From positions 87,378-151,377 of IMG/VR virus record IMGVR_UViG_3300036792_000267: 64,000 bases of DNA. The stretch is one strand, 5' to 3'. Position 1 is the first letter of the stretch. Each line of letters starts with the position of its first letter. Source of the DNA: a virus. The notes beneath the pieces were generated by a model. It had not been told where the DNA came from. It searched no databases and worked only from the letters and a program-made list of their open reading frames with translations. Below are positions 1-64,000 of the stretch, one piece after another. Both the position numbers and the translations under genes were made by a program.

Positions 1-129
1 GACCCGCGGTTCGGCAAGGTGGCCGCCGACCCCGACGCCGGCGTGGAGGCCGCGAATGCGAGCGGTTCGTATGAGGCTTTCATGGCCATGATGGGCGGAC
101 CGCCGCCTATGCCGGGCCGCGGGGGGTGA
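1..129 (+). CDS. 3' end of upstream gene (probably tail assembly chaperone), partial
   Basis: Open frame DPRFGKVAAD...GRGG* ending TGA at 127-129; lies just before the tape measure region. Confidence 0.45.
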   Translation, partial: DPRFGKVAADPDAGVEAANASGSYEAFMAMMGGPPPMPGRGG

Positions 130-133
130 GGGC

Positions 134-853
134 GTGGGCGTAGTAGTCAGCATGGTACGTAATTCATCAATGCTGTCCGACGAGTCTTGGCTGCGCGAGC
201 GCTACCTCGTTGACGAACTGTCCACCACCGCCATTGCGGCGCTGGCCAACTGCTCTCAGGCCACGGTGTGCAACCGGCTGGCCGGGTACGGAATCCCGCG
301 GCGTCCCCGAGGTCGCTTTACGCAGAGCCGGATCGACGCTGACGGCCGAGAGTGCACGGCTTGCGGTGACTACAAAGCGTGGAACGAGTACTCGCCTAGC
401 AAGCCGACGCAGCCAGGCGGCCGGTACTCCGTCTGCAAGGTCTGCTGGAACGGCACGCGCGGTGGCGGCCCCGGTAACCGGAATGGCGAGTACCGTGCGT
501 GGGCACTCAAGCGCATGGGCATCACGCAAGCCGAGTACGACTGGCTGCTAGCCCTGCAGAAGGGCGTGTGCGCTCTCCATGGTGGCCCGGAGACTAGGAA
601 GGGTGCGCTGTACCTTTCCGTCGACCACGACCACAACTGCTGTCCGCCGGTAAAGGTCGGGCAGACCCGGTGCTGCAAGAAGTGCATCCGCGGCCTGCTC
701 TGCCACGACTGCAACCACATGGTCGGCCTAGCTGAGAAGCTAGGTCAGGCGTGGCGGTTCCCTGATTACCTGGGCTCGCGCCCCTTCATGGGGAAGGGGG
801 TGGTGCTCATGACGCCTTATTCTGAGCCTCTGAGCCACAGTTGTGGCTTATGA
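134..853 (+). CDS. Endonuclease VII-family (HNH-like) endonuclease with N-terminal HTH and Zn-finger
   Basis: CALHG...LSVDHDHNCC...IRGLLCHDCN EndoVII signature; CxxC pairs; start may be 152 or 170. Confidence 0.8.
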   Translation: MGVVVSMVRNSSMLSDESWLRERYLVDELSTTAIAALANCSQATVCNRLAGYGIPRRPRGRFTQSRIDADGRECTACGDYKAWNEYSPSKPTQPGGRYSVCKVCWNGTRGGGPGNRNGEYRAWALKRMGITQAEYDWLLALQKGVCALHGGPETRKGALYLSVDHDHNCCPPVKVGQTRCCKKCIRGLLCHDCNHMVGLAEKLGQAWRFPDYLGSRPFMGKGVVLMTPYSEPLSHSCGL

Positions 854-935
854 GGGACCAGAATACTGGTTAGATCGCTTTGGTATGTAATTTACAAGGC
901 GATCGGTTTAACATTCAGGTGACTTCGGCGACCTG
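843..935 (+). other. Candidate translational-bypass region: interrupted 5' end of the tape measure gene
   Basis: TGG(867)-TTAGATCGCTT-TGG(881) and GGT(905)-TTAACATTCA-GGT(918). Hopping between matched codons gives MAYEGPEYW-YVIYKAIG-DFGDLMRDAA, in frame with the TMP ORF. Confidence 0.6.
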
Positions 936-3900
936 ATGCGGGACGCGGCGCAGGCTAAGGCCGCGCTGCAGGGGATGGGCGATGCGGCCAAGGCGGAGAC
1001 CGCGGCCGAGGTGGCGGGCGCGACCCAGGCCGCCGCCGCGCGCGGCAAGGGCATCACGTCCATCCAGCAGGAGACGCAGGCCCTTAACCAGCTCGCCAAC
1101 GCCGCCAAGCAGACCAACGTCCAGCTGCTCTACGGCGGCCGGAATGACATGACCCAGCACCTGAGCGACCTGGCTCAGGAGCTGAACTACACCACCTTGC
1201 TCAACCGGCAGAAGTGGCTCGGCTTCTCCTCCGTCCAGCAGGCCATGTCGTACCGCCAGCAGATGTATAACCTGGCGCTGCTGGAGAACAAAGCGCACTT
1301 CGCCGGCTACCTGACCGCGGACCAGTACCTGGGCTTCCTGCAGCGCGAGACCGCCCAGACCGCGGCGCTGTCGGCCGCCATCCGCGACCGCAGCGCGGCC
1401 ATCGGCGCCGAGACCCAGATGCTGCTCGCGCACGCCAACGCGCTGCAGGGCACCCACGCGACGGCAGGCAGCCTGGGCGAGGGCCTGAGCACGGTCAACG
1501 CCTACAACGTGGCGCTGGTCGGGCTGCCGGACACGGTGGTCACCAAGGCCGTCCTTGATGACAGCCAGGCGATGTCGCAGCTGGCTGCCTACCGCGCGGC
1601 GCTGACCTCGCTTCCCAACGCGGAGACCACCGACATCACCTCGGTTGCCACCCGGCTGGGCGGCGTCCCGCTGACGGGCGCGCGCCAGGCGGTGCCGGTC
1701 AGCGTCCGCCCCGAGATCGACTACGCCGCGATCAACAAGATGCTGTCCCAGGCGGTCGCCGGGGCGCACCCGGAGGCGCTGCGCGCGCCGCTGGCCATCA
1801 CCGGGTCGGGAGCGGCGGATTCCGCGCTGTCGGCCACGGCGGATTCCGCGCTGTCGGCCACGGCGGACGACGCCGGCGCGCTGTCGGCGTCCATGTCCGA
1901 GCTGAGCGACAAGGCGGCCATTTCCGCCGAGGCAATCAGCAAGTTCCAGGACTCCCTCGCGCTGGCCGCGGTCGACGCCCGCGCGCTGGAGCAGGGACTC
2001 GGGCGCCTGTCGGCCGCCGAGCAGCTGCTGTCTGAGGTTAACGCCCAGTTCGTGCCGCAGAAAGGCCGCAAGAAGGCGGCGGCTGCCGACCCGGCGCAGA
2101 ACCTCGCTGACCTGTACGGGCTGCAGGACGTCGCCGGCGCGCTGCGCGAGGGCGCGATCTCCGACGCGCCGCGCGGCTACCCGCTGTCCGCCCCGGGCAT
2201 GAAGATCATCCCGCCGACGCAGGCGGGAGAAGAAGACCTGTGGTCGGGGCTGTCCAAGTACATGCAGGGCGGCAAGGCCGCGGGGACTGCCACCGAGAAG
2301 GTTGCCGTCGAGGGCGGCCAGGAGGCCGAGGCGACCCTCGACAAGATCGCCGTCCAGATGGAGTGGCTGGACCATGAGGATGCCAAGCCGAAGCTAGAGC
2401 TGGAAGGCGGCCAGGAGGCGCTAGACGACGCCTACCACCTGGACGGCGTACTCGTCGGCCTGACTTACGAGCGCGCGGAGCCGGAAGTCGCCCTGCAAGG
2501 CGGAGCCGAGGCGCTGGGAGAAGTCACCGCCCTGGACGAGGGGCTGCACGAGATCCCGCACGAGACTGACACCGTCCTGGTGGTCGAGTCCTCCGGGGCC
2601 TCCAGCGAGGTCCGCGATTACAGCCGCGACATTGAGGACATCGAGCGTGAGGTGGGCACTCGCGCCGACTTCGAGGACACCGAGGCGGAGAGCGGGCTGT
2701 CGCGCTGGCTGACCGCCCTGGCTGCGGCGGTCCAGCACAAGTACGACTTCTACGCCAGCTTCAACGACGACGCGGCCAAGGCCGAGCTGGCCGGGTGGAT
2801 CAGCGAGCTTGAGGCGGCACGCGCCGAGGAGAACCGCATCACCGCCGGCATGGGCGGTGCCTCCGGTGGCGGTGGCGGCGGAGGGCCGCCTGTTCCCCCT
2901 GCTGCCGCCGGCGACGCGCCCAACCCGGATGACCGGGCGATGTGGGAGGCCGTCGCCGCCGAGATGGCCAAGGTAGACGCCCTCTTCAAGAACACCGGCC
3001 GTGACGCCGCTGCCGCCGGGGCCGCCGCGTCCAAGGCCGGCCGGGACGGCGCGCAGGCGGTCACCTCGATGGTGCTGCCGCTGACCAACGGCGCGCGCGG
3101 CTGGTTCGGCCTGCTCACCCAGGTCAACCTGTTCGGCGGCCTGCTGCCCGGCATCCTGGGCCACACCACGGCCCTGCACTTCGTCCTTGACGCGATCATC
3201 GAGACGATCGCCATCCTGCTGCCGGCCATCGTCACCATGGCAGCCGGGCTGACCGCGTTCGGCATCGCTGGCTACGACGCCGGCAAGGCGGTCTACGAGC
3301 GCCTGACGGCGATTCACACCGCGGCCGACGCCACCGGCCAGTCCATCCCGCCGCTGACCGGGAACCTGGAGAAGCTGCACGACACGGTGCGCCCGCAGGT
3401 CTGGCAGTTGTATGGCGACGCCATCACCGTCGCGGGGGCGAAGTCCGGGCTCTTCAACCAGCTGGCCATCCAGACCGGGAACGTGGTCGACCGGCTGGCC
3501 GCGCGGCTGACGGTGGACCTGGTGCAGGGTGGCCAGGGGCTGAAGACGTTCCTGTCGGTCGGCGCGGAGAACCTGGCCAAGCTCGGCACCATCTTCGACA
3601 ACCTCGGCAAGGCCCTGATGGCGTTCATCAAGGTCACCGAGGACACCCACATTGACCAGATTTTCCTGGCCATCTTCGTGGCGCTGTCCCAGTTCCTGGT
3701 GCTCATCACCAAGCTGCCCACCCCGTTGCTCGCCGCCGTGGTCGCGCTGCACGCGTTCTGGCTGTGGGGCGGCCTGCTGGCCACCGTGGTCCTGCAGATG
3801 CTCAACCCGCTGCGCTCGCTGGCACTGGCGCTGGGCGCGGTCGACGCCGCCTCAGTGAACGGCGGCCTGGCCAGCCTGACCAAGGACGCGTCGGCCTGGC

Positions 3901-6900
3901 AGCGGCTGAAGGCCGGCCTGACCGACATCGCAGCCGGGTTCGGCGCACTGCCGGCCCGGTTCAGCCTGAGCAGCAAGGCGGCCGGCGAAGCTGAAGTCGC
4001 CTTCGATGACATGGGCAACGCGCTGGTGGCTACTGACGCGGAGATGGCGGCCGGCGCCACGTCCGGCGGCGGCCTGCTCTCGGTGCTCGGGCGGCTCGTC
4101 CCGGCCGGCGGCGCTGCCGCCGGGGCTGCCGCGCTGCTGGGCAGCGCGCTGGCCGCCGCCTACGTCTACCTGGCGCTGCTGCCCGACGCGACCCAGAAGT
4201 GGATCAACTCCCTCAACCAGACGCTGGCTAAGACCACCGCGTTCACTGTGGTCTCCGCGACGGTCGGTGACCTGGCGGCGGTCACCCAGCAACTGGCAAA
4301 GGCCCAGGCCGACGGGACAGGCAACGCCTCTGAGCTGGCCGGGGCGCAGCGCGGCCTGTCCAGTGACCTGTCCAACGAGCTGGGGCACGTCGGGGCGGTG
4401 TCCAAGGCTTACGGCACCGACTTCCTGGGCGCGCTGGAGCTGCTGAACGCGGCCGGGGTGAAGACCTCCGACATCTTCTCCGCCCAGGGCAAGGCCTGGG
4501 AGGCGGACCTGCAGCAGGTCCAGGGCCTGGTGCAGGGCTACAAGGCGATGGGCCAGGGGCTGTCCGCGCTGCAGCAGGACGTCTCGGTCCAGCTGGTGAC
4601 CACCAGCGACCAGGTAACCGCCATGGGCAACCTGAACAAGGCCTGGGACGCCTGGACCAAGACCGTCGGCGGGGCCCCCAGCACGTTCATCGCCCTGGCC
4701 CAGGGCTTCGCCACGTTCAACACGGATGCCGCGGCGGCCGGGGCCGCTATGACCGGGCTGAACGCGCCCAGCCTCACCCTGCAGAGCGACTTCCAGTCCA
4801 ACTACAACAACGTCCAGGCGTTTTTCGACGCGTTCCGCAACGACCAGGCGCTCACCGGGGCGGGCGACTTCACCAAGTTCGTCAAGGACGCGGTAGCCAG
4901 CCTCATCCCGATGGCGGGTGGCTCCAAGGAGGCCGCCGCCCAGATCTCCGCCCTCGCCCAGGAGGCCGGCGGGCCGGCCACGACCAACATCAAGACGCTG
5001 CAGCAGTGGGTCGGCAACATCAAGGACCCGCTGCTGCAGATGTATAAGGCCAGCAATGACGCAGCGATCGGGGCCTCAAGCCTGAGCCAGGACGCGGCCC
5101 GGCTGACCTCCACCCTGCAGCAGCAGCTCAACCCGGCCATGGCATCGGCCATCTTCAACGCCCACGGCGGCCAGGCCGTCTTCAACGCGTTCGCCGACGC
5201 CCTGGCCAAGGGCGGGCCGAGCAGCGGCGCGACCATCACCGCGGCGCACAACGTGGCCCGCGAGCTGCTGGCGGTGTCCGGCTCCAGCGCTAACGCCAAG
5301 GCGAACTTCGTCGGGTTCACCGAGGCGATGGGGCTGAGCGCCAAGCAGGCTAACGCCCTGTGGGCCCAGGTCACCAAGATCCCGGCCAACGCCAGGACCA
5401 CCTACACCCTGGACGCGGAGCAGGCGCTGCAGAAGGCGGAAAAGCTCTCCGCGGAGCTGCCGCACCTGACCGGCCAGAAGAAGCTCCAGGTTGAGGCAGA
5501 GGTCAAGGACCTGCAGTTGCAGGCCATGAACGACAAGCTCAAGGCCGCCAAGGGGGACGTCAGCGACCTCAACAACGCGAGCCTGAGCAAGCTGCGCGGC
5601 CAGCTCGCGTCCACCGCCGGCTCTGCGGCCGACCTCGTCAAGCCCGGCGAAGTCGACACCATCCTCAAGTCGTTCAAGGACGGCACGTTCTACGAGGTCA
5701 CGTTCCTGGCGTGGATTCCGCAGGTCCAGCGCGCCCTGAACGTGGTGAACCACGATGTCGGGCAGTTTTTCGCTCATGACATCCCGGTGGCGTTCGGCGT
5801 CACCAGCCACGCCTTCGAGGCGGCGTGGGACGGGATGGTCAACTGGTTCACCCAGTCGGTGCCGCACGGGCTGGAGACGGCCTGGGGCACCGTGTCGTCG
5901 TTCTTCGACAAGGCGTTCACCCACGACATCCCCGCGGCGTGGGACTCCGCCTGGGGCACCCTGGTCTCCCCGGTCACTCACGCGTTCGATGACGTGAAAA
6001 CCTGGGTCTCCTCCAATTTCGACACCTGGTGGAAGACCCATGGCCAGGGCGTCATGGCCATCTGGGACACCTTGTGGGGGGAGATCTCCGGGGCGGCCAT
6101 CAAGGCGTTCGACCTGGTAGAGACCGGGGCCACCGGCTTCCGGCACGTCCTCACCGCCATCTTCACCAGCGGCCCCGTCAAGCAGGTCTGGTCCGGGTTC
6201 TCCGGTGCAGCCGCCGACACCTGGCATTTCATCGAGTCCCTGGCCACTGCCGCCTGGCAGATGGCGGTCGCCGGCGCGCGGGCCACCTGGAACGAGGTCG
6301 CCGCGCTAGGCAAGGCGGCCTGGGACCTGGTGGTCGCGGCGGCCAGGGCTGCCTGGGACATCATCTGGGCCCTGATCGGCGCCGAGGTCAAGTCCGCGGC
6401 AGCCATCGCGACCGCGTCGTTCAAGGTGCTGTGGGACCAGGTGGTCGCGCTGGCCAAGGTCGGCTGGGACACCATCGTCCTGATCATCAACGAGGTCATT
6501 GACCTCTTCACCGGGCACTGGGCCACGGCGTGGAAGGACCTGCAGGCGTACGGCATCCAGGTGTGGAACGCCGTCAAGACAGCCGGCATCCAGACGTGGA
6601 ACGCGATCTCGACTGCGGCGACCCAGGTGTGGAACGCGATCTGGAACGCCGTCAAGACGGCTGCCACCCAGACCTGGAACGCGTTCAAGACCGGCGGCCA
6701 GCAGGCGTGGTCCGCGATCTGGCACTCGCTGCAGGCCACGTTCATCAACCCGCTGGCGGCTTTCTTCACCTCCACCGTGCCCAAGTGGTGGGACAGCTTC
6801 GCGAACTTCGCGTCCTCTACCTGGACCAAGGTGTGGTCCGGCTTCCAGAAGAACGTCCTGCAGCCGATCGAGGGCTTCTTCACCTCGACACTGCCCAACG

Positions 6901-9212
6901 CCATGTGGAACTCCCTCAAGGGCGGGATTGACCACGTAATCTCCGGGCTGAACACGGTCATCGGCTGGATCAACGCGGTGACTTCGGTCGTGGGCGTGCA
7001 CATCTCCCCGATCTCGATGCTCGCGGCCGGCGGCGTGGCCCCGCAGCGGATGGCGCACGGCAGCGTGCCGGGGACGGGCGACGAGGACGGCACGCACATC
7101 ATCGCGATGGGCGGGGAGTACATCCTGCGCAAGCCCGCCAGGATGGCCCTGCAGGCCGCCTACGGGCCCCAGTTCCTCGATGAGCTGAACCAGGCGGACT
7201 CCTGGCTGGGCTCGGGCTCGCGCGGCAGCACGGCCACCCAGCAGCGCCGTCCGGGCCGGTACGCGTCCGGTGGCATCCCGGTCATCTCCGACATCGGCAA
7301 CTGGCTGGGCGACGCGGGCAGCGCCGTCGCCGGGGCCGCCTCCTCCGTCTGGCACGGCGTCGCCGACGCGGCCGGCGAGGTCGCCAAGTTCGGGGAGAAG
7401 GCCGTCTTCGACGCCATGTGGTCGGTCTCCGGCGCCCCGGCGGAGAAGGCGATGGAGGCGCTGGGCACGCCCGGTGACATGGGCGCGGCGTGGCTGCAGA
7501 CCATCCACAACGGGGTGGAGAACTACGTCACCGCCCAGACCGCCAAGGCGCAGGCGTCCAGCAAGTCGACCGGCTCCATCACCGGCGCCGGGGTGTCCAA
7601 CTCCTCGGCCTACGCGGCCCTGCAGTCGGCGGCGGCCAAGAAGGGCTGGACCGGGGCCCAGTGGGCCGCGCTCAACGACGTGGAGATGGCCGAGGCAGGC
7701 TACAGCCTCACCGCCACCAACCCGAGCAGCGGCGCGTACGGCATGGCCCAGTTTATTAACGGACCGGGAGAGTACGCACAGTACGGCGGTAATTCGACAA
7801 CAGCAGCGGGACAAGCGGTAGCGATGGTAAATTACATCGCACAAAGATACGGAAATCCAGAGAGCGCATGGGCTCATGAGGTCGCGTACCACTGGTATGC
7901 CGCAGGCGGGCCGGTCATCGACGCCATCCGCGCCGTCACCGGCAACGTCAACGAGCAGGAGGCGATGGCCCTCGGCTCGTGGCTGCTGACCAGGATGAAC
8001 CCGGCGGGTACCGCGCCGCACTACAGCGAGTCCGGGGCCTGGCTGATTAACACCGCCAAGAACAAGGCCGTCACCCAGACGCAGGCGCTCAACGCCAACA
8101 ACGCTGCCCGGTACCTCGCGCCGTACTACGCCAAGGCCATCCTCGGGTCCACCCCGGCGTCGTGGAAGGCGACCCCGGCGACCGCCGCACTCAAGGCCGA
8201 CGCCGCCGTGGCCGCCGCTACCGGCACGCACTGGTCCACCCCGTCGGCCGCCACCCTCGCAGCCGGGTGGAACGCCGTGTCGACCGACCTGGGCCCGGCC
8301 GTCAAGCAGGTCACAGCGGCGGCCAGCACCAGTGACACCGCCGCCTACCAGGCTGCTGCCGCGCAGCTGTACCCCGACTGGGAGGGCGCGCTCAACCCCT
8401 GGAAGACGCTGAGCGCGCTCCACCAGCCCAAGGGCGTATCGGCCCCGGACTGGGCGTCGTGGCTGGCCCAGCGCGCCGTCATCGCCAACCGGGTGAGCGT
8501 GGCCGGCAGCTACGTCGCGCCGCTGTTCGATGACCTGAAAGTCAACCCGCAGGAGCTGACCGCGGCCATGTGGTCGCACACCGACTCCAGCGTGCGGCGC
8601 TGGCAGGCGGCGATGGACGTGGCCGGCTGGGCCAAGTCCAAGGAGCCGGCGCTCTACAGCCCGATCCAGTCCAACCTGGCCAAGCTGGAGCCCGAGATCG
8701 TCAAGGCGGGCAACGCGTGGATCAACGTCTGGGGCACCACCCATACCCCGCCGCCGGGCGGAGGAGGCGGGTCCTCCGGCGGCGGAGGCGGAGGCACGAT
8801 CGGCCCCGGCAGCGGCCCTGGTGGCAGCGCCGGGTCTACGGTCATCGACCTCGCCCCGCTCATCACTGGCGGCCCCAAGGTGGCCAACGCCGGGGATTAC
8901 GGCTTCAACATTGCCGCGGGCGGCGGTGTCCCCGGCAATGTCGCGGCGATGTTCTCCGGCGGCATGGCCATGGCGGCTGGCGGGGTGGTGCCCAACCTGT
9001 TCGTGCCGGGCCTGTCGGCCAACCTTTCGCGGCAGCTCACCGCCGCCACCTCCGGCCAGTTGCCGCGCACCCTGTCGGATGCGGCCGGCAACCGGGTGGG
9101 CCTGCAGGTCGAGAACCTGACGATTTCCAATCCTGTTGCCGAAAAGCCGTCTGACTCCATCACCAGAGCCAGCAACAGGCTGGCATTCCTTGGCGGGAGG
9201 GGGATGGTCTGA
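936..9212 (+). CDS. Tape measure protein with C-terminal lytic transglycosylase-like domain (true start probably upstream, ~843 or 809)
   Basis: 2758 aa, Ala-rich, W-periodic helical repeats (WNAVKTAGIQTWNAISTAATQVWNA), AAGG motifs, SLT-like NPSSGAYGMAQF...YIAQRYG; precedes tail genes. Confidence 0.92.
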   Translation: MRDAAQAKAALQGMGDAAKAETAAEVAGATQAAAARGKGITSIQQETQALNQLANAAKQTNVQLLYGGRNDMTQHLSDLAQELNYTTLLNRQKWLGFSSVQQAMSYRQQMYNLALLENKAHFAGYLTADQYLGFLQRETAQTAALSAAIRDRSAAIGAETQMLLAHANALQGTHATAGSLGEGLSTVNAYNVALVGLPDTVVTKAVLDDSQAMSQLAAYRAALTSLPNAETTDITSVATRLGGVPLTGARQAVPVSVRPEIDYAAINKMLSQAVAGAHPEALRAPLAITGSGAADSALSATADSALSATADDAGALSASMSELSDKAAISAEAISKFQDSLALAAVDARALEQGLGRLSAAEQLLSEVNAQFVPQKGRKKAAAADPAQNLADLYGLQDVAGALREGAISDAPRGYPLSAPGMKIIPPTQAGEEDLWSGLSKYMQGGKAAGTATEKVAVEGGQEAEATLDKIAVQMEWLDHEDAKPKLELEGGQEALDDAYHLDGVLVGLTYERAEPEVALQGGAEALGEVTALDEGLHEIPHETDTVLVVESSGASSEVRDYSRDIEDIEREVGTRADFEDTEAESGLSRWLTALAAAVQHKYDFYASFNDDAAKAELAGWISELEAARAEENRITAGMGGASGGGGGGGPPVPPAAAGDAPNPDDRAMWEAVAAEMAKVDALFKNTGRDAAAAGAAASKAGRDGAQAVTSMVLPLTNGARGWFGLLTQVNLFGGLLPGILGHTTALHFVLDAIIETIAILLPAIVTMAAGLTAFGIAGYDAGKAVYERLTAIHTAADATGQSIPPLTGNLEKLHDTVRPQVWQLYGDAITVAGAKSGLFNQLAIQTGNVVDRLAARLTVDLVQGGQGLKTFLSVGAENLAKLGTIFDNLGKALMAFIKVTEDTHIDQIFLAIFVALSQFLVLITKLPTPLLAAVVALHAFWLWGGLLATVVLQMLNPLRSLALALGAVDAASVNGGLASLTKDASAWQRLKAGLTDIAAGFGALPARFSLSSKAAGEAEVAFDDMGNALVATDAEMAAGATSGGGLLSVLGRLVPAGGAAAGAAALLGSALAAAYVYLALLPDATQKWINSLNQTLAKTTAFTVVSATVGDLAAVTQQLAKAQADGTGNASELAGAQRGLSSDLSNELGHVGAVSKAYGTDFLGALELLNAAGVKTSDIFSAQGKAWEADLQQVQGLVQGYKAMGQGLSALQQDVSVQLVTTSDQVTAMGNLNKAWDAWTKTVGGAPSTFIALAQGFATFNTDAAAAGAAMTGLNAPSLTLQSDFQSNYNNVQAFFDAFRNDQALTGAGDFTKFVKDAVASLIPMAGGSKEAAAQISALAQEAGGPATTNIKTLQQWVGNIKDPLLQMYKASNDAAIGASSLSQDAARLTSTLQQQLNPAMASAIFNAHGGQAVFNAFADALAKGGPSSGATITAAHNVARELLAVSGSSANAKANFVGFTEAMGLSAKQANALWAQVTKIPANARTTYTLDAEQALQKAEKLSAELPHLTGQKKLQVEAEVKDLQLQAMNDKLKAAKGDVSDLNNASLSKLRGQLASTAGSAADLVKPGEVDTILKSFKDGTFYEVTFLAWIPQVQRALNVVNHDVGQFFAHDIPVAFGVTSHAFEAAWDGMVNWFTQSVPHGLETAWGTVSSFFDKAFTHDIPAAWDSAWGTLVSPVTHAFDDVKTWVSSNFDTWWKTHGQGVMAIWDTLWGEISGAAIKAFDLVETGATGFRHVLTAIFTSGPVKQVWSGFSGAAADTWHFIESLATAAWQMAVAGARATWNEVAALGKAAWDLVVAAARAAWDIIWALIGAEVKSAAAIATASFKVLWDQVVALAKVGWDTIVLIINEVIDLFTGHWATAWKDLQAYGIQVWNAVKTAGIQTWNAISTAATQVWNAIWNAVKTAATQTWNAFKTGGQQAWSAIWHSLQATFINPLAAFFTSTVPKWWDSFANFASSTWTKVWSGFQKNVLQPIEGFFTSTLPNAMWNSLKGGIDHVISGLNTVIGWINAVTSVVGVHISPISMLAAGGVAPQRMAHGSVPGTGDEDGTHIIAMGGEYILRKPARMALQAAYGPQFLDELNQADSWLGSGSRGSTATQQRRPGRYASGGIPVISDIGNWLGDAGSAVAGAASSVWHGVADAAGEVAKFGEKAVFDAMWSVSGAPAEKAMEALGTPGDMGAAWLQTIHNGVENYVTAQTAKAQASSKSTGSITGAGVSNSSAYAALQSAAAKKGWTGAQWAALNDVEMAEAGYSLTATNPSSGAYGMAQFINGPGEYAQYGGNSTTAAGQAVAMVNYIAQRYGNPESAWAHEVAYHWYAAGGPVIDAIRAVTGNVNEQEAMALGSWLLTRMNPAGTAPHYSESGAWLINTAKNKAVTQTQALNANNAARYLAPYYAKAILGSTPASWKATPATAALKADAAVAAATGTHWSTPSAATLAAGWNAVSTDLGPAVKQVTAAASTSDTAAYQAAAAQLYPDWEGALNPWKTLSALHQPKGVSAPDWASWLAQRAVIANRVSVAGSYVAPLFDDLKVNPQELTAAMWSHTDSSVRRWQAAMDVAGWAKSKEPALYSPIQSNLAKLEPEIVKAGNAWINVWGTTHTPPPGGGGGSSGGGGGGTIGPGSGPGGSAGSTVIDLAPLITGGPKVANAGDYGFNIAAGGGVPGNVAAMFSGGMAMAAGGVVPNLFVPGLSANLSRQLTAATSGQLPRTLSDAAGNRVGLQVENLTISNPVAEKPSDSITRASNRLAFLGGRGMV
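1813..1867 (+). repeat. 24-bp in-frame tandem repeat in TMP (ADSALSAT x2)
   Basis: CGGCGGATTCCGCGCTGTCGGCCA at 1813 and 1837, plus a partial third copy. Confidence 0.85.
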
Positions 9213-10075
9213 TGGTCGCTGCCCCAGTCGGCGCGTTCTTCCCCAACGAATTGTGGTACTGGAACGGAAACCCCCTCAATCAACCATATTGGAACATCGC
9301 CACGTTCGGGGGAAGCAGGTTCGGCCTGCCCACGCTGCGCGGCCAGGACTACGCAGTGCCTTACCGGGCCGGCCAGAGCTGGCGGGCCAAGTACCCCGAT
9401 GAGCGCACCATCACGCTCACCATGTGGACTGACAGCCAGATGTCGGCTAGCCAGTCTTACCCGGCAGGCGACCCGCGCCGGGCGTTCAACGACAACTGGC
9501 AGCAGTTGCGCGGGATGTTCTTCACCCGCGGTTCCCAGGGCAGCGTGCAAGGCCAGCTCACCCGCAACTGGTTCCTGACGGTCAGCGGCTCGCCGGTCAT
9601 GGTCCAGTCCACCGCCATGGCGGAGATCGCCGGCTCGATGGACCCGACGATGAACGGGCGGCTGAGTGCCGCGTTCTCCGTTGACCTGCTGCTGAACGAC
9701 CCGTACTTCTACGGCGGCGCACGGAACCAGGCCACCTCCGGCGGCGGGGCGACTATTAACGCGCTGGGCGAGGGCGTGGTGGGCGAGGGCTACGCCAGCG
9801 CGGTCAACGCCTTCACGGTGAAGATCACGACACCTTGCACCGTCACCAACTCCACCGCCGGGGTGAGCTTCACCCACACCGGGGCGGGCGTGGTGTCGTG
9901 GCCGGTCACGGTCGACGTGCTGCGCTACACCGCCACAGATAACGTCGGCAACAACGTGGTCGGCGGGCTGAGCCATGTCGGCAGCCGGATGTGGATGTGC
10001 CTGCTCACCGGCTCGAATACGATCTCGGTCAGCGCCGGCACGGCCACGTTCAACTGGCACGACTGCTACGTCTGA
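9212..10075 (+). CDS. Minor tail protein (distal tail/Dit-like)
   Basis: Immediately after TMP with TGATG overlap; ERTITL...DPYFYG motifs typical of siphovirus Dit proteins. Confidence 0.75.
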   Translation: MVAAPVGAFFPNELWYWNGNPLNQPYWNIATFGGSRFGLPTLRGQDYAVPYRAGQSWRAKYPDERTITLTMWTDSQMSASQSYPAGDPRRAFNDNWQQLRGMFFTRGSQGSVQGQLTRNWFLTVSGSPVMVQSTAMAEIAGSMDPTMNGRLSAAFSVDLLLNDPYFYGGARNQATSGGGATINALGEGVVGEGYASAVNAFTVKITTPCTVTNSTAGVSFTHTGAGVVSWPVTVDVLRYTATDNVGNNVVGGLSHVGSRMWMCLLTGSNTISVSAGTATFNWHDCYV

Positions 10076-10134
10076 CCAGCGTCCGATTACACCGCCCGAG
10101 AGTCCCCGCGAGGGCCGAGGGAGGTGCAGCTGCG

Positions 10135-11049
10135 GTGGTGCAGTGGCGTTATTACTCGAACGTAGCCGTGCAGGACACCACCGCCGCGGCGCTGTCCACC
10201 TCGGCCACCTCGATTGTCACCGGCTCCGGTGCCCCGCAGGGCTACCCGACCAGCTTCCCGTTCACGCTGTCGCTTGAACCCGGGACCGCCAACTTCGAGC
10301 TTGTCAGTGTCACCGCCGGCGCGGGCACCAGCGCCACCCCGTGGACGGTGACGCGCGGCTATGACGGCACCCTGGGCCGGACGCACGCGGCGGGCGTTAA
10401 CCTGGTGCACAGCTGGAGCGCGGGTGACCTGACCGAGGCCGCCCAGCACTACGCGATGGGCTCGGGCAGCGGGGTGCACGGCCTGCCGGCGTCGGCGTGG
10501 GCGGGCAACGCGGCGGTCACCCTCAACGAGACCACGCTGGCCAACTCGACCACCAACGTCATCTCCTGGTCAGGCCTCCCGGCCACCTACCAGCACCTGC
10601 TCATCCTGGTGCAGGCCCGGCTGACCGAGACCACCGCGCTGACCGACGACATCTCGCTGACGTTCAACGGCGACACCGGCGCGCACTACAGCTCGCTCAC
10701 CATGTCGGCGACCAACACCTCCGGCTCGCTGGTGGGCCCGGCCGCGGCCACCGCGTTCGCCACGGCAAACATCCCCGCCTTCCGGGTGGCCGCCAGCCAG
10801 GGCGGGGCGCCGGCCAACGCCGGGTCGGGCTTCGCGTGGGTGCCCAACTACGCCAGCGCGGCCTTCAACAAGAACGTCCTCGCCTTCAGCGGGGCAGGCA
10901 ACGGCACCTCCGCCATGGTTGACGGGCGGCTGCGCTGGGGTTTCTGGAACCCGTCGGCGCAGGCTGCGGTCACCGCCGTGTCGCTCACCGCCCCGGCCGG
11001 GTCCAACTTCCTGACCGGCAGCACCTTCGCCATCTACGGAGTCGGCTGA
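10135..11049 (+). CDS. Minor tail/virion protein
   Basis: GGAGGT SD before GTG 10135; Thr/Ser/Gly-rich beta protein with VTRGYDGT and YQHLLILVQAR...FAIYG segments seen in phage tail proteins. Confidence 0.7.
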   Translation: MVQWRYYSNVAVQDTTAAALSTSATSIVTGSGAPQGYPTSFPFTLSLEPGTANFELVSVTAGAGTSATPWTVTRGYDGTLGRTHAAGVNLVHSWSAGDLTEAAQHYAMGSGSGVHGLPASAWAGNAAVTLNETTLANSTTNVISWSGLPATYQHLLILVQARLTETTALTDDISLTFNGDTGAHYSSLTMSATNTSGSLVGPAAATAFATANIPAFRVAASQGGAPANAGSGFAWVPNYASAAFNKNVLAFSGAGNGTSAMVDGRLRWGFWNPSAQAAVTAVSLTAPAGSNFLTGSTFAIYGVG

Positions 11050-11252
11050 TGGCGACGGAGCGGATTGTCGACCTGGAGCGCCAGCGGTACGCCGACCGCG
11101 AGTTCGAGGGCCCGCTGCCTGTGTCCGGGTCCCTGGAGGAGGCGCAACGGGCGAGCCGGCAGCGCCTTGCCCTGGCCAGGCTGCGTGCCAGCGCGGCTCA
11201 GCACCACGAGCTGGCCAGGGACATCCTCATCCTCCTGGGGCTGGACGAATGA
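11049..11252 (+). CDS. Hypothetical protein
   Basis: TGATG-coupled ORF in tail operon. Confidence 0.55.
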   Translation: MATERIVDLERQRYADREFEGPLPVSGSLEEAQRASRQRLALARLRASAAQHHELARDILILLGLDE

Positions 11253-11398
11253 GCGAGCCGGTGACCGTGACCGATTACGACGAGTGCCAGGTGACCGAGG
11301 GGCTTGAGCTGGGCCTGCAGGGCCGCGGCCTCGTTCCCTACCCGGCCGTTCCGGGGCCGCCCCCGCGCCCGGTGCCGAGCGAGGAGGAAGCGCAGTGA
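11249..11398 (+). CDS. Small hypothetical protein (49 aa)
   Basis: ATGA/GTGA overlaps with both neighbours; MSEPVTVTDYDECQVTEG... Confidence 0.45.
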   Translation: MSEPVTVTDYDECQVTEGLELGLQGRGLVPYPAVPGPPPRPVPSEEEAQ

Positions 11399-12030
11399 CG
11401 CACCGGGAGTTCGCGGCGGTACAGACGGGCCTGGTCATCCGCAAGTGGGACGCGAGCCAGACAGAGTGGGTTGTCCGCAGGGAGCGGGGGGACGCCGCCG
11501 TCGGCCTGATGCGTGCCGGCCGCAACGTCAGTGTCTCGCCGGAGACATTCGCGCGCTACAGCGTGGAGCCGTATGAGACCTGGCAGCAGGAGAACGTCAA
11601 CAACATCCTGCAGGCCGGGTGGGTGGCGCTGCTCGGCGGCATCGCCGGCACGTCCATCACCACCAAGTACTCCGCCTCAGTCGGCCGCATCGGGGTGGGG
11701 GACTCCACCACGGCGGTCGCCTACACGCAGACCGACCTGCAGGCGAGCACCAACAAGTACTACCAGCTGGTCTCCGGCGCTCCCGCCATCTCCACCGGCA
11801 GCTCCCCGCCCACCCTGGTCTTCGCCGCCACGTTCGGCACCGGCAACGGCAACTTCGCGTGGAACGAGTTCATCACCGACGAGGGCACGGCGAGCAACGC
11901 CGGCCCGGTGGTGGCGGTCTGCCTCAACCGGGGCCAGGTCGCCATGGGCACCAAGGCCAGCGGCCAGACGTGGACGGCGACCGAGACCATCAGCTTCGGC
12001 TACCCGAGTGCTTCCGGCGTGGTCGTCTAG
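11395..12030 (+). CDS. Virion structural (minor tail) protein
   Basis: GAGGAGG SD; IGVGDS...FAWNEF...LNR...GTKASGQTW motif common in phage virion proteins. Confidence 0.7.
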   Translation: MTHREFAAVQTGLVIRKWDASQTEWVVRRERGDAAVGLMRAGRNVSVSPETFARYSVEPYETWQQENVNNILQAGWVALLGGIAGTSITTKYSASVGRIGVGDSTTAVAYTQTDLQASTNKYYQLVSGAPAISTGSSPPTLVFAATFGTGNGNFAWNEFITDEGTASNAGPVVAVCLNRGQVAMGTKASGQTWTATETISFGYPSASGVVV

Positions 12031-12077
12031 CTCCCCCCGGGCTGCGCCTTACCGCGCCTGAAGGGAGGTAACCGCGG

Positions 12078-15000
12078 GTGGCTCCCTCAGTCGTTCAGGC
12101 GCTGGCCGTTTCCAACTCCCTGACGGGCACGCTCGGCACGCCGACCACGGCAGGTAACTGCCTGGTCTACGTCATAATTACCGAGACCGGCACTAACGTC
12201 ACCATGACGGTGACGGGTGCCACCCTCGGCGGGTCGGCAGGAAACTTCGCGCAGGCGATCTCCAAGCAGTCAGGGTTCGCCAGCAGCGCCACCCAGTTCG
12301 TAGCCATCTGGGTTGACCGGAACTGCGCGGGCGGGCAGACGGCGGTGGCCGTCGCCGGGACCAACCTGAACATCGGCGCTGGTACTGACAACGGCTACGT
12401 CGTCCTGGAGATCGCTGGCCTGGACACCAGCAGCCCGGTGGACACCACGGCCCAGGCCAGCAACGCCGCCACTACGGGCACCGCCCTGTCCACCGGCTCG
12501 ACCGGCACCACGGCGCAGGCGTCTGAGATCGCGGTCGGCGGCCTGTCCGGCTTCAACTCCCTGTCCTCCTACACCAGCGGCTACACGACCAGCGGCATCT
12601 CCGGTGGATTCAACACCGCCGGGTACAAGGTCTTGTCCGCCACGGGTACCCAGTCCTTCGGGTGCAACCAGTCGGCCACCGGCCCGTGGGCCGCCGCCGT
12701 CATCACGCTGAAAGCCGCGTCCGGAACGGTCCCGGTAGCGCAGGCTGACGTCGCGGGCGCTGCTGACGTCCTGGGTGCCAGTGCCGCCGCGCCCATTGCC
12801 GACGTCGCGGGCGCGGCGGAATCGATTGTCATCACCGTCCCGGCTGCGGATACTGCGGGAGCTGCTGACGTCCTGGCCGCTAACGCAGCCGCGCCGCAGG
12901 CCGACGCGGCGGGCGCCGCGGACTCGGTGGTCATCGGGGTTCCCCCTGCTGACGCTGCGGGCGCCACGGACTCGGTGGCCATCTCCATCCCCGCCCCGCA
13001 GGCCGACGCGGCGGGCGCGGCCGACTCGCTTTCCGTCGCCGTCATCGCGCCGATGACGGATGCCGGCGGCGCGAAAGACGCCGCCGCTAACATCACCCCC
13101 ACGCCAGCCGACGCCGGCGGGGCGAAAGACGCCCTGACGGCTAACGCTGCCGTCCCGGCGAGGGATGCCGGCGGCGCAGCCGACGCCCTCGGCTACCTGG
13201 TGGGCGTCGCGCCGGGGGACGCGGCCGGCGCGACGGAAGCGGTGTCCGTTGTCGTCGGCATCACCGTGCGCGACGAGGCTGGCGCAGTTGACGCTACCGG
13301 GGTGGTGGGGGCGGGCACCGGGCCGACTGGCTTCGGGTCCGCCTTGCCGGCGTCGGTTCTCAACGCCTACACCGGGCCGGGCTACCAGGGCGGCCCGTCT
13401 GGTGCGGGGTCGATCGCCCCGAGCGCGCTGGGCAACGGCTGGGAGATCAACGTCCGGTCGGCGGCCGACTACACCACGCTGCTCGCGGTCATCCCCGGCT
13501 CGATGCTTGTGAACTGGCAGTTCGCCCGGATGCTCAACGACATCGGCTCGGGCACGGCGGTGCTCAACCAGGACGACCCGTGGTGGGAGCAGGTGACGCT
13601 GCCGGGCGGGCTGGCAACGGAGACGCTGCTTGACGACGAGTGCCTGTGGCAAGTGTGGAAAGACGGGGTGTGCCGCTTCGAGTTCTTCGGGGAGACCATC
13701 ACCGAGCAGCTGGTTGACGGCTCCGAGCAGCGCCAGGTCACCGTCACCGGGCCAGGCACGCTCACCTCGCTGAAGTGGGCCATGGTCGCCCCGCAGGGCT
13801 TCCCCGACATCGTGCTCAAGCTGGACGGCCTGCTGGACGCCTTCGATGAGGTCGACAACGCCGGCAACCCGGTGCTGGACACCAACATCTGGACCACGGC
13901 CTCGCCCGCCAGCGATGTCTACATCACGCCGATCGCGGTCATCTACAACTACCCGACCGGGGCCGGCTACGCGCTGTCCACGCTGTACCCGTCGGGCTCG
14001 CTCACCCTGTCCGCCACGCCGGGGACCACTTACCTGGGGGCCAGCCCGTACGACGCCACGGACACCCTCATCAGCGTGGAGATCTCGCCTATCGGGGTGA
14101 GCGGCAGTTCCACCGACACCACCACCCCGACCACTTACGGCACCGGGCTCGACGGGTCCGAGCTGACCCAGTTCTATATCCAGTCCAACTTCAACAGCAG
14201 CAACTACGCGATGATCGGCCTGTCCGCGACCGCCTTCTACGCCCAGCTGGGGTCCGGCGGCCAGGTGCAGACCAAGATCCTGCCTGCTTACGACACCCAG
14301 AGTCACGGCAACTGGATGATTACCGAGCAGGCCGGCTCGGGCGGCGGCCCCGGGACCTTCTACTTCTGGACGTCGACTGACGGCCAGAACTGGGTCCTCC
14401 AGTGGCAGGTAGTGCACAGCTGGGACGCCACCAACGTGACGTTCTTCGTCACTGCCACCTACTCCACGGCAGGCAAGCAGACAGTTCAGATTTCCAACCT
14501 GAACTCTAACGTCACCACCCCGAGCTACCAGGGCTCGATCTACCTGGGCGAGCCCATGATGGGGGTCTGGCTCGACCAGTTCAGCCAGGCGCAGCGGCGC
14601 GGCACCATCCCGTTCGTCACCTCCACCGTCACCGCCGCCGCCGACAGCTTCGGCCGGGCGTGGAACGACACCGAGAACGTGCAGGCCACCAACGGCACTG
14701 ACCTGTACTCGTTCCTCCAGGGCGCGACCGCGGTAGTCGACGCGGACTTCGTGATGAACCCCGGCTTCCAGCTTGTTGTGGGGGTGCCTGCCGCCGGCGA
14801 GGTCGCCGTTGGCGTGGACCGCTCGGGCTACCTCATCTTCCGCGAGGGCTATGACATCCAGGCCAGGCAGCGCACCCGCGCGCGTGACCAGATCGCCACC
14901 CTCATCGGCGGGGAGAACAGCGACGGCCACGAGATCTCGGCTTACAGCCCGGCGTTCATCACCGAGTGGGGGCAGCGCGAGGCGTGGTTCCAGACCTCGG

Positions 15001-17504
15001 CCCAGGTCGACCCGGTCTCGATGGCCTACGCCACCGCCGCCAGCCTCGCGGAGAACGAGACCGAGGTGGTCAGCTGGACGTTCCAGTTGCTGCCCAACGT
15101 GCCGGGCAAGACGGTCTTCGACAACTTCGACGTCGGCGACTGGGTGGGGCTAGAGCGCCCCGATTTCTCTGCCGTCGACACGGTGCGCGTGGTCGGCATC
15201 GCGGTGCAGTGCGACAGCTCCGGCGCCGAGACGCACGAGCTGACCTTCCAGAGCTACATCCAGTGGCTCGCCGAGCAGCTCACCTACCTGGCCAACAAGC
15301 TGGGCGGCGCGTTCGTCAACACCCTGGGCACTACGCCGGTCGCCCCGTCCAAGTACGGCACTGGCCAGGTCCCCACCTACTTCACCCCGGCCGCCACGCT
15401 GTCCGGCCTCGCCGACGTGTCCTCCACGGCGGGCACCGCCCAGGGCACCGCGCCGCTGGTCTACAACCCGGCCACCGGCCAGTACCAGCACGCCGGCTCC
15501 ACCGACCCGGTGACCGGGCAGACGATCCCGGTCACGGTGGCCACCCCGTCAGGCTCGGCCACCCTGGGCGACACCTCCGTGGTGGTCAACACCGGCAACG
15601 GCTCGACCACGGTGGGCCTGCAGGGCGACGGCACGGTGGCCACCGTCGCCACCGGGGGGTCCGCGCCGAGTGTGCCTGACGTGCCGGCCGTGGCCGGCAT
15701 CGTGCAGGGCCTGGTGGTGAGCTGGGACGGCCTGCTGTCTGGCGCGCTGCCGCTGTCCAGCTTCTCCCACGTGGCTGTTTACGTCGGCACCACCAGCGGG
15801 TTCACCCCGTCCACATCCAACCAGGCTGGCTCGCTCAGCCAGGCGGGCGCGCTGAGCGTCGGGAACCTGACCGCCGGGTCCACCTACTACGTGAAGCTGG
15901 CCGCGCTCAGCAACTCGGGTGTCTCCTCGCCCCCCACCACCGGGATTACCGGCGTGCCCGGCACGGTGCCGACCTCGCTGCTCACCGGCCAGCTGCCGGC
16001 CAGCCTGCTGGGCAACAGCGCCGGCAACGCGCTCAACCCCAACCCGTACTTCAACGGCGGGGACCTGACCGGGTGGTTCGTCACCAACGGCACGGTGAGC
16101 GCCGCCGCGCCGCCGTCGGGAGCGCCGGGCGGCGCCCAGTTCGCAGCCCAGGTCTCCTCCACGTCCGCGAACTGCCTGCTGTCAGGTTCGCCTGACCCGT
16201 TCCCGGTCACGCCCGGCCAGCCGTACGTGATGACGGCCTGGGTCTACAACCCGGGCGGGACGTCGACCACGGTGGCCATCGGCTTCAACTGGGCGTCGGG
16301 CACCACCACGGTCAGCGTCGCGCCGGGCACGTGGGTGCCGCTCACCACCGTGCAGACCTGTCCGGGCGGGGTGACCAGCGCCTACCAGGTCATCGGCCCC
16401 ACGGTTTCCGGCAAGACCATCTGGATACTGGGAGCCGTTGCCGCGGGCCAGGTGCCCGGCCAGCTCATCGCGGCGAACTCGGTGGCCGCGCAGCAGATCG
16501 CGGCGAACACCATCACCGCCGCGCAGATCGCCGCCAACACCATCACCGCAGCGCAGATCGCGGCGAACACCATCACCGCCAGCCAGATCGCCGCATCGAC
16601 CATCACCGCAGCGCAGATCCTGGCATCGACCATCACCGCCAGCCAGATCGCGGCAGGCACCATCACCGCTGCCCAGATCGCAGCGAACACCATCACCGCC
16701 AGCCAGATCGCGGCGGGCACGGTCACCGCCACCCAGATTGCGGCGGGCATCGTGCTGGCCGGGGTGGTGAACGGCACCACCATCACGGGCTCCCAGTTTG
16801 TCGCCTTCGGGAGCACCGGCGAGATCCTCGTTTACGCAGGCACGCCGGCATCAGGCAACCTCATCATGAGCGTGTCCGCCAACGCCGGCTCGGATGGCTT
16901 CTCGAACCCGTATAGCGCCGGCGTCTACGTCTACAACTCCAGTGGCGGCGCGATCGGCCTCACGGCGGCGGCCAACACCGCGCTGCAGCTGACGCCCGGC
17001 GTCACCCCGGCGGCGGTGACGGGCACCGCGCAGCTGTTCGCTAACTCCGGCGGACACGCCGTCGTGCAGGACGGCGGGGACGCCCAGGCCTACCAGATTC
17101 AGCGTCGCTCGCTGGTCGCCGGCTCTAACTCGGGGGCGCTGACTACCCCGTCCACTGTCTTCTCCACCATCTTCGGGCCGGCGCAGTACCGGGTGCACGG
17201 CCAGTGGTACGTCAACGCGACGTCCGGCGCGGTGTTCATGTGCAAGGTGATCGGCTCGGGGACCCTCGCCGGCATCGTCGGCGTCACCATCGCGGAAGGC
17301 GGCTCGTTTTCAGCCTGCGTGACAGGCGGCCCCAACTCCAACATCGTCATTGCCGCCACGCTGGGCACGGCCACCTACCTGGTCACCCTGGACGGGGTGT
17401 TCGGCCAGACGGTCACCGGCCTGGTGGACTTCCAGGCCGGGTCTAACACCGGGACCAGCCTGGTGGTGGCCCAGTACTCATTCCTGGAAGTGATGCCTGT
17501 CTAG
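12078..17504 (+). CDS. Large minor tail/tail-tip protein with repeat regions, FN3-like and carbohydrate-binding-like domains
   Basis: 1808 aa; ADxAGAxD repeats; LNDIGSG...FDVGDWV tail-hub-like core; YYVKLAA FN3-like; NPYF..W CBM-like; QIAANTITA repeats. Confidence 0.8.
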   Translation: MAPSVVQALAVSNSLTGTLGTPTTAGNCLVYVIITETGTNVTMTVTGATLGGSAGNFAQAISKQSGFASSATQFVAIWVDRNCAGGQTAVAVAGTNLNIGAGTDNGYVVLEIAGLDTSSPVDTTAQASNAATTGTALSTGSTGTTAQASEIAVGGLSGFNSLSSYTSGYTTSGISGGFNTAGYKVLSATGTQSFGCNQSATGPWAAAVITLKAASGTVPVAQADVAGAADVLGASAAAPIADVAGAAESIVITVPAADTAGAADVLAANAAAPQADAAGAADSVVIGVPPADAAGATDSVAISIPAPQADAAGAADSLSVAVIAPMTDAGGAKDAAANITPTPADAGGAKDALTANAAVPARDAGGAADALGYLVGVAPGDAAGATEAVSVVVGITVRDEAGAVDATGVVGAGTGPTGFGSALPASVLNAYTGPGYQGGPSGAGSIAPSALGNGWEINVRSAADYTTLLAVIPGSMLVNWQFARMLNDIGSGTAVLNQDDPWWEQVTLPGGLATETLLDDECLWQVWKDGVCRFEFFGETITEQLVDGSEQRQVTVTGPGTLTSLKWAMVAPQGFPDIVLKLDGLLDAFDEVDNAGNPVLDTNIWTTASPASDVYITPIAVIYNYPTGAGYALSTLYPSGSLTLSATPGTTYLGASPYDATDTLISVEISPIGVSGSSTDTTTPTTYGTGLDGSELTQFYIQSNFNSSNYAMIGLSATAFYAQLGSGGQVQTKILPAYDTQSHGNWMITEQAGSGGGPGTFYFWTSTDGQNWVLQWQVVHSWDATNVTFFVTATYSTAGKQTVQISNLNSNVTTPSYQGSIYLGEPMMGVWLDQFSQAQRRGTIPFVTSTVTAAADSFGRAWNDTENVQATNGTDLYSFLQGATAVVDADFVMNPGFQLVVGVPAAGEVAVGVDRSGYLIFREGYDIQARQRTRARDQIATLIGGENSDGHEISAYSPAFITEWGQREAWFQTSAQVDPVSMAYATAASLAENETEVVSWTFQLLPNVPGKTVFDNFDVGDWVGLERPDFSAVDTVRVVGIAVQCDSSGAETHELTFQSYIQWLAEQLTYLANKLGGAFVNTLGTTPVAPSKYGTGQVPTYFTPAATLSGLADVSSTAGTAQGTAPLVYNPATGQYQHAGSTDPVTGQTIPVTVATPSGSATLGDTSVVVNTGNGSTTVGLQGDGTVATVATGGSAPSVPDVPAVAGIVQGLVVSWDGLLSGALPLSSFSHVAVYVGTTSGFTPSTSNQAGSLSQAGALSVGNLTAGSTYYVKLAALSNSGVSSPPTTGITGVPGTVPTSLLTGQLPASLLGNSAGNALNPNPYFNGGDLTGWFVTNGTVSAAAPPSGAPGGAQFAAQVSSTSANCLLSGSPDPFPVTPGQPYVMTAWVYNPGGTSTTVAIGFNWASGTTTVSVAPGTWVPLTTVQTCPGGVTSAYQVIGPTVSGKTIWILGAVAAGQVPGQLIAANSVAAQQIAANTITAAQIAANTITAAQIAANTITASQIAASTITAAQILASTITASQIAAGTITAAQIAANTITASQIAAGTVTATQIAAGIVLAGVVNGTTITGSQFVAFGSTGEILVYAGTPASGNLIMSVSANAGSDGFSNPYSAGVYVYNSSGGAIGLTAAANTALQLTPGVTPAAVTGTAQLFANSGGHAVVQDGGDAQAYQIQRRSLVAGSNSGALTTPSTVFSTIFGPAQYRVHGQWYVNATSGAVFMCKVIGSGTLAGIVGVTIAEGGSFSACVTGGPNSNIVIAATLGTATYLVTLDGVFGQTVTGLVDFQAGSNTGTSLVVAQYSFLEVMPV
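12738..13300 (+). repeat. ~20-aa ADxAGAxD coding repeats in tail protein
   Basis: About ten copies of (A/T)D(V/A/T)AG(A/G)(A/T/K)(D/E) at ~20-residue spacing. Confidence 0.75.
16460..16752 (+). repeat. 30-bp (10-aa) QIAANTITAA coding repeats
   Basis: About nine tandem CAGATCGCGGCGAACACCATCACCGCC-like units. Confidence 0.9.
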
Positions 17505-17528
17505 GGGCAGGCTGCCGATCACCCGGGC

Positions 17529-17822
17529 ATGACTGTCGGACGCCAGACCACCAGCAGCGAATACGACCAGCTCATTACCAGTGTCGCCGTGCAGGTGCGC
17601 AACGCCATGCGGGCCGCTGCCAACCTGTCTCAGCAGGTGAACGGCCAGGGAGCCGGGCTGGCAGCCCTGGAAGCCTCCGGGTACAACGCCGACGACGCGG
17701 CGACCGCGCTGTCCGCCATCGGCTACCTGAACACCCCGGCTCAGCTGTACTTCGGGGCAGCGACGCAGCCGTCTGCGTTTGACTTCGACCAGGAACTCAG
17801 CCAGTACTGGGGCGGGCAGTAG
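17529..17822 (+). CDS. Hypothetical protein (end of tail module)
   Basis: 97-aa ORF following tail-tip gene, phage-like codon use. Confidence 0.6.
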   Translation: MTVGRQTTSSEYDQLITSVAVQVRNAMRAAANLSQQVNGQGAGLAALEASGYNADDAATALSAIGYLNTPAQLYFGAATQPSAFDFDQELSQYWGGQ

Positions 17823-18438
17823 CCGGCTCGGCAGTCGCCCCGGAGTGGACCATCTGCTCCCACTCTGACAGGTTTTTCAGCAGCTCATCGACCTGGCCGC
17901 CGAGGCCGGCGCGCATGGTGCCCGCCAGCCCGGCGAGGAAGTCCGCCTGCTTGCGGGCCTCGGCGGTCGCCGAGTCGATGATGCGCGCCTTCTCGGCCGT
18001 GCCCTCCTCGGCAGCCTGGCGGAGGACGTCGGCGGCCTGCTGGCGGGCGTGCTCGGTCATCTGCCCGATGTCGCGGCGCGCGTCGGTGACGACGCGCCGG
18101 GCTTCCTCCTGCGCGTCGGCGACCAGCTGGTCGGCGTGCTGCTGGGCGACGGACAGGATGCTGATTGCCCGCTCGCCGTTCGCCGCGGCCGGGTGCGGCC
18201 CGGTGGTCCGGTTGCCGAGCAGCCCGGTCAGCCGCTTGATCTCGCGCAGGAACTCCTCGCGCTCGGTGTGCATGTCGTCCAGTGCCCGGTGCACCATCTC
18301 CAGCTCACTGCAGACTCGGGCGCGGAACGCCTCGACCTCGGCGGGCCGGTAACCGCCCAGTACCTGTGACGGGAAATGAGCCTGGCGCACCTCGTCGCCG
18401 GTAATCCTCGGGCCGCCGAGCAGGCTGGTCCCTCCCAT
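17797..18438 (-). CDS. DivIVA-domain coiled-coil protein
   Basis: ITGDEVRQAHF...GGYRPAEVEAFRARV matches the DivIVA N-terminal motif; ILSVAQQHADQLVADAQEEARR resembles the DivIVA/Wag31 coiled coil; GGAGGG SD upstream on the - strand. Confidence 0.75.
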   Translation of the reverse strand: MGGTSLLGGPRITGDEVRQAHFPSQVLGGYRPAEVEAFRARVCSELEMVHRALDDMHTEREEFLREIKRLTGLLGNRTTGPHPAAANGERAISILSVAQQHADQLVADAQEEARRVVTDARRDIGQMTEHARQQAADVLRQAAEEGTAEKARIIDSATAEARKQADFLAGLAGTMRAGLGGQVDELLKNLSEWEQMVHSGATAEPATARPSTG

Positions 18439-18525
18439 ATGTACGTCCCTCCCCTGCCTGCTGCAATTGCAGGCACAAGTCGGGAGGCTACACCTGTCAG
18501 ACGGTCCAGGTAGTTACTTGCCCTA

Positions 18526-19227
18526 ATGCAAGTACATGTACCTAAGCCGGTGACAGGCGACGATTGCCCGGCCATGACCTCCATCTCCGGCAGCGACGGC
18601 ATCCGCTGGCACCCTGTGTGCACGATCGAGAAGTACTCTGCTGACCAGGTGCGCTACGCCCGGGAGCGTGGCGAGCTGCCGTGGCTGAAGCAGTTCACCC
18701 TGCCCCCGCGGGCGGCGCTGTCCGGCGACCTGATGCGCATGCTGTTCCGCGAGCCCGAGGGCGGCACCGTCCGCGACGAGGGCAACGGCACGACGGTGAA
18801 TGGCACCGCCAACCTGGCGCTGCTGCTCACCGGTGCCGGCGGGCACCCGCTGGCACCGGGCCGGGCGGTGTTCGGGGTGGGCGGGGAGGACACCGAGTTC
18901 AGCCGCGAGCACGTGCACCTGAGCCCGGCCGGCGGCGAGGAGCCGGGCACCACCTGGTACCGGCCGATGGACCCCGGCTACCCGCTGGTTGTCCGGCCGG
19001 GGATCGTGGAGGGCCAGGCCACGTTCCTTGAGCACGAGGCCTGCTTCGAATGGCACGAGTGGTGCTGGGGGACCGGGCCGGGCAGGCCGGCGGCGCACCA
19101 CTCGCTGCGCGGTTGCTACGGCGGCGAGCAGCCGGTCATGATGAACCGCAAGGCTCACCCGGCCGGCTACGGGATGAAGGACCCGGGGGTGGCCTGGTGC
19201 TTCCGGACTGAAATTCACCTAAAGTGA
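18526..19227 (+). CDS. Diverged paralog of virion protein 11395-12030
   Basis: IEKYSADQVRYARERG vs IRKWDASQTEWVVRRERG; FGVGG vs IGVGD; FEWHEW vs FAWNEF; MNRK..GMK...W vs LNRG..GTK...W; start may be 18574. Confidence 0.65.
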   Translation: MQVHVPKPVTGDDCPAMTSISGSDGIRWHPVCTIEKYSADQVRYARERGELPWLKQFTLPPRAALSGDLMRMLFREPEGGTVRDEGNGTTVNGTANLALLLTGAGGHPLAPGRAVFGVGGEDTEFSREHVHLSPAGGEEPGTTWYRPMDPGYPLVVRPGIVEGQATFLEHEACFEWHEWCWGTGPGRPAAHHSLRGCYGGEQPVMMNRKAHPAGYGMKDPGVAWCFRTEIHLK

Positions 19228-19609
19228 CGTGGTACGAGGCGCAGTGATTGCTCTATCCTTGAGTGAAGGCCCCCGGGTCAGTCAGGCGACGTGTCCGTTC
19301 GAGCGAAGTTGGTACTGGTCTCACCCCGGGGGCCTTTGCTATGCTCCGGCACGAGACCAGTACAAAACTTCAGCTCGACATCGGCACTGTCGCCTTTTGC
19401 ATTTTGAACGGGCAGACCGCCTTCCTGTCGGCGCTTGTGCTGGTGGAGAAGCCCTGGGGCAGCTCTCCCCATGCGGACGGCGACAGACAGCCGGGGCACG
19501 GGCCGCCACCCTCGAACTTTTTTCGAGTTCTGGGGTAGGGGGCGAGCCATGCCCCGGCATGACAATAACGGCCCCTGTGTGCCCGGTGCGGTAACGTCAG
19601 TGTCCGGAG

Positions 19610-19936
19610 GTGAGCGTGCCAGTTGACCCTGACTTGTCGCTGCCAGGCCTGGCCGCGCGGGTGCGGCAGTTTCTCGGCCACATTGAGGACATGAGCGACG
19701 ATGAGCGGGTGTTCCTGCTCGGCGCGTTCGAGGGGGCGGTGGCCCGGCAGCAGCATGACCTGGACAGCGACGAGGCGCAGGCTGCGGTGGGCCGCTCGGT
19801 GGCGGCGCTGGAGGAGGACTGCTCGCAGGCCTGGCCCGGCTGCGTTCGCGGCGGCCTTGTCTGCGACTGCCGGCTGCGGGCGGTGCGCGCGGTCAACGCC
19901 CTGAAAATGCACCTGTCGCCCAGCGCGGGAAAATAA
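19610..19936 (+). CDS. Hypothetical protein
   Basis: GGAGGTG SD near start; ends just before bidirectional hairpin. Confidence 0.55.
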   Translation: MSVPVDPDLSLPGLAARVRQFLGHIEDMSDDERVFLLGAFEGAVARQQHDLDSDEAQAAVGRSVAALEEDCSQAWPGCVRGGLVCDCRLRAVRAVNALKMHLSPSAGK

Positions 19937-19937
19937 A

Positions 19938-19964
19938 GAACTCCGGGCCGCGGCCCGGAGTTCT
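19938..19964. terminator. Hairpin between convergent genes
   Basis: AGAACTCCGGGCC-G-CGGCCCGGAGTTCT inverted repeat. Confidence 0.6.
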
Positions 19965-19987
19965 CGTGTCCGCACGACACGCACATG

Positions 19988-20728
19988 CTACGGCTCGATG
20001 TCGGCCTCCACCACCTGGCCGGGCGGCAGGATGAACTCGGTGTAGGCGAGCAGCTTCTCCCCGGCCCGCCAGCCGCTCACCCCGGCGAGCACGTAGGCAC
20101 CGGCCTCCAGCCCCAGTGCCGGCAGCTCCCGCCGGTCGTCTTTCGCCTGCCGGCACTCGAATGCGACGCCCCCGGTCAGGCTGTCCGGGTCGATGCCGGC
20201 CCGGACGGCGATGAGGTGAGCTGCCCCCTTCGGGTCGGGCAGCGGCGCCCGCTCGCCCAGCTCGGGCACCCTGATGAACCAGTACGGGGAAACCCAGGTG
20301 ACGCTCAGCATGTGCGGGCTGCCGTCGGCCAGGGCGGTGACCTCCTCGCGGCGGATGACGGTGGCCCCGCGCTCGGGCAGGTCCAGCATCGGCACGATGT
20401 AGTCCGGCGCGTCGACCAGGCCGGCCGCGGTGACGGTCACCACCTCGGAGGCCGGCGCGATGTCCAGCCGCATCCGCTGCTGCGGTGACAGCGCCGCCCG
20501 CGGCTTGTCCACGTAGGTGCCGGACGGGTCGGTGCGCACCAGCCGCTCGGCCAGGTGCAGGTGGGCAACCGCCTGCTGGGCCACGGTGGGCGCCACCACC
20601 CACTCGGCGGCAATCGCCCTCACCGACGGCAGCAGGTCACCCTCGCGCAGCGCCCCGCTCAGGATTTCTTCCTTGTAGTGCTCGGCGATCTGCTGCCAGA
20701 GCGGCTTGTTCCGCTGGGCTCGGGGCAC
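19988..20728 (-). CDS. GntR/HutC-family repressor with UTRA-like domain (Kor-like)
   Basis: PLWQQIAEHYKEEILSGALREGDLLPSVRAIAAEW wHTH; divergent from tra-like operon, as in actinomycete conjugative plasmids. Confidence 0.85.
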   Translation of the reverse strand: MPRAQRNKPLWQQIAEHYKEEILSGALREGDLLPSVRAIAAEWVVAPTVAQQAVAHLHLAERLVRTDPSGTYVDKPRAALSPQQRMRLDIAPASEVVTVTAAGLVDAPDYIVPMLDLPERGATVIRREEVTALADGSPHMLSVTWVSPYWFIRVPELGERAPLPDPKGAAHLIAVRAGIDPDSLTGGVAFECRQAKDDRRELPALGLEAGAYVLAGVSGWRAGEKLLAYTEFILPPGQVVEADIEP

Positions 20729-20747
20729 GGTGGCCTCCTGTTATTCG

Positions 20748-20833
20748 GACGGTACGGGTACGCCTCGAATTTTACGCGCCTGCCGTCCAGTTCAGCGGAA
20801 CATATTGCGTACCTGTACCGTTCACCGTACAGT
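20748..20833. promoter_or_regulatory. Putative Kor operator (GTAC-rich inverted repeat) and divergent promoter
   Basis: GACGGTACGGGTACGC(20748) and GCGTACCTGTACCGTT(20807) are 14/16 inverted; TTGCGT-17-TACAGT. Confidence 0.55.
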
Positions 20834-20882
20834 GAGGGAATCGCAGTGATTCCACTGGAGACCGGCGGAGGGTCGCAGGGAG

Positions 20883-21146
20883 ATGAGCAAGGGCACAGAG
20901 GCAGCAGGGGACCGGCTGGTCCGGTGGTCGGACGCTGCCCTTGAACTCGGCGTGTCCGTCGACACCCTGGAGGCATGGCTGGAGGACGGGATCGTGCCGT
21001 TGCGGCGTACCCCCGGGCTGCGGCTCACCTGGCGGTCGTGGGTGGACGCGGTGCTGGCCCCCAGCGAGCCGGGCACTGACGGCGACATCGCCAAGGTGAC
21101 CGCCGCCTGGTGGGCGGCCCGCCGCCCGCTGGGGGAGGTGGCATGA
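20883..21146 (+). CDS. Excisionase/MerR-like HTH DNA-binding protein
   Basis: DAALELGVSVDTLEAWLEDGIVPLRRTPG. Confidence 0.7.
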   Translation: MSKGTEAAGDRLVRWSDAALELGVSVDTLEAWLEDGIVPLRRTPGLRLTWRSWVDAVLAPSEPGTDGDIAKVTAAWWAARRPLGEVA

Positions 21147-22009
21147 TGCGCGAGTTTTCTGCTGCTGTGATTACGGCGGTCCGCGAGCGCGCCTCCGCGC
21201 TGGTCATCGGGCTGTCGCTGGCGACCGTGGCACTGACCACGGGCTTCATTTCCTACACCCACATCAGCGCGCTGACCATCCACGAGCACCAGAGCTGGAA
21301 GAGCGCGCACCTGTACCCGCTGACCGTGGACGGCCAGATCGCCATCGGCTCGGTCATCCTCATGGAGATGAAGGGCAAGCACCGCTGGTGGGGCCTGGTC
21401 GGCTTCCTGCCGGGCCTGGTCGAGTCCCTGGTGGCCAACTGGGCGAGCGGCTGGCAGGGCCACAACCTGGGCGCGGCCCTGTGGTCCACGGTCCCCGCGC
21501 AGGCGTTCGCCTGCTCCACGTTCCTGTTCGAGATGTGGCTGCGGTACCGCCGCCGGGCGCAGCCGTCCGCGGTCACGGAATCCGGTGACGCGGCGCCGCC
21601 CCGCACCGCTACGCTGCTCGCTGAGTCTTCCCCGCAGGCACCCGGGCCCGCCGCACCCGCGGCCCAGGAAGCCGCCCCGGTGGACGTGCACCTGCACGCC
21701 GCGCCGGCGGGAGCGCCGTGGGGCCTGGTGAGCCCCGCGGCTGCTCCCCTGCCTGTCCCGTCGTTCGCCGTCCCGGTGGCGGGGCCGTTCATGACGCTGG
21801 CCAGCCGGCCGAAGCCGGCCCGCCCGCGCCGCCCGCAGGCGGTGCCGGGCGAGAACGACGAGCGGCTGCCGCTGCCGCAGGACCCGGCGGAGCTGCGCGC
21901 GCTGGTCAACTCGATGAGCCGCAACGCCCTGTGGCAGGGCTACCGGGTCTCCAAGCACGGCGCGGACAAGCTCCGCGATGACTACCTGGACGAGAGGGAG
22001 GTGGCCTGA
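21143..22009 (+). CDS. Membrane protein, DUF2637/Spd-like
   Basis: Four hydrophobic segments with ISYTHI...YPLTVDG, Pro-rich linker, C-terminal HTH-like end; directly upstream of traB-like gene. Confidence 0.6.
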   Translation: MMREFSAAVITAVRERASALVIGLSLATVALTTGFISYTHISALTIHEHQSWKSAHLYPLTVDGQIAIGSVILMEMKGKHRWWGLVGFLPGLVESLVANWASGWQGHNLGAALWSTVPAQAFACSTFLFEMWLRYRRRAQPSAVTESGDAAPPRTATLLAESSPQAPGPAAPAAQEAAPVDVHLHAAPAGAPWGLVSPAAAPLPVPSFAVPVAGPFMTLASRPKPARPRRPQAVPGENDERLPLPQDPAELRALVNSMSRNALWQGYRVSKHGADKLRDDYLDEREVA

Positions 22010-22010
22010 C

Positions 22011-24062
22011 ATGCCGTCGACCGACACCACGCCGACCATTAAGCAGCAGGCCAGGCACGCCCGCAGCGAGACGCTGAGCGTGCTGGTCCGCATGGGCGTG
22101 CCGTGGGCCGTCTTCCTCGCGCTGACCGTCATGGGCAACGTGCTCTACATCGCGCTCGGCAAGTTCGTGGACCACGGGGAGTACATCGGGCTGACCGCCG
22201 CGCTGCTGCTGGCCTCCGGCATCGGCACGGCGGCGTTCGACATGCACCTGCGCCGCCACCGGATGTCGGCGGTCGGCCGCCTCATCGGCCCGGTCACCAT
22301 CGGCGCTGGCGCCGCGATGGGCGGCGCGTTCCTGCTGGCCGGGTACTGGGTGCCGCTGGTGCTGGCGTGGGCGTTCGGCGGCATCTCCGGCTCGATCGGC
22401 TGGGACGCCTGGCTGCACCACGCCGCCCACCATGACCTGTCCGTCGGGTTCGGCGCGGCGACGGAGAAGGCGGGCCTGGGCACCGCGCGGGTGCTGCCCG
22501 CGACGGCCTCTGCCCGCAAGCCGGGTGACGCCCCGGCCAGGCCAGGGCGCAAGAGGGGCACGCCCGCCCGCCGCGTCCTGTCGGGCACGGTGGCGCTGGA
22601 GGGCGGCGAGGTCACCCCGGCCGACGCCGCCGAGCGCGCCGCCAACCTGGAGGGCGCGCTCGGCTTCCCGCCGGGCGCGCTGGGCCTCACCCAGAACTTC
22701 CGGCAGGCCGGCTTCGCCGACTACACCGTCTCCGACCCGGCGGTGCTCGCCGAGCCGTGGGCCTGGCCGGGCCCGAGCGCGCCCGGGGCGGGCATGGACA
22801 CCTCGTTCCGGCTGGCGGTGCGCCAGGACGGCGAGCCGTGGCTGGTGAACTTCGTGCCGGTCTTCCACACCCGGGGGACCGGGATGACCGGCACCGGCAA
22901 GACGATGAGCTGGCTGTGGAACCGGCTGGCGGAGGGGGTGACCCGCGAGGGCTACGCCGCGGTCGCGGTGGACGTGACGAAGATGTGGCAGTTCCTCGGT
23001 CCCGTCCGGGCCGGCCTGCACGCCGCCGCGGTCGACCCGCCCTCCGCGCTGAAGCTGTTCGCGGCGCTGGAGCGGGTGCGGGTGGCCCGCCTGGACTACC
23101 TGGCGAAAAACCACATGACCGAGTGGACGATGGGCTGCGGCCTGTCTTACCTGGACATCGCGCTGGAGGAGCTGGGCGAGATCCTGAAGGCACTCGCCGA
23201 GGCGTCCAAGGCGAGTGCCCGCGCGCCGTTCGGCGGCCAGGACCGCGGTCGGGCGACGGCGTTCGACATGGACACCTGGTTCACCAACGTCCGCTCCGGC
23301 CGCTCCACCGGGATGAGCTGGAACACCTCCAACCAGACCGGCAAGCACTCCAGCTTCCCGACCGACGTGCGCGGCAACTTCCACTCGCTCACCTTCGGGC
23401 TGGACGACGCCAACGACGTGAAGATGGCACTGTCCGACCGGCAGATGCGGGCCGGGGTCCGCCCCACCCTGTGGGGCAGCAGCCAGCCGGGCACGGCGGT
23501 GGCCGACTTCGAGGGGATGACCGAGCACGAGGCAGCCATGCCGGTGCGGTTCTTCGACTGGGGCAAGTCCCCGGCGGCCGGCCACGCCATCGCCGCCTAC
23601 ATGGAAGGCTGGGAGGCGGCCGGCCGGCCGTGGGACGACGTGACCGGCGAGGCGTTCGAGGCTGAGCCGGCCGACCCGGCCAGCTACGGGCTGCCCGGCC
23701 CCGGCGGCACGCTGCCCGGCCCCGGCCGGCCGCGCAAGGACTCGACGGTGGTGGCCGGGCCGTGGAAGGGGGCCGCCCCCGGCCCGGCCGTCCACCCGCA
23801 GGACGAGGAGGCCATCAGGGCCGAGCGGGCGCTGTGGCAGCTGCTGCTGAAGATGTACGCCGAGGGAACCGACGTGACGGGGGCGCACGAGATCATGACC
23901 CGCAAGGAGTTCGCGGCCACGGTGAACCGCTCGCGCGGGTGGATCTACACCGCGATGAAGGGCTTCGCCAACACCGGTCAGGCGCAGGCGCTGACCGGCG
24001 GGACCCGCCAGCAGTGGCGGATCGTCCCGCAGGCGCAAGTGCAGGCCGAGGGCGAGGACTGA
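22011..24062 (+). CDS. TraB-like FtsK/SpoIIIE-family conjugative DNA translocase
   Basis: N-terminal TM helices, Walker A GMTGTGKT, IALEE Walker-B-like, C-terminal wHTH RSRGWIY...G...WRI; GGAGGTG SD. Confidence 0.75.
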   Translation: MPSTDTTPTIKQQARHARSETLSVLVRMGVPWAVFLALTVMGNVLYIALGKFVDHGEYIGLTAALLLASGIGTAAFDMHLRRHRMSAVGRLIGPVTIGAGAAMGGAFLLAGYWVPLVLAWAFGGISGSIGWDAWLHHAAHHDLSVGFGAATEKAGLGTARVLPATASARKPGDAPARPGRKRGTPARRVLSGTVALEGGEVTPADAAERAANLEGALGFPPGALGLTQNFRQAGFADYTVSDPAVLAEPWAWPGPSAPGAGMDTSFRLAVRQDGEPWLVNFVPVFHTRGTGMTGTGKTMSWLWNRLAEGVTREGYAAVAVDVTKMWQFLGPVRAGLHAAAVDPPSALKLFAALERVRVARLDYLAKNHMTEWTMGCGLSYLDIALEELGEILKALAEASKASARAPFGGQDRGRATAFDMDTWFTNVRSGRSTGMSWNTSNQTGKHSSFPTDVRGNFHSLTFGLDDANDVKMALSDRQMRAGVRPTLWGSSQPGTAVADFEGMTEHEAAMPVRFFDWGKSPAAGHAIAAYMEGWEAAGRPWDDVTGEAFEAEPADPASYGLPGPGGTLPGPGRPRKDSTVVAGPWKGAAPGPAVHPQDEEAIRAERALWQLLLKMYAEGTDVTGAHEIMTRKEFAATVNRSRGWIYTAMKGFANTGQAQALTGGTRQQWRIVPQAQVQAEGED

Positions 24063-24118
24063 CAGCGGTGCCCGCCGCGCGTAACAGGTGCATGAGCAAG
24101 ACCGCGCAGGAGGAAGCA

Positions 24119-24310
24119 ATGACCCCCCAGTACCAGACGCTGGCTGAGCTGAAGCAGGCCGTGGACGCCGGCGAGGTCGCCGGCACGATGACCCTGGACA
24201 ACGACGAGGCGTTCTTCTACGCCGACGGGGTGTGCGTGTTCCGCGTTCACCCGTATGACCTGCTGCGCCAGTCCCTGGACCTGCTCGCCGTCCCGCACCA
24301 GGAGGCGTGA
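24119..24310 (+). CDS. Hypothetical protein
   Basis: AGGAGG SD, MTPQYQTLAELK... Confidence 0.6.
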   Translation: MTPQYQTLAELKQAVDAGEVAGTMTLDNDEAFFYADGVCVFRVHPYDLLRQSLDLLAVPHQEA

Positions 24311-24630
24311 TGCGAGTGACCCGGATCAGGCGCACCCGCTACCTGGCGCTGGCAATGCCGGGTGACCTGCGCGCTGGGCACCGCGTGAGGATAACCGCCG
24401 CCCACGGGGACCGGCTGGTGCACGCGGAGAACTCGGCCCGTGTCTCCCCCGGCCTGGTAAGGCTCACGGTGACGGAGATGAGCTTCCGGGGCTTCTCCGA
24501 CGTGGCCGTTCCCGGGGGACGCCGCCAGTCGTGCGGGAAATGCGGGGTGACCTGGCTGGGTAACCCGGGCAGCCCGTGCTGGTCCTGCGGCTCGTTCCTT
24601 GCCGGGCACCGCAGTGCGGGGGAAGCGTGA
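24307..24630 (+). CDS. Hypothetical protein with CxxC..CxxC
   Basis: Coupled ORF with SD. Confidence 0.5.
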   Translation: MMRVTRIRRTRYLALAMPGDLRAGHRVRITAAHGDRLVHAENSARVSPGLVRLTVTEMSFRGFSDVAVPGGRRQSCGKCGVTWLGNPGSPCWSCGSFLAGHRSAGEA

Positions 24631-24854
24631 GCGGGACCCCCGGCCGCAGGATGCAGGCGGCCCTCGCCTACGTGGCGGCCCACCCGGGCTGCTCCAAGTC
24701 CGACGCGGTGCGCGACCTGGGCGGCATCCCGCTGCGCCTGACCCCGGTGGACCGCTTGATTCGCCTGGGCTGGGTGCGGGCAGAGGCAGTTGCCCCCGGC
24801 AAGGGCTACCAGTTGTACGTGACCGAGCAGGGACGGGAGGCGGGAGCGCGGTGA
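24627..24854 (+). CDS. Small winged-helix protein
   Basis: AALAYVAAHPGCSKSD...VDRLIRLGWV...YQLYVTEQG. Confidence 0.6.
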   Translation: MSGTPGRRMQAALAYVAAHPGCSKSDAVRDLGGIPLRLTPVDRLIRLGWVRAEAVAPGKGYQLYVTEQGREAGAR

Positions 24855-25360
24855 GGTGCGCGCGCTGCGGTAAGCCCCTGTACCAGGACGCGGACGGCTG
24901 GTACAGCCAGGTCACCGTGACTGACGACGAGGTGCCGGGCCTCGCATTCGCGGACCGCGTGCACGAGTGCGACGGGAAGCCTCATGACGTGGTGAGTGAG
25001 TCGCTGGACGTGAACCCCCGGCCGATGGAGGTCGCCGCCGCGTGGCTGCCCGCCGGGTGCCGGGTCAGCCTGCGAGGCAGGGACATCCCCAACCCGGACC
25101 TGGAGAACCCCCGGTACGTGGTGGCCGGCTGGCACGAGGTGTCCGGCGGCGCGCTCATCTGCGTGTACGGGGGCTGGCAGGGCATCCGTAACGGGCAGCG
25201 CAAGGATTCTCGCCCGGTGTGGGACGAGGCCGCGACGTTCCTGCGGCAGGCTGCCCGGCAGGACAAGGGCCCGGTCGCCGTCTACGTGGCGATCGAGTCG
25301 CGGGAGAAGTACGGGCGGGCGTACCTGGTCGCGGTGCGGGTCCGGAGCGCAGCCCGGTGA
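24851..25360 (+). CDS. Hypothetical protein
   Basis: GTGA-coupled ORF. Confidence 0.55.
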   Translation: MRCARCGKPLYQDADGWYSQVTVTDDEVPGLAFADRVHECDGKPHDVVSESLDVNPRPMEVAAAWLPAGCRVSLRGRDIPNPDLENPRYVVAGWHEVSGGALICVYGGWQGIRNGQRKDSRPVWDEAATFLRQAARQDKGPVAVYVAIESREKYGRAYLVAVRVRSAAR

Positions 25361-25390
25361 GCCCGTCAGCGGGGGCCCGTCAGGGGAAAC

Positions 25391-25443
25391 TGCGTACCGG
25401 ATGTGAACCGTGTACGGGCTACACGCGGTGTACGAGGTACGCA
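25391..25443. promoter_or_regulatory. Second GTAC-rich operator-like site
   Basis: TGCGTACC...GGTACGCA inverted repeat sharing the GCGTACC half-site with 20807. Confidence 0.4.
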
Positions 25444-25720
25444 AAGCCGAAGGCCAAACCACAAAGTGACCGGATGACACTGACAGTAACCGCCCCGGAG
25501 GGCCCCCCGGCTCCCCGCACCCTCGGGAGCAGCCCCAGGAGGGCCGCAGCGGCCCCGGGAGGGCACGGGGAGGCCCGCGTGCGCGCGAGGGGCGCGCTGT
25601 GGCCGCAGGGCGGCTCTGCGCGCCGTACATCGTGCGCTGAGGGGGGTCATGAACCGCAGGATATCCTGAGCCTGAGCGCCCGTCTCCCGGGCGTACTGCG
25701 GCCAGGAGGTCAACCGGGCT

Positions 25721-25897
25721 ATGACGACGCGTACCGCGCGGCTGTGGGCCGTCCTGGCGGGCCTGGCAGCGATCGTAGTGAGCACCCTGGCAGGCACCGT
25801 GCTCTCCGAGGTGCTGGCGGGGATTGCCTGCATCCTCCTTGCGGCCTTCCTGGTGGCCCTCGACGGCCTGCGGAAACGCGGCCACACCCGCCGCTAG
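25721..25897 (+). CDS. Small membrane protein (58 aa)
   Basis: AGGAGGT SD; two hydrophobic helices and basic C-terminus. Confidence 0.55.
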   Translation: MTTRTARLWAVLAGLAAIVVSTLAGTVLSEVLAGIACILLAAFLVALDGLRKRGHTRR

Positions 25898-26190
25898 CCG
25901 CAGGATGCGCGAAAAATACCCTGCCGTGCCGAATTTATTCTTCAGTCCTCACGGCCCCGAGCCGAAGATTCTTCGGCTGGGTACCCCGTCAGCCCGCGCC
26001 GGGTGCGTGTCAGGGTGATTGTGGTTGCCGCGCTGACCGGCTGACAGTGATTGCGCAGGTCAGCGGGCTGTGCTGTCGCGCGCTAAACGGAGGTTCAGCG
26101 CTGGCCGGGCCCCGTCTTCCTGGTTGCCGGCCCGTGAGCCCGGTTAACTTCTCGCAGGTCACTGAGTTGTACCTGAAACGGAGGGTCCCC

Positions 26191-26664
26191 GTGCCCAACT
26201 GGTTCCGCCGTGCCCGCGAGGCGCAGCGTGAGGTTACCCCGCTGGCCATGTACCGCGCCGGGCTGGTCGACTGGCCGGGGCCGGAGGTCACCCCGCTGGA
26301 GATGTACGGCGCGAAGCGCTCGCCTGACTTCTCCGGCTGGTGGGTGTACGCGCTCGCCGACAAGGAGGGGCGCGTGTGGCGTGCCGGGCAGTCGTCCCGC
26401 CTGTGGTCCCGCTGGCGCGACTACTTCTACACCTACGGCGAGCGGTTCACCGCGTCGGACAAGTGGCTCATCCCGGTGGCGAACGAGGCCGAGGCCGACC
26501 TCATCGAGCTGGTGCTGATCCACTTCTACGATCCTGAGTGCAACACCAAGGGGCGGCGCGCTGACCTGGAGGCCAAGGTCAGGGCGTGGGGGCGCGGCAC
26601 CCAGCAGTACAAGCGCGGCGAAGGGTGGCCTGATCGTCTTGACCAGAAGCAAGTAACCCCCTAG
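26191..26664 (+). CDS. GIY-YIG-like nuclease
   Basis: WVYALAD...RAGQSSRLWSRW...E..LI..YDPECN; GGAGG SD; duplicated EVTPLxMY motif. Confidence 0.6.
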   Translation: MPNWFRRAREAQREVTPLAMYRAGLVDWPGPEVTPLEMYGAKRSPDFSGWWVYALADKEGRVWRAGQSSRLWSRWRDYFYTYGERFTASDKWLIPVANEAEADLIELVLIHFYDPECNTKGRRADLEAKVRAWGRGTQQYKRGEGWPDRLDQKQVTP

Positions 26665-26702
26665 ACTTGAGTCAAGCAACCGAGATTCGGGGAGGCACTT
26701 AC
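26638..26702 (+). promoter_or_regulatory. Cassette promoter/leader element (variant)
   Basis: TTGACC-17-TAGACT, palindrome variants, GCAACCGAG, GGGAGGCAC then ATG 26703. Confidence 0.65.
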
Positions 26703-26912
26703 ATGGCAGACCAGCCCAGGCAGGGCGCCGCGCGGCTGACCCCTGCTGACCTGACCCTGCTGAGCAGGCAGAACGCGTCTTACGCCCGGACCGCCCGCGC
26801 AGCTGGCTGCCCGCGGATCGCTGCGCGGGCTGCTAAGGCCGCGGTCTACTACCGGGACCGGAGGGCAGCCCCCTCCCGGGACGCCCGCGCGATGAGGGGG
26901 CGAGCGGCGTGA
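26703..26912 (+). CDS. Hypothetical protein
   Basis: ATG after leader motif. Confidence 0.55.
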   Translation: MADQPRQGAARLTPADLTLLSRQNASYARTARAAGCPRIAARAAKAAVYYRDRRAAPSRDARAMRGRAA

Positions 26913-27382
26913 GGCGCAAGCTCGCCGTCGTCTTCGCCGCGGTCGTCCTGCTGGTCCTCTACCTGCACCGCTCCGTCGTCCACCAGGTCTGCGTGGACAC
27001 GGCCCTCGGGCTGGCCTGCCTGGCCGGCCTCTGCCTGGCCGTGGCCGTCACGGTGCGCGCAGCCGGCCGCAAGCCGGTCCAGCCGGCCAGGAAGCGGGCA
27101 GTCGTCCAGCCGGCCGCGGTTGAGCGGCCGAGGGCCAGCCGGCCAGGCGACCCGTGCGCCGAGGCGTGCGGCCGGCCGGCCACCCGGATGTTCGAGCGGT
27201 GGCCGGTCTGCGAGAACTGCGGCGGCCGGCTGGACGCGGCAGCCGCGTGCGCGGCCGGCCGCAGGCTCGCCCCCGAGCCGGCCGAAGACGACATCCCGCA
27301 CCTGACCCAGCCGCCGGTCATCCCCGCCGGGGAGACCATCGGCACCATCGACATGAGCGACTTCGAGAAGAGGGCATCGTGA
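26909..27382 (+). CDS. Hypothetical membrane protein with Cys cluster
   Basis: Coupled ORF, two TM segments. Confidence 0.55.
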   Translation: MRRKLAVVFAAVVLLVLYLHRSVVHQVCVDTALGLACLAGLCLAVAVTVRAAGRKPVQPARKRAVVQPAAVERPRASRPGDPCAEACGRPATRMFERWPVCENCGGRLDAAAACAAGRRLAPEPAEDDIPHLTQPPVIPAGETIGTIDMSDFEKRAS

Positions 27383-27663
27383 CTGACTTCTCCGCACTGG
27401 ACCGCGCCGACGACTTCGTGTATGCGGTGGGCCGTTGGATCGGCAACCGCGCCGCTGCCGTCGGCCTGGGTGCGTGGAACACCGCGCCCGAGCACGCGCC
27501 GCAGCGTGCCCGGGCTGCGCGCCTGATGGACCGCGCCGCCCTTCGCGTCGGCGCCGAGGTGCGCCGCCTGGAGGAGCGCGGCGGCACTGACCACCGTGAC
27601 TCCATCGCCCACCTGCACAAGCGCAACCAGGCGCGGGACCTGGCGTCCCGCGCCGCCCGTTAG
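27379..27663 (+). CDS. Hypothetical protein
   Basis: GTGA-coupled ORF. Confidence 0.55.
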   Translation: MTDFSALDRADDFVYAVGRWIGNRAAAVGLGAWNTAPEHAPQRARAARLMDRAALRVGAEVRRLEERGGTDHRDSIAHLHKRNQARDLASRAAR

Positions 27664-27671
27664 GAGAAACC

Positions 27672-27851
27672 GTGACCGGACTCATTGTCGCCATTATCGT
27701 CATCGCCCTGGTCGTCCACCTGACTGGCGGGCTGTTCCACCATGCCCGCTACCGCCGCGGCGGGCACCGCCTCAACATCGGCTGGTCGCTGCGGCGCGGG
27801 TGGTGGGCGGACACCCGCATCTTCGGCGGCAGCTACTACCACCGCCTGTAG
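27672..27851 (+). CDS. Small membrane protein (59 aa)
   Basis: AGGAG SD; MTGLIVAIIVIALVVHL... Confidence 0.55.
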   Translation: MTGLIVAIIVIALVVHLTGGLFHHARYRRGGHRLNIGWSLRRGWWADTRIFGGSYYHRL

Positions 27852-27863
27852 GAGGCACGGGCC

Positions 27864-28031
27864 ATGCCAGTCACTGACGAGGACATCGCCTCGCTGCTTT
27901 GCGACGCGGTCGCCATCATCGACAACGTGCTGCCTGTTACCGGCAGCCCCGAACTCACCATTGAGGACACCCTGAACATGCGCGCTGCCGCCCTTCCCGT
28001 GGTACTGACCACGCTGCTGGGCCGGCAGTAG
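27864..28031 (+). CDS. Small hypothetical protein (55 aa)
   Basis: AGGAGG SD; MPVTDEDIASLL... Confidence 0.5.
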   Translation: MPVTDEDIASLLCDAVAIIDNVLPVTGSPELTIEDTLNMRAAALPVVLTTLLGRQ

Positions 28032-28033
28032 CC

Positions 28034-28240
28034 ATGCAGGCCCTGCGAGCCGTAGCCGTCACCCTGCTGTCGATGCTGGCAGCGGCGCTGGCGGCTACAG
28101 CCGTCTTCGCGGTCGCTGACCGCTCCTGGTACGCGGCGGTGGCTTACGGGATCGACGCTCTTGCCGCCGCCCTGGCGGTGGCGCTGCTGTTCCGTGCCTA
28201 CGTGCGGCACTCACCACGACACAAGGGAAGGCACGAATGA
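28034..28240 (+). CDS. Small membrane protein
   Basis: Two hydrophobic helices. Confidence 0.5.
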   Translation: MQALRAVAVTLLSMLAAALAATAVFAVADRSWYAAVAYGIDALAAALAVALLFRAYVRHSPRHKGRHE

Positions 28241-28623
28241 GCATCATCGGTTACGTCCGCTGGCGGCGGAGTCCGGCGGGGCGCGAGGCCTACCGCGCCT
28301 ACGCGCAGGGCCGCAAGGCTGTCGACCAGGCGGCCAGGACCGCGGGGTTCTGGGCCCGGAAGCGCGAGGCGCGCGCGTACCGTCGCGAGCACCCGCCTTA
28401 CAACTCCCGCAGGGCCCGCCAGGCGCGGGCTGACGCGGCGCTCCGCCGGGCGCGCGAGGCCCCGCTCATGGTGCCGTCGCAGGTCACCGACCAGTGGTCC
28501 GACGGGCGCCAGCGGGTGACCGACTACGACACCCGCACCGGGCGCAAGATCCGCGTGCACACGACCCGCAGCCGCGCCAGGGACGCTGACGGCATGCGGC
28601 CGAGGCAGCACCGCACCCGCTAG
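28237..28623 (+). CDS. Arg-rich hypothetical protein
   Basis: AAGGGAAGGCAC leader variant before ATG. Confidence 0.55.
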   Translation: MSIIGYVRWRRSPAGREAYRAYAQGRKAVDQAARTAGFWARKREARAYRREHPPYNSRRARQARADAALRRAREAPLMVPSQVTDQWSDGRQRVTDYDTRTGRKIRVHTTRSRARDADGMRPRQHRTR

Positions 28624-28639
28624 GGATAGACTTTCATTA

Positions 28640-28676
28640 CTTTACTCAAGACAAGCCAACGGGTAGAGTGAGAGCT
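28640..28676 (+). promoter_or_regulatory. Degenerate cassette promoter
   Basis: CTTTACTCAAGACAAG; TTTACT-17-TAGAGT. Confidence 0.45.
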
Positions 28677-29294
28677 ATGGCAACCGCGACCGCACCGGGC
28701 TACCGGACCAGCTACACCGTCAAGGCGCGCTCGCGTGCCGGAGAGCACGAGTTTCTTTCGTGCTCCCTTGTGGCATCTCGTGTCCTGGCTGTGGCTATTC
28801 CGCTGACGCAAGGCAAGACAGCGTTCATCGACCCTGAAGATGCCGCCCTGGTAGGTGTGTATGGCTGGGCTGCTCAGCGTCGTGAGAACAACCTCTGGTA
28901 CGCCATCGCTTACGTCCGGGGAAGTGCCGCGAACGGCGGGACCGCGCGCTACGTCTACATGCACGCGCTGGTCAGCGGTGCGAGCCGGCCGGATCACATT
29001 GACCGTAACGGCTTGAACAACACCAAGATCAATTTGCGTGTCGCCAACGGCGCGCAGAACAACGCCAACCAGGGCAAGCGGCAGGGCTGCTCCTCCCGGT
29101 TCAAGGGCGTGACCTACGTCGCGCGGACCGGCAAGTGGGCAGCCCAGCTGCACAGCGGCGGGCGCAAGCACCATCTCGGTTACTTCACTGAGGAAGAGGA
29201 GGCTGCTCGTGTCTACGATGACGCTGCCGTCCAGAAGTTCGGTGAGTTCGCGGCAACAAACGCCATGCTTGGCCTGCTCCCCGAGGAAGGCTGA
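28677..29294 (+). CDS. HNH endonuclease with C-terminal AP2 domain
   Basis: IPLTQGKTAFID...DHIDRNGLNNTKINLR; SSRFKGV...KWAAQL...HLGYF..EEEAARVYD. Confidence 0.85.
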   Translation: MATATAPGYRTSYTVKARSRAGEHEFLSCSLVASRVLAVAIPLTQGKTAFIDPEDAALVGVYGWAAQRRENNLWYAIAYVRGSAANGGTARYVYMHALVSGASRPDHIDRNGLNNTKINLRVANGAQNNANQGKRQGCSSRFKGVTYVARTGKWAAQLHSGGRKHHLGYFTEEEEAARVYDDAAVQKFGEFAATNAMLGLLPEEG

Positions 29295-29298
29295 GCCT

Positions 29299-30231
29299 GT
29301 GGAGGGAACGACCCACGCGGCCACCGGGCTGCTGCTGGGGGCGGGCATCGGCCTGCTGACCACCGGCCCCCTGCGCGGCACCGGCACGGTCCACGACCTG
29401 GCCATAGCGCACGCTGTCGGCCGTGACCTGCTGTTCGGCGCGGTGACCGCGGGCATGGCCCTGCTGCCCGACGCCGACCACCCGGACGCCACGTTTGCCT
29501 ACTCGGCTGGCGCGGTGAGCCACGGCATCAGCCACCTGGTGGCAGTCGCCTTCGGCGGGCACCGGCAGGGCATGCACTCGCTGGTCGGCATCGCGTTCTG
29601 GTCGGCCGCCGCCGAGGCGTGCGCCGTGTGGTGGCCCAACCGCTGGGCGCTCGGCTTCCTGGCCGCGTTCATCGCCATCTGCGTGGTCGCCGGCCTGAAG
29701 GCAACCGGGTTCATGCGCCACGGCGGGCGCGGCCACAGGTCGCGCGGCGGCGGGCTGCGCCGCGCGCTCGCCGGGTGCGGCATCGCCGCCCTGGCGGTCA
29801 CCTACGCCCGCGCTGACCTGTGGTGGCTGGTGGCGCTGGGCATGGCGCTGCATATCCTCGAAGACGAGTTCACCGGCCACGGCTGCGCGCTGCTGTGGCC
29901 CATCTCGCGTAAGCGGTTCGGCGGTGACGGCAGGCAGCCGGCGGGCAGCCGCCGCGCTCTCGCCCGCAAGCCCCGGTCCGGTTACAGCGAGGCCCGTGAC
30001 CGCGCGCTCCGCCCGGTTGCCGCGTCCCCTGCCCGTAAGCCCCGGCTGGCTGCGGTCAAGCCGACGTGCCCCGCGTGCTGGATGGGCGAGTGCAGCGAGT
30101 GCAAGGACCGCGGGTGCGGCTGCCCTGAGCAGGGACCGGACGTGCACCAGCTGCGGCCGAAGCGCCGTGCGGCAGTGCCCGCGACGGCTGAGCCGCTACC
30201 GCCGCCGGAGGAAGATATTCCCCCCTATTAG
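29299..30231 (+). CDS. Membrane-bound metal-dependent hydrolase (YdjM/DUF457-like)
   Basis: THAATG...LLPDADHP...HRQGMHS...LHILED..T..G..LLWP. Confidence 0.75.
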   Translation: MEGTTHAATGLLLGAGIGLLTTGPLRGTGTVHDLAIAHAVGRDLLFGAVTAGMALLPDADHPDATFAYSAGAVSHGISHLVAVAFGGHRQGMHSLVGIAFWSAAAEACAVWWPNRWALGFLAAFIAICVVAGLKATGFMRHGGRGHRSRGGGLRRALAGCGIAALAVTYARADLWWLVALGMALHILEDEFTGHGCALLWPISRKRFGGDGRQPAGSRRALARKPRSGYSEARDRALRPVAASPARKPRLAAVKPTCPACWMGECSECKDRGCGCPEQGPDVHQLRPKRRAAVPATAEPLPPPEEDIPPY

Positions 30232-30295
30232 CTTGACTGGAGTCAAGCGCTCACGTATGCTGGCAAGCACAGGCAACCGAGTGAAGGGCAGGCAC
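30232..30295 (+). promoter_or_regulatory. Cassette promoter/leader element
   Basis: CTTGACTGGAGTCAAG; TTGACT-17-TATGCT; CAGGCAACCGAG; GAAGGGCAGGCAC-GTG. Confidence 0.85.
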
Positions 30296-30520
30296 GTGAA
30301 GATCTTCCACCTGGAGCGCGAGGGTGTGCACTACGACGAGGCTGTGGGGTTCGTGGTCATTGCCCGTGACCTGGACCAGGCACGCGAGTACGCGTGCGGT
30401 CAGGCGGGCGACGAGGGCGCGAACGCCTGGTACCGGCCGGACGTCAAAGTCGCGGTCATCGGCCGGTCCGCAGCCGGCGAGCAGGCCCGGGTTGTCTTGC
30501 GGGACTTCCACGCGGGCTAA
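30296..30520 (+). CDS. Hypothetical protein
   Basis: Starts right after leader motif. Confidence 0.65.
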   Translation: MKIFHLEREGVHYDEAVGFVVIARDLDQAREYACGQAGDEGANAWYRPDVKVAVIGRSAAGEQARVVLRDFHAG

Positions 30521-30529
30521 CCCCTGAGC

Positions 30530-30575
30530 GAGCGGGCGCCTGCCTTCCACCCCGAGGACAGGCGCCCGCTCTTTT
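30530..30575 (+). terminator. Intrinsic terminator
   Basis: GAGCGGGCGCCTG/CAGGCGCCCGCTC stem followed by TTTT. Confidence 0.7.
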
Positions 30576-30576
30576 G

Positions 30577-30636
30577 CTTGACCAGAGTCAAGCTGTAGCC
30601 TACGATGTAGCCAGAAGCCAACTGGAGGGCAGGCAC
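30577..30636 (+). promoter_or_regulatory. Cassette promoter/leader element
   Basis: CTTGACCAGAGTCAAG; 17-TACGAT; AGGGCAGGCAC-ATG. Confidence 0.85.
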
Positions 30637-31416
30637 ATGGCAATGACACCAGAGCAGATGCAGCGCCTTGAGCGGGACGCCTCGCTCATGGCGGTCGCGC
30701 ACTCGCTGACCGCGGCCGAGCGGGTGCTGTTCCTCGGCAAGGTCGCGCGCCGGTACCCGCGCCTCCTGGGTGCGGACGTGGCCGACGTGCTCGATTTCAC
30801 CAACGACTACGACGAGTTCCTTGACCAGACCGAGCCGTTTTTCGAGCGGTTCGACGCGCAGATGCCGGACGTGCCGGGTGTCATCTTCGCGGCGCACGTC
30901 ATCATCGTGATGGGCTGGAAGCTGACCCCCGGCCGGGTGTGGTCCCTCCTGCAGCGCGCCGGCGCGGTCGACGCGCCGCGTTACCCCGAGGTCGAGGTGG
31001 GCCTGTGGGTGCACGAGCACGATCTTGGGGGAGGGCCGTGCACCGCCGACGCGAATGAAGCGCTGCTCAGGGCCCGCGCTGAGCAGGGCCTGCGCGCAGC
31101 AGGAATTTCCGAGAGTGAGATAACGGAGTTCCGTGAGTCGGTGCGCCTGCGGCCGGGCAGCCTGACCCTGCAGCTGGGACTGCAGTGGAACGTGGCCGAC
31201 ATCGCGAAGTGGGTGACCTTGGTGGACCGCTTCACCGAGATGCCGCGCAAGGTCTACGACCCTATCCATGACCTGGCGGTGGTGCTGCACTGGGCGTCCG
31301 CTGAGCCGGGTGACCCGGATGACCAGGCGCTGGCCAACCTCCGCTCGCACCTGGACATGCGCGCGCCCGAGACGATCGAGGCCAGCCTTAACTCGTTCTT
31401 CGGCAAGGAGGCCTGA
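30637..31416 (+). CDS. Hypothetical protein
   Basis: Start after leader motif; YPEVEV...LRAAGISESEITEFR resembles the C-terminal domain of 41057-41470. Confidence 0.65.
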   Translation: MAMTPEQMQRLERDASLMAVAHSLTAAERVLFLGKVARRYPRLLGADVADVLDFTNDYDEFLDQTEPFFERFDAQMPDVPGVIFAAHVIIVMGWKLTPGRVWSLLQRAGAVDAPRYPEVEVGLWVHEHDLGGGPCTADANEALLRARAEQGLRAAGISESEITEFRESVRLRPGSLTLQLGLQWNVADIAKWVTLVDRFTEMPRKVYDPIHDLAVVLHWASAEPGDPDDQALANLRSHLDMRAPETIEASLNSFFGKEA

Positions 31417-31417
31417 C

Positions 31418-31672
31418 ATGGAAGACAAGCAGCACAAGGGCCCGGGTCACGGCGACGTGGACCTCAGCCTGGCCGCCGTCACCCCGGACGGCGACCAGTA
31501 CTACCGCTCGTGGACGATTTGCGAGTGCTCGGGGCTGTACCAGCGCCTGGATACCATCCTGGGCCCGCCGCAGCAGGAGAGCGTGGTGCCCGCGGAGGTG
31601 GTGCGCGCTACCGCCGCGGCGGTGCTGGCCGTGCCGGGGGCTGTGCGTTTTCTCGGTACGGAGGGCAACTGA
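31418..31672 (+). CDS. Hypothetical protein
   Basis: AAGGAGG SD. Confidence 0.6.
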   Translation: MEDKQHKGPGHGDVDLSLAAVTPDGDQYYRSWTICECSGLYQRLDTILGPPQQESVVPAEVVRATAAAVLAVPGAVRFLGTEGN

Positions 31673-31673
31673 C

Positions 31674-32093
31674 GTGCACTGGATCAAGTTCACTACCTGC
31701 GAGATGGCCTACGGGCGCGACCACGGCTACCTGGTCATCCGCGAGGAGTCGGGGGTGCGGCTCGGCCGCTTCTCCATCGACGCCGGCGCCCGTAACCTGC
31801 ACGCCGTGGTCGCGCGGGAGGTGCTGGCGAGCGCCCTTGTCTTCCCGCTGGGCCGCGGGCCCGGCCGCCCTGGCGGTGACCCGGAGCTTGACGCCCTGGT
31901 GGCGTCGGCCAAGGTGTACGCCGAGCGGTTCGAGGCGGGGGAGAGCATGGTGGGCCCCGACTGGCGCGGCCGGGCCTGGCAGCATGATGACCAGGCAAAG
32001 CCGGACCCTAATGCCGGCCGCTGCCCTGGCCCCGGCGGGTGCCTCCCCGACGAGCCCTGCATCTACCGTGGCGACGACTGCGCGCCTCGCTGA
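31674..32093 (+). CDS. Hypothetical protein
   Basis: GGAGG SD, operon position. Confidence 0.6.
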   Translation: MHWIKFTTCEMAYGRDHGYLVIREESGVRLGRFSIDAGARNLHAVVAREVLASALVFPLGRGPGRPGGDPELDALVASAKVYAERFEAGESMVGPDWRGRAWQHDDQAKPDPNAGRCPGPGGCLPDEPCIYRGDDCAPR

Positions 32094-32110
32094 GCGGAAT
32101 AGTTCTTCTG

Positions 32111-32175
32111 CTTGACTCCAGTCAAGACAATGGGTAACCTGGTGCCGTAAGCACTACTGAAGGGCAGGCACCCCG
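32111..32175 (+). promoter_or_regulatory. Cassette promoter/leader element
   Basis: CTTGACTCCAGTCAAG; 17-TAACCT; AGGGCAGGCACCCCG-ATG. Confidence 0.85.
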
Positions 32176-32679
32176 ATGACTGAGATCGAGACGCTTTCCG
32201 AGGACGCCATCGTCGTCCTGGCCGCGCTGCGCGACGCGTCCACCATCCGCCGCGAGCCGACCGCCGCGCACCCGAGCGGCTACCAGCGCTTTTTCACCGT
32301 CACCAACCTGGTGTCCGACGGGCTGCTATTCGGCGGGGACCTGCGCAACATGCGCGGCATCGCCGCCCTGGACAAGACCGCGCGCGGTCTCTACAAGAAG
32401 GGCCTGGTGCACGCGCAGACCTTGCACACGCGCCGCTACTACGCGCTGACCGACGCCGGGGAGGCGCTGCTGGCCAGGATCGAGAAGGAGGCCGGCGTTG
32501 ACGGCCTGGTGGCCGCGGAGATCGAGCACCGCAAGGCCCGTGCCGAGGCCGAGGCCGCGCAGGCCCGTGCCCGCGACGCCATGGAGGCGCTGAGGCTGGC
32601 CCGCAAGGCGGCCGGAGCGCGCTATTCGCTGGAGTCGCTGTTGGACGCGCGCCGCGAGCACCCGCTGAGCAGGAGGTAA
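32176..32679 (+). CDS. Winged-helix-like hypothetical protein
   Basis: LYKKGLV...YYALTDAGEALL. Confidence 0.6.
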   Translation: MTEIETLSEDAIVVLAALRDASTIRREPTAAHPSGYQRFFTVTNLVSDGLLFGGDLRNMRGIAALDKTARGLYKKGLVHAQTLHTRRYYALTDAGEALLARIEKEAGVDGLVAAEIEHRKARAEAEAAQARARDAMEALRLARKAAGARYSLESLLDARREHPLSRR

Positions 32680-32683
32680 GACG

Positions 32684-33361
32684 ATGCCTAAGCAGTACGA
32701 GGACTACACCACCGGCCCGGACGGCGACGAGCACCACCCGGCTTTCGGCCTGGTCGCCCTTCACCGGATCAGCGCCAGCCCTGGCGCGGACCTGTTCCAG
32801 TCGGACGTCCGGCACCCGGAGTACATGCGGGTCACGGTTCACGAGGCCACTCGCAAGCGCGACGGGTACCGCGACTGGGTGCACCCGGAGCGGGTGGTCT
32901 GCGAGATCAGCCTTTCGATGGCGCAGTTCGCATCGTTCGTGGCCAGCACCGGCCAGGGCAGCGGGGTCCCGTGCACGATCGAGTGGACCACCGCCGGCAC
33001 GCACGAGCCGGGAGACCGGCCGGGGCTTCTGCCGGCACCGCGGCTCTCGCTCACCCATGACGAGGTGCGGGCGGCGGCGCACGAGGCGTTCAGGGGCATC
33101 AAGGCGGCCGAGTCGGCGTACTGGAACGCGGTGGACAACAAGGCACCGGCTGCGGAGCGCAAGCAGCTCCGGGCGAAGCTGAGTGCCGCGATCCGCAACG
33201 CCGAGCCGAACGTGGAGTACGCGGCCAAGACGCTGGACGAGCACGCCGGGGCCGTGGTGGAGCAGTCCCGCACCGACGTTGAGACCATGGTCTTTGAGGC
33301 GGCTAAGCGGGCTGGCATCGAGCCGGAGGCGATCGTCCGCGCCATCACCGATGGGTCGTGA
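32684..33361 (+). CDS. Hypothetical phage protein
   Basis: AGGAGG SD; HPAFG...LFQSD...GSGVPCTI. Confidence 0.65.
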   Translation: MPKQYEDYTTGPDGDEHHPAFGLVALHRISASPGADLFQSDVRHPEYMRVTVHEATRKRDGYRDWVHPERVVCEISLSMAQFASFVASTGQGSGVPCTIEWTTAGTHEPGDRPGLLPAPRLSLTHDEVRAAAHEAFRGIKAAESAYWNAVDNKAPAAERKQLRAKLSAAIRNAEPNVEYAAKTLDEHAGAVVEQSRTDVETMVFEAAKRAGIEPEAIVRAITDGS

Positions 33362-33665
33362 CACCGTGAAGTGGCCCTGGCGTAAGCTCGCACCCCGGCT
33401 GCCTGCCCGGAGGTGGTTCGCGGACGATGACGGCACCTTCTACCGCAACTGCCCGCTCATCGACGCTGAGCGGGACGAGGTGATGGCGTGGCCGCTGCTC
33501 ACGCCGGGCAAGTTCGGGGCCTTGGAGGCCGAGTGGCGCGAGACGTTCAAGGCTGGCGTGCAGCGTAAGGCTGCGCTTGACCCTGGTGACGTGGTGGTCA
33601 CCCCCGCGCCGTTCCGCGAGGCGTATCCGCATCACCCGGGCTTGTGGGTGCTTGACGATGACTGA
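33351..33665 (+). CDS. Hypothetical protein
   Basis: Operon-contiguous ORF. Confidence 0.5.
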   Translation: MGRDTVKWPWRKLAPRLPARRWFADDDGTFYRNCPLIDAERDEVMAWPLLTPGKFGALEAEWRETFKAGVQRKAALDPGDVVVTPAPFREAYPHHPGLWVLDDD

Positions 33666-34119
33666 CCGGGTTACGCGGGTGTACCGCCTGGACATTCAAT
33701 ATCCCGAGGGGAGCGACGCCCCCGGGTGGGTGCCCGCGTGCTGGCCTGAGTTCCTGGCGAACATCAAGGACAAGGCGCAGCGCCGTGCGTTGCGCCGCCG
33801 CGGGTTCCGCTGGCCGCGCGAGCACCTGTACCTGTCGGCGTCGGGCGCGTGGTCGCGTGCCTGGCTGCTCATGTCGTTCGGCGCGGAGGTCTACGTGGAG
33901 GCGTCCGACCCGGTGACCTGGCCCGAGTGGCAGGACTCCAGCGCCAACGGGCGCGGCTGGGAGAGCGGCAGCACGGCGGCGCGCTGGGCGCCTCCGGAGC
34001 CGGAGGTAAGCGCAGCGGATGTCTTCCGCGAGCAGGCCGCCGGCTTCTGGGCTGCTTACTTCGAGGGCAAGGGGCCACCAGCCGACCGGGGGGCACTACA
34101 AGCTGAGGGAGAATCCTGA
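33658..34119 (+). CDS. Hypothetical protein
   Basis: Operon-contiguous ORF. Confidence 0.55.
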   Translation: MTDRVTRVYRLDIQYPEGSDAPGWVPACWPEFLANIKDKAQRRALRRRGFRWPREHLYLSASGAWSRAWLLMSFGAEVYVEASDPVTWPEWQDSSANGRGWESGSTAARWAPPEPEVSAADVFREQAAGFWAAYFEGKGPPADRGALQAEGES

Positions 34120-34454
34120 TGTTCCGGAGGAAGACGGCACCTGAGCCGGAGCGCAGCCCGCACCCGGACCCGCGTGTTGAGGCGCAGCTGCAGCACGTCC
34201 TGGCCTTGTACGCCTCAGCTCACCGGACTGAGGAACGCCTGGCGGACATCGCGGCGGAGCAGAAACTGCTTGACCAGAAAGCCCGTGCCTATGCCGACGA
34301 GCCTGGCACGTCGAAGCGACTGGCGGAGCAGTCAGGCCGGCTGCGTGCCGAGCGCGCGGAGCTGGAGGCGTTCATCGGCCAGGTGCACGAGGACATTACT
34401 TCCCGGCTGGTGAGCCTGGGGAACGACGCCCTGTACCTGCACGCGGCATCGTGA
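34119..34454 (+). CDS. Coiled-coil hypothetical protein
   Basis: TGATG coupling. Confidence 0.55.
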   Translation: MFRRKTAPEPERSPHPDPRVEAQLQHVLALYASAHRTEERLADIAAEQKLLDQKARAYADEPGTSKRLAEQSGRLRAERAELEAFIGQVHEDITSRLVSLGNDALYLHAAS

Positions 34455-34466
34455 GTTAGTTATTTG

Positions 34467-34529
34467 CTTGACTGTAGTCAAGACACCCCGTAGACTGGTG
34501 CTGTAACCAACCGAAGGGCAGGCACCCCG
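34467..34529 (+). promoter_or_regulatory. Cassette promoter/leader element
   Basis: CTTGACTGTAGTCAAG; 17-TAGACT; CAACCGAAGGGCAGGCAC. Confidence 0.85.
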
Positions 34530-34832
34530 ATGACCGAGAACACCGCCGCTGACATGGCGCAGCTCCGCGAGCACGTGATTGAGGCCCGCGAGTCCGCGCA
34601 GTTCCTGGCGGTCGCGTACGGCGACAGCGGGAGCGAAACGGGCGCGGCGAACGTCGAGGGCCAGGTGAAGGCCTATAACGACGTGCTGCGCATGATCGAC
34701 CGTTACGTGCTGCAGCCGGGCGAGCGCCGCGCGGCCAACGGCGTCGTCATCGGCTCGGGCGCGCGCCCGGACATCCCGCGCTTCGGCGCCGACGAGACCG
34801 ACAACGACTACCCGCCAGAGGCTCCGGAATGA
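34530..34832 (+). CDS. Hypothetical protein
   Basis: After leader motif. Confidence 0.65.
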   Translation: MTENTAADMAQLREHVIEARESAQFLAVAYGDSGSETGAANVEGQVKAYNDVLRMIDRYVLQPGERRAANGVVIGSGARPDIPRFGADETDNDYPPEAPE

Positions 34833-35104
34833 GCGGCGTCTCGGTTCAGGTGGGCCCGCGGTCGGTCGGCGAGCGCTGTGCGGCCTGGGGACTGGCAATC
34901 GCGCGGGACAGGTTCATGACCGTCCTGGTGGTTGCCGCTGTCGTGTTCGAGGCTGTTCTGGTCACGGTCATCATGCTGGCCAATGCTGCGGCGCGCGACT
35001 CCGGGCCCGCGGTCTTCACCCCGCCGACGGCGTTCTGCCCGGCAGGCCAGTACGTAACAAGTATCAGCGCGTCCGGGTGGCCGGTCTGCGTTCCCGGCCA
35101 CTAG
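34829..35104 (+). CDS. Small membrane protein
   Basis: ATGA coupling, one TM helix. Confidence 0.5.
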   Translation: MSGVSVQVGPRSVGERCAAWGLAIARDRFMTVLVVAAVVFEAVLVTVIMLANAAARDSGPAVFTPPTAFCPAGQYVTSISASGWPVCVPGH

Positions 35105-35116
35105 AAGGGCAGGCGC

Positions 35117-35335
35117 ATGGCACTGAACGACGAGGATCTGCTGAAGCTCGTGAGTGAGCTGAACAGCGACTACAACGAGGACGTCGGCGAGTTCGGCGGT
35201 TACGTGACGTACAGCATCGACGCCGGCGTGCTCACGGTGAAGGCCCAGATGGCCACCGACGCGGACGGCCAGCAGCCCCTGGAGGCTACGGAGCGGTCCT
35301 GGCGGCTGGTTCCCGTACGTCCGGGTGGCGAGTGA
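35117..35335 (+). CDS. Hypothetical protein
   Basis: GAAGGGCAGGCGC leader directly before ATG. Confidence 0.6.
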   Translation: MALNDEDLLKLVSELNSDYNEDVGEFGGYVTYSIDAGVLTVKAQMATDADGQQPLEATERSWRLVPVRPGGE

Positions 35336-35750
35336 AATGCTGAAGATCACCTTCGCCCTTGACCAGGAGAATGACGGCATTGAGATCAGGCACGACGGCA
35401 GGCAGGTCTTCTGGGACAACGCGCCGGACGGCTGGACCTCGTACTTCCAGGTCATGCCGTGCGGCGTGCCCGTGCTGCTGGACTACGACAACGGCGACCC
35501 CCGCGAGCCGGACGACCGCGACTACCCGCAAGGCGAGGGCACTGACTCGCGCCTCAAGCGCTGGCTGGTCGACAACGGCACCGACCCGCGTATCCGCGAG
35601 ATCGAGTACGACGAGGACGACCAGCCGCTCACCGCGGCTGAGGACGTCACCATGTCTGGCGCGGACCTGCATTCCCTGCTGCTTCAGGTGGCCGAGCGGA
35701 TGTACTGGTACGGCGCGGATGACGTCGTTGAGCGGCACGGCATCCGGTGA
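35325..35750 (+). CDS. Acidic hypothetical protein
   Basis: Operon-contiguous ORF. Confidence 0.55.
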   Translation: MASEMLKITFALDQENDGIEIRHDGRQVFWDNAPDGWTSYFQVMPCGVPVLLDYDNGDPREPDDRDYPQGEGTDSRLKRWLVDNGTDPRIREIEYDEDDQPLTAAEDVTMSGADLHSLLLQVAERMYWYGADDVVERHGIR

Positions 35751-35877
35751 TCCTCACCTTGTTCGAGGCTGCGCTGTCGGCCTGCGTGGCCGCGTGGCTC
35801 AAGATCTGCGAGAGCCTGCCTGACCTGCTTGCGGTCATCTTCCTCGCCCGCGTGGGCCTGACCCTGGCGCGTGTCCG

Positions 35878-36117
35878 GTGAGCGGCGGCCTGACCCCGGG
35901 CGAGAGGGTGGCGGCCGGGCGCGCGTTCGCTGACGTGCACGACTGGGCGGGCAGCGCCTGGCGCAGCCTTGAGTCAGTGGTGGTGCCGCCGACCCGCGCG
36001 AGCGTGCTGGCGAGCGTCGATGAGCTGGCGAAGCGCCTGGAGGAGATTCGGCTGCAGCTGGACATGCCCGAACTTCCTTCGGCTAACTGGCAGTCTGCCG
36101 GAACCGGGTGGGTGTAG
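35878..36117 (+). CDS. Hypothetical protein
   Basis: Operon-contiguous ORF. Confidence 0.45.
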   Translation: MSGGLTPGERVAAGRAFADVHDWAGSAWRSLESVVVPPTRASVLASVDELAKRLEEIRLQLDMPELPSANWQSAGTGWV

Positions 36118-36119
36118 TC

Positions 36120-36347
36120 GTGGCCACCGACACCGGCAGCTACCTGCGCAAGCTCAAACAGCGCGGCTACACGGTGCCCGAGCGCAGGGACGGCCAGGGA
36201 CACCGGCAGGTCTGGCACGGTAACACGCTGGTGGCCACCATCTCGGTCTCCAATCCGGGCGGCCGGGGGTTCGCCAACCTGAAGGCTGAAATCCGCCGGT
36301 ACGAGCAAAACAAGCCGACCAGGAAGACACGACAGAGGAGAACCTGA
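36120..36347 (+). CDS. HicA-like small basic protein
   Basis: LKQRGYTV...GHRQVW...VATISVSNP..R.FANLKAEIRR resembles HicA-fold proteins. Confidence 0.45.
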   Translation: MATDTGSYLRKLKQRGYTVPERRDGQGHRQVWHGNTLVATISVSNPGGRGFANLKAEIRRYEQNKPTRKTRQRRT

Positions 36348-36652
36348 TGGAAGAGCCGAAGCCAGAGGACTACCTGTTCCTGCCCGTCGACCAGGTGGCC
36401 GCGCCCGTCAAGGGCGTTTACTTCCAGCGCTATGCCGACGCTTGGTGGGCCGTTCACCCGGACAAGGGCCTGGTCTTCTACAACCCGCGACGCGGTGACG
36501 GCCGGCGCAGGCACAGCTACTGGGGTGCCCCGCAGTGCAATACCGATGAGCGCATTGCCCGCGGGGTCTCGCGCGACCACCTCCCGTTCCCCGTGGAGGT
36601 CCGCAAGTTTCCGGTGGTCTTTGTCCAGGTCAACATCAGCGACTACGCTTAA
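36347..36652 (+). CDS. Hypothetical protein
   Basis: GAGGAG SD, TGATG coupling. Confidence 0.6.
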   Translation: MEEPKPEDYLFLPVDQVAAPVKGVYFQRYADAWWAVHPDKGLVFYNPRRGDGRRRHSYWGAPQCNTDERIARGVSRDHLPFPVEVRKFPVVFVQVNISDYA

Positions 36653-36655
36653 TAG

Positions 36656-36716
36656 CTTGACCCGAGTCAAGCCACAGCCTAGACTGCCCGTAGGCAACCG
36701 AGCGAAGGGCGGGCAT
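36656..36716 (+). promoter_or_regulatory. Cassette promoter/leader element
   Basis: CTTGACCCGAGTCAAG; 17-TAGACT; AGGCAACCGAGCGAAGGGCGGGCAT. Confidence 0.85.
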
Positions 36717-37136
36717 ATGAGCGGTACCAGGGAAGTGTGTGCGAGGAACTGCGGCAGTCGCAGCGCCATGTGGTTCTACCACGGCGAGTGGGTCTGTGAC
36801 CGCTGCTACAAGGCCGAGGAGTTCAGGCCGGGTCACTGGAACACCGGCGACCAGATGCATTTTCTCGGGCTGTGCAACGACTGCGACGCGCGCTACGCGG
36901 CGGCCATGTCACTGGAGAAGGCCGAGCAGTGGTACCGCTCCGGCCACTTCAGCCAGGACGTCTACGAGGCCTACACCCACGTGTGGGCGACGTCGGCGTA
37001 CCACTACAGCTCGCTAGGTGACAACTCGCGGCGCTCGCCGGTTATCCCCGAGGTCGTGCGCCTGGTCGCCATCATGCGCGGCGAGCTGGCCTTGCGGGTG
37101 ACCGTGAAGCGGAAGGGGACGCATGCTCACCACTGA
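36717..37136 (+). CDS. Cys-rich hypothetical protein
   Basis: After leader motif; CxxxC/CxxC pairs. Confidence 0.6.
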   Translation: MSGTREVCARNCGSRSAMWFYHGEWVCDRCYKAEEFRPGHWNTGDQMHFLGLCNDCDARYAAAMSLEKAEQWYRSGHFSQDVYEAYTHVWATSAYHYSSLGDNSRRSPVIPEVVRLVAIMRGELALRVTVKRKGTHAHH

Positions 37137-37461
37137 GCAGCTAGACGAGACCGAACGGCGGTACCTGCCTGCCGACCAGCAGAAGTGCCGGGTCTGCGGC
37201 GCTTCCCTGGTGTTTTCTTCTAGCGGGGACCGCTTCGGGGGCGGCTCGCGCTACAACTGCTCCAGCGACGACGCGAGCCCGCTGCGCAGTACGCTGCCGT
37301 TGCGTGAGCGCCTGGAGCACTGGGACCGGAGCACCTGGTATGACCGCGGGGACGTGAACATGCTCGTTGTCGAGCTGGTGCGGGCGTACCGCGAGCTGGA
37401 GCCGCGGGCGGCCTGCCCGTGCTTCGACGCGGCCATGGAGGAGCGCTTGAGGAATGACTGA
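37123..37461 (+). CDS. Hypothetical protein
   Basis: GAAGGGG SD. Confidence 0.55.
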   Translation: MLTTEQLDETERRYLPADQQKCRVCGASLVFSSSGDRFGGGSRYNCSSDDASPLRSTLPLRERLEHWDRSTWYDRGDVNMLVVELVRAYRELEPRAACPCFDAAMEERLRND

Positions 37462-38166
37462 GCCGAAGGAAGTTAGCCGCCTGGCCGAATCCCTGCGCGT
37501 GCTGGGATTCGGCCCGTTCGTGTTCGTGAGTGGCACGCCCGGCGGCGCGTGGGAGGTGGGCGTCGAGGGCGGTCACGTTCGTGCGGCGGCGGGCTTCGAG
37601 TTCCGCAACGGCCGGACCAGGCGCACTGACGGGACCATGGTCATCGACGGGAAGCCCGCGCCCCTGGCTGAGGACCTGGACGACCTGCGGCGCATTTGGG
37701 ATGAGCACGAGGGGGGCGTGGCTGCCCCGCCGACCCCCCTGTAGCCCTGGTGGAGATTTCCGACCCCGGCAGTCAGCCGGTGCCGCACATGGTCAGCTTC
37801 ACCGCGGACAACATGAGGCGCGCAGCTGAGGCCGGGGCCGGGTTCGAGGTCCGCGTAGGCACTTCGGGCGCGCACTGGGTCCTTGGCATCGACCTGCCGG
37901 GCGGCGACGGCCTGCGGATCGTGTTTACCCGCTACCGGCGGGTGTGGGACCTGGACAGGGGCCAGTCCGTACAGGTCATTGTCGGCGGCGAGGACAGGTC
38001 AGCGCAGGCAGGCGGCGACGTCGAGGCGGCGATGGCCCTGCTGGCGGGCGGTTCTGCCTCCCCTCCGGCCGATTCGCCTCCTGGCAGGTCGGCAGTCGGC
38101 CGGCGCGAGTCCTCGCGGCCCACTACCGGGGTAGCCACGCGGCGGATGGTGGTAATCCGCGAATGA
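37454..38166 (+). CDS. Hypothetical protein apparently split by a frameshift at a C6 run (ORFs 37454-37744 and 37750-38166)
   Basis: ACCCCCCT at 37733-37740; one extra C would join the two ORFs. Confidence 0.45.
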
Positions 38167-38202
38167 CATCTAGACGGACAGTAGCCGGTCAGTTACTCTC
38201 AG

Positions 38203-38835
38203 GTGGTGGACGAATCGGTCGCATCCCTGGCAGACCCCTCCCTCCGGGGGTTTATCCGCGAGATCCGGCGTATTCTCGTCCATCCTGACCTGGGCCTGGA
38301 CCAGAAGCTCATCGCCGTGGCGGGCGCGGCGGACGAGCTGGCCCCTCCCCCGGGTCCCTCCCCGGCAACCCGGCTGGCCCTGATGCTGCGGCGCGGCGGT
38401 AAGCCGTTCACGCTGCTGGCCGCCGGGGTCGCCGGGGAGGAAGTCCGCGTGAAGCTTGACCGCCAGGAGACCCGGCCGCCGAACGACCGGGAGTGGCGGC
38501 TGCTGTCGCGACCCGGGCAGGTGCAGAGCCGGGCTGGCTCCCTGTACCTGCCCGGGTCCGGCCTGGTGGTGGCGGAGGTGACTTCCGTGGTGGTGCCGTT
38601 CCGCCTGGACGCCTACGCGCGCGCCGAGCTGAAGGCGGGGAAGGTGCCGCTGGGCGCGGTGCTCGCGGCCCTGCCGGGGGCACGCCGGGAGCCGCTGGAA
38701 GTCCGCGAGACCTGCGCCGGCCGGGTGCTGTCGGCAGCGCGGATGCACGCGGGCGGCTGGCCGGTGGCGCTGGCTACGGAGTCCGTCACGCCCGAGTTCA
38801 TCGCCCTACTTGACTCAAGTCAAGCCATCGCCTAA
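38203..38835 (+). CDS. Chorismate-lyase/UTRA-fold-like protein
   Basis: VAEVTSVVVPFRL...ELKAGKVPLGAVL...PVALATE resembles the chorismate pyruvate-lyase fold. Confidence 0.4.
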   Translation: MVDESVASLADPSLRGFIREIRRILVHPDLGLDQKLIAVAGAADELAPPPGPSPATRLALMLRRGGKPFTLLAAGVAGEEVRVKLDRQETRPPNDREWRLLSRPGQVQSRAGSLYLPGSGLVVAEVTSVVVPFRLDAYARAELKAGKVPLGAVLAALPGARREPLEVRETCAGRVLSAARMHAGGWPVALATESVTPEFIALLDSSQAIA

Positions 38836-38873
38836 GCTTGGCCGTACAGGCAGCCAAGCGAAGGGCAGGCACG
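38809..38873 (+). promoter_or_regulatory. Cassette promoter/leader element
   Basis: CTTGACTCAAGTCAAG; 17-TAAGCT; GAAGGGCAGGCAC. Confidence 0.85.
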
Positions 38874-39272
38874 ATGGCAGACATCAAGCGGATCAACACG
38901 AGGGCGCAGCTACAGGAGCTGGCCAGTGAGCTGGGCGTGCTCCCCGACTGGCACGAGCCGAACCAGAGCGGCGTTGACGCCCTGGTGAGCGGCCACATGC
39001 TCGACAACGCGGGCTTCTGGGGCGTGGGCGGGACGGGCACCCTTCCGTCGGCCTACCAGGAGCTGTGGGTCACCATCACGCAGAAGAGCGACTACGACGG
39101 CAACGCCATCGCGGTGGCCGAGGTCAACCTCGCGATGCTGCTGGCCTGGTCGTGCGGCTACGAGGAAGAGCCGCGTCGGGCCACCGGGGGGACCACGACG
39201 GCACGACCCGGCAGCCAGGAGGCTTCCGACGTCTACCGCAGTCACCGTAACCGCCTGCGCGGCGGTAAGTAG
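38874..39272 (+). CDS. Hypothetical phage protein
   Basis: After leader motif; LGVLPDWHEP. Confidence 0.65.
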   Translation: MADIKRINTRAQLQELASELGVLPDWHEPNQSGVDALVSGHMLDNAGFWGVGGTGTLPSAYQELWVTITQKSDYDGNAIAVAEVNLAMLLAWSCGYEEEPRRATGGTTTARPGSQEASDVYRSHRNRLRGGK

Positions 39273-39394
39273 CCGCTTGACCGCAGTCGAGTCGGCGCGC
39301 ACACTGGCGGTGATAAGCCCGCTTCACGCAATTCCCCGAGGAGGCCGCGCACACGCCAGGCACAACTGAATCCCTAAGACACGAAACATCCCCG

Positions 39395-39436
39395 GTAACA
39401 GCCCCGTGGCCTTCTGCCCGCGGGGCTGTTACTTTG
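39395..39436 (+). terminator. Intrinsic terminator-like hairpin
   Basis: GTAACAGCCCCG/CGGGGCTGTTAC followed by TTT. Confidence 0.6.
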
Positions 39437-39473
39437 CCGTGCGGCGGCCACCGCGCGCCGCTACGATGCGGCC

Positions 39474-40247
39474 ATGCCTGATGACCCGTTCGCCGCGCTG
39501 TACGCCGAGCACCTGCCGGCCGCGCGGCGCCTGGCCCTGGCCCTGGTGCCCGCCGACGCGGCCGAGGACATCGTGGCGGAGGCGTTCACGCGGGTGCTGG
39601 CGCGGCAGCTGGCGGGCGGCGGGCCTGACGGCGCGTTCCGCCCCTACCTGCTGGCTGCGGTGCGCAACCTGGCGCGAGACTGGCTGGCCGAGCGGCGCCG
39701 CGTCGCCCCCTCGCCGATCGACCCTCGCGCGCACCGGGTGCCAGGCGCCGGCGAGCTGGTGACCGCGGCCGAGGAGGCGGCGATGACCCGCCGGGCGTTC
39801 GAGTCCCTGCCCGGCCGCTGGCGCGCGGTGCTGTGGCAGACCGAGGTGGAGGGGCGCACGCCGGGCGAGCTGGCGCAGGTCTCCGGCATGACCCCCAACG
39901 CCGTGGCGCAGCTGGCGGCGCGGGCGCGCATCGGCCTGGCGCTGGCGTGGCACCGCGAGCGGGGCACGCAGGAGCGCATCACCGGGCCGGCCCCTGCGCT
40001 GGTTCGGCTGGCGGAGCGGAAATACCGGAAGACGCTTGACACGAGTCAAGCCGATAGCTTAGACTGTGACTACAGCAAGCGGAACGGACCAGAGGGCAGG
40101 CACCCGATGTACGCAGGCGAGTACTACGCAGACGGCGACAACTACTACCCCGGCTCCGATGACGACGAGCTGAGCCCGTTCGACCAGGCGATGAGCCAGC
40201 TGGCCGTGCAGGCCGCGCGCATCGCGCAGTTCGAGCAGGGCAACTAG
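39474..40247 (+). CDS. ECF-type RNA polymerase sigma factor (reading frame runs on through the next cassette)
   Basis: FAALYAEH...AEDIVAEAF...FRPYLLAAVRNL (region 2); AFESLPGRWRAVLW...ELAQVSGMTPNAVAQLAARAR (region 4). Confidence 0.8.
   Translation: MPDDPFAALYAEHLPAARRLALALVPADAAEDIVAEAFTRVLARQLAGGGPDGAFRPYLLAAVRNLARDWLAERRRVAPSPIDPRAHRVPGAGELVTAAEEAAMTRRAFESLPGRWRAVLWQTEVEGRTPGELAQVSGMTPNAVAQLAARARIGLALAWHRERGTQERITGPAPALVRLAERKYRKTLDTSQADSLDCDYSKRNGPEGRHPMYAGEYYADGDNYYPGSDDDELSPFDQAMSQLAVQAARIAQFEQGN
40035..40106 (+). promoter_or_regulatory. Cassette promoter/leader driving the small ORF and putative ncRNA
   Basis: CTTGACACGAGTCAAG; TTGACA-18-TAGACT; AGGGCAGGCACCCG-ATG. Confidence 0.8.
40107..40247 (+). 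CDS. Small acidic protein (46 aa)
   Basis: ATG after leader motif; MYAGEYYADGDNYYPGSDDDELSPF... Confidence 0.55.
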   Translation: MYAGEYYADGDNYYPGSDDDELSPFDQAMSQLAVQAARIAQFEQGN

Positions 40248-40249
40248 GC

Positions 40250-40993
40250 CCCGGCGGGCCGCCGACAACCTAAGCCCAAGCCAGTACCTGCCTGCGGGCG
40301 GGGTGCGGACATTGGCGGTGAGGCGGCCCGGCGGACAACTCCACAGAGACTTGGGGGCAACGGGACCCTGCAAGGCCAACGCCCTGCGTTGTGTCAAGAT
40401 CGCAACTTGGCGTCCTCGCGGGCTGGGGTCGGAAACCGATGGCCGTTGTCCCCTAAAACTCCCCGGGCTGTTGTATCGAGTACCTGGCGAACGCGTGAGC
40501 GACACAGGCAGGATTAAGTTCCAGCCTTTGGCAACACCGCTACGGACCAGCGAAACACGCGGCAGCCCGGGGGTTAGGCGGAGGGTAACCCCTGGCGGTT
40601 CTGGGTTACCTGAGTGCACCCTCCGATGAACCGAAGTGGGGCCGGGAGGCTCCAGTCGGCAGGCTGTCCTCCCGGCGCCCGCGCTAAAACTCCATAGACG
40701 AGGGGTCTCGTTCGAGGCGAGGCGGTACCCAGTCCGCCTTTACCTGCACTGGACGGCTTTCCGGCTCCGGCTGGCGGCAACCTGGCGGCCCTGATGCGCT
40801 TACAGCCTGTGCCCGTGGTCATTCCGCGGTCGCGGTACTGCGGCGCGGAAAGCTGCCAGCTCAATCCATCGTGGCTGACACGTAACGCAGGGCTTGGGGT
40901 TTGTGACCCGACAGTGAGCACTGCTCCCCCTCGCGAACGCCCTAGCGGATGTCTCGGTTGCCTGCCCTGCCCCGCTAGGGCGTTCGCATTTTT
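40250..40993 (+). ncRNA. Putative large structured ncRNA (~740 nt), family unrecognised
   Basis: No credible gene across 0.75 kb in a densely coding region; at least 10 helices with G-U pairs on the + strand, GNRA-type loops, long-range 40376-40396/40876-40897 pairing, terminal hairpin plus T-tract. Confidence 0.7.
40933..40993 (+). terminator. 16-bp terminal hairpin whose 23-nt loop is antisense to the leader motif
   Basis: GCGAACGCCCTAGCGG/CCGCTAGGGCGTTCGC followed by ATTTTT. Confidence 0.8.
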
Positions 40994-40995
40994 AT

Positions 40996-41056
40996 CTTGA
41001 CTTGAGTAAAGCACATGAGTACGCTGTAGCCAGGAAACCCACCGAAGGGCAGGCAC
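40996..41056 (+). promoter_or_regulatory. Cassette promoter/leader element
   Basis: CTTGACTTGAGTAAAG; 17-TACGCT; GAAGGGCAGGCAC-ATG. Confidence 0.8.
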
Positions 41057-41470
41057 ATGGAAATTGACATCACCGCGCTGCTGGCGGTCTCCGACGACGA
41101 GAGCCCGGACCTGACCGGGCTGCTGGAGGCCGTCGAGGCCGCGAGCAGCCAGGACCAGACTGCGTGGCTGACAGACAAGGGGCAGCGCATCGCGGCCATC
41201 GTGCCGGTCGACGTCGCCGAGTACCACGATGAGATGACTCGCCGCGTGCTGACCACGCCGGCCGGTCCCCGGGTGAAGTTCCCTGAGGTCACGGTGCAGC
41301 TGAGCGGAGGGGACGGCAGTACGGGCGTCATCATGGCCAAGGTTGCCGACGCGATGGGCGCCGCCGGCGTCGACAGGCGGGACATCCGCAGCTTCCGCGA
41401 GGGCATCCTCGCCTGCGAGAGCTACGAGGCCGTTCTCGCGCTGGCTCAGCGCACGGTCAACGTCGAGTAG
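41057..41470 (+). CDS. Phd/YefM-like N-terminal domain fused to a small phage domain
   Basis: TAWLTDKGQRIAAIVPVD is Phd-like; VQLSGGDG...SYEAVL C-terminus. Confidence 0.55.
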   Translation: MEIDITALLAVSDDESPDLTGLLEAVEAASSQDQTAWLTDKGQRIAAIVPVDVAEYHDEMTRRVLTTPAGPRVKFPEVTVQLSGGDGSTGVIMAKVADAMGAAGVDRRDIRSFREGILACESYEAVLALAQRTVNVE

Positions 41471-41482
41471 AGGGGCAGGCAC

Positions 41483-41710
41483 ATGGATCAGAAGACCAGT
41501 CCAGAAGAGGCCGCGTCGGCCCTGGATGAGATCCGCGACCAGGCCCGCCGTTACCTGGAGGCCCGGTACGGCAAGGACGTCTGGTTCCGGGCGCCGGAGA
41601 CGTTCGACAACGCGGTCGAGCGGTGGGTCTGGGCGGTTGCCTCCGGGGCCGAGGCAGTTACCGGCGAAGAGGCCATGACGGCCATCGAGCAGCATTTCCG
41701 GTCTAGGTGA
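41483..41710 (+). CDS. Hypothetical protein
   Basis: GGGGCAGGCAC-ATG. Confidence 0.65.
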   Translation: MDQKTSPEEAASALDEIRDQARRYLEARYGKDVWFRAPETFDNAVERWVWAVASGAEAVTGEEAMTAIEQHFRSR

Positions 41711-41721
41711 GGGGCAGGCAC

Positions 41722-42159
41722 ATGGCACGGCTACCGAGTGAGAAGTACCTTATCCAGCAGGTCGGCGGCGTGGTGATCCTCTTCGAGGATTTCACCGAGC
41801 GCGAGATCGCCAGGTTCGACTCCGGCAACCAGGACGCGACCGCTAAGGCACAGCAGGTCATCAGCGGCAGTGAGCTGGGTGAAGAGGACAGGTGCTTCGC
41901 GCACTTCTGGTCTGGCTACTTCAGCTCGTACAACGGGCATCCTGCTCCGGCGGGCGGCCCGGTCACTTACGACAAGCCGAGCGACCTGGTGGGCGTGTTC
42001 GGTGAGGATAACCACCGGGCGGTGGTCACGTTCGACCCGCGGGACCAGAACGCCGCGGCTAAGGCGCAGGCCGCTATTCACTTCAGCGACGCTCTCAGCG
42101 AGGACGCCAAGCGCGCCGCCCACTTCTGGTCGGGCTACTTCTACGGCCTCGCGTCATGA
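41722..42159 (+). CDS. Hypothetical protein with duplicated domain
   Basis: GGGGCAGGCAC-ATG; FD..Q.A.AKAQ..I...AHFWSGYF twice. Confidence 0.7.
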   Translation: MARLPSEKYLIQQVGGVVILFEDFTEREIARFDSGNQDATAKAQQVISGSELGEEDRCFAHFWSGYFSSYNGHPAPAGGPVTYDKPSDLVGVFGEDNHRAVVTFDPRDQNAAAKAQAAIHFSDALSEDAKRAAHFWSGYFYGLAS

Positions 42160-42347
42160 GCAAGAAGGGCACCAGGCGCCGCCAGCGGCTGTGCGCGCCG
42201 GATAACCACGTCCCCGCAGACCGCCAGGGTTTCGTCACCGACGTTCGCGTCCGCCAGGTGGCGGAGTCCGGCTTTCCGCGCGTCTCCTACGAGAGCGTCT
42301 GCGCGCTGCTGGGCAAGGTCCCTACCGGGAACGGGGGCACACGATGA
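42156..42347 (+). CDS. Hypothetical protein
   Basis: ATGA coupling. Confidence 0.45.
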   Translation: MSKKGTRRRQRLCAPDNHVPADRQGFVTDVRVRQVAESGFPRVSYESVCALLGKVPTGNGGTR

Positions 42348-42763
42348 CCACGATCTACGTCAAGGGCCAGGACGTCCGGGTGGGCGATGACCTGTGGTCC
42401 ATGGGTGCGCCGTGCCGCGTCATCGGGATCAGGCCGTACGTGCACCCGGTGGTCACCCGCAACGAGGAATGGCGGGTGGCTGAGTTCGCCGTTGGCGGCC
42501 GGACCCTTGCTTACGAGCACGGCTACGCGGCCGGTTACGAAATTACCCTGGTGCCCGGAGACGACCGTACGGCCGGCGGTAGCCGCGTCGACCCTGACGA
42601 CTACCTGGACCCGTACCTGTCTGCCGCTGCGGTGCTGTGGGCGCGGTACGAGGCTGAGGGTAAGCCGGGCTTGTGGCGCGCGTGGGTGGAAGCGCTCCCG
42701 CCGGAAGACCTGCCAGGGCCGCACTCGTCGGGCCTCACCTGCTTCACCGGCGTGAAGGCGTGA
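42344..42763 (+). CDS. Hypothetical protein
   Basis: ATGA coupling. Confidence 0.6.
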   Translation: MTTIYVKGQDVRVGDDLWSMGAPCRVIGIRPYVHPVVTRNEEWRVAEFAVGGRTLAYEHGYAAGYEITLVPGDDRTAGGSRVDPDDYLDPYLSAAAVLWARYEAEGKPGLWRAWVEALPPEDLPGPHSSGLTCFTGVKA

Positions 42764-43137
42764 GCGGGACGTACGCCGTGGTCACCCTGAACGGGGACCG
42801 CGAGCACGCCGACGCCGGGTACAGCAAGGCCGACGCCGAGAGCTGGACTGACGTCCTGCGCGATGAACTGGGGATCACCGGCGCCGAGGTCCGCGACTTG
42901 CTGCCCGGCCTGCAGGCCCGGTTCCCGGTCGGCGGCAAGGTGTGGCTCAGCCAGCGGGTGCACTGGAGGCCTGGCCAGGCGGGCACGGTGACCGAGGGCG
43001 AGCCGGAGAGCTACGCCCGCTGGCCGGAGCGCGGTCCCTCGCCCTGGTTCCTCAGTGGCGACGGGGCGTCGGTGCACGTGCTCCTTGACGACGGCTACGA
43101 GAGCTGGTGGCCAGCCCGCTGGCTGGAGACCCGGTGA
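42760..43137 (+). CDS. Hypothetical protein
   Basis: GTGA coupling. Confidence 0.55.
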   Translation: MSGTYAVVTLNGDREHADAGYSKADAESWTDVLRDELGITGAEVRDLLPGLQARFPVGGKVWLSQRVHWRPGQAGTVTEGEPESYARWPERGPSPWFLSGDGASVHVLLDDGYESWWPARWLETR

Positions 43138-43622
43138 AATTCTCAGACATCGACGCGCGGGTCAGCCAGGCAGAGGCCGTGACCGAGGGGTGCCCGAAGT
43201 GCGGGGCAGCGCGAGGCGCGTGGTGTACCTACGTCACCGACATACCCGCGACCTCGCGCATCCGGTGGCGGAACCCGGGTAACGCCGAAACTGAGTGGCT
43301 GCACCGCAAGGGCGACCTCCTGGAGAGCGGCCGGGCGCACTCGGAGCGCATCGCGCTTATCCGCGCGAAGCGGCTGCGCGAGTGGCGGTCATGGTCGCGC
43401 CGCGGCCGGCAGGCTGTGGCGGCAATGCCGGATGACCTGCGCGCGGCAGCAGCGGCAATGCGCGCGTGGGACGTGGCCGAGTACAACGCGCTGCGGGACT
43501 GGCTGGCTGAGCACGGGCACCTCCTGGTGAACGCTAACCGGATGCGGCCGGATGGCACGGCCCGCGGTGAGAGCTACGCCCGCATTCAGGCTGAGCGGGA
43601 AATTGACCAGGCGTTCGAATGA
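43134..43622 (+). CDS. Zinc-finger protein (paralog of 47015-47326)
   Basis: CPKCGAARGAWCTY...HRKGDLL...HSER. Confidence 0.6.
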   Translation: MKFSDIDARVSQAEAVTEGCPKCGAARGAWCTYVTDIPATSRIRWRNPGNAETEWLHRKGDLLESGRAHSERIALIRAKRLREWRSWSRRGRQAVAAMPDDLRAAAAAMRAWDVAEYNALRDWLAEHGHLLVNANRMRPDGTARGESYARIQAEREIDQAFE

Positions 43623-44029
43623 CTGAGTACGACCGGGTGAGCCAGGCGGAGATGCTGGAGACGTACGTGCCCGAGCGCTGGGCGGGAACCCTCGCCTGCT
43701 GCCTGGCTCATCGCCGGCGGATGTTCTGGATGTCCTGGTGGGGGTGCTGGGTGCACGCCGGCGGCATGAAGCCGTGCGAGGCGATGGAGGGCGAGCCTGA
43801 CCCGGAGGAGCTGCACTGCCGTTACTGCGGCACGCGGGTCATCCCCGGCGGCGGAGACGCGCTGTGGGAGCACGTGCCAGACGGCCAAGGGTGGTGGGAG
43901 CACCGCGGGGGCGCTCCCAGCGCCGACTACTGGCATGACGGCAAGTGGACCGACAAGTGCGCAATCTCGCCCACGTTTCACCATGAGGTAACGCGCTTGC
44001 GCTTCACAGAAGTCAAGCAGGCCGGCTAG
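43619..44029 (+). CDS. Cys/Trp-rich hypothetical protein
   Basis: ATGA coupling. Confidence 0.55.
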   Translation: MTEYDRVSQAEMLETYVPERWAGTLACCLAHRRRMFWMSWWGCWVHAGGMKPCEAMEGEPDPEELHCRYCGTRVIPGGGDALWEHVPDGQGWWEHRGGAPSADYWHDGKWTDKCAISPTFHHEVTRLRFTEVKQAG

Positions 44030-44067
44030 GCTAACCCGCCAGTAACCCCGCTGAGGGGAGAGCGTCC

Positions 44068-44334
44068 GTGAACGCCGCTACCGAGTCAGCCGAGTCCGCG
44101 CAGGCTGTCGGCGAAGCCGCCGATGCGAGCCCCTGCCTGGAAATCGGGGAGTCCAAGGTCTACGCCGGGCTGAGCCCTGACGGCGTGCTCGTGATTCGCG
44201 CCTACCCGGCTGGTGACACGCTGGTCGCGGTGCTGGTTGACGAGACGCTCGTGGCTGGCAGCGAGGTGGACTGGAAGCCGCGCGGCAGGCACCGTAGACA
44301 ACTTGACTCCAGTCAAGACAACGGAGAGGGTTAA
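44068..44334 (+). CDS. Hypothetical protein
   Basis: GAGGGGAG SD; degenerate promoter copy at 44002. Confidence 0.55.
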   Translation: MNAATESAESAQAVGEAADASPCLEIGESKVYAGLSPDGVLVIRAYPAGDTLVAVLVDETLVAGSEVDWKPRGRHRRQLDSSQDNGEG

Positions 44335-44462
44335 TCCTCTCTCGCCCGGGGTTGCCGTATGCGATACTGGGGGCGACCGGGCACAGCGTTATCCCCCAGT
44401 AGCGCGCCCTGGTTCCTCCTGCAGCCTCGCGGCTCCCCCGTCCGCGGGGCTGCAGTCTTTGT

Positions 44463-44527
44463 CTTGACATGAGTCAAGAGCCTGCCTTAGCCTGGTGCTT
44501 AACAGCAGTCAAGCAAAGGTCAGGCAC
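44463..44527 (+). promoter_or_regulatory. Cassette promoter/leader element
   Basis: CTTGACATGAGTCAAG; 18-TAGCCT; AAGGTCAGGCAC-ATG; preceded by hairpin CTGCAGCC...GGCTGCAG. Confidence 0.75.
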
Positions 44528-44758
44528 ATGACGAGCGAAGAGGTGGCGGCAATCCTCGGTGTGGGGCGTGGCCCGGCTATCGGCCACCTGTCGCGGCTAC
44601 GTCGCAGCGACCTGGAGGGCATTGCCCGCTCCCGCGGGGTCAGCCTTACCGCCGGCGAGGCACAGCGGCACCTGGCCGCCCGGGTTGTCGACCAGGTGTA
44701 CGGGCAGGCTAAGCGAGACTCCCAGCCGCGGAAGAGGGCTAGCCGTTCCCGCCGGTAG
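44528..44758 (+). CDS. Hypothetical protein
   Basis: After leader motif. Confidence 0.55.
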   Translation: MTSEEVAAILGVGRGPAIGHLSRLRRSDLEGIARSRGVSLTAGEAQRHLAARVVDQVYGQAKRDSQPRKRASRSRR

Positions 44759-44822
44759 CTTGACTTGAGTTAAGACATGCCTTATACTTGAGGTACGAGC
44801 TTCCGAGCGAAGGGCAGGCACA
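44759..44822 (+). promoter_or_regulatory. Cassette promoter/leader element
   Basis: CTTGACTTGAGTTAAG; 17-TATACT; CCGAGCGAAGGGCAGGCAC. Confidence 0.85.
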
Positions 44823-45317
44823 ATGCCAGCAGAAGCCAAGTACGACATGACCGTTTACCCGACCGCGGGCCTGGTGCGCAGCGCCAGCGACGGCGCGCGG
44901 ACCCACCAGGTGACCCTGGGGTCCTGCGACTGCGCGGACTTCATCAACCGCAAGGGGAAGCTGATCGAGGTCGGCGACGTCATGGCGGTGACCGTGTGCA
45001 AGCACATCGCCGAGTTCATCGAGCGCGCCGGCGGCTGGCACCGCCCGCCCGAGCCGGGCCCGGTTATCTACCAGGACCTCACGCGGGCGCAGGCAGGGAC
45101 CCTTCTCACCTCCCACCACATCGCCGCGGACCTGGCGGACCGGCTGCTGCGCGCGGCGATCGGCTCTAGCCCGGTAGCGGCGCTGGTCACCATCGCCAAC
45201 GGCGACATGTGGGCGAAGTACAACGCTGCCACCCGGCGCTACACCGTGGCCATCCCGGCGGGCTGGCCCGCCGACCTTCCCGAAGGCTTCCCCACCGTTT
45301 CTAGGGCGGTGCTCTGA
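44823..45317 (+). CDS. SWIM zinc-finger protein
   Basis: SCDCADF...VCKHI. Confidence 0.65.
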   Translation: MPAEAKYDMTVYPTAGLVRSASDGARTHQVTLGSCDCADFINRKGKLIEVGDVMAVTVCKHIAEFIERAGGWHRPPEPGPVIYQDLTRAQAGTLLTSHHIAADLADRLLRAAIGSSPVAALVTIANGDMWAKYNAATRRYTVAIPAGWPADLPEGFPTVSRAVL

Positions 45318-45361
45318 CCCTGCCAGGAGTCGGCTCTCCGGAGCCGGGGAAAGGGGCAGGC

Positions 45362-45471
45362 CAGGACCCCCGGGCGAGTGACGCGCCCGGGGGTCCTGCT
45401 ATGTGCTTGACTCAAGTCAAGCCATGCACTAAGCTGGCAGTACCAGCAACCGAGCGAAGGGCAGGCACCCG
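45362..45471 (+). promoter_or_regulatory. Hairpin + cassette promoter/leader element
   Basis: CAGGACCCCCGGGCG/CGCCCGGGGGTCCTG stem; CTTGACTCAAGTCAAG at 45406; 17-TAAGCT; GCAACCGAGCGAAGGGCAGGCACCCG. Confidence 0.85.
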
Positions 45472-45714
45472 ATGCTAGTAGAACCCGGACAGCGCGACGA
45501 GTACGGCGGAGACCTCTCCAAGGTGGCGGACCTCCTGGGCGAGGACGAGGTGGGGGTGAAGGTCGACCTCGCCGAGATCGGCGACCTGGTGAAGCTCACG
45601 GTCGACTCGACCACCGTGACCGGCAGCAAGCACGTTTACCTGGACCCGATCTCCGCCGACGAGCTGGCCGACCTGCTGAAGATGCGGGCGCGGGAAGCGC
45701 GGGGTGTCCAGTGA
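45472..45714 (+). CDS. Hypothetical protein
   Basis: After leader motif. Confidence 0.65.
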   Translation: MLVEPGQRDEYGGDLSKVADLLGEDEVGVKVDLAEIGDLVKLTVDSTTVTGSKHVYLDPISADELADLLKMRAREARGVQ

Positions 45715-46400
45715 ACACCGCGGACATCATTACGTCCGGGGCCTACGTGCCCCGGACGGGGGATGGGGTTGTGGTTCGCCGCTACATTCGCGACGGCAAC
45801 ACGGGGGAGCGCACGCCGGAGGCTGAGCACGTTGGCGTCATCACCGAGGCTGAGCCGCACGCTGACGGCTGGTTCCTGTGGCTGGACAGCTACGAGCACC
45901 GGATTTTCACCGGCTACCAGTTCCTGGGGGCAGGCAAGGACGGGCACAGCCCGGCCAGCCTGGTGACCGAGGTCATCCCCGTGCAGTCGGCCAGGCCGTT
46001 CCGGGTGCAGCTGACCCCGGACCTGGCCCTGGTGGTCGACAGCTCCCAGTGCATCGTCCTGGTGGTCACCGACGGGGCGGCGGGCAACGTGCTGCGCCGC
46101 ATCACCGTGACCGACGTGGGCGAGTTCAAGGACACGCTAGACGCCGCGCGCGCCGCGCAGCATGAGGAGTTGGCGGAGGCCAGCCTGCGCAGCCTGGCGG
46201 GCATCACCGAGAAGCGCCGCGCCGAGGGCAAGCTGGGCAGGTCCGGGGCTGTGGAGTGGCTTATCGACAAGGGTCAGTCGCGCGGTGCGGCGGTCAGTAT
46301 CGTGGAGCGGCTGTGCCGTGGTGGCAAGCCGGTGCTCGGCATGAAGTATGAGGGAGGGTACTGGACAGTTCCGGTCACGAGCGAACAAACCGCACGGTGA
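45711..46400 (+). CDS. Hypothetical protein
   Basis: GTGA coupling. Confidence 0.6.
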   Translation: MNTADIITSGAYVPRTGDGVVVRRYIRDGNTGERTPEAEHVGVITEAEPHADGWFLWLDSYEHRIFTGYQFLGAGKDGHSPASLVTEVIPVQSARPFRVQLTPDLALVVDSSQCIVLVVTDGAAGNVLRRITVTDVGEFKDTLDAARAAQHEELAEASLRSLAGITEKRRAEGKLGRSGAVEWLIDKGQSRGAAVSIVERLCRGGKPVLGMKYEGGYWTVPVTSEQTAR

Positions 46401-46470
46401 CAGCCGTACGGGCGTAGTACAGGGAAGCGGGGCATACCGCCCCGCTTCTCGCCTGTGGGGGGCATGAGCA

Positions 46471-46773
46471 ATGACGGAAGACGAGGCTGACCTGTTGCGC
46501 GAGCTGAGATGCGGGCCTGCTGACGACCGGGTCGCCATGGCCCGGCTGCTGCGCGAGGCGTCCGGCACGTCGGTGGCCGACTGGGTGATGTCCGAGATCG
46601 GCGAGCGCACCGCGGCCTGGCTGGGCGGCCTTTTCCGCCTGGTGCGCGCGGCGGGGGCAAGCCTGTTCGCGTACTTCGACGCCGCGCCGTGGAGCCGGGC
46701 GCGCTCAGACGTGCTGCTGGCGGGCGCGGAGGCACTCGGCATCGCCACCGACTGGGTAGGGTGGCCGGCGTGA
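46471..46773 (+). CDS. Hypothetical protein
   Basis: ORF track, coupled to next ORF. Confidence 0.5.
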   Translation: MTEDEADLLRELRCGPADDRVAMARLLREASGTSVADWVMSEIGERTAAWLGGLFRLVRAAGASLFAYFDAAPWSRARSDVLLAGAEALGIATDWVGWPA

Positions 46774-47018
46774 CCGACCGCCAGACGCAGGTAATGATGG
46801 TCCCCGGGCTGGTGTGCGCGCTGTGCGGCGACGAGGGCTCCCCTGGCCTGCACGTGCCGGTGATGACCCCGGACGGCCAGGCGCGGATGCCGCGCATCTG
46901 CCAGCCGTGCCTGTCGGTCATCTCGGGCGTGCTGCTGCAACTGCTCGGGCACGCTGGCGGCCAGGTGGCCGCGGTCGCGGTAGGCGTGCACAGCACGGGG
47001 TACGCTCACCCGTCATGA
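46770..47018 (+). CDS. Hypothetical protein with CxxC pairs
   Basis: GTGA coupling. Confidence 0.5.
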   Translation: MTDRQTQVMMVPGLVCALCGDEGSPGLHVPVMTPDGQARMPRICQPCLSVISGVLLQLLGHAGGQVAAVAVGVHSTGYAHPS

Positions 47019-47326
47019 CGGCGGCCGGAGACGAGCTGTGCCCTGTCTGCCAGGCGAAGCCGGGCGACCCCTGTACTTACGAGCATGACCTGTTCACCTA
47101 CTCGCGCGGGCCCGCCGGGCGCGTTAAGCGCCTGGCTCACCGGCGGGGCGAACTGCTGGGCGGCGGCTCGGTGCACAAGGCGCGGCGGGACCCGGAACAG
47201 GACAAGCGCATTCTCGCCTCCTGGCGGTCACCCATGCTGGTGACTGAGATCGCCGCCGCGGAGGGCCTGGACAAGTCGACGGTCTACCGGGTGCTGCACC
47301 GCCACGGGGTCGTGTTCGACTGGTGA
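47015..47326 (+). CDS. Zinc-finger + HTH protein
   Basis: CPVCQAKPGDPCTY...; VTEIAAAEGLDKSTVYRVLHRHG HTH. Confidence 0.65.
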   Translation: MTAAGDELCPVCQAKPGDPCTYEHDLFTYSRGPAGRVKRLAHRRGELLGGGSVHKARRDPEQDKRILASWRSPMLVTEIAAAEGLDKSTVYRVLHRHGVVFDW

Positions 47327-47337
47327 GCCGCGTATCT

Positions 47338-47403
47338 CTTGACTCAAGTCAAGACATGCCCTAAGCTGTGCCTGTAGGCAGGCAACCGAAGGGCAGGCAC
47401 ATC
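47338..47403 (+). promoter_or_regulatory. Cassette promoter/leader element
   Basis: CTTGACTCAAGTCAAG; 17-TAAGCT; GGCAGGCAACCGAAGGGCAGGCAC. Confidence 0.85.
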
Positions 47404-47652
47404 ATGATCCACATGCGCGTGGTAAGCGGAAGCGAGACGGTCGTGGACCTCCCTGAGTGGGACGGCCCTGTGCCCCGCACGGGTGACTACCTGTTTCACC
47501 CGGGGCCAGAGGGCACGCATCCGCAGGACGACAGTTGGGGTGCGGATAACGTCGCTGGCTGCGTGTCTACGGTCACCTGGCACCTGCACCAGCGCACGGG
47601 TGACGGCCGGTTCATCATGACCACCGAACCGTACGTCGAGATCACGATCTGA
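47404..47652 (+). CDS. Hypothetical protein
   Basis: After leader motif. Confidence 0.6.
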   Translation: MIHMRVVSGSETVVDLPEWDGPVPRTGDYLFHPGPEGTHPQDDSWGADNVAGCVSTVTWHLHQRTGDGRFIMTTEPYVEITI

Positions 47653-47671
47653 CCGGGAGGGCAGGTACGTC

Positions 47672-47986
47672 ATGGCAACCTGGTTCGAGATCACTTTCAC
47701 GGGTGACCCCACCGACGCCGACCGCGAGCGCGCGGGCGTGATGGTCAGGGAGGGCTGCACGAGCGGCCAGCTGTTCAACGAGCCGGACGAGGGCGACGAG
47801 ATGGAGCCGGTGGACGACGCCGGGCTGCGCGAGCACCTGGCCGCGGAGCACCCGGGCATCAGGCAGGCCAACGCGATGTACCCCGAGGGACGGCCGGCTC
47901 ACGACCTGGCGTGGGCGCACAGCGCGAAGCACGAGCGCTTCCCCGGCTCCCAGACGCACGTGCACAAGCAGGCGGAGACCTCATGA
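47672..47986 (+). CDS. Hypothetical protein
   Basis: GAGGGCAGGTAC leader variant. Confidence 0.6.
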   Translation: MATWFEITFTGDPTDADRERAGVMVREGCTSGQLFNEPDEGDEMEPVDDAGLREHLAAEHPGIRQANAMYPEGRPAHDLAWAHSAKHERFPGSQTHVHKQAETS

Positions 47987-48390
47987 GCGACATCGGGAGC
48001 GAGCTTTACGGCGGCGCCGACAACATGGCCCGCGTCCTGTACGGCCAGGACGCGCGGCACGTGCCCGCCTGGCTCTACGTGCAGGACGGGGGGCCGGAAG
48101 TGGTGAGTTTCGTTGGTTCGAGCATGACCCGCGGGCAGGACAACCCACTGGCCTATGGCAGCGGCCACTACGAGCGCGGCGTGCGCGTGCCCACCTGGAC
48201 CCATCATTTCATCGTGGGCGAGATCATCGTTCGGCCGCACCTGGTCATCGGCACCAACACGCTGCGCGGTAACGGCCTGGGCAGCCTGGTCATGAGTGAC
48301 CACGACATCGAGGCGATGCTCGCTGACGGTGCCCACGTGGCCGGGTCGGTGGACATGCTGGCGAGGTACGCCAGGAAGGCGGGCAGGTAA
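47983..48390 (+). CDS. Hypothetical protein
   Basis: ATGA coupling. Confidence 0.55.
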   Translation: MSDIGSELYGGADNMARVLYGQDARHVPAWLYVQDGGPEVVSFVGSSMTRGQDNPLAYGSGHYERGVRVPTWTHHFIVGEIIVRPHLVIGTNTLRGNGLGSLVMSDHDIEAMLADGAHVAGSVDMLARYARKAGR

Positions 48391-48392
48391 CC

Positions 48393-48596
48393 ATGAGGCG
48401 CGAAGACTACGACTGGGACGACGAGGAGGAGTGGGAGTACGGCGAGTACGAGCCGCCGCCTCCGCGTAGCGACCTGCCGCAGTGGCGGGCCATCGAGCTG
48501 GGCTACTGGGTGGCCATCGCGGTGTTCTTCCTCTGGCTGCTGTCGGAGGCCGCGCATCACCCGGCGCTGGCGCACCTCCTGACCACGTGGCCGTAG
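48393..48596 (+). CDS. Small membrane protein
   Basis: Acidic N-terminus plus TM helix. Confidence 0.55.
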   Translation: MRREDYDWDDEEEWEYGEYEPPPPRSDLPQWRAIELGYWVAIAVFFLWLLSEAAHHPALAHLLTTWP

Positions 48597-48614
48597 GAGG
48601 GCAGGCGAAAGGCG

Positions 48615-48842
48615 ATGACTGACGACGAGGTGACCGCGATCTTTCCGCTGCCCGGCGGCCTGGTGAAATGCGGCCTGCGCGCGGACCTGCCGAAGAAACA
48701 GCGCGTGCACGTGTGGGTGAGCCTGGGCGCCGACACCCGTAACAGGGGTTCGCACGGGTTTGCTGACGTCGAAGTGCGGGCGTGCCTGCGCTGCGGAACC
48801 GACAAGGCGCTACCGCTTGACTCAAGTCAAGCTAACGGGTAG
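48615..48842 (+). CDS. Hypothetical protein
   Basis: GGAGGGCAGGC upstream. Confidence 0.5.
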   Translation: MTDDEVTAIFPLPGGLVKCGLRADLPKKQRVHVWVSLGADTRNRGSHGFADVEVRACLRCGTDKALPLDSSQANG

Positions 48843-48882
48843 CCTGTACCTGTAAGCACCCGAGCGAAGGGCAGGCACCCTG
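48816..48882 (+). promoter_or_regulatory. Cassette promoter/leader element
   Basis: CTTGACTCAAGTCAAG; 17-TAGCCT; CCGAGCGAAGGGCAGGCAC. Confidence 0.85.
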
Positions 48883-49539
48883 ATGAACCCGAATTCTTTC
48901 ACCGAAATCAAGAAGCACGTGGGCGGCACCGCGCAGTATCCCGCGAAGCTGTTCCTGAACGAGCACGAGGGCGTCATGTGGGCGTCTAACGGCTACTGGT
49001 TCACCCCCGCCTCGCGCGTGGCCCCGCTGCTGGAGCGGTTTAACCTGGACCCGGGAGCCGAGGGCGCGTTCGCGGTAAACGGCACCGTGCGCCGCGCTGA
49101 CGAGAGCCCGTGGCCCGCGGTCATCGGCAAGTACCTGGACCCGGCGGACTACCCGGTGGCCCTGTGCCCTGTCCTGGTGGCCGGCCAGCAGGCGCACGTG
49201 CTCGCAGCCGACGCCAGGGGCGTCTACCTCGCCGCCTACCAGGCGGTAGACAACGGTGCGTACCTGGGGCTGAACGCTGAGCGGCTGGACTGGCTGGGCA
49301 GCATCTGGAGCCTGCCGACGGAGGAAGACCACTACTACGGCGAGGTGCGCTACATGACTAGCGCTCCCGAGGGCAGCAAGAACCGCGCGGTGGCCCTGGT
49401 GGCCGACCTTATCCGCCGTGTTACCCCGGTTACTTTCGGCACCGGCCCTGACGGCAGGCAGACCAGGAGCGGTGGCGAGACTGAGAACCTGGGTCCGCGC
49501 GTGGTCGGCGTCATCGCGTCGGCGAAGATCGGCTCATGA
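48883..49539 (+). CDS. Hypothetical protein
   Basis: After leader motif. Confidence 0.65.
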   Translation: MNPNSFTEIKKHVGGTAQYPAKLFLNEHEGVMWASNGYWFTPASRVAPLLERFNLDPGAEGAFAVNGTVRRADESPWPAVIGKYLDPADYPVALCPVLVAGQQAHVLAADARGVYLAAYQAVDNGAYLGLNAERLDWLGSIWSLPTEEDHYYGEVRYMTSAPEGSKNRAVALVADLIRRVTPVTFGTGPDGRQTRSGGETENLGPRVVGVIASAKIGS

Positions 49540-49823
49540 TGTGGACGCGTGACGAGGCGGCAGACCGGCGTATCCGCCGGATGCTTAACAGTTACGCGCG
49601 GGCTCAGTACCGCGGGGCTTACGACCGGCCGTTGCTTGAATTCACCGGCATGCTGGCTGAGGAGTTCGAGATGTGGACGACTCGTGGCCTGGTATCCGAC
49701 CGTAACCTGAGGTGCTTGTGCATCCGCGGGTCGGGTCACAAGTGGCTGACCGCCGAGCAGGCCAAGGCTGAGCCGTCACTGGCGTTTGACGGCATTGCTG
49801 CTGAGCAGGCCAGGTCCTCATGA
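49536..49823 (+). CDS. Hypothetical protein
   Basis: ATGA coupling. Confidence 0.5.
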   Translation: MMWTRDEAADRRIRRMLNSYARAQYRGAYDRPLLEFTGMLAEEFEMWTTRGLVSDRNLRCLCIRGSGHKWLTAEQAKAEPSLAFDGIAAEQARSS

Positions 49824-50152
49824 GCCGCGACGTCTACCCGAAGTACTCGCTTCCGTCGGGCGGCTGGACAACGGACCCGGAGCGCGCGAACCGGCTCTGG
49901 GCCAGGCACAACGGCGGCCGGCCGGGGCCAGGGTGCCAGGTAGAGGGTTTCTGCCCGCAGCACCCGCAGGCGCTTGCGCGGACGCGGGACATGGCCGCGA
50001 GCATCGGTGATCCGCAGGAGCGCGCTATGGTCACGCAGGTCATCGACACGGTGACCGAGGGCAGGAAGCTGCCGTCCTGGCGGGTAATGACCCCGCTCAT
50101 GCGCGCGGCGGCGCTGGCCCTGCAGGGCAAGACCCGGCCGTGGGAGGATTGA
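49820..50152 (+). CDS. Hypothetical protein
   Basis: ATGA coupling. Confidence 0.55.
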   Translation: MSRDVYPKYSLPSGGWTTDPERANRLWARHNGGRPGPGCQVEGFCPQHPQALARTRDMAASIGDPQERAMVTQVIDTVTEGRKLPSWRVMTPLMRAAALALQGKTRPWED

Positions 50153-50472
50153 CATGACGACTGCTGAGCGGCACTGGACAGAGCAGACCGGCCGCGAGGC
50201 GGCTGAGCTGTTCAAGACGCTGAGCACCCCCGCAGAGCTGCGGACGGGTCGCTACTGACAAGCCGGAGGCGGCCAGGCTAGGACAGCTGGCCGCCTCGCC
50301 CTTTCATTCACCACCATCAAGCAAAGGTAGGCACGCATGCTCAAGAGGTTTATTCGCCGTGTCCGCACGGAAATCCGTAACACGCGCGAGGGGGCGCCGT
50401 TCGCGCTGGGAGCTATCTTCCTGGCTATCGACGGCATCCGCGAGATGCGCGAGAGCTGAGAGGCAGACGCAC

Positions 50473-50883
50473 ATGACAGCAGAACTGAGTGCGAGGCGCA
50501 AGGCTGACCGCCAGGTCATGGCCGCCCGGGTGGCCGGCCTGGCGAGTGAGTACAAGTTCTCAGCTCAGGCGCACACCGGCATCTACGGGCCGCAGCACCT
50601 GGCCGTTGACATCGAGTTCCCGCGCGGGCTGAAGCTGACCGTGGACTTTGACGGCGGTAACTGCGGGCCTGGTGCGGACGTCTACGTGCTGAACTGGCAC
50701 GGGGTGGAGGACGGCACGCGCCTGCACCCTGGCATGTTCGGCCACGTCAACCCCTACCACGGGCACAAGGCGACCGACGTGGCCCACGGGTTCGCGCAGC
50801 TGGTGCGGATACTGCGGGAGCGGTTCACGGTCATCCGCGATGACTCGGCGTTCATCAGCAGGCCCGGCCAGCCCCGTTTCTAG
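50473..50883 (+). CDS. Hypothetical phage protein
   Basis: VNPYHGHKAT motif; ends at next promoter element. Confidence 0.6.
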   Translation: MTAELSARRKADRQVMAARVAGLASEYKFSAQAHTGIYGPQHLAVDIEFPRGLKLTVDFDGGNCGPGADVYVLNWHGVEDGTRLHPGMFGHVNPYHGHKATDVAHGFAQLVRILRERFTVIRDDSAFISRPGQPRF

Positions 50884-50943
50884 CTTGACTGGAGTCAAGC
50901 ACGTCAGGTAAGCTCGCAGGTAACCGAGAAGGGCAGGCGCATC
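50884..50943 (+). promoter_or_regulatory. Cassette promoter/leader element
   Basis: CTTGACTGGAGTCAAG; 18-TAAGCT; AACCGAGAAGGGCAGGCGC. Confidence 0.85.
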
Positions 50944-51267
50944 ATGGGCATTTCGCACGAGCACACCTATCTAGGCCAGAAACTACGGCACAGCCACCCG
51001 GGCGGGAACGTGCAGCACGGCTACTACGAGCACCCGGAAGACGGCTTCCCGTACCCGGCTGAGCTGGTGACGGAGCCGAGCGGTACTCCGCTCGCTGACG
51101 CCCTGGCGCTGGTCGACCGCATGCAGGCAGCTGGCGGGGAAGACTTGGCCGCGCTGCGTGAGGACTGGCTAGCCAGCGGGGAGCCCGTTGACAGCGAGCT
51201 AGCCGCGCTGCGCGAGCTGGCCGAGGCGGTTCGCGCCCACGGGCTGAACGGGATGCCGGCGTCATGA
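50944..51267 (+). CDS. Hypothetical protein (His-rich N-terminus)
   Basis: After leader motif. Confidence 0.6.
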   Translation: MGISHEHTYLGQKLRHSHPGGNVQHGYYEHPEDGFPYPAELVTEPSGTPLADALALVDRMQAAGGEDLAALREDWLASGEPVDSELAALRELAEAVRAHGLNGMPAS

Positions 51268-51353
51268 CCAGCGCGCGGTAACCGCGGCCACCCCAAAGAC
51301 GGGCGCTGCACCTAGCGCTCACCCGCACGACTCAGCAGAGGGGAGGTAAGAGC

Positions 51354-51452
51354 ATGCGCGGAGACCACGGGAAGCCGGGGGCCCCTGACCAGAAGCCGAG
51401 CACGGGCGGAGGCGCGCACGAGCGTCCGGGGACCGGAGGCCGCGGCAACTAA
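51354..51452 (+). CDS. Possible 32-aa peptide
   Basis: GGAGGT SD; MRGDHGKPGAPDQKPSTGGGAHERPGTGGRGN. Confidence 0.3.
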   Translation: MRGDHGKPGAPDQKPSTGGGAHERPGTGGRGN

Positions 51453-51513
51453 GGGCAGGCACCACCGAACAGAGCATGAGCTAGCCAGGCAGTCTACGAA
51501 GGGACAGGCACCA

Positions 51514-51852
51514 ATGACTGACCGAATCCCTGAGTTCGTTCTCACGGTCACCGTGGCGGACGCTCAGCAGTCACTGACTGGCGTTCAGCTGGCCGCCGAA
51601 TTGCGGCGCGTTGCTGACCTGCTGGAGAGCGAGACTGAGGACTACGCGCCGGACTTCTCCGGTGAATGGCACGACACGCACCCGTCGGGCGCGGTCACCT
51701 CGCATGCGTTCTGGCAGGGCGGGCCGATGAACGACAGTGCCCCGGGTACCGGCTGCACTCCGCCGGCGGGGGCGTGGGAACGCCTGGGGCACGAGCACTA
51801 CTCAGTCCAGCGCAAGGACGCCACCCGTGAGTGCTTGACTCAAGTCAAGTAG
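51514..51852 (+). CDS. Hypothetical protein
   Basis: GAAGGGACAGGCAC leader variant. Confidence 0.55.
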   Translation: MTDRIPEFVLTVTVADAQQSLTGVQLAAELRRVADLLESETEDYAPDFSGEWHDTHPSGAVTSHAFWQGGPMNDSAPGTGCTPPAGAWERLGHEHYSVQRKDATRECLTQVK

Positions 51853-51938
51853 TCATGTACTGTCGGAACTACCGGCGGGGGCGGGCGCAAGCCGATCCGC
51901 TCCCGCTGAGCCAACTTTCGAGCGAAGGGCAGGCACCC
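51834..51938 (+). promoter_or_regulatory. Cassette promoter/leader element with leader hairpin
   Basis: CTTGACTCAAGTCAAG; 17-TACTGT; GCGGGGGCGG/CCGCTCCCGC hairpin; GAAGGGCAGGCAC. Confidence 0.8.
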
Positions 51939-52193
51939 GTGAGCATTTCAGAGCTGGCCGCGCAGGTGGCCGACTGGGAGACGGACGGCGGGGCTCCGGG
52001 CAGGCACCCCGAGGTCGCTAAGACGATGGACCGGAAAATCCACATGAGCGAGCTTCAGGCAATCTGGGCTGAGTGCAAGGTGCGTCACGAGCTGTGGAAC
52101 GGGATGACTGGCCACTACCTGCGCGAGCGGTACGGGGACCGGCTCTACCACGTGTTCGGTGAAGGCTGGTACGTGCGCGCGGTGACATCGTGA
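51939..52193 (+). CDS. Hypothetical protein (paralog of 53070-53321)
   Basis: LRERYGDRLYHV shared. Confidence 0.6.
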   Translation: MSISELAAQVADWETDGGAPGRHPEVAKTMDRKIHMSELQAIWAECKVRHELWNGMTGHYLRERYGDRLYHVFGEGWYVRAVTS

Positions 52194-52567
52194 AGGCGCC
52201 GGATGCTGAGGGCGGGCTGCAGGTAGTCAGTCTTCACGGCAAGGGCGCCGCGTGGTACGTCGAGCACGCGCCGAGCGGCAAGCCGGCTACGCGCGGCTAC
52301 CTGCGGCAGAAGCGCTTCGCCGTGGAGGCGCGCACGGCGCTGCTAGCGACCGGCGTTGACTTCACGGCTGACCCTGCCGCCATCGTCATCGAGCGGGACC
52401 GCTGGAAGCGCGTAGCGGGGCTGTGGGCGATGCGCGCGAGCCAAGACGAGATCGACCTGGTGACCGGCGAGCACTACTCCTGGTCGACCCACTACGGCCA
52501 GGTCATACCGAGTGCCGAGCACGCTAAGCGCCTCGCCGAGGCGTTCGCGTCCTACCTGTGGAGCTGA
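52190..52567 (+). CDS. Hypothetical protein
   Basis: GTGA coupling. Confidence 0.55.
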   Translation: MKAPDAEGGLQVVSLHGKGAAWYVEHAPSGKPATRGYLRQKRFAVEARTALLATGVDFTADPAAIVIERDRWKRVAGLWAMRASQDEIDLVTGEHYSWSTHYGQVIPSAEHAKRLAEAFASYLWS

Positions 52568-52569
52568 GC

Positions 52570-53004
52570 ATGAGTAGCCCGAAAGACGACTACGTGCCCC
52601 TGTCTAACCTGCCCGCGCTGCTGGTGCACAGCTGTGACGGGTGCGGGGGCACGCTGCTGCTTGACCCGGCGAACGGGTGGACGTCTGACCGCCTGAACTA
52701 CTCCAACAACACGTTCGGCGTCTACATCTACTGCAAGGCGTGCCAGGACAAGGACGACAAGCGAGAGGCTGCGGTAGTCGTTCAGAAAAACACCAGGTGC
52801 GTGCACAAGCTCTACCCGGGGGGCCCGTTCAGTGACCTGGTAGTGACCGCGGTCGAGGGTGAGCGCATCACGGTTGTCGTGCTCGGGCTGGGCGGTACCA
52901 GCGAGGAGCGTAAGCGCGAGATCCTTGGGCGCTGCTGGCCCGGGTTCCTGCTCTCAAGCAATTTCGTGTTCCCGCGCTCCGACCTGCGGATGCTCGGGCT
53001 GTGA
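52570..53004 (+). CDS. Hypothetical protein with CxxC pairs
   Basis: Operon-contiguous. Confidence 0.55.
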   Translation: MSSPKDDYVPLSNLPALLVHSCDGCGGTLLLDPANGWTSDRLNYSNNTFGVYIYCKACQDKDDKREAAVVVQKNTRCVHKLYPGGPFSDLVVTAVEGERITVVVLGLGGTSEERKREILGRCWPGFLLSSNFVFPRSDLRMLGL

Positions 53005-53007
53005 GCG

Positions 53008-53069
53008 CTTGACTTGAGTCAAGCCATGTCTTACGCTTCAGGGAGTCAACCGAAGGGCAGGCACCGAAA
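53008..53069 (+). promoter_or_regulatory. Cassette promoter/leader element
   Basis: CTTGACTTGAGTCAAG; 17-TACGCT; CAACCGAAGGGCAGGCAC. Confidence 0.85.
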
Positions 53070-53321
53070 ATGAGCGGCGAATGCTGTGCTAGCTGTGACG
53101 CGCGCGAGGCAGAAGCGCGCGAGGCCGGGCGCATCGCGCCTGACGATGTTCCCGTGACCATGACCGAGCTGCGCGAGATCTGGGAGACAGCAGAAGCGGA
53201 CGGCCGGATCTGCAACGGCATTACCGGCGCGGTGCTGCGGGAGCGCTACGGGGACCGGCTCTACCACGTAATCGGTGTCGGGTGGTTCATCCGGCGCCCG
53301 GAGCTACAGGGGGCATCATGA
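53070..53321 (+). CDS. Hypothetical protein (paralog of 51939-52193)
   Basis: After leader; LRERYGDRLYHV. Confidence 0.65.
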   Translation: MSGECCASCDAREAEAREAGRIAPDDVPVTMTELREIWETAEADGRICNGITGAVLRERYGDRLYHVIGVGWFIRRPELQGAS

Positions 53322-53626
53322 GCGGCAGGCCGTGGCCCAACAGGCAATGTTGCCGACGCCACCACGAGCAGGACACCGGCAAGCCGGCGCTCCGGCAGGC
53401 CAGGCGCGCAGAGCGTCCGGAATTCAGGGAGCCGGGGCGGGCGCTGGCCCGTTTCACCGAGTCGCACCTGCTGCCCGGTTACGGGCAGGCGCACGCCCTG
53501 CGCTGCTGGCTGTTCCCCCTCGCGGCGGTCTACGCGGTCGACCGCGAGGCAGCCGACGCGTTCGCCGACGCTCACGACCTGCGCGGGCCCCTCGCGCACC
53601 AGCACCATGCGGAGATGTCTTCATGA
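53318..53626 (+). CDS. Hypothetical protein
   Basis: ATGA coupling. Confidence 0.5.
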   Translation: MSGRPWPNRQCCRRHHEQDTGKPALRQARRAERPEFREPGRALARFTESHLLPGYGQAHALRCWLFPLAAVYAVDREAADAFADAHDLRGPLAHQHHAEMSS

Positions 53627-54183
53627 CCACGGCAACGCTGACCATCAGTGAGCTGCACGCGCAGGAGGTTGCAGAGCTGCGCGCCTTGCCTGTCCGCCCG
53701 TGCGAGGCGTGCGGTACCGCCATGGTCCGGGGCGAGGGCACCGAGGGCGGTATCAACGGGCCAAAGGATGTTTTTACCGAGGTAGCAGCCGACGGCACCG
53801 CCTACGGGCCTGCGCCTGACCTGGTGCACCTGTTTGACCCGTCGGCGAACTGGCTGGGCCTGGATAACCCGTATGCCTACCTGGCGAGGCTGGGCGAGCT
53901 GTGCGACGGGGCTACGTCGGCTAAGCGCGCGGAAACCACCTGGCTGTATGAGCGCACTATCCGTGAGTACGTAGCGCTGAAAGTACGCCTGGACACGGGC
54001 AGCATCTACCACAGCCACAGGGCAGCGCGCGAGCCGTGGGTGCACGACCCTGACCGCGGACCGCTCGGTAAGGTGCTCCCCTACCATTGCAGCGCGCCCG
54101 CCTGGCTGCGCCCGTCGGGCTGGTACTGCCGCGAGTGCTGCGCGCTGCTGACCGACGAGAGCGCCGAGCTGCGCAACGTCTGA
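53623..54183 (+). CDS. Hypothetical protein with Cys motifs
   Basis: ATGA coupling. Confidence 0.55.
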   Translation: MTTATLTISELHAQEVAELRALPVRPCEACGTAMVRGEGTEGGINGPKDVFTEVAADGTAYGPAPDLVHLFDPSANWLGLDNPYAYLARLGELCDGATSAKRAETTWLYERTIREYVALKVRLDTGSIYHSHRAAREPWVHDPDRGPLGKVLPYHCSAPAWLRPSGWYCRECCALLTDESAELRNV

Positions 54184-54207
54184 GCAGTACGCGCGAGGCT
54201 GCACCCG

Positions 54208-54277
54208 CTTGACTCAAGTCAAGTCATGGGTGTAGCCTCGCTCTTGTAGGCAGGCAACCGAGCAAGGGCAGGCACTC
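54208..54277 (+). promoter_or_regulatory. Cassette promoter/leader element (14-nt perfect complement to ncRNA loop)
   Basis: CTTGACTCAAGTCAAG; 18-TAGCCT; GGCAGGCAACCGAG(54249) and AAGGGCAGGCAC. Confidence 0.85.
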
Positions 54278-54550
54278 ATGGAAATCAGGACATTCGCATG
54301 GACGGCTGAGACGCCTAACGACGTCGAGGACGCGACGTTCATCAAGCCAGACGGCGAGGTGCGCGCCTACGTGGCCGTGCTGGAAACCGCGGCGCGCGAG
54401 CAGGGTTTCTCGTTCGCGGTTTACGACGTTGGCGTAGTGCCGTGGGCCGTGCTGTGGTGCTATGACGCGGTTACCGGCCGCGCCGCGGTGCACTGCGGGC
54501 TCCCTGAGTGCATCACCCCCATTGGCGTGATGCCGGCGGCCACGTCATGA
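54278..54550 (+). CDS. Hypothetical protein
   Basis: After leader motif. Confidence 0.6.
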   Translation: MEIRTFAWTAETPNDVEDATFIKPDGEVRAYVAVLETAAREQGFSFAVYDVGVVPWAVLWCYDAVTGRAAVHCGLPECITPIGVMPAATS

Positions 54551-54687
54551 GCGCCGCGGAGCGTGAGCACGAGGTGCACCCGGCCGAAGGTGACCTCCTG
54601 GCTCTGGAAACCACCTGCCAGGCGTGCGGGGTCCGTGCGCTGTGGCGTCTCGGTACCGGCAAGTGGGAGCATGCTCCCCGGCATTAG
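54547..54687 (+). CDS. Small hypothetical protein (46 aa)
   Basis: ATGA coupling, CxxC. Confidence 0.4.
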   Translation: MSAAEREHEVHPAEGDLLALETTCQACGVRALWRLGTGKWEHAPRH

Positions 54688-54690
54688 CTA

Positions 54691-54755
54691 CTTGACTCAA
54701 GTCAAGTCATATGGGTAAGCTTTGTCTCAGGCAACCGAGCGAAGGGCAGGCACTC
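54691..54755 (+). promoter_or_regulatory. Cassette promoter/leader element
   Basis: CTTGACTCAAGTCAAG; 18-TAAGCT; CAGGCAACCGAGCGAAGGGCAGGCAC. Confidence 0.85.
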
Positions 54756-55214
54756 ATGACTACCACCACGTACACGCCGATGACCGCCGAAGAGCTGGCG
54801 GGGCACAAGGCCGGCGAGCACGGGCGCGACTACTCGCGCAGCGATGACGGTTACGACGACATGGCGCTGGCCGAGAGCGCCGGCTGGCACGTCCTGAGTT
54901 CGTGGGGGCGCGACGGCTGGGACCTGGGCGACTGGCCGTATGTGGTCGTCAGCGTCCGCACGGTTAACCCCGGCACCGCGGACAGTGACGGCAAGCTGAC
55001 CCGTGTCTACCAGCTGCAGCAGGTGTGCGAGGGCGACCACACCGTCTACGCGTTCGACAGCGACGAGGACCGCACGCGCGCCATTGACTACCTGTTTCTC
55101 TGGTACGCGGCAGACCGGCGCTGGGCTCCGCTGAAGTGGGAGGACCGGGAGCGGCTGGACAGGGGAGAGCTGGCCGTAGACGACAAGTGGCGAGGCCGGC
55201 CTCGCGGATTCTAG
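54756..55214 (+). CDS. Hypothetical phage protein
   Basis: After leader; SWGRDGWDLGDWPYV. Confidence 0.65.
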   Translation: MTTTTYTPMTAEELAGHKAGEHGRDYSRSDDGYDDMALAESAGWHVLSSWGRDGWDLGDWPYVVVSVRTVNPGTADSDGKLTRVYQLQQVCEGDHTVYAFDSDEDRTRAIDYLFLWYAADRRWAPLKWEDRERLDRGELAVDDKWRGRPRGF

Positions 55215-55307
55215 CTTGACTCAAGTCAAGCCAACCAAGTACAATCAAAGGCAAGCGGGCTGGTCAGCAGGCCGGCCCGCTTTTCCTATGCGAAGGGCAG
55301 GCACACG
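55215..55307 (+). promoter_or_regulatory. Cassette promoter with terminator-like hairpin in leader
   Basis: CTTGACTCAAGTCAAG; 18-TACAAT; AAGCGGGCTGG/CCGGCCCGCTT+TT; GAAGGGCAGGCAC. Confidence 0.8.
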
Positions 55308-56552
55308 ATGTCGCTTACTGACGCGCTGGCTACTGAGCAGCCGGCAGGCGTCATAGCCAGGCGCACGCGCGTCGCGCCTGGCTACGGCAGTTACCCGGTC
55401 ATCGAGCGCCGCTGGTACTGGCGGGGATACGTCCCGGTCGGCTCGCCGGTGGTCATCGCCGCGAAAGGCGGGACAGGTAAAGGCTTCCTGCTGGCGCTCA
55501 TTGTCGCTTACCTGGTGCTCGGGCTCCCGTTCCCGGGTGACGACCAGGAGGCGCGGCGCGACCCGGTACGCGTCATCTGGATAACCGGGCCCGGCGAAGA
55601 TGACCCGTACGAAGACCTCGCGCCGCGCCTGCGCGCGGCCATCGCCTACGCGGTCCGTGCGTTCGGGCTAGACCCTGAGCTGGCAGGCGAGGGACCGCGC
55701 GGCGCTATCCACCTGGTGCACAACCTTTCGCGCTGGCTTGATGGCGGGCTGGTCACCATTCCTGCCGACTGCAAGCGGCTAACGCAGGTCGTTAACATGC
55801 TGAACCGCGAGGCGGAAGAGCAGGGCACGCCGCGCGTGGGCATGGTGGTTGCTGACTCGTTGTCAGCGTTGCTGAGCGACGGCTACTCGATCGACTACCG
55901 CCAGCGCGCGCGGCGCGTCATGGTGGAACTGTCAGAGTTTGCGCGCGCCGCGGATATCGCGCTCGCCATCCTGCATCACTTCACCAAGGACGGTAAGGTC
56001 GCCGGCTCGCCTGCGGTGCTTGACGCGCTGCGCGTGGTGCTGCGCATCGACCGGAGCGCGGAAGACGAGAGCGTTCGCGTCATTATGCAGGAGAAGAAAA
56101 ACGGCGCGGACGAAGACCCGCAACGGTACGTCATCACGGGTACCGGCCTGGCCGCGCATGCGGAGTTTGTCGCCGCAGCAGACGCGCGCGCGGAGCGTGT
56201 TGTCTCTGCGGAGCGTGCCGGCGTTACCAGCCTGGCACGCCCGCGCATGATGCCGGCGCTGCCCGCGGGGGAGGTTCCCGCGCTCGTGCCGGCCGACCCT
56301 GGCCCGTTCATAGTGCTGCGCGTGGTGCGCCGTGACCGCGAGACGGACCAGCAGTCACGGCTAGCGGGGGAGTTCGCCTCGCGCGAGGCTGCGCGCGCCG
56401 CGGTTACCGCGGACGCCGGCGCCGTGCTCACGTGGAAGCCTGCCCCCGGGCCTGGCTCGATGCACGTGGCCGCGTACGGGCACCCGGACGGGTCGCGGCG
56501 CGTGTACGCCATCCGCCAGGCGAGCGCGGGCGTGCCTTTCATCCCCAGTTAG
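55308..56552 (+). CDS. RecA-fold AAA (AAA_25/RepA-like) ATPase/helicase
   Basis: Walker A AKGGTGKG; MVVADSL; ILHHFTK...GS motif. Confidence 0.7.
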   Translation: MSLTDALATEQPAGVIARRTRVAPGYGSYPVIERRWYWRGYVPVGSPVVIAAKGGTGKGFLLALIVAYLVLGLPFPGDDQEARRDPVRVIWITGPGEDDPYEDLAPRLRAAIAYAVRAFGLDPELAGEGPRGAIHLVHNLSRWLDGGLVTIPADCKRLTQVVNMLNREAEEQGTPRVGMVVADSLSALLSDGYSIDYRQRARRVMVELSEFARAADIALAILHHFTKDGKVAGSPAVLDALRVVLRIDRSAEDESVRVIMQEKKNGADEDPQRYVITGTGLAAHAEFVAAADARAERVVSAERAGVTSLARPRMMPALPAGEVPALVPADPGPFIVLRVVRRDRETDQQSRLAGEFASREAARAAVTADAGAVLTWKPAPGPGSMHVAAYGHPDGSRRVYAIRQASAGVPFIPS

Positions 56553-56555
56553 AAA

Positions 56556-56657
56556 GTCACCCGTACGCGTGAGAATGCTCTTGACACGTACGGGTGACGT
56601 CTGGTTAACTGAAGTCAAGCAAGGGGACAGACCCCGGGCAGTCGAGAGGGCAGGCAC
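56556..56657 (+). promoter_or_regulatory. Inverted repeat + promoter/leader variant
   Basis: GTCACCCGTACG...CGTACGGGTGAC flanking TTGACA; AGGGCAGGCAC-ATG. Confidence 0.6.
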
Positions 56658-57788
56658 ATGAGCAAGGAATCGATGGAATGGCTCCGCTCCAACATCCGCG
56701 TAGGTTTCACGGGGTCGGACGGGCCGGCGTGGTGGGCGGCATCGGGCGAGTACATGACGGACGGCTCCCACTTTGACGGGCCCGTCCCGACGAAAGAGGT
56801 CGAGCGGCTGTTGTCGGTCGAGTTCGCGGAGGGAACCGTATTCAGCACGTACACCGTGGTCGACCACACTGAGGAGTGCAAGGCGGCCGACTGGGACCCC
56901 GCGGACGGCGACCCCTTCGAGTGCCCGTCGCACCGCGAGTCAACGCAGGACAAGACCCGCAAGACCATCATCACCCCGGACAACGGGGACATTCTCGGAA
57001 TCTTCAAGCTCGGTTACCAGGTGCACGACTACAAGAGGTGGACCGCAGACCAGATCGCGGCCATTCTCGACACCTCGCGCGGCGAGCTTGGCACCAAGTC
57101 AGTCGGACTGCTGAAGAACCGCGGTGTCGCGTTCATGCAAGCGCAGCTGACCGGCTCCGGCCTTGAGGTGGGCGGGTTCGAGTTCACCCCCTACATTCTC
57201 GCCGCGACCAGCGTTGACGGTTCGCTGTCGAGCACGTACGCAACCGGCGTGACCGCGGCGGTATGCGATAACACGCTCGCTGACGCGCTGCTCAACGCGG
57301 TTACCAGGCTCAAGGTGAAGCACTCGCGCAACAGCGCCGGCAAGCTCGCGGACGTCCGCGACAAGCTAGGGCTTGTCTACCAGGCCGGCGACAACTTCGC
57401 GCAGGCTGCGGCCGACCTGCAAAAGGTCGACGTGACGCCGGCTGACTTCCGCGCGCTGCTCGATGAAGTGGCCGCCGTTCCCGCTCCTGACCCCAAGTCG
57501 AGCACGGGCGGGGCCAAGTATACCAACGCGGTTAAGCTGCGCGAGACTTACGAAGCCATGTGGAACCATGACGCCAAGGTCAAGCCGTGGGCAGGCACCG
57601 CGTTCGGGTGGGTCCAGCTGTGCAACACCTACAACACGTGGAAGCGCAACGTGTCCGGCGCCGACGGCGGCCGGATGGAGCGCACCTACCTCAACATGGT
57701 GACCGGCGTCACTGCCAAGGAGGACGCGAACGCGCTTGACACCCTGGCCAAGGTGATGGGCGAGAGGCTTACCGCAGCACTCGCCTAG
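56658..57788 (+). CDS. DUF932-family phage/plasmid protein
   Basis: YILAATSVDGSLSS...AVCDNTL...KVKHSRNS...GTAFGWVQLCNTY. Confidence 0.75.
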   Translation: MSKESMEWLRSNIRVGFTGSDGPAWWAASGEYMTDGSHFDGPVPTKEVERLLSVEFAEGTVFSTYTVVDHTEECKAADWDPADGDPFECPSHRESTQDKTRKTIITPDNGDILGIFKLGYQVHDYKRWTADQIAAILDTSRGELGTKSVGLLKNRGVAFMQAQLTGSGLEVGGFEFTPYILAATSVDGSLSSTYATGVTAAVCDNTLADALLNAVTRLKVKHSRNSAGKLADVRDKLGLVYQAGDNFAQAAADLQKVDVTPADFRALLDEVAAVPAPDPKSSTGGAKYTNAVKLRETYEAMWNHDAKVKPWAGTAFGWVQLCNTYNTWKRNVSGADGGRMERTYLNMVTGVTAKEDANALDTLAKVMGERLTAALA

Positions 57789-57808
57789 CCGCCTCGCACA
57801 GGCACCGC

Positions 57809-57925
57809 AGCGCCCCCCGGATACCCTCCCGGGGGGCGCTTCGCTTTGCCAACTGTCTTGACTCCAGTTAAGCGCTCACCTATCGTGGTGAGCGTAAGCG
57901 CCAATCGAGCTAGGGCAGGCACACC
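57809..57925 (+). promoter_or_regulatory. Terminator hairpin + cassette promoter/leader
   Basis: AGCGCCCCCCGG/CCGGGGGGCGCT; CTTGACTCCAGTTAAG at 57857; 17-TATCGT; AGGGCAGGCAC. Confidence 0.85.
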
Positions 57926-58147
57926 ATGCAAGACATCGACGCAATAGCAACGCTCGCCAGTCTCCGCTACTCGCCGGACACGGCGCGGTCTATCCTGCGC
58001 GACGCGCAGCGCGCCGGCGCGGTAGTGCGGATGGGCATACGGGTCACCTACAGCGAGCGGGCAGGCTTCAAGGTGACGCGCGCCACGCGCGAGGCCAGCG
58101 CCGACCGCACGCGCCGCGGTGCGGCACGCTCGCGGGCGAGGCGGTAA
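57926..58147 (+). CDS. Hypothetical protein
   Basis: After leader motif. Confidence 0.55.
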   Translation: MQDIDAIATLASLRYSPDTARSILRDAQRAGAVVRMGIRVTYSERAGFKVTRATREASADRTRRGAARSRARR

Positions 58148-58153
58148 ACGGCC

Positions 58154-58369
58154 ATGACCTACCTTAACGGCGACGTGTACGCCGGCCCTACTGCCAGCGC
58201 GCCTCTCGACAAGTACGCCCATGATGACTGCCTGCCAGCTGACCAGCTTGAAACGGTCACGATGGGCAATGGCGACTCTCACGTGGCGCAGCGCTGGCCG
58301 TGGCACTGGCACCCATCGCCTACCGGCTTCACAAACCCGTGTTACGTGTGCGGGAAGCCTGTTACCTAG
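58154..58369 (+). CDS. Hypothetical protein
   Basis: Operon-contiguous, ends before hairpin. Confidence 0.5.
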   Translation: MTYLNGDVYAGPTASAPLDKYAHDDCLPADQLETVTMGNGDSHVAQRWPWHWHPSPTGFTNPCYVCGKPVT

Positions 58370-58380
58370 CCTCACCTGTC

Positions 58381-58489
58381 CAGCTAACCCGGTAGCCTCG
58401 CGCTACCGGGTTAGCTGTGTCTTGACTCAAGTCAAACCCTCACCTATGGTGGTGAGCGTAGCAACCCAACGATCTAGGGCAGGCACCCA
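58381..58489 (+). promoter_or_regulatory. Terminator hairpin + cassette promoter/leader
   Basis: CAGCTAACCCGGTAGC/GCTACCGGGTTAGCTG; CTTGACTCAAGTCAAA at 58421; 17-TATGGT; AGGGCAGGCAC. Confidence 0.85.
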
Positions 58490-58795
58490 ATGAGCTACGG
58501 CAGGAACTACCGCAAGCCGACCCAAGCCGCGCGCACCACTACCGGGCGAACCGCGCTGGTCACGCCGCGGCAGATGTCCGCACTCGGCAAGATGGCAGCT
58601 GAGCACGGGTTCACCAGCGGTTCGGCGCTACTGTGCGACGTCGCGTCATGTGACGTTGCCGAGCTTGGCCGCAAGAGCCGGCCGGTAGTGCAAATGTTCG
58701 TTGACCAGGCATTCGAGCGCTACGGTCGCAACGCGCAGCCTCGCGCTTCCCGCGGCCGGTGTGAAGATGCCCCGTGCTGCGGATGCTGTGAGTAG
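58490..58795 (+). CDS. Hypothetical protein ending in RGRCEDAPCCGC
   Basis: After leader; Cys-rich C-terminal motif. Confidence 0.65.
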   Translation: MSYGRNYRKPTQAARTTTGRTALVTPRQMSALGKMAAEHGFTSGSALLCDVASCDVAELGRKSRPVVQMFVDQAFERYGRNAQPRASRGRCEDAPCCGCCE

Positions 58796-58804
58796 GGGAA
58801 CGTC

Positions 58805-59137
58805 ATGAGCTACACAGACCGGGCAGGCATCGACTCCCGCGCAAACAGCGCGCTGTGCCGTATCGAGCTAATCCTTGCTGACCGCGCCACGGCGCCGGCA
58901 GTACGCCTCGCGCTCATTGCGGAGGTCATGGCGGGTGAGCCTATCCTCACTGACACAGGCTCACCCGCGGCGTTCACGGTCCGCGCAGAGCTTGCGCGCC
59001 ACCACCGTAACCGGGAATACGCTGACCAGCGTGCGCATGACGTCGCGTGGATGACTGCAGCGGAGCGCGCCGAGCATGACAGCGCCGGCGCCACCCTGCT
59101 GCGCGAGCTGCGCAACGCGCGCGGGATCGACGCGTGA
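58805..59137 (+). CDS. Hypothetical protein
   Basis: AGGGG SD. Confidence 0.55.
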   Translation: MSYTDRAGIDSRANSALCRIELILADRATAPAVRLALIAEVMAGEPILTDTGSPAAFTVRAELARHHRNREYADQRAHDVAWMTAAERAEHDSAGATLLRELRNARGIDA

Positions 59138-59141
59138 CGTC

Positions 59142-59357
59142 ATGAGCGGCTACACAGACGTTAAGGGCACTGTTCACCTGGTGAGCGTCGACCGCGCGCA
59201 CCATGACTACTGGACCGCGGCCGGCGAGCTAAAAGCCGCGTGCTCGTGCGGGTGGTGGGATCATCACTCTTACAGTGCCGGCGGAGAAGAGTTCGCGCGG
59301 ATGAAACTCCAGTTCCGCGCGACTGACCACGTTCCTGAGCTAGCCGCGCGAGCTTGA
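59142..59357 (+). CDS. Hypothetical protein
   Basis: CSCGW motif; ends in next palindrome. Confidence 0.5.
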   Translation: MSGYTDVKGTVHLVSVDRAHHDYWTAAGELKAACSCGWWDHHSYSAGGEEFARMKLQFRATDHVPELAARA

Positions 59358-59419
59358 CTCAAGTCAAACCCTCACCTATGGTGGCGAGCAAGGCAACCGA
59401 CTAGCGAGGCAGGCACCCA
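59353..59419 (+). promoter_or_regulatory. Cassette promoter/leader element
   Basis: CTTGACTCAAGTCAAA; 17-TATGGT; AGGCAACCGA; AGGCAGGCAC. Confidence 0.85.
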
Positions 59420-59751
59420 ATGAGCGACGCTTACTATCCCGCGGACGACATAGGCATGATGGCAGCAGGCCAGGCTGCGCTAGACCGCGAGCGCGCGAGC
59501 AAGCCGGCCGGCCCGTTCCCTGAGCGCGTGCTGACCGCGACGCGTGCGCGGCGAACGGGATCAAGTTCACGGAGCACGACGGGACCGCGCGCACGATGGC
59601 GGCCACGCGCGCCAACCACTGCGCGCAAGCGCGAGCCGGCTACTTCTACTGCGCGAGCACGCGCAACGACCCGTGCGGGACCATACCAGGCCAGCCGCAC
59701 GCTCACGTTTACTGCACTGCTGAGCAGTGCCTGGCGCCGCGCGAGGCGTAA
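59420..59751 (+). pseudogene. Hypothetical gene apparently frameshifted near 59525-59540
   Basis: Protein-like reading continues in another frame (ADRDACAANGIKFTEHD...CLAPREA*, TAA 59749-59751). Confidence 0.4.
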
Positions 59752-59840
59752 GCTGGCTCAATCGTGTGAAAACAGGTCCCAGGCCTTCATTGGTGAAAGA
59801 TGGATGCCTGGGACTTTTCACGTTCCCCTCGCCTGTACGC

Positions 59841-59923
59841 CTTGACTCCAGTCAAGCGACCGCCTATCGTGGCCACTGTGAGCGCGCACGGTGCGCGCCA
59901 CGTGTGACAACAGGGCAGGCACC
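59841..59923 (+). promoter_or_regulatory. Cassette promoter/leader element
   Basis: CTTGACTCCAGTCAAG; 17-TATCGT; CAGGGCAGGCAC. Confidence 0.85.
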
Positions 59924-60199
59924 ATGCAACCCCAGTTCCAGTCGCCAGACCATGAGCGTTCTTACCGGCTCGCTTGCAAGGCCGTTGCCTACGCGAGGCG
60001 CGAGACGTACCGCACCGTTGCCGCAGCGACCACGGCGGAACTGCGCGAGTGGGAGCGCGTCTACCGCGCGGAGGTACCCGGACCCGTTACCGGCGAGGCG
60101 CTAACTCACCTGCGCATGATGCGGGCAGTCGTCGCGCACCGTGCGCGCTCGCGCGCAGCGCAGCAGTTCCGCGCAGCCAGAAGGGCATCAAGGTCATGA
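59924..60199 (+). CDS. Hypothetical protein
   Basis: After leader motif. Confidence 0.6.
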   Translation: MQPQFQSPDHERSYRLACKAVAYARRETYRTVAAATTAELREWERVYRAEVPGPVTGEALTHLRMMRAVVAHRARSRAAQQFRAARRASRS

Positions 60200-60591
60200 G
60201 CGAGTCACAGCGTTACGCGAGAGTCCCCGCGGACATGACGCGCGCCGGGTGGTCCCGCACGTCTGAGCACGTGGCGACAGCGGGCAGCGTGCAAGGACGC
60301 GGCACGTCGCAAGCCGCAGCGCTGGCAGAGCTAGGCGAGGTGCTAACCGCCATGGCGACTCGCGCGCAGCAAGCGCCGGCGTTCTACTGGGACGCGGATA
60401 ACCAGGCCTTGCACGTGGCGGTACCGGACGCGGTCGCGGGTGACTACTCGGCTTACATCGTGGTCATCGCTGACGGCGAGGCGCGGTTGTCCACGTGCGT
60501 AACCGGAGGGAAGGGCGCCCCGGAGAACGCTTTCGAGCATGCGGTGGGCATGGAACGCGTGGTGACCGGCCGCCGTACGGGTAAGCCGTAG
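60196..60591 (+). CDS. Hypothetical protein
   Basis: ATGA coupling. Confidence 0.6.
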   Translation: MSESQRYARVPADMTRAGWSRTSEHVATAGSVQGRGTSQAAALAELGEVLTAMATRAQQAPAFYWDADNQALHVAVPDAVAGDYSAYIVVIADGEARLSTCVTGGKGAPENAFEHAVGMERVVTGRRTGKP

Positions 60592-60604
60592 CGCCTCGCA
60601 AGGC

Positions 60605-60639
60605 AAGCGCCCCCGGGAGACGTCTCCCGGGGGCGCTTT
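60605..60639 (+). terminator. Intrinsic terminator
   Basis: AAGCGCCCCCGGGAGA/TCTCCCGGGGGCGCTT followed by T. Confidence 0.7.
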
Positions 60640-60828
60640 CACGTCCGGCCTGGTGAGCGTGATGGGGTCCGGGGGTGATGGGCGTAACGCCACGTCTCGT
60701 ATCTGGAAGCGCCGGCGTAACCACGCGTGCAAGGCCTCAACGAGCCACGTACGAGCCCTAGCGCCCTTCCCCGCGTGCCAGCAGACGCCTAACTGCGCAG
60801 CGTGGCGCTCCGCCCCTTACGGGCACCA

Positions 60829-60896
60829 TTTGACTCAAGTCAAGCGCTGACCTATCGTGGCCAGTAAGCAACCGACTAGTACAGGGCAGGCACGCA
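60829..60896 (+). promoter_or_regulatory. Cassette promoter/leader element
   Basis: TTTGACTCAAGTCAAG; 17-TATCGT; GCAACCGA; CAGGGCAGGCAC. Confidence 0.85.
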
Positions 60897-61082
60897 ATGG
60901 AGTTCCGAAACAGGGAGACAGCTGCAGTCGTTGACTGTGCGAGGCGCGCGACACAGCGCGCGCTTGACCTGCTAGCGCAGGCTGACGGACTGGAGGCGCA
61001 CGCGTTCGCTAGCGCCGGCTCGCCATCGCGCGCAGCCATTGCCGCAACCATCAAGCACGTGCGCGAGGTGAGCAGGTCATGA
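60897..61082 (+). CDS. Hypothetical protein
   Basis: After leader motif. Confidence 0.55.
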   Translation: MEFRNRETAAVVDCARRATQRALDLLAQADGLEAHAFASAGSPSRAAIAATIKHVREVSRS

Positions 61083-61351
61083 CTGTTTACGCCATACATG
61101 CGCAGGTCATCACCCACGCCGGCAACTTCAGCGGTAGTCGCGGCGTGCCCACGTTCTACCTTGACTCGCGCGTACAGGGCATCATCTCCCGTGAGCACGC
61201 GGCCAGCATCGCGCGCGAGATTCTTAACCCGCTCGGCACCATTGACCCTGCTGACCTGCGCGTCAGTGCCGTACCTGTTGACCCTGCGCGCGAGAGCGCC
61301 GAGCTAGACGAGTTCGTTCGCGTGCGCCTCGCCGGCTTGACAGCCTGGTAG
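61079..61351 (+). CDS. Hypothetical phage protein
   Basis: GAGGTG SD; VPTFYLDSRVQGI. Confidence 0.6.
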   Translation: MTVYAIHAQVITHAGNFSGSRGVPTFYLDSRVQGIISREHAASIAREILNPLGTIDPADLRVSAVPVDPARESAELDEFVRVRLAGLTAW

Positions 61352-61363
61352 GCGCCTACCAGG

Positions 61364-61435
61364 CAAGCACCCTAGCGGCTATGCGCTAGGGTGCTTCCAC
61401 TTGTCTTGAGTCAAGCCATGCCCTACACTGAGGTC
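61364..61435 (+). promoter_or_regulatory. Hairpin + promoter (near-leaderless)
   Basis: AAGCACCCTAGCG/CGCTAGGGTGCTT; CTTGTCTTGAGTCAAG at 61400; 17-TACACT. Confidence 0.75.
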
Positions 61436-61822
61436 ATGATGAACGATGCGGTAGCCAAGGCAGTGAAAGCTTCTAACGCGGCGTGCGAGGCACAGCAGAC
61501 GCTAGGCGTACTCTCGCCGGAGGCCATGCGGCTAACCGGCCTCATAGCGCCGCTGGTGCGCGTGCTCGATGATGACGGGCACAAAGCCTATAACCGCGCC
61601 ATCCGCGCCTATGCCCGCAACCGCGCGGTTGCGGGCACCATTGAGGCGGTAGGCGGCCAGCCTGCGCAGTTCGGTTACGAGAGCGCGCTTGCCATGGCAG
61701 CGGACATGCGCAAGCGCTTCCCTGCCGTAGGCAAGGCTGCCAGGGTAGCCACGGGCACAACTACGAACTACCGCACGCCAGCGCTTGACGATGCGGTACT
61801 GGAGGCGCTGGCAGCGTTCTAG
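61436..61822 (+). CDS. Hypothetical protein
   Basis: ATG 6 nt after -10 box. Confidence 0.55.
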   Translation: MMNDAVAKAVKASNAACEAQQTLGVLSPEAMRLTGLIAPLVRVLDDDGHKAYNRAIRAYARNRAVAGTIEAVGGQPAQFGYESALAMAADMRKRFPAVGKAARVATGTTTNYRTPALDDAVLEALAAF

Positions 61823-61835
61823 CCTCGCTGCCAGG

Positions 61836-61932
61836 CAAGCGCCCTAGCGCATAGCCGCTAGGGCGCTTCCACTTGTCTTGAGTCAAGCCATGCCTTACAC
61901 TGGCCGTAGGCAACCGAACGAGAGGCAGGCCC
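61836..61932 (+). promoter_or_regulatory. Hairpin + cassette promoter/leader
   Basis: AAGCGCCCTAGCG/CGCTAGGGCGCTT; CTTGTCTTGAGTCAAG at 61872; 17-TACACT; AGGCAACCGA; AGGCAGGC. Confidence 0.8.
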
Positions 61933-62118
61933 ATGGCTGCGGAAGACACTTACATGACGCACATCGCCAACGCGCGCACCACCGATGACGCCATGCGCAT
62001 CATTGCGCAGGTCCCGCCTCGCGTGGTCAAGCTCATGTATGACCTGCAAGGATTCGACCCTGAGGGACACGGGCCGGCGTGGCTGCGGCGCGAGGTAGTG
62101 CGCGAGGCACGCTCATGA
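61933..62118 (+). CDS. Hypothetical protein
   Basis: After leader motif. Confidence 0.55.
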   Translation: MAAEDTYMTHIANARTTDDAMRIIAQVPPRVVKLMYDLQGFDPEGHGPAWLRREVVREARS

Positions 62119-62230
62119 CCAGCATCGAAGCACGTCAGCAGGCAATCCTGGCAGGGGAGGCAGTGCTAGCGCGTGCGCTGGCTGCAGAGCACGCGGACAT
62201 GTGCGCATGGGTGCCTGGCCACAGCGCGGC

Positions 62231-62307
62231 GTGCGCCCCCTGGTGGCGTTCACCAGGGGGCGCACTGCTGTCTTGACTCCAGTCAAGCCCATGGCTAGGG
62301 TGAGGTC
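62231..62307 (+). promoter_or_regulatory. Hairpin + promoter (near-leaderless)
   Basis: GTGCGCCCCCTGGTG/CACCAGGGGGCGCAC; CTTGACTCCAGTCAAG at 62272; 17-TAGGGT. Confidence 0.75.
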
Positions 62308-62484
62308 GTGAGCGACACCACGTACACACCAGAGCAGACGCGCGAGGCGCGCAGCTGGCTTGCTGACTGCGCATGGGCAGACGCCACGCCTGATGACATC
62401 ATGGCGATGCCTGAGAGCGTCATATGGCGCGCTGTGGCCAGGCACTGTGACGGGGGCGTGGCAGGGTTCCTCGCGCTCGGCTAG
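62308..62484 (+). CDS. Small hypothetical protein (58 aa)
   Basis: GTG 6 nt after -10; REARSWLADCAW...RHCDGGVAGF. Confidence 0.55.
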   Translation: MSDTTYTPEQTREARSWLADCAWADATPDDIMAMPESVIWRAVARHCDGGVAGFLALG

Positions 62485-62661
62485 CGTCGCTCTGCGCGCC
62501 GCCGCGGCCCCCCCGTTCGACATGCTGCCACCCCGCGCGCCGGCGGGGTCCCGTCGTCCGGGTCCCATCGGTGAAGGTTGGAGGCTCGCCTCCGCGCCGG
62601 CTAAGTGTGTGTCCGCCCCCGCGCCGGAGAAACAAATGCCCGCGGGTCCCATCCAGCCTGC

Positions 62662-62745
62662 AAAATATAACTCTCTGTATACCAAAGTCTCACTTCCCCA
62701 CCGGCGGGATAAAAGATTTCGTAACCGTCCGTGAAAAACCGCCGG
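62662..62745 (+). repeat. AT-rich imperfect direct repeat, copy 1
   Basis: AAATATAACTCTCTGTA...CCCACCGGCGGGA...TTCG...TCCGTGAAAAACCGCCGG. Confidence 0.65.
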
Positions 62746-62761
62746 TGCCGTAGTACCTGGC

Positions 62762-63463
62762 ATGGGAGAAGTAATCCGGTTGCTCGACCTGGGGTGCTCG
62801 GCCGGGGGCACGTCGATGGGCTACTGGCTCGCCGGGCAGGACTCGGCTGCTCGCGGGGGCCCGTCAGTCGAGGTGACCGGGGTGGACATCGCGCCGCAGC
62901 CCCGTTACCCGTACCCCTTCAAGTTCATCCAGGGCGACGCCACGACCGTTGAGCTGGACGGGTACGACGTCTACGCCTCCTCGATGCCGTGCCACGACCA
63001 CACGCCCCTGAAGTCGGTGGCCGGGCTGGACGGCACCGGCTGGCTGCTAGGGGCGGTTCGCGAGCGCCTGGCGGCCACCGGCAAGCCCTACGTCATCGAG
63101 AACGTGCCCGGTGCCCCCATGCTGCCCGACCTGCGGCTGTGCGGCTGCATGCAGGACCCGCCGCTGCGGACTTACCGGCTGCGCTGGTTCGAGTTCAGCC
63201 CTCACCTGACGGGTCGCGTCCCGGCGCTGCCGCACCGCGACCACAGCGCGAGGACGGCGACCTCCCGGCGCCGTGAGCGGTGGGAGCAGGGCTGGCACGT
63301 GTCCATCACCGGCGACGTGGGCACGTACCTCGGGCCGCAGGCGATGGGCATCGACTGGATGACCGGCAACGAGCTGAGCCTGGCCGTGCCGCCCGCCTAC
63401 ACCAGGTACGTCGGGCGGTACCTCATCGAAGCCTGCCAGCGCGTGAAATATGACGCTCTGTAG
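62762..63463 (+). CDS. DNA (cytosine-5) methyltransferase, actinophage type
   Basis: LLDLGCSAGGTSMGY, GVDI, SMPC (motif IV), VIENV (motif VI), RxR. Confidence 0.8.
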   Translation: MGEVIRLLDLGCSAGGTSMGYWLAGQDSAARGGPSVEVTGVDIAPQPRYPYPFKFIQGDATTVELDGYDVYASSMPCHDHTPLKSVAGLDGTGWLLGAVRERLAATGKPYVIENVPGAPMLPDLRLCGCMQDPPLRTYRLRWFEFSPHLTGRVPALPHRDHSARTATSRRRERWEQGWHVSITGDVGTYLGPQAMGIDWMTGNELSLAVPPAYTRYVGRYLIEACQRVKYDAL

Positions 63464-63540
63464 AGCTTTCAAGATCATTCTTACCTTCGCCCACCGGCCG
63501 GAGACCAAGGTTCGCTACGCTCCGTGAAAAAAGCCGCCGG
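63447..63540 (+). repeat. AT-rich imperfect direct repeat, copy 2
   Basis: AAATATGACGCTCTGTA...CCCACCGGCCGGA...TTCG...TCCGTGAAAAAAGCCGCCGG. Confidence 0.65.
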
Positions 63541-63578
63541 AGTCCCGTTCCTCTTGACCCGTGGCAAGATATATATCC

Positions 63579-63965
63579 ATGTGCTGCAACACCCACGCTG
63601 ACCGCGACGCGCTCGACCGCGCGCACCAGGTCGACGTTGACGCGCTCCTGGCCCCGTCCGAGGCCTGGCGGTGCCGCTGCTCGCAGACCTCCGCCCGGTG
63701 CCAGCGGAAGGCGACCGGCGAGGACCTGCTGTGCGACTGGTGCCGGACGGTCGACCACATGGCGTTCTGCGCGTCCGTCGTGGAGCCGTACGAGGCTGCA
63801 GTTCGCCCCTACGGCTCCGGTACCGACTTCTATGCCGCCGGGCGCGTCGGCGCATTTGAGTTCAGCCTGCCCCTGCGCTACGAGCGCTCGCTCATCGGGG
63901 ACTACCGCCTCGGGCTGCACGTTGCGCAGCCGCCGTCGCTGGTCATCGTTACCGGGATCGGCTGA
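63579..63965 (+). CDS. Cys-rich hypothetical protein
   Basis: ORF track; degenerate palindrome CTTGACCCGTGGCAAG at 63553 upstream. Confidence 0.5.
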   Translation: MCCNTHADRDALDRAHQVDVDALLAPSEAWRCRCSQTSARCQRKATGEDLLCDWCRTVDHMAFCASVVEPYEAAVRPYGSGTDFYAAGRVGAFEFSLPLRYERSLIGDYRLGLHVAQPPSLVIVTGIG

Positions 63966-64000
63966 GTTCCTGCGCGACCGCCGCCGGCTCCGCTAGCCTC

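Follow-up and report, generated by a model that had tools for sequence, protein, structure and literature searches.

Where does translation of the tape measure gene begin in the genome of this soil phage? The IMG/VR virus record examined here spans 151,377 bp, has a GC content of 68% and carries direct terminal repeats. Its last 64 kb form the window, which contains a complete open reading frame at 936-9212 (2758 aa). PHROG tape measure families match its middle third, and a transglycosylase-like part is located near the C-terminus. On inspection of the sequence, however, no purine-rich SD was seen ahead of ATG 936, and GTG 843 further upstream is likewise without an SD of its own. The earlier note on this DNA had proposed that the protein starts at GTG 843, and that the ribosome skips two TTA-led gaps, each bounded by matched codons, on its way into the long reading frame. 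The sequence and coordinates given there for 843-936 agreed with ours to the base, and the stretch proved as AT-rich as described, with a GC content of 0.42-0.43 over 841-930 compared with 0.68 for the genome. Once both gaps are removed, the tape measure protein has 2780 aa, with five codons between the landing GGT 918-920 and ATG 936. Reading through the gaps leads to a stop at TAA 888-890 in the frame of 843, or at TGA 920-922 in the frame of 884. The comparisons described below strongly support the core of the earlier proposal and argue well for a real UUA-led double bypass at the tape measure start, which would be a new variant of the bypass described for the terminase gene of phage phiHau3. 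We assign a probability of about 0.8 to the reading that the gene starts at GTG 843, that translation proceeds through two UUA-led hops, and that the gaps are probably due to the endonuclease VII gene located upstream. The features are listed in Table 1.

Table 1. Features of the tape measure start in the window, and gap positions and neighboring endonuclease genes in the gapped sequences.
Feature	Position	Strand	Details	Sequences
Endonuclease VII-type HNH gene	134..853	+	239 aa; Pfam PF02945, E 6e-12; PHROG endonuclease VII	window
Copy of the tape measure SD region (GGGAAGGGGGTG-like), then ATG 809	797..853	+	from sequence comparison with L004/L005	window
Tape measure piece 1	843..869	+	GTG start; codons 1-9; take-off codon TGG 867-869	window
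Gap 1, 14 nt	870..883	+	TTA 870-872, 8 nt, landing codon TGG 881-883	window
Predicted hairpin	873..904	+	10-bp stem 873-882/895-904, starting directly after UUA	window
Tape measure piece 2	884..907	+	codons 10-17; take-off codon GGT 905-907	window
Gap 2, 13 nt	908..920	+	TTA 908-910, 7 nt, landing codon GGT 918-920	window
Tape measure piece 3	921..9212	+	codon 18 to stop; includes ATG 936 (residue 23)	window
Gap	after codon 8		TAT to TAC, 4-nt hop	L016/17
Gap	after codon 9		TGG to TGG; 13, 14 or 16 nt	L007 (13 nt); window and L002/3/13 (14 nt); L022 (16 nt)
Gap	after codon 11		GTT, 7 nt	L018, L021
Gap	after codon 14		AAG, 4 nt	L011/19
Gap	after codon 17		GGT/GGA/GCT to GGT/GGC/GCT, 10 or 13 nt	window, L002, L004, L005, L007, L022
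Gap	after codon 20		GGT to GGC, 10 nt	L010
Endonuclease VII gene	upstream		gapped	window, L002/3/13, L011/19, L018, L022
PF01844 HNH gene	upstream		gapped	L010
Classical HNH gene		opposite	gapped	L021
Endonuclease remnant	upstream		gapped	L007, L016/17

In total, we collected 21 related loci from viral and metagenome contigs, representing 18 distinct sequences of the region. Six of these (L006, L008/L014, L009, L012, L015, and L020) are gapless, with the start codon located 5-8 nt downstream of a strong SD and the 22-codon peptide unbroken. This peptide, MAYEGPEYW...GDFGDL, shows few substitutions and continues into the Met equivalent to 936. Aligned with the window, the gapless homologs read ...EYWYVIYKAIGDF..., which is the peptide predicted by removing both gaps, and piece 1 of the window shares both its start and its peptide with these uninterrupted homologs. 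The earlier note had considered that homologs might start at the Met equivalent to 936, with no conserved peptide upstream; the gapless homologs start 22 codons ahead of it. We further searched every start combined with one or two deletions, wherever located and however long. The conserved peptide was restored in all 12 distinct gapped sequences, and in every solution the gap can be placed so that it begins with TTA. For gap 1 of the window, this unbiased search restored the peptide only by removal of 14 nt at that place. Scanning viral contigs with an alignment-based profile led back to the same 11 loci. Near DNA and protein searches of the phage collection gave no match to the tape measure 5′ end, and no relative was found among 185,579 species genomes, which thus offer no prophage or host clue.

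The gaps of the 12 gapped sequences fall into 10 types, located at six positions within the 22 codons and ranging from 4 to 16 nt. Every one of the 10 types opens with an in-frame TTA that follows the take-off codon without delay. In eight types, take-off and landing codons specify the same residue; the landing is poorly matched in the other two (GTT to GCC and AAG to TAG). As the landing bases are untranslated, coding constraint cannot account for the match between take-off and landing codons. One pair shows covariation, with GGT...GGT in the window and GCT...GCT in L022, whose residue 17 is Ala. A genome-wide scan for matched codons around TTA had been suggested in the earlier note. When run in a loose form (XXX-TTA-N-XXX) it returned 274 hits, among which tape measure gap 2 ranked first by an 8-codon filter. 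The pattern itself is thus common, and the significance of the gaps rests on the comparison with relatives and not on the pattern. The 8-codon filter scored the capsid and nuclease gaps described below low, a GC3 filter was swamped by antisense frames, and a 25-codon filter was blind to gaps near gene starts; given these limits, the scan does not establish that further genes of the genome are free of gaps.

Several simpler explanations have to be weighed against a bypass. Translation might begin at ATG 936, in which case 843-935 would be the decaying remnant of an N-terminus, or a regulatory uORF, following insertion of the endonuclease gene. The reading frame from 936 is complete, ATG 936 is conserved in 17 of the 18 distinct sequences, and the missing SD at GTG 843 also favors this view. 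However, the conserved peptide is retained throughout the three pieces, although their frames differ, and they have changed mostly by synonymous substitution. Pairwise comparison over the 22 codons gave 541 synonymous and 170 non-synonymous codon differences among the gapped sequences, compared with 94 and 53 among the gapless ones, and the differences between gapped relatives are mostly synonymous also within piece 2. The gapped sequences are at least as conservative as the gapless over these codons, and purifying selection acts on all three tape measure pieces. Furthermore, the landing codons match and co-vary with the take-off codons even though they are not translated, and ATG 936 lacks an SD whereas the gapless homologs begin 22 codons upstream after a strong one. 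L022 has two gaps and carries Lys instead of Met at the position of 936, the next in-frame ATG being ~50 codons further on. We therefore regard a start at 936 as unlikely. Ordinary +1 or −1 frameshifting at or near a hungry UUA, by which the gap bases would be translated and nothing skipped, appears slightly less probable still. Hungry codons are known to provoke frameshifts, and the net shifts required are +2/−1 at gap 1 and +1 at gap 2. The +1 frame is, however, closed at once at both gaps (T-TAG 871-873 and T-TAA 909-911) and in eight of the 10 gap types, which open with TTAA or TTAG, and no slippery heptamer is present. The orthologous first gap has 14, 13 or 16 nt and would thus demand different shift directions, yet it always leads from TGG to TGG, and the gapless homologs conserve the junction peptide without insertions. 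In phiHau3, a stop in the +1 frame did not reduce recoding (PMC10732093). Although the record is a metagenome assembly, sequencing or assembly errors have a negligible probability as the source of the gaps: both are base-identical in independent assemblies from other samples (L002/L013 and L003) in which the flanking codons differ, and variant forms of the gaps occur in L007 and L022.

If the gene starts at GTG 843, ribosomes have to reach a start codon that has no SD of its own, and the gene directly upstream offers a possible route. The endonuclease VII-type HNH gene, which probably encodes a free-standing homing endonuclease, overlaps the tape measure start with its stop codon TGA 851-853, and its last sense codon is TTA 848-850. 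In the endonuclease-free loci L004 and L005, the same SD that is copied near the end of the endonuclease gene is located 10 nt ahead of the tape measure start. In the window, the copy is followed by ATG 809, which opens 14 codons in the endonuclease frame that end in GGC-TTA-TGA. Judged from this arrangement, 797-853 is probably a site of translational coupling into GTG 843. When the region was scanned, neither an Rfam family nor a site resembling a promoter or a terminator was found.

The same type of endonuclease gene recurs beside two other gaps of this genome. Exactly three PF02945 genes are present, each directly 5′ of a gapped gene: the tape measure gene, the major capsid gene (GTT-TTAA-GTT, genome position 71695) and a PD-(D/E)XK nuclease gene (CAT-TTAG-CAT, genome position 39815). 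In all three cases the gaps are TTA-led and lie within the first ~20 codons of the next gene, 17-224 nt from the PF02945 gene, the shortest distance being that between the endonuclease gene at 134-853 and gap 1. About 70 relatives of the capsid gene read MPDISLLEPVVLRGVVEKF... unbroken and four others contain different TTA-led gaps, while both of the two relatives of the PD-(D/E)XK nuclease gene are uninterrupted. The closest genome, G001, has an endonuclease gene and the same gaps at the tape measure gene, but neither endonuclease gene nor gap at the capsid or the nuclease gene. At the tape measure locus, all nine lineages with an upstream HNH-fold gene or a 3′ remnant of one are gapped, compared with two of the eight lineages without an endonuclease gene (L004 and L005, one gap each; the other six are gapless), giving a Fisher p of 0.002 for lineages that are not independent. 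Gaps were found at three of five capsid loci with an endonuclease gene and at eight of 48 without (p 0.05). Nine PF02945 genes are present in six genomes, and a TTA-led frame break adjoins five of them and is lacking at four. One of the five adjacent breaks, in G004, is an odd break of 2 nt. The link between gaps and endonuclease genes is statistical and has exceptions in both directions: gaps without a nearby endonuclease gene occur in L004, L005, L029, and L030, and endonuclease VII genes with an ungapped neighbor in L098, G002, G003, and G005. In L098, the endonuclease gene is orthologous and the capsid start is intact.

All gaps are led by a codon that is very rare in this genome, TTA making up five of the 16,147 codons in long ORFs compared with 988 for CTG. 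The 37 tRNA genes of the phage include those for Leu CAA, GAG, and CAG, and tRNA-Leu(UAA) is absent from all six genomes compared (this phage and five relatives, with 33-37 tRNAs each); the phages thus depend on the host to decode UUA. We assume that the tRNA decoding UUA is in short supply there. The absence of tRNA-Leu(UAA) was also considered as a feature discriminating gapped from gapless genomes, and was rejected because the gapless genomes lack it as well.

A developmental role for the gaps has been put forward for phiHau3 (PMC10732093), and the earlier note likewise tied tail assembly to the bldA tRNA and the developmental state of the host, with two gaps in tandem sharpening the switch. 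According to this explanation, the gaps gate tail assembly as a sensor and are unrelated to the endonuclease gene. The phage clade, rich in tRNA genes yet never with Leu-UAA, and the gaps that have no endonuclease gene nearby speak in its favor. However, the closest isolate by capsid, Microbacterium phage Magritte (47.6% identity), infects a genus without Streptomyces-type development, and a link to Streptomyces bldA or development is an assumption. Moreover, close relatives make the same proteins from gapless genes, and the gaps come and go together with endonuclease genes between near-identical gene sets. The gapped genes of this genome are functionally unrelated (nuclease, capsid, and tape measure), and an adjacent endonuclease gene is the only feature they have in common. 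We therefore find the sensor explanation possible, though doubtful, and a probable origin of the gaps connected with homing endonucleases fits the data better.

Programmed translational bypassing is among the rarest decoding events known. Published cases are T4 gene 60 and its relatives, the byps of yeast mitochondria, and three terminase genes with UUA-led gaps, for which experiments provide partial support. The gaps in the window are most similar to the last of these. The UUA-led gaps lie in the gene for the large terminase, in Streptomyces phage phiHau3 and in two prophages of Streptomyces (Smith et al. 2013; Antonov et al. 2023, PMC10732093). Only three of 100 terminase genes had such gaps, and mass spectrometry demonstrated bypass at one of the phiHau3 sites in E. 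coli (PMC10732093). The earlier note was correct on the phiHau3 case, and we read the gaps in the phiHau3 sequence as GGC-TTA+4-GGT and TCT-TTA+4-TCC, both in 10-nt blocks. In both systems TTA comes right behind the take-off codon, the gap is short and closes with a cognate or synonymous codon for landing, a single gene contains two gaps, read-through soon meets a stop, and homologs without interruption exist. The 7+3 geometry of the phiHau3 gaps is found also in L004, L005, L010, and L022. In contrast to phiHau3, the gapped gene here is a tape measure gene in an unrelated clade of uncultured ~150-kb phages, and the gaps of the window are longer (14 and 13 nt) and lie very near the start of the gene, at codons 9 and 17. 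Ten natural variants at six positions were observed here, as against three known cases among 100 terminase genes. The tape measure gene has an endonuclease VII gene directly upstream, whereas a check of the phiHau3 neighborhood found no endonuclease gene next to the terminase gene. Neither tape measure genes nor endonucleases are mentioned in PMC10732093.

The position of the endonuclease gene also resembles the mobA/gene 60 cassette of T4. According to Manning & Atkins (bioRxiv 10.1101/2022.08.31.505936, citing Bonocora et al. 2011), the 50-nt bypass of gene 60 is associated with a MobA homing-endonuclease cassette, protects against MobA and persists after decay of the endonuclease, and other endonuclease families can replace MobA. 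The window shares with this system matched take-off and landing codons and a gap a few dozen bases 3′ of a free-standing HNH-fold endonuclease gene. Two further parallels to that description are seen among the relatives, in that L007 and L016/17 keep a gap after decay of the endonuclease, and L010 and L021 have different endonuclease families at the same site. The window lacks the features that define gene 60, namely the 50-nt gap and the stop behind the take-off site: its gaps comprise 13-14 nt, and the A-site codon is the rare sense codon TTA. A long nascent-peptide signal is impossible here, the gene is unsplit, and the endonuclease belongs to Pfam Endonuclease_7. A stem-loop at the take-off site belongs to gene 60; in the window, a hairpin that holds the landing codon is predicted at 873-904. 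The Byp elements of Magnusiomyces capitatus mitochondria (Lang et al. 2014, cited in PMC10732093) are similar in that coding sequences contain many short bypassed inserts, more than one of them in a gene, whose landing codons match those of take-off. They differ from the gaps of the window in being 27-55 nt long, mitochondrial, and not led by one rare codon.

For the double bypass, we propose the following course of events. Termination at TGA 851-853 would be coupled to the entry of ribosomes at GTG 843. Translation would stall with UUA in the A site and peptidyl-tRNA(Trp) on UGG 867-869, whereupon the peptidyl-tRNA could detach, the mRNA slide by 14 nt, and the tRNA re-pair with UGG 881-883. 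Eight codons later, a second hop of 13 nt would lead from GGU 905-907 to GGU 918-920, and the product would be the 2780-aa tape measure protein with its conserved N-terminus. Ribosomes that decode UUA would instead terminate after six codons at the first gap or four at the second. The yield after two hops is probably low, which may be affordable for a protein present at few copies per virion; as the capsid gene is gapped as well, the efficiency of bypass cannot be very low. Short peptidyl-tRNAs are prone to drop-off, and the nascent chain of only nine residues at the first hop counts against this explanation.

As to the origin of the gaps, inserts in the conserved 5′ end of a gene may spoil the target of the endonuclease, or they may be scars of its cuts. 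Such inserts would survive only if a hungry codon at the start and a matching landing codon at the end made them skippable. By analogy with the T4 cassette, either an immunity function or a scar could be envisaged, and we give even odds to the more general proposition that, in a clade of large soil actinophages, TTA-led mini gaps are the part of endonuclease VII-type homing cassettes that confers immunity or remains as a scar. If so, an insert of 4-16 nt, with UUA first and the landing codon last, could arise in the conserved 5′ end of any gene adjacent to such a nuclease. Short-range bypassing would then be a common and evolvable solution, which this genome would have adopted three times (for the nuclease, major capsid, and tape measure genes), and a convergent miniature counterpart of mobA/gene 60, with a natural series from which the rules of take-off and landing could be worked out.

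The locus would add to the known cases of bypassing an essential virion gene whose first 17 codons call for two hops. The relatives of this locus amount to a natural mutational series of 10 gap types of 4-16 nt, with perfect and imperfect landings and one co-varying pair, and this series defines the tolerance of the ribosome for gaps. The co-occurrence with endonuclease VII genes connects UUA-type gaps to the homing-endonuclease explanation known for T4, and provides a testable alternative to the published idea of a developmental sensor. Annotation is affected as well: gene callers will take ATG 936 as the start of the tape measure gene, and their models of the capsid and nuclease genes in this genome will be truncated.

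Folding of 843-950 gave a predicted energy of −38 kcal/mol (z −3.75 relative to shuffles). The hairpin at 873-904 noticed in the earlier note was recovered in this prediction, with the 5′ arm within gap 1, the 3′ arm in codons 13-16, and the landing UGG atop the 5′ arm. Two other predicted stems hold the take-off UGG (856-861/866-871) and the landing GGU (916-920/930-934). For phiHau3-type gaps, predicted pairings have been reported to bring the landing codon near UUA (PMC10732093), a remark that the predicted hairpin of the window may fit, although the evidence is thin. The hairpin may have a role in bypass. It is kept in the four distinct, closely related sequences with this gap, with one compensatory pair and changes from G-C to G-U; in place of the pairing between GATCGC and GCGATC in the window, L022 has AATCGCC opposite GGCGATT. 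The 5′ arm is also an inverted copy of codons 14-16, and the stem may thus be a trace of the origin of the insert.

The two TTA-led gaps of the tape measure gene are not the only such breaks in this genome. The reading frame is broken after about 17 codons in the major capsid gene (Pfam Phage_cap_E) and after 21 codons in a PD-(D/E)XK/Cas4-like nuclease gene, each time by a short block opening with an in-frame TTA and ending in a repeat of the take-off codon. About 70 relatives carry the capsid gene uninterrupted, and other TTA-led capsid gaps were identified in four relatives (L029, L030, L075, and L104). An endonuclease VII gene lies on the opposite strand 224 nt upstream of the capsid gap, and another ends 22 nt upstream of the TTA in the nuclease gene. 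In both relatives in which the nuclease gene was compared (loci L105 and L106), the gap and the endonuclease gene are both missing.

TTA-led breaks and related features. G000:C1 is the whole genome record; L-numbers are fetched loci.
Feature	Position	Remarks
Major capsid gene, gap GTT/TTAA GTT	G000:C1:71692-71701 (L023:3193-3202)	15.7 kb before window start
Capsid N-terminus PDISLL..., preceded by a non-ATG/GTG codon	G000:C1:71645-71659 (L023:3146-3160)	
Nuclease gene, gap CAT/TTAG CAT	G000:C1:39812-39821 (L024:2313-2322)	outside window
Gene after tape measure gene, TTA-led break	L127 (related genome G004)	reverse strand; adjoins endonuclease VII gene
TTATG gene junctions	G000:C1:43411 and 15469	outside window
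Cluster of 37 tRNA genes	G000:C1:56197-62595	outside window

In six loci (L023, L026, L034, L036, L039, and L073), the codon ahead of the capsid N-terminus is ATC (as in G000) or ATT. These codons stand where ATG or GTG would be expected, at the normal spacing from a strong SD, which suggests that the capsid gene uses a non-canonical start codon.

In the broken gene of G004, MTQWRYY is followed by TTA and the frame resumes 2 nt out of phase (TAC TAC TT AGC); the G005 orthologue (L128) is uninterrupted. The break is TTA-led and of unusual geometry, possibly a -1 shift. At both TTATG junctions, the A of an in-frame TTA is the first base of the next gene's ATG. Since the ORF upstream of the 43411 junction stays open for another 125 codons, UUA may act there as a pseudo-stop or coupling point. 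Several TTA trinucleotides also occur at G000:C1:67950-68250, outside the window, where no coding frame could be assigned.

Nearly all amino acids are represented in the tRNA cluster, where neither Leu-UAA nor Leu-UAG tRNA genes were found; Leu-UAA is also absent from five related genomes with 33-37 tRNAs each.

The endonuclease frame upstream of the tape measure gene terminates in GGC-TTA-TGA (window 845-857 region). The GGA triplet found 10 nt downstream of this GGC, at 855-857, is codon 5 of the tape measure gene. The spacing corresponds to that of a hop with 7+3 geometry by which ribosomes would leave the endonuclease frame and enter that of the tape measure gene. The same arrangement also results simply from reading codons 2-5 of the tape measure gene in a different frame, and it is present in endonuclease-free relatives; it may therefore be coincidental. 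Counting both hops, the tape measure protein (window 843-9212) comprises 2780 aa; with the customary 0.15 nm for each residue, the tail would be about 400 nm long. The last third of the protein (window 6936-9209) contains a transglycosylase-like segment at residues 220-321 of that third.

Follow-up and report, generated by a model that had tools for sequence, protein, structure and literature searches.

An uncultured soil phage encodes, next to a sigma-70-family gene, a candidate non-coding RNA that ends in a hairpin whose large loop is complementary to the leaders and ribosome-binding regions of about 30 of the phage's own non-structural genes. We propose that this hairpin is the seed loop of a trans-acting antisense RNA directed against the whole leader class, a reading that is derived from comparative sequence analysis and to which we assign a probability of about 0.5. 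The phage is represented by a 151,377-bp IMG/VR record with direct terminal repeats and a G+C content of ~68%; the window analysed here is the final 64 kb of this record. A blastn search of GenBank phages with the region returned no match, and none of them is a close relative. The window contains two ORFs of exceptional length, 2,758 and 1,808 amino acids, at positions 936-9212 and 12078-17504, and the similarity of the former to tape-measure proteins is weak and covers only 14% of its length.

The proposed targets lie on the + strand between positions 30233 and 62300, a field of 24 operator-promoter cassettes and ~30 tagged start sites. The −35 element of a cassette, TTGAC(T/A), is the left half of a palindrome, TTGAC-N4-GTCAA, and is followed after 17-18 nt by a −10 element, TAnnnT. 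The leader is ~30 nt long and consists almost wholly of two conserved boxes, the U-box (A)GGCAACCGAG and the R-box GAAGGGCAGGCAC, the latter located 0-8 nt before an ATG or GTG start. The U-box is found only with promoters, around +1 to +13, and the R-box alone also precedes promoter-less operon-internal genes (41473, 41712). The same cassette, exemplified here at 40036, 40997, 44760 and 54209, is present in 12-31 copies in each of six related phages, in what looks from the sequence like control of the whole non-structural arm by one repressor.

Allowing at most one mismatch, AGGGCAGGCA has 55 matches in the window versus 8.8 expected, and the + strand accounts for 50 of the 55. The exact + strand copies number 22 and nearly all stand just before ATG or GTG, and the four - strand near-matches other than the loop copy described below are at chance level. 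Within the final 40 kb of the genome, the + strand carries 30 relaxed R-boxes followed by a start, and there are almost none elsewhere. This count agrees with the sequence-only reading of this DNA, which had given about 30 genes. As the tag is one-way, also precedes promoter-less genes, and is confined to the non-structural arm, it points to a use at the RNA level. Its GAAGGG part is suitably spaced for what may be weak pairing with the 16S rRNA 3′ end, and the conservation of the tag extends well past GAAGGG. CCC(C)GA or a sequence close to it often separates the R-box from the start codon (32161, 34515, 40093, 45458, 48868, 51926, 58476), and with such a spacer the pairing with the loop continues past one mismatch for another four pairs.

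The hairpin comprises a 5′ arm at 40933-40948 (GCGAACGCCCTAGCGG by direct reading), a 23-nt loop at 40949-40971 (ATGTCTCGGTTGCCTGCCCTGCC) and a 3′ arm at 40972-40987 followed by the T-run ATTTTTAT at 40988-40995, all on the + strand; the positions first reported for the hairpin and its loop proved exact to the base. Its folding energy is -37.7 kcal/mol (z = -6.25 versus shuffles). The predicted unpaired probability of the loop core is ~0.55, and most of the loop is predicted to be open. The 3′ end resembles a terminator except in the size of its loop, and a terminator scan made no call there. Measured against the definition of an intrinsic terminator (a GC-rich stem, a loop of 3-8 nt and a U-tract), the stem fits and the loop, with 20-23 nt in 6/6 phages of the group, places the hairpin outside it. 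A T-run follows the hairpin in the studied phage (G000) and in its relatives G003 and G005, and is missing from G001, G002 and L195. On the - strand, no ATG, GTG or TTG occurs within ~40 nt after the loop copy, as had been stated.

The reverse complement of the loop, GGCAGGGCAGGCAACCGAGACAT, fuses the R-box and the U-box, which bears out the initial observation that the loop is antisense to both. Because both boxes are joined in the loop complement, there are two overlapping pairing registers, one at the start region and the other at the message 5′ end. The best predicted target leader (54249-54274, + strand) carries a long U-box, GGCAGGCAACCGAG, that matches the loop at 14/14 positions and is followed by an R-box, with a duplex energy of -33.5 kcal/mol. 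A second predicted target leader (47377-47399, + strand) has GGCAGGCAACCGAA, a 13/14 match, again followed by an R-box. At a predicted target ribosome-binding site (45458-45475, + strand), AGGGCAGGCACCCGA followed by TG gives a 14/15 match that reaches into the start codon, and the R-box and spacer at 40093-40107 also fit the loop complement at 14/15. All four had been listed by the sequence-only reading with these same match lengths, and the 12-nt matches that it listed besides were found at 30268 and 54726. The claim that the reverse orientation is represented by a single full copy likewise holds: the loop is the only exact - strand copy in the window and the only extended one, and the whole genome contains two further exact - strand 10-mers, both within left-arm coding DNA. 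A hairpin at 30530-30571 was considered as a second antisense copy and rejected, as its GCCTGCC is paired in an ordinary terminator stem. This hairpin is a strong terminator (-41 kcal/mol, z = -5.8) with an antisense R-box-like string, GCCTGCCTTCC, in its 5′ arm; being paired in the stem, the string is not exposed.

The mean energy of duplexes between the loop and the leaders of the same phage is -26.2 kcal/mol in G000, -25.0 kcal/mol in G002 and -29.1 kcal/mol in G003. Shuffled loops give about -15 to -17.6 kcal/mol with a standard deviation of ~2, and 0/200 shuffles reach the observed value in these three phages, the loops of which beat their own shuffles by 4-7 standard deviations. The G005 loop is only marginal, with at least one of 200 shuffles equally good. 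Loop and leaders are genuinely complementary, to an extent far above chance, and on this sequence evidence one RNA probably pairs with all tagged messages.

The gene directly 5′ of the RNA promoter (39474-40034, + strand) encodes a sigma-70-family protein with regions 2 and 4 (Pfam Sigma70_r2, E 2.9e-7, and Sigma70_r4_2), and homologues of it occupy the same position in G001, G002, G003, G005 and L195. The frame that contains it, 39474-40247, lacks its own stop codon and stays open across the promoter and the leader as far as a 47-codon ORF, with which it is in frame. A promoter scan placed the promoter of the RNA at 40036-40065 on the + strand (TTGACA, 18 nt, TAGACT), with the −35 element within an operator-like palindrome, TTGACACGAGTCAAG. 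The same palindrome variant also heads the RNA in G001, G002, G005 and L195, so that 5/6 phages have a perfect-consensus operator promoter there; the RNA promoter is of the same class as those of the proposed targets, as had been suggested. The further suggestion of feedback through a leader at 40093 has to be restricted to this genome. The R-box at 40093-40102 and the 47-codon ORF at 40107-40247 (+ strand) are found here only, and the relatives have a structured RNA domain in their place.

The remaining ~690 nt of the RNA body (40248-40932, + strand) consist of blocks conserved among relatives and a variable insert domain. The region 40248-41056 lacks the third-position G+C periodicity of the flanking genes and is therefore non-coding. 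Just 5′ of the terminal hairpin, CCCCTC (40927-40932) is able to pair with GAGGGG (40700-40705). The insert between these two elements (window 40697-40932) measures ~220 nt here and 16 nt in G005 (L144), and in indel variants from soil contigs 139-148 nt at 40747-40896 are swapped for 11-18 other letters. Searches at the Rfam gathering score found no family in the window or the five related loci, and at E values up to 10 returned sub-threshold matches to ctRNA_pGA1 and ncS035 only; the former (RF00236) scored 25.5 bits against a gathering threshold of 45 and does not qualify as a member. The covariance model of the c4/CI family (Rfam C4) had no match, whether at the gathering score or with E relaxed to 10, and no tRNA or tmRNA was found in the window or in the relatives' loci. 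The 5′ part of the G001 RNA (L123 ~1095-1125) contains a T-arm-like GCGGGTTCGAGTCCCGC, at which ARAGORN calls no tRNA or tmRNA. An internal kissing partner of the loop, GGCAGGC in a loop at 40659, was rejected, as it is not conserved in G002 or G003. The next cassette (40997-41059, + strand; TTGACT, 17 nt, TACGCT) begins 9 nt past the terminal hairpin and continues with a leader, an R-box at 41046-41055 and the ATG at 41057 of a conserved 137-aa gene.

Relatives were found by exact-pattern scans and by a search with the sigma gene. Those with the locus are four IMG/VR genomes of 125-152 kb (G001, G002, G003 and G005) and the metagenome contig L195, and all five share the order of sigma gene, promoter, non-coding RNA, hairpin, promoter and 137-aa gene. 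The contig of G006 ends before the locus. A profile search with the sigma gene added only L195-L197 as further members of the phage group, and none was added when viral contigs were scanned with the RNA core and operator patterns. The ~50%-identical sigma genes of soil metagenomes come without the operator, the tag and the RNA. A distant relative, G007 (IMGVR_UViG_3300027313_000002; L183/L184), has the same operator palindrome and a more Shine-Dalgarno-like tag, CAGGGAGGCAC; the 32 kb of it that were read contain no antisense loop. Its sigma homologue has a long extra C-terminal part, which is followed by a non-coding leader of ~330 nt.

Across the six homologous hairpins, the stem pairs are 100% canonical even though 12/17 stem positions are altered on both sides. 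The stem sequence is GCGAACGCCCTAGCGG in both G000 and G001, and CGTTGAAGCCCCGCGG, GCGAAAGCCCCCGCGG, GAGGCCCCCCGTG and GCGCGAAGCCCCGTCGG in the others. The loop is 20-23 nt long in all six phages and its core, GGT(T/AT)GCCTGCC, is invariant. Divided around GCCTGCC, the loops read ATGTCTCGGTT-GCCTGCC-CTGCC in G000, ATCTCGGTT-GCCTGCC-CTGC in G002, TAGCTCGGTT-GCCTGCC-CTGC in L195, GATTGGTT-GCCTGCC-TTTCGCA in G003 and TGCTCGGTAT-GCCTGCC-AAACTC in G005. Soil contigs display variants outside the hairpin and none inside it, apart from one contig with a different 3′ loop flank. As the stem has been rewritten many times around a fixed 11-12-nt core, selection acts on the loop sequence itself. Judged by sequence, compensatory stem changes combined with an invariant loop core are the pattern expected of a base-pairing seed. 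Being related, the six phages do not count as independent cases.

The expectation that the loop and the leaders would change together in relatives was borne out in part, with G003 and one soil variant conforming to it and G005 departing from it. In G000, G001 and G002, (A)AG precedes GGCAGGCA in the leaders and the loops pair with AG. In G003, the trinucleotides in front of GGCAGGCA are AGA (9 leaders), AAG (6) and AAA (3), with all of which the UUUCGC of its loop pairs through G-U, and one leader is matched at 14/14. The soil contig with the altered flank has a loop ending in CCTGCCCTTCAG, which lengthens the match to GAAGGGCAGG. The G005 leaders mostly have AGA where the loop has AAACUC, and pairing there is limited to the 8-nt complement of GGCAGGCA plus a bulged U-box segment. 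After removal of row and column means, cognate pairs have an advantage over non-cognate ones of only 0.6-0.9 kcal/mol. At the sequence level it is suggestive that the flank changes partly track the leaders of the same phage.

Combining these observations, we propose the following model for the action of the RNA. A + strand transcript of ~0.9 kb (~0.75 kb without the small ORF) would start at the operator-controlled sigma-70-type promoter at 40036 and would have the hairpin as its 3′-terminal element, with the 20-23-nt loop as the seed. The seed would pair in trans with the ~30-nt 5′ leaders of the non-structural gene class in one of two registers: (i) with the R-box, over the ribosome-binding site, forming 10 bp or, with a CCCGA spacer, as many as 14/15, and (ii) with the U-box at the message 5′ end, forming 11-14 bp. 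Ribosome loading would thereby be blocked, or the duplex would be cleaved, and the class would be shut down together as the RNA accumulates. As the target is a private tag and not a plain Shine-Dalgarno sequence, host messages would, in our proposal, be spared. Here we infer transcription, the strand pairing and a repressive effect; the effect may instead be activation or protection of 5′ ends. As the RNA lies next to a phage sigma gene, the two may form a switch module. In a closed loop, uninterrupted pairing can span only about one helical turn, which counts against the use of the loop as a seed.

The initial statement that no system like this has been described was too strong, as RNAIII, 6C, c4 and CI are known and an analogue in Cluster K mycobacteriophages has been published. 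In Staphylococcus aureus RNAIII and the actinobacterial 6C sRNA, C-rich hairpin loops, among them that of a terminator hairpin, base-pair to G-rich ribosome-binding regions in several messages, and no chaperone is needed. The RNA described here resembles this type in having a loop complementary to several start regions and a conserved candidate seed on a covarying helix; a promoter at 40036 and a terminator-like hairpin are predicted for it. RNAIII and 6C loops are, however, short (UCCC or C-rich) and their targets are ordinary Shine-Dalgarno-like sequences of host genes, whereas the loop here is long and its candidate target is a private tag on ~30 phage genes; furthermore, neither RNA has a sequence or Rfam relationship to ours. 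The c4 RNA of P1/P7 and the CI RNA of P4 are phage RNAs in which a loop pairs with leader sites of phage transcripts, causing a translation block and premature termination. They derive from the same kind of transcription unit as their targets, as is proposed here, but they are 70-80 nt long and act on one operon with two sites, whereas our loop ends a predicted RNA of several hundred nucleotides and faces 25-30 separate leaders. RegA of T4 is a translational repressor that occupies the start regions of a class of early messages; RegA is a protein, whereas the candidate here is an RNA that would recognise its targets by base pairing.

The start-associated sequences (SAS/ESAS) of Cluster K were described in 2011 as being in one orientation except for a single reverse copy unlinked to any gene start, and their discoverers asked whether the reader is RNA or protein (Pope et al. 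2011, PMC3203893). The role of SAS was still called unknown in papers of 2024 and 2025 (2024 Adephagia paper: PMC11373665), and the SAS papers do not discuss the reverse copy as an RNA (PMC3203893, PMC11373665). Like SAS, the tag described here is asymmetric, lies a few nucleotides before starts, extends beyond a Shine-Dalgarno sequence and is confined to the non-structural arm. SAS are 10-13 nt long and precede a dozen or more non-structural genes, a subset of which have an upstream promoter and an inverted repeat, as in our cassettes. The tags themselves are unrelated, GGGATAGGAGCCC there versus GAAGGGCAGGCAC here, and the present tag is therefore an analogue of SAS and not a member.

In Anaya, the reverse SAS copy (L275 31871-31883) is located between gp96 and gp97, in a GC-closed 10-nt loop, CCUCCUAUCC, on an outer covarying stem, and it is likewise found in a hairpin loop in Ganymede, Murucutumbu, Curiosium, Mdavu and Adephagia. 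The Adephagia hairpin occupies the gap of genes 92-93, at record positions of about 58,667-58,699. These K1 loops are an independent parallel that speaks for the proposed model. The Cluster K loop, with its 10 nt, is anti-Shine-Dalgarno-like, compared with 20-23 nt in the phage group studied here, and its hairpin is probably part of a late-operon leader, whereas ours follows a sigma gene; in Adephagia, late transcription was reported to begin in the gap with the reverse SAS copy (PMC11373665). This gap of ~385 nt near the right genome end is conserved and has covarying hairpins (Anaya L275 31683-32067, Adephagia L365 1048-1479 and 180 other Cluster K records). It is mostly unannotated, with a hypothetical protein in some records, and in K1 it holds the only reverse SAS copy. 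In Ekdilam and Unicorn, SAS are unchanged and the loop has drifted to UCCUCCUUCCCC or GGUUCUCCCUUCCC, and the antisense loop is absent from Yuna, KiSi and SirPhilip. Covariation between loop and SAS was not found in Cluster K, where SAS are identical in Anaya, Ekdilam and Unicorn and the loops differ. As the loop drifts or is lost in other K subclusters while SAS are kept, the analogous layout is dispensable there.

This dispensability also bears on other explanations of the hairpin. It could be a terminator or 3′-end stability element in which the complementarity plays no pairing role, the loop having originated from an inverted fragment of a leader cassette that was captured by repeat recombination and kept for another reason, e.g. 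protein binding. The many near-identical cassettes would be able to recombine, the hairpin sits exactly between two transcription units with a T-run in 3/6 phages, covariation with the leaders is weak and fails in G005, and the Cluster K relatives that lose the loop keep SAS. We nevertheless consider this explanation unlikely because a loop of 20-23 nt, a size kept in 6/6 phages, is far outside the usual 3-8 nt, and because the 11-12-nt core stayed unchanged while the stem was rewritten. A single-stranded-RNA-binding protein would not account for the exact coincidence of the conserved part with the complement of the motif that is commonest in the genome.

Two further alternatives retain a specific role for the loop sequence. 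In one, the loop pairs within its own transcript, either with the R-box of the next gene in read-through transcripts, masking a single start, or with the 5′ R-box-like sequence at 40093-40107 in a circle-like fold. The distance from the hairpin to the next cassette is 3-25 nt in every case, 40093-40107 fits at 14/15 as given above, and GCAGGCAA is present in the 5′ domain of G002, G003 and L197. The leader of the adjacent gene is, however, among the poorest partners of the loop, ranking 19/20 in G000 and 20/21, 12/16 and 14/20 in three other phages, with G005 (2/10) as the exception, and pairing in cis with it is disfavoured by this poor rank in four of five phages. None of the relatives has the 5′ R-box or the small ORF, and a 5′ match is lacking in G005. 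Considering that the adjacent leader is a poor partner and that a 5′ R-box of the RNA exists only in G000, pairing in trans with the cassette class is the better reading, and we regard the cis arrangement as quite improbable. In the other alternative, the boxes are double-stranded DNA sites of a phage regulator and the loop is a reversed site upstream of the 40997 promoter. The restriction of the U-box to promoters would fit such sites, and for the extended SAS repeats the Cluster K authors preferred an explanation by DNA-binding proteins (PMC3203893). This possibility appears very remote to us, given that (i) the R-box also precedes promoter-less internal genes, (ii) the orientation is one-way (50 versus 5, those five at chance level), (iii) no other promoter has such a reverse site upstream, and (iv) a covarying RNA stem around the site would be left unexplained.

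Returning to the reading of the loop as a seed that pairs in trans, we tentatively suggest, at somewhat less than even odds, that it is a general feature of actinobacterial phages with start-site tags of their own to encode a single "master" RNA, which presents the antisense of the tag in a hairpin loop and turns translation of the tagged class off or on, either at a defined stage of infection or, in lysogeny, as an RNA layer of immunity. A conserved loop that is exactly antisense to the tag is a concrete candidate for the reader of start-associated tags. If such master RNAs exist, the question of what start-associated sequences are for would be answered, with the phage described here as a large example with ~30 targets. 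As the same layout occurs in Cluster K, the idea is testable with a cultured host, phage engineering and existing RNA-seq data. If confirmed, the arrangement would in addition offer a useful template for engineering synthetic control in high-GC bacteria. For the phage itself, it would mean that a gene class has a private translation address through which a single RNA controls ~30 genes and leaves host messages untouched.

Follow-up and report, generated by a model that had tools for sequence, protein, structure and literature searches.

A predicted modular RNA of an uncultured soil phage and the complementarity of its terminator loop to gene leaders

An uncultured soil phage encodes, immediately behind a gene for an ECF-like sigma factor, a structured non-coding RNA that matches no known family and that is best explained, with a probability of about 0.5, as a multi-domain phage RNA whose terminator loop pairs with the leaders of about 30 genes. 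Such an RNA would be transcribed rightward from a host-type, operator-bearing promoter and would end at an intrinsic terminator, the open loop of which would pair in trans with about 30 phage mRNAs at their conserved leader and ribosome-binding box, the mRNAs being made, on this proposal, from the same promoter class as the RNA itself. The pairing in trans would set the translation or the stability of the target mRNAs, most likely as a shut-off of the entire class as the stable RNA accumulates, a direction of effect that we infer, and the structured body of the RNA would make it stable or serve a second purpose, for instance to bind protein or to self-assemble.

The locus, its transcription unit and its relatives

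The source phage record comprises 151,377 bp with direct terminal repeats and ~69% G+C, and its right 64 kb form the window, a term used here for the whole stretch of DNA analyzed, in which all coordinates are given unless stated otherwise. Small + strand genes are tightly packed between ~30 and 61 kb of the window, and the neighbors of the RNA are the sigma gene and small early-type genes. The transcription unit has the following features.

39474-40247, + strand: ORF of the ECF-like sigma factor, with Sigma70_r2 and r4_2 domains, directly upstream of the RNA
40035-40065, + strand: predicted promoter of the RNA unit, TTGACA-18 nt-TAGACT at 40036-40065, 10/12 matches in a consensus scan
40093-40247, + strand: 5' part of the predicted transcript, with the leader box AGGGCAGGCAC at 40093-40103 followed by a 46-codon ORF at 40107-40247
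40933-40994, + strand: predicted intrinsic terminator, with a 16-bp stem (40933-48/40972-87), a 23-nt loop (40949-71) and a U tract

The predicted promoter, which lies near the end of the sigma gene, appears to be strong, of the host type and near consensus, and its −35 box is embedded in a 16-bp near-palindrome (CTTGACACGAGTCAAG) that is a candidate operator. This type of operator-bearing promoter (TTGACNNNAGTNAAG) gave 42 strand-matches, corresponding to ~25 sites, between 30.2 and 62.3 kb of the window where none are expected, and the promoter with its candidate operator occupies the same position relative to the RNA in all relatives. The predicted transcript of ~920 nt would start ~180 nt upstream, pass through the 46-codon ORF and then continue as the ~740 nt RNA from 40250. 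The 46-codon ORF doubles as the in-frame tail of the sigma ORF (GC3 0.85-0.92), and the 5' part with its leader box and ORF is found in this phage only, the relatives having a folded RNA module in its place. At the 3' end, the terminator hairpin, whose stem is G+C-rich, has a predicted fold of −37.9 kcal/mol (z −7.1), and it is directly followed by the next promoter at 40997 and the next gene at 41057.

A preliminary description of this DNA had proposed a non-coding RNA of ~740 nt at 40250-40993, read from the + strand, and both the RNA and its orientation are borne out. Coding frames of this genome have GC3 values of 0.85-1.0, and no frame between 40250 and 41050 exceeds 0.78. When the RNA is aligned with its relatives there are internal gaps of 1 and 2 nt, which would shift a reading frame, and substitutions are spread evenly over the three codon positions (29/26/35), while the five ORFs that overlap the region, counting both strands, all lack a match in Pfam. 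A protein-coding reading was dropped on these grounds, the check for a conserved ORF across 40250-40993 having found no coding signal. The + strand of 40250-40993 has a minimum free energy of −378 kcal/mol vs. −338 +/- 7.6 kcal/mol for dinucleotide shuffles (z −5.3, 0/20 as good), and the corresponding value for the − strand is z −0.7; excess folding is therefore seen on the + strand only, which is also the strand on which promoter and terminator bracket the RNA. That the structured RNA is real is, in our judgment, very likely.

Two further candidates were rejected. The segment 40030-41060 is free of tandem repeats and arrays and has just four short direct repeats of two copies each, and a CRISPR, TIGR or type III ToxI-like array was dropped as there are no tandem near-identical units. 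A riboswitch or leader of the downstream gene was dropped because a terminator and a separate promoter lie in between.

Five related IMG/VR phage records of 125-152 kb (designated G001-G005) were identified by means of the sigma protein and the core RNA pattern, and a gapped core pattern gave 13 soil metagenome contigs with a homologue. In all of them a promoter is followed by 0.4-1.3 kb without coding signal, and mostly then by a terminator, the next promoter and a gene. The sigma gene is upstream of the unit in ~10/12 complete promoter-to-terminator loci, the upstream gene being different in L016 and L035. This arrangement bears on whether the RNA acts only in cis, as a long 3' UTR that stabilizes or insulates the sigma or small-ORF message or as a strong terminator region between operons. 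Such a role would fit the position of the RNA directly after the sigma ORF with no terminator in between, and the strong terminator at its end right before the next promoter, but the RNA has a consensus promoter of its own, a length of 400-1300 nt with covarying domains and a universal core exceeds what a terminator or stabilizer needs, and the copies in L016 and L035 have no adjoining sigma gene. We consider a purely cis-acting role very improbable.

The phage belongs to a small clade of uncultured, high-GC soil phages with genomes of ~125-152 kb. It has no cultured relative among 50,697 phage records, since the RNA (blastn) and the sigma and AAA_25 proteins (tblastn) are all without a match there. 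The strict core pattern had 0 matches in 185,579 prokaryote genomes, and a looser terminator-loop pattern yielded 120 chance matches in bacterial genomes and no real homologue. A search for relatives by way of the downstream protein P0002 found none, and when the motifs of other modules were scanned in viral contigs the new loci were all due to chance, a local blast giving only the known G001 contig.

The preliminary description had also suggested that the RNA belongs to an unrecognized family, seeing no hallmarks of tmRNA, RNase P or introns and being unable to assign it to GOLLD or ROOL, and had proposed a search with Rfam covariance models. This search (Rfam 15, gathering score, whole 64-kb window) gave no match to any family, GOLLD, ROOL, OLE, raiA, HEARO, 6S and RNAIII included, and so supports that central reading, the RNA being none of these. 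With the limit relaxed to E<=10, 39900-41300 gave sub-threshold matches only, such as ctRNA_pGA1 (25.5 bits vs. 45) and ncS035 (21 vs. 79); these two are terminator-like and the remainder are chance matches. ARAGORN found neither a tRNA nor a tmRNA in the 64-kb window. As judged by sequence comparison, the RNA represents a new, hitherto undescribed family, with an architecture that has no apparent counterpart among other large phage RNAs.

Domain architecture and covariation

The whole-RNA minimum free energy structure is uninformative for delimiting domains because a sequence so rich in G+C closes spurious long-range helices, and span-limited folding was used instead, together with an all-against-all comparison of the homologous RNAs. 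From these, the RNA is predicted to be a chain of independently closed domains that are joined by ACAACU-type single-stranded linkers, with a set of domains that varies by phage. In this phage the chain is as follows.

40251-40334, + strand: domain M0, closed by CCGGCGGGCCGCC/GGCGGCCCGGCGG in a local fold
40335-40350, + strand: linker 1, ACAACUCCACAGAGAC, predicted to be single-stranded
40351-40455, + strand: domain MB, closed by GGGGGCAACGG/CCGUUGUCCCC, common to L015, L029 and L026
40461-40573, + strand: domain MC, the conserved core, in 6/6 phages and 13 metagenome contigs
40574-40683, + strand: domain MD, hairpins 40574-40632 and 40636-40683, common to L002, L015 and L029
40684-40699, + strand: linker 3, CUAAAACUCCAUAGAC, of the ACAACU type
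40700-40932, + strand: domain ME, closed by GAGGGG 40700-05/CCCCUC 40927-32, holding the AGGCGG/CCGCCU hairpin

MC is the sole domain present in all phages, and the others are swapped between them. The universal core has the signature CCUGGCGAACGC...CGGACCAG and is laid out as an outer stem (P1), a 6x6 internal loop (CGAGUA/CGAAAC), CCUGG-CGAAC-GCG-UGAG, a variable hairpin and CAACAC-CGC-UACGGA-CCAG, where the invariance of the core letters counts only for the six phages that were found otherwise, as most of these letters were demanded by the search pattern for the 13 metagenome loci. CCUAAG...AUUGG may resemble the 11-nt tetraloop receptor, and the AGUA/GAA loop may resemble that of the sarcin-ricin RNA, two possible likenesses on which no claim is built. 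Pieces of domains also recur in other contexts: L002 carries the inner part of M0 inserted into its MC hairpin (53 nt at 81% match), and the tip of the MC hairpin of this phage is part of a different domain in L023. ME carries a phage-specific insert at ~40750-40870; both of its ends are conserved in L003 and L027 (85-98% identity), L004 has a short form, and the closing helix reads GAGAGG/CCUCUC in L023 by direct reading. Other phages possess a 5' module that is missing from this one.

The 12 homologous RNAs contain a total of 27 ACAACU-type motifs, most of which separate one closed domain from the next, and the density is 3.0 per kb in the RNAs vs. 0.6 per kb in the genome as a whole, where the value is that of the hexamer only. 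A modular architecture joined by linkers was not part of the preliminary description. Domains that are closed independently, separated by A-rich single-stranded linkers and reshuffled as units could also point to a precursor that is cut at the ACAACU linkers into separate small structured RNAs, the terminator hairpin among them. The linkers are, however, short and variable in sequence, and such processing would be compatible with the pairing of the terminator loop to leaders and hence no true alternative to it; we regard it as improbable.

Covariation among homologues, which the preliminary description had proposed to look for, is found. In the consensus structure of alignment A2, which covers MB-MC-MD in only five phages and from which the structure itself was derived, 92.2% of the cells are standard pairs vs. 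37-45% when the partners are slid by 1-3 columns, 23/77 pairs are changed on both sides vs. 1-7 in the slid controls, and 0/500 shuffles reach any of the five measures. The changes on both sides include 8, 3 and 2 pairs in helices 11-13 of A2, all in MD, where the inner hairpin has 8/10, and 2 pairs in the closing helix of MB (helix 1), which is 100% paired; the extension of the outer stem of MC (helix 7) is also among the helices with double changes. P1, the outer stem itself, is kept with clearly different sequences in 15/15 homologues, as in CCCAGGCC/GGCCUGGG, CCUCCGGGCC/GGCCCGGAGG and GCCACCCGG/CCGGGUGGC. Within MC, RNAalifold pairs GCN-UG with CA-(C)-N'GC, where N:N', the third pair of P3, is G-C in 11 sequences, C-G in one and A-U in one, with A-G in two exceptions, and the basal pair of the variable hairpin (P4) is changed on both sides in six sequences.

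These results leave almost no room for the RNA being a non-functional GC-rich intergenic remnant or a decayed gene with helices that arise by chance. Many spurious helices do form in GC-rich sequence, but the folding excess (z −5.3) is on one strand only, the compensatory changes are well above those in controls, P1 is retained in 15 homologues, and the element is conserved across six phages and 13 contigs with no coding signal.

Every helix listed in the preliminary description exists in the sequence at its coordinates, and four of them gain comparative support. Compensatory changes in relatives are found for 40353-63/40443-53 (helix 1 of A2), for 40641-49/40668-76 (helix 12 of A2) and for 40457-74/40559-75, the last of which is backed as 40461-73/40561-73. 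The fourth, 40579-86/40618-25, is backed as 40579-85/40619-25 and reads CUGAG/CUCAG in L015 and GUGUGG/CCACAC in L002 by direct reading. The helices 40255-63/40322-30, AGGCGG/CCGCCU at 40720-39, 40770-78/40852-60 and UUCCGCG/CGCGGAA are present and are phage-specific or never vary. Three other proposals fare less well. The hairpin CGC-GUGA-GCG is not conserved, being CGC-CUGA-GUC in L003 and CGC-AUGA-GAG in L004, and in its place the relatives pair GCN(UG) with (CA)N'GC. The H-type pseudoknot between CCAGU and ACUGG finds no counterpart in L003, which has the CCAGU loop without a downstream ACUGG, or in L027, where the loop is UGCGAAU. The long-range pairing of ~20 bp between 40376-96 and 40876-97 dominates the ensemble when this RNA is folded alone, with pair probabilities of ~0.9-1.0 over most of the helix, but lacks comparative support, its strands lying in two modules that no other phage has together. 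Each strand is conserved in relatives without the other (that of MB in L029, that of ME in L003 and L027), and in these relatives a local partner, CCUGC, is available to the GCAGG of the 3' strand. The predicted long-range pairing may be a real contact that is specific to this phage.

The terminator loop and the leader boxes

The leader box AGGGCAGGCAC, which also stands in the 5' part of the predicted transcript, has 27 exact copies on the + strand of the window and, with <=2 mismatches, 105 matches vs. 48 +/- 7 expected. About 30 copies are situated 1-6 nt before an ATG or GTG, all on the + strand, at 117.6-148.3 kb of the genome plus one at position 1692. The box is usually part of a leader, AACCGAGCGAAGGGCAGGCAC, and often has (GG)CAGGCAACCGAG ahead of it near the predicted 5' end. 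The feature that links the RNA to these leaders lies within the terminator.

40954-40971, + strand: predicted anti-leader segment, part of the terminator loop, with the sequence CUCGGUUGCCUGCCCUGC; the leader boxes to which it is antisense are (C)AGGCAACCGAG and AGGGCAGGCA

The terminator loop reads AUGUCUCGGUUGCCUGCCCUGCC, its complement contains AGGGCAGGCA and GGCAGGCAACCGAG, and it is the sole extended reverse-strand copy of the leader box in the 151-kb genome. It matches AGGGCAGGCA by 10 nt of Watson-Crick pairing before ~25-30 gene starts, and (GG)CAGGCAACCGAG by 12-14 nt at the 5' ends of leaders. The 23-nt loop is predicted to be mostly unpaired. Seven relatives have equivalent terminator hairpins with different stem sequences, and in the eight homologous loops, which vary in length from 19 to 25 nt, UGCCUGCC is invariant while the stems differ, all of the hairpins being predicted to fold (z −3.3 to −7.1).

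The leaders show a corresponding pattern in the relatives. A start box, GGCAGGCA, is present in all five of them, in 15-39 copies on the early-gene strand vs. 0-6 for the reversed control, and the flanks of the loop partly follow the leader of the same phage: GGGCAGGCA is found in the leader and in the loop complement of G000-G002, AGGCAGGCA in both leader and loop complement of G004, and GGCAGGCACC in the loop complement of L029 and in the box of its one downstream gene. The loop of G003 matches its own start box over 8 nt only. The predicted energy of the loop-leader duplex is −27.1 vs. −21.9 +/- 5.3 when windows are taken at random and −22.5 +/- 2.1 when the loop is shuffled, a modest gain in a test that separates poorly in such a GC-rich composition. 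Regulation of the leaders by the terminator loop, as suggested by these matches, comes in our estimate slightly below even odds. Against an anti-leader switch it must be said that the RNA shares its promoter class with the supposed targets, such that a temporal switch is not obvious. The leader box could also be a site at the DNA level, in which case the reverse copy would be there for a DNA-binding factor.

In the G005-like subgroup (L016, L028 and L035) the core domain and linkers are present and the anti-leader loop is absent. Hence the body of the RNA would have a role that is independent of the loop, and it may be that the main task of the RNA involves no antisense pairing at all and that it is a protein scaffold or sponge, an RNA associated with RNA polymerase or sigma, or a self-assembling RNA like ROOL and GOLLD, with the ACAACU linkers or the core loops as binding sites and the anti-leader loop as a lineage-specific addition. 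The persistence of core and linkers in relatives without the loop would then be expected, the invariant internal loops of the core do look like a specific recognition surface, the linker motif is repeated, the ECF-like sigma gene is syntenic in ~10/12 loci, and assemblies made of RNA alone are known for ornate phage RNAs (PMC12286853). On the other side, there is no likeness to ROOL, GOLLD, 6S or any other Rfam model, no candidate partner protein has been identified, and an invariant loop on drifting stems in eight phages is left unexplained. A role of the RNA without antisense pairing is in our view rather unlikely, and trans pairing of the terminator loop with the leaders is preferred.

Parallels with known systems and significance

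The arrangement of many forward boxes and a single reverse copy has a precedent in the start-associated sequence (SAS) of the Cluster K mycobacteriophages, a 13-bp element before 11-19 of their non-structural genes, of which a single copy in the opposite orientation is located away from gene starts, and whether the element is read by an RNA or a protein was left open (Pope et al., 2011; PMC3203893). The role of SAS is still termed unknown in papers of 2024 and 2025. Published SAS accounts give no role for the reverse copy; antisense or non-coding RNA is unmentioned in the 2025 SAS paper, and a term search of the 2024 Adephagia paper found no mention of one. Adephagia has 16 forward SAS copies and one reverse copy, which is in the 430-nt gap between gp92 and gp93 (fold z −8.2), where a long hairpin on the + strand has it as its 10-nt loop, CCUCCUAUCC. 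Late transcription of this phage is reported to begin between genes 92 and 93 (PMC11373665). At least 124 phage records, Cluster K mycobacteriophages with few exceptions, have the hairpin with the reverse SAS, and among six Cluster K representatives the loop is almost invariant (with one variant, in Ekdilam) and the outer stem changes, as in Edugator, where it is UGCCGGCCGC/GCGGCCGGCA and the hairpin is at the left genome end.

The likeness to SAS and the associated ESAS consists of a private motif of 11-13 nt just before many non-structural gene starts in one orientation, as also in the five relatives, of a SigA-like promoter with an inverted repeat ahead of many such genes, and of a single reverse copy, which stands at no gene start and lies, here and in Cluster K, in the loop of a conserved hairpin. 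The two are analogous and not the same element: the motif is AGGGCAGGCAC here and has the consensus GGGATAGGAGCCC in Cluster K, and the reverse copy here ends a modular RNA of 0.4-0.9 kb, unlike that of Adephagia in its intergenic gap. Cluster K shows the same layout in an independent phage group, a parallel that does not amount to proof of function. As a reading that is less likely than not, we tentatively suggest that start-associated leaders have in this RNA their missing partner acting in trans, that the same logic operates in Cluster K, and that the body is a new ornate class with its own function.

For the loop itself, a close parallel is RNAIII of S. aureus, an RNA of ~514 nt that encodes hld and has a seed in its terminator hairpin. 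It is a regulatory RNA of many hairpins with loop seeds that lowers translation (PMC2837412). The phage RNA resembles it in being a long multi-hairpin RNA with a promoter and terminator of its own, both of which are predicted here, in having a small ORF in its 5' part (hld in RNAIII, the 46-codon ORF here), and in C-rich hairpin loops, that of the terminator included, whose sequences appear to complement several mRNAs in their ribosome-binding regions. It differs in that there is no homology of sequence or structure and no Rfam match, in being phage-encoded, larger and modular with ACAACU linkers, and in having ~30 putative targets that share a single, engineered-looking leader, the targets of RNAIII being natural Shine-Dalgarno variants. 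By this analogy the likely mode of action would be a variant of known loop-seed regulation, in which translation would be lowered as it is by RNAIII.

The body of the RNA invites a different comparison, with GOLLD and ROOL, which are reportedly ornate large RNAs of phages and bacteria. In phage genomes they often adjoin tRNA genes. The RNA shares with them a length of >400 nt, a highly structured, phage-associated, non-coding nature and variable peripheral elements, but neither covariance model matches it, it has no adjoining tRNA genes (there are none in the 64-kb window), and its predicted layout is one of beads on a string with linkers and an antisense loop.

The design seen here is unusual, in that exchangeable closed domains appear to be joined by a conserved single-stranded linker and to surround a single invariant core. 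Large structured RNAs outside known families are, to our knowledge, rare, and GOLLD, ROOL, OLE and raiA all had unexpected architectures. The RNA also yields a specific hypothesis on the reader of the start-associated sequences of actinophages, a question that dates from 2011, and the parallel in Cluster K provides an experimentally tractable group (Adephagia on Mycobacterium smegmatis). If the terminator loop acts on the leaders, the RNA would be a compact, programmable switch for a whole class of phage genes.

Repeated promoter and leader elements

A 16-bp palindrome, CTTGACNNNAGTCAAG, covers the -35 box of host-type promoters at about 25 sites in window 30232-62287 (42 strand-matches versus 0 expected), and its sites look like the promoter-operator regulon of a putative repressor. 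Their analogue in Cluster K mycobacteriophages is the set of extended promoters of the start-associated sequence (SAS), which precedes the start codons of many non-structural genes. Example sites here are:

Window 38810-38824, palindrome
Window 44303-44317, palindrome
Window 48817-48831, palindrome

The second repeated element is an 11-mer, AGGGCAGGCAC, which lies 1-6 nt 5' of the start codons in approximately 30 small genes (genome 117.6-148.3 kb), is present in 27 exact copies on the + strand (window 30285-60893), and is usually included in the leader AACCGAGCGAAGGGCAGGCAC. Five related phages likewise show enrichment of this class of box on the strand of their early genes.

A second small unit and a reverse SAS hairpin

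Two further structured elements are:

Window 44303-44462, second small promoter-to-terminator unit, ~130-150 nt, without an ORF
Adephagia (JF704105) 48655-48715, reverse SAS hairpin

The fold of the small unit has a z of -3.2. Because it contains both GGUUGCC and an anti-Shine-Dalgarno-like segment, UUCCUCCU, it may be another regulatory RNA. The hairpin, also examined in five other Cluster K phages (L178-L182), is conserved and carries in its loop, CCUCCUAUCC, the sole reverse-oriented SAS of the cluster. It sits in a structured intergenic region of 430 nt, and across subclusters its stem covaries while the loop is almost invariant; in Edugator it is found at the left genome end.

Recurring sub-modules and small ORFs of the RNA locus

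Within the modular non-coding RNA, two short, structured sub-modules reappear from one phage to another in host domains that are not the same, as portable tertiary-contact elements would: CCUAAGCCCAAGC...GGACAUUGGCGG (window 40268-40318 and 4780-4845 of the relative L002) and GGCAGGAUUAAGUUCCAGCC (window 40505-40528 and the relative L023). In its 5' half, CCUGGCGAACGCG (40483-40501), the core motif is also similar to the junction of the last domain and terminator, CCUCGCGAACGCC (40929-40947), and a GCGAAC element may be a recognition feature common to both.

An ECF-like sigma ORF (39474-40247) has no stop until 40245, crossing the promoter and leader of the RNA in frame with a 46-codon ORF (40107-40247). 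Since this in-frame read-through is accompanied by a leader box and ATG belonging to the 46-codon ORF itself, the sigma tail may be made two ways, as an extension of the sigma factor and as a separate small protein.

In the metagenomic relative L035 (reverse strand), a 32-codon Cys-rich ORF, MANPQCTEDWC..., lies at ~9830-9940 of the reversed locus, between two RNA domains and with its own ribosome site. Small genes can thus enter the RNA locus; the 46-codon ORF of this phage points the same way.
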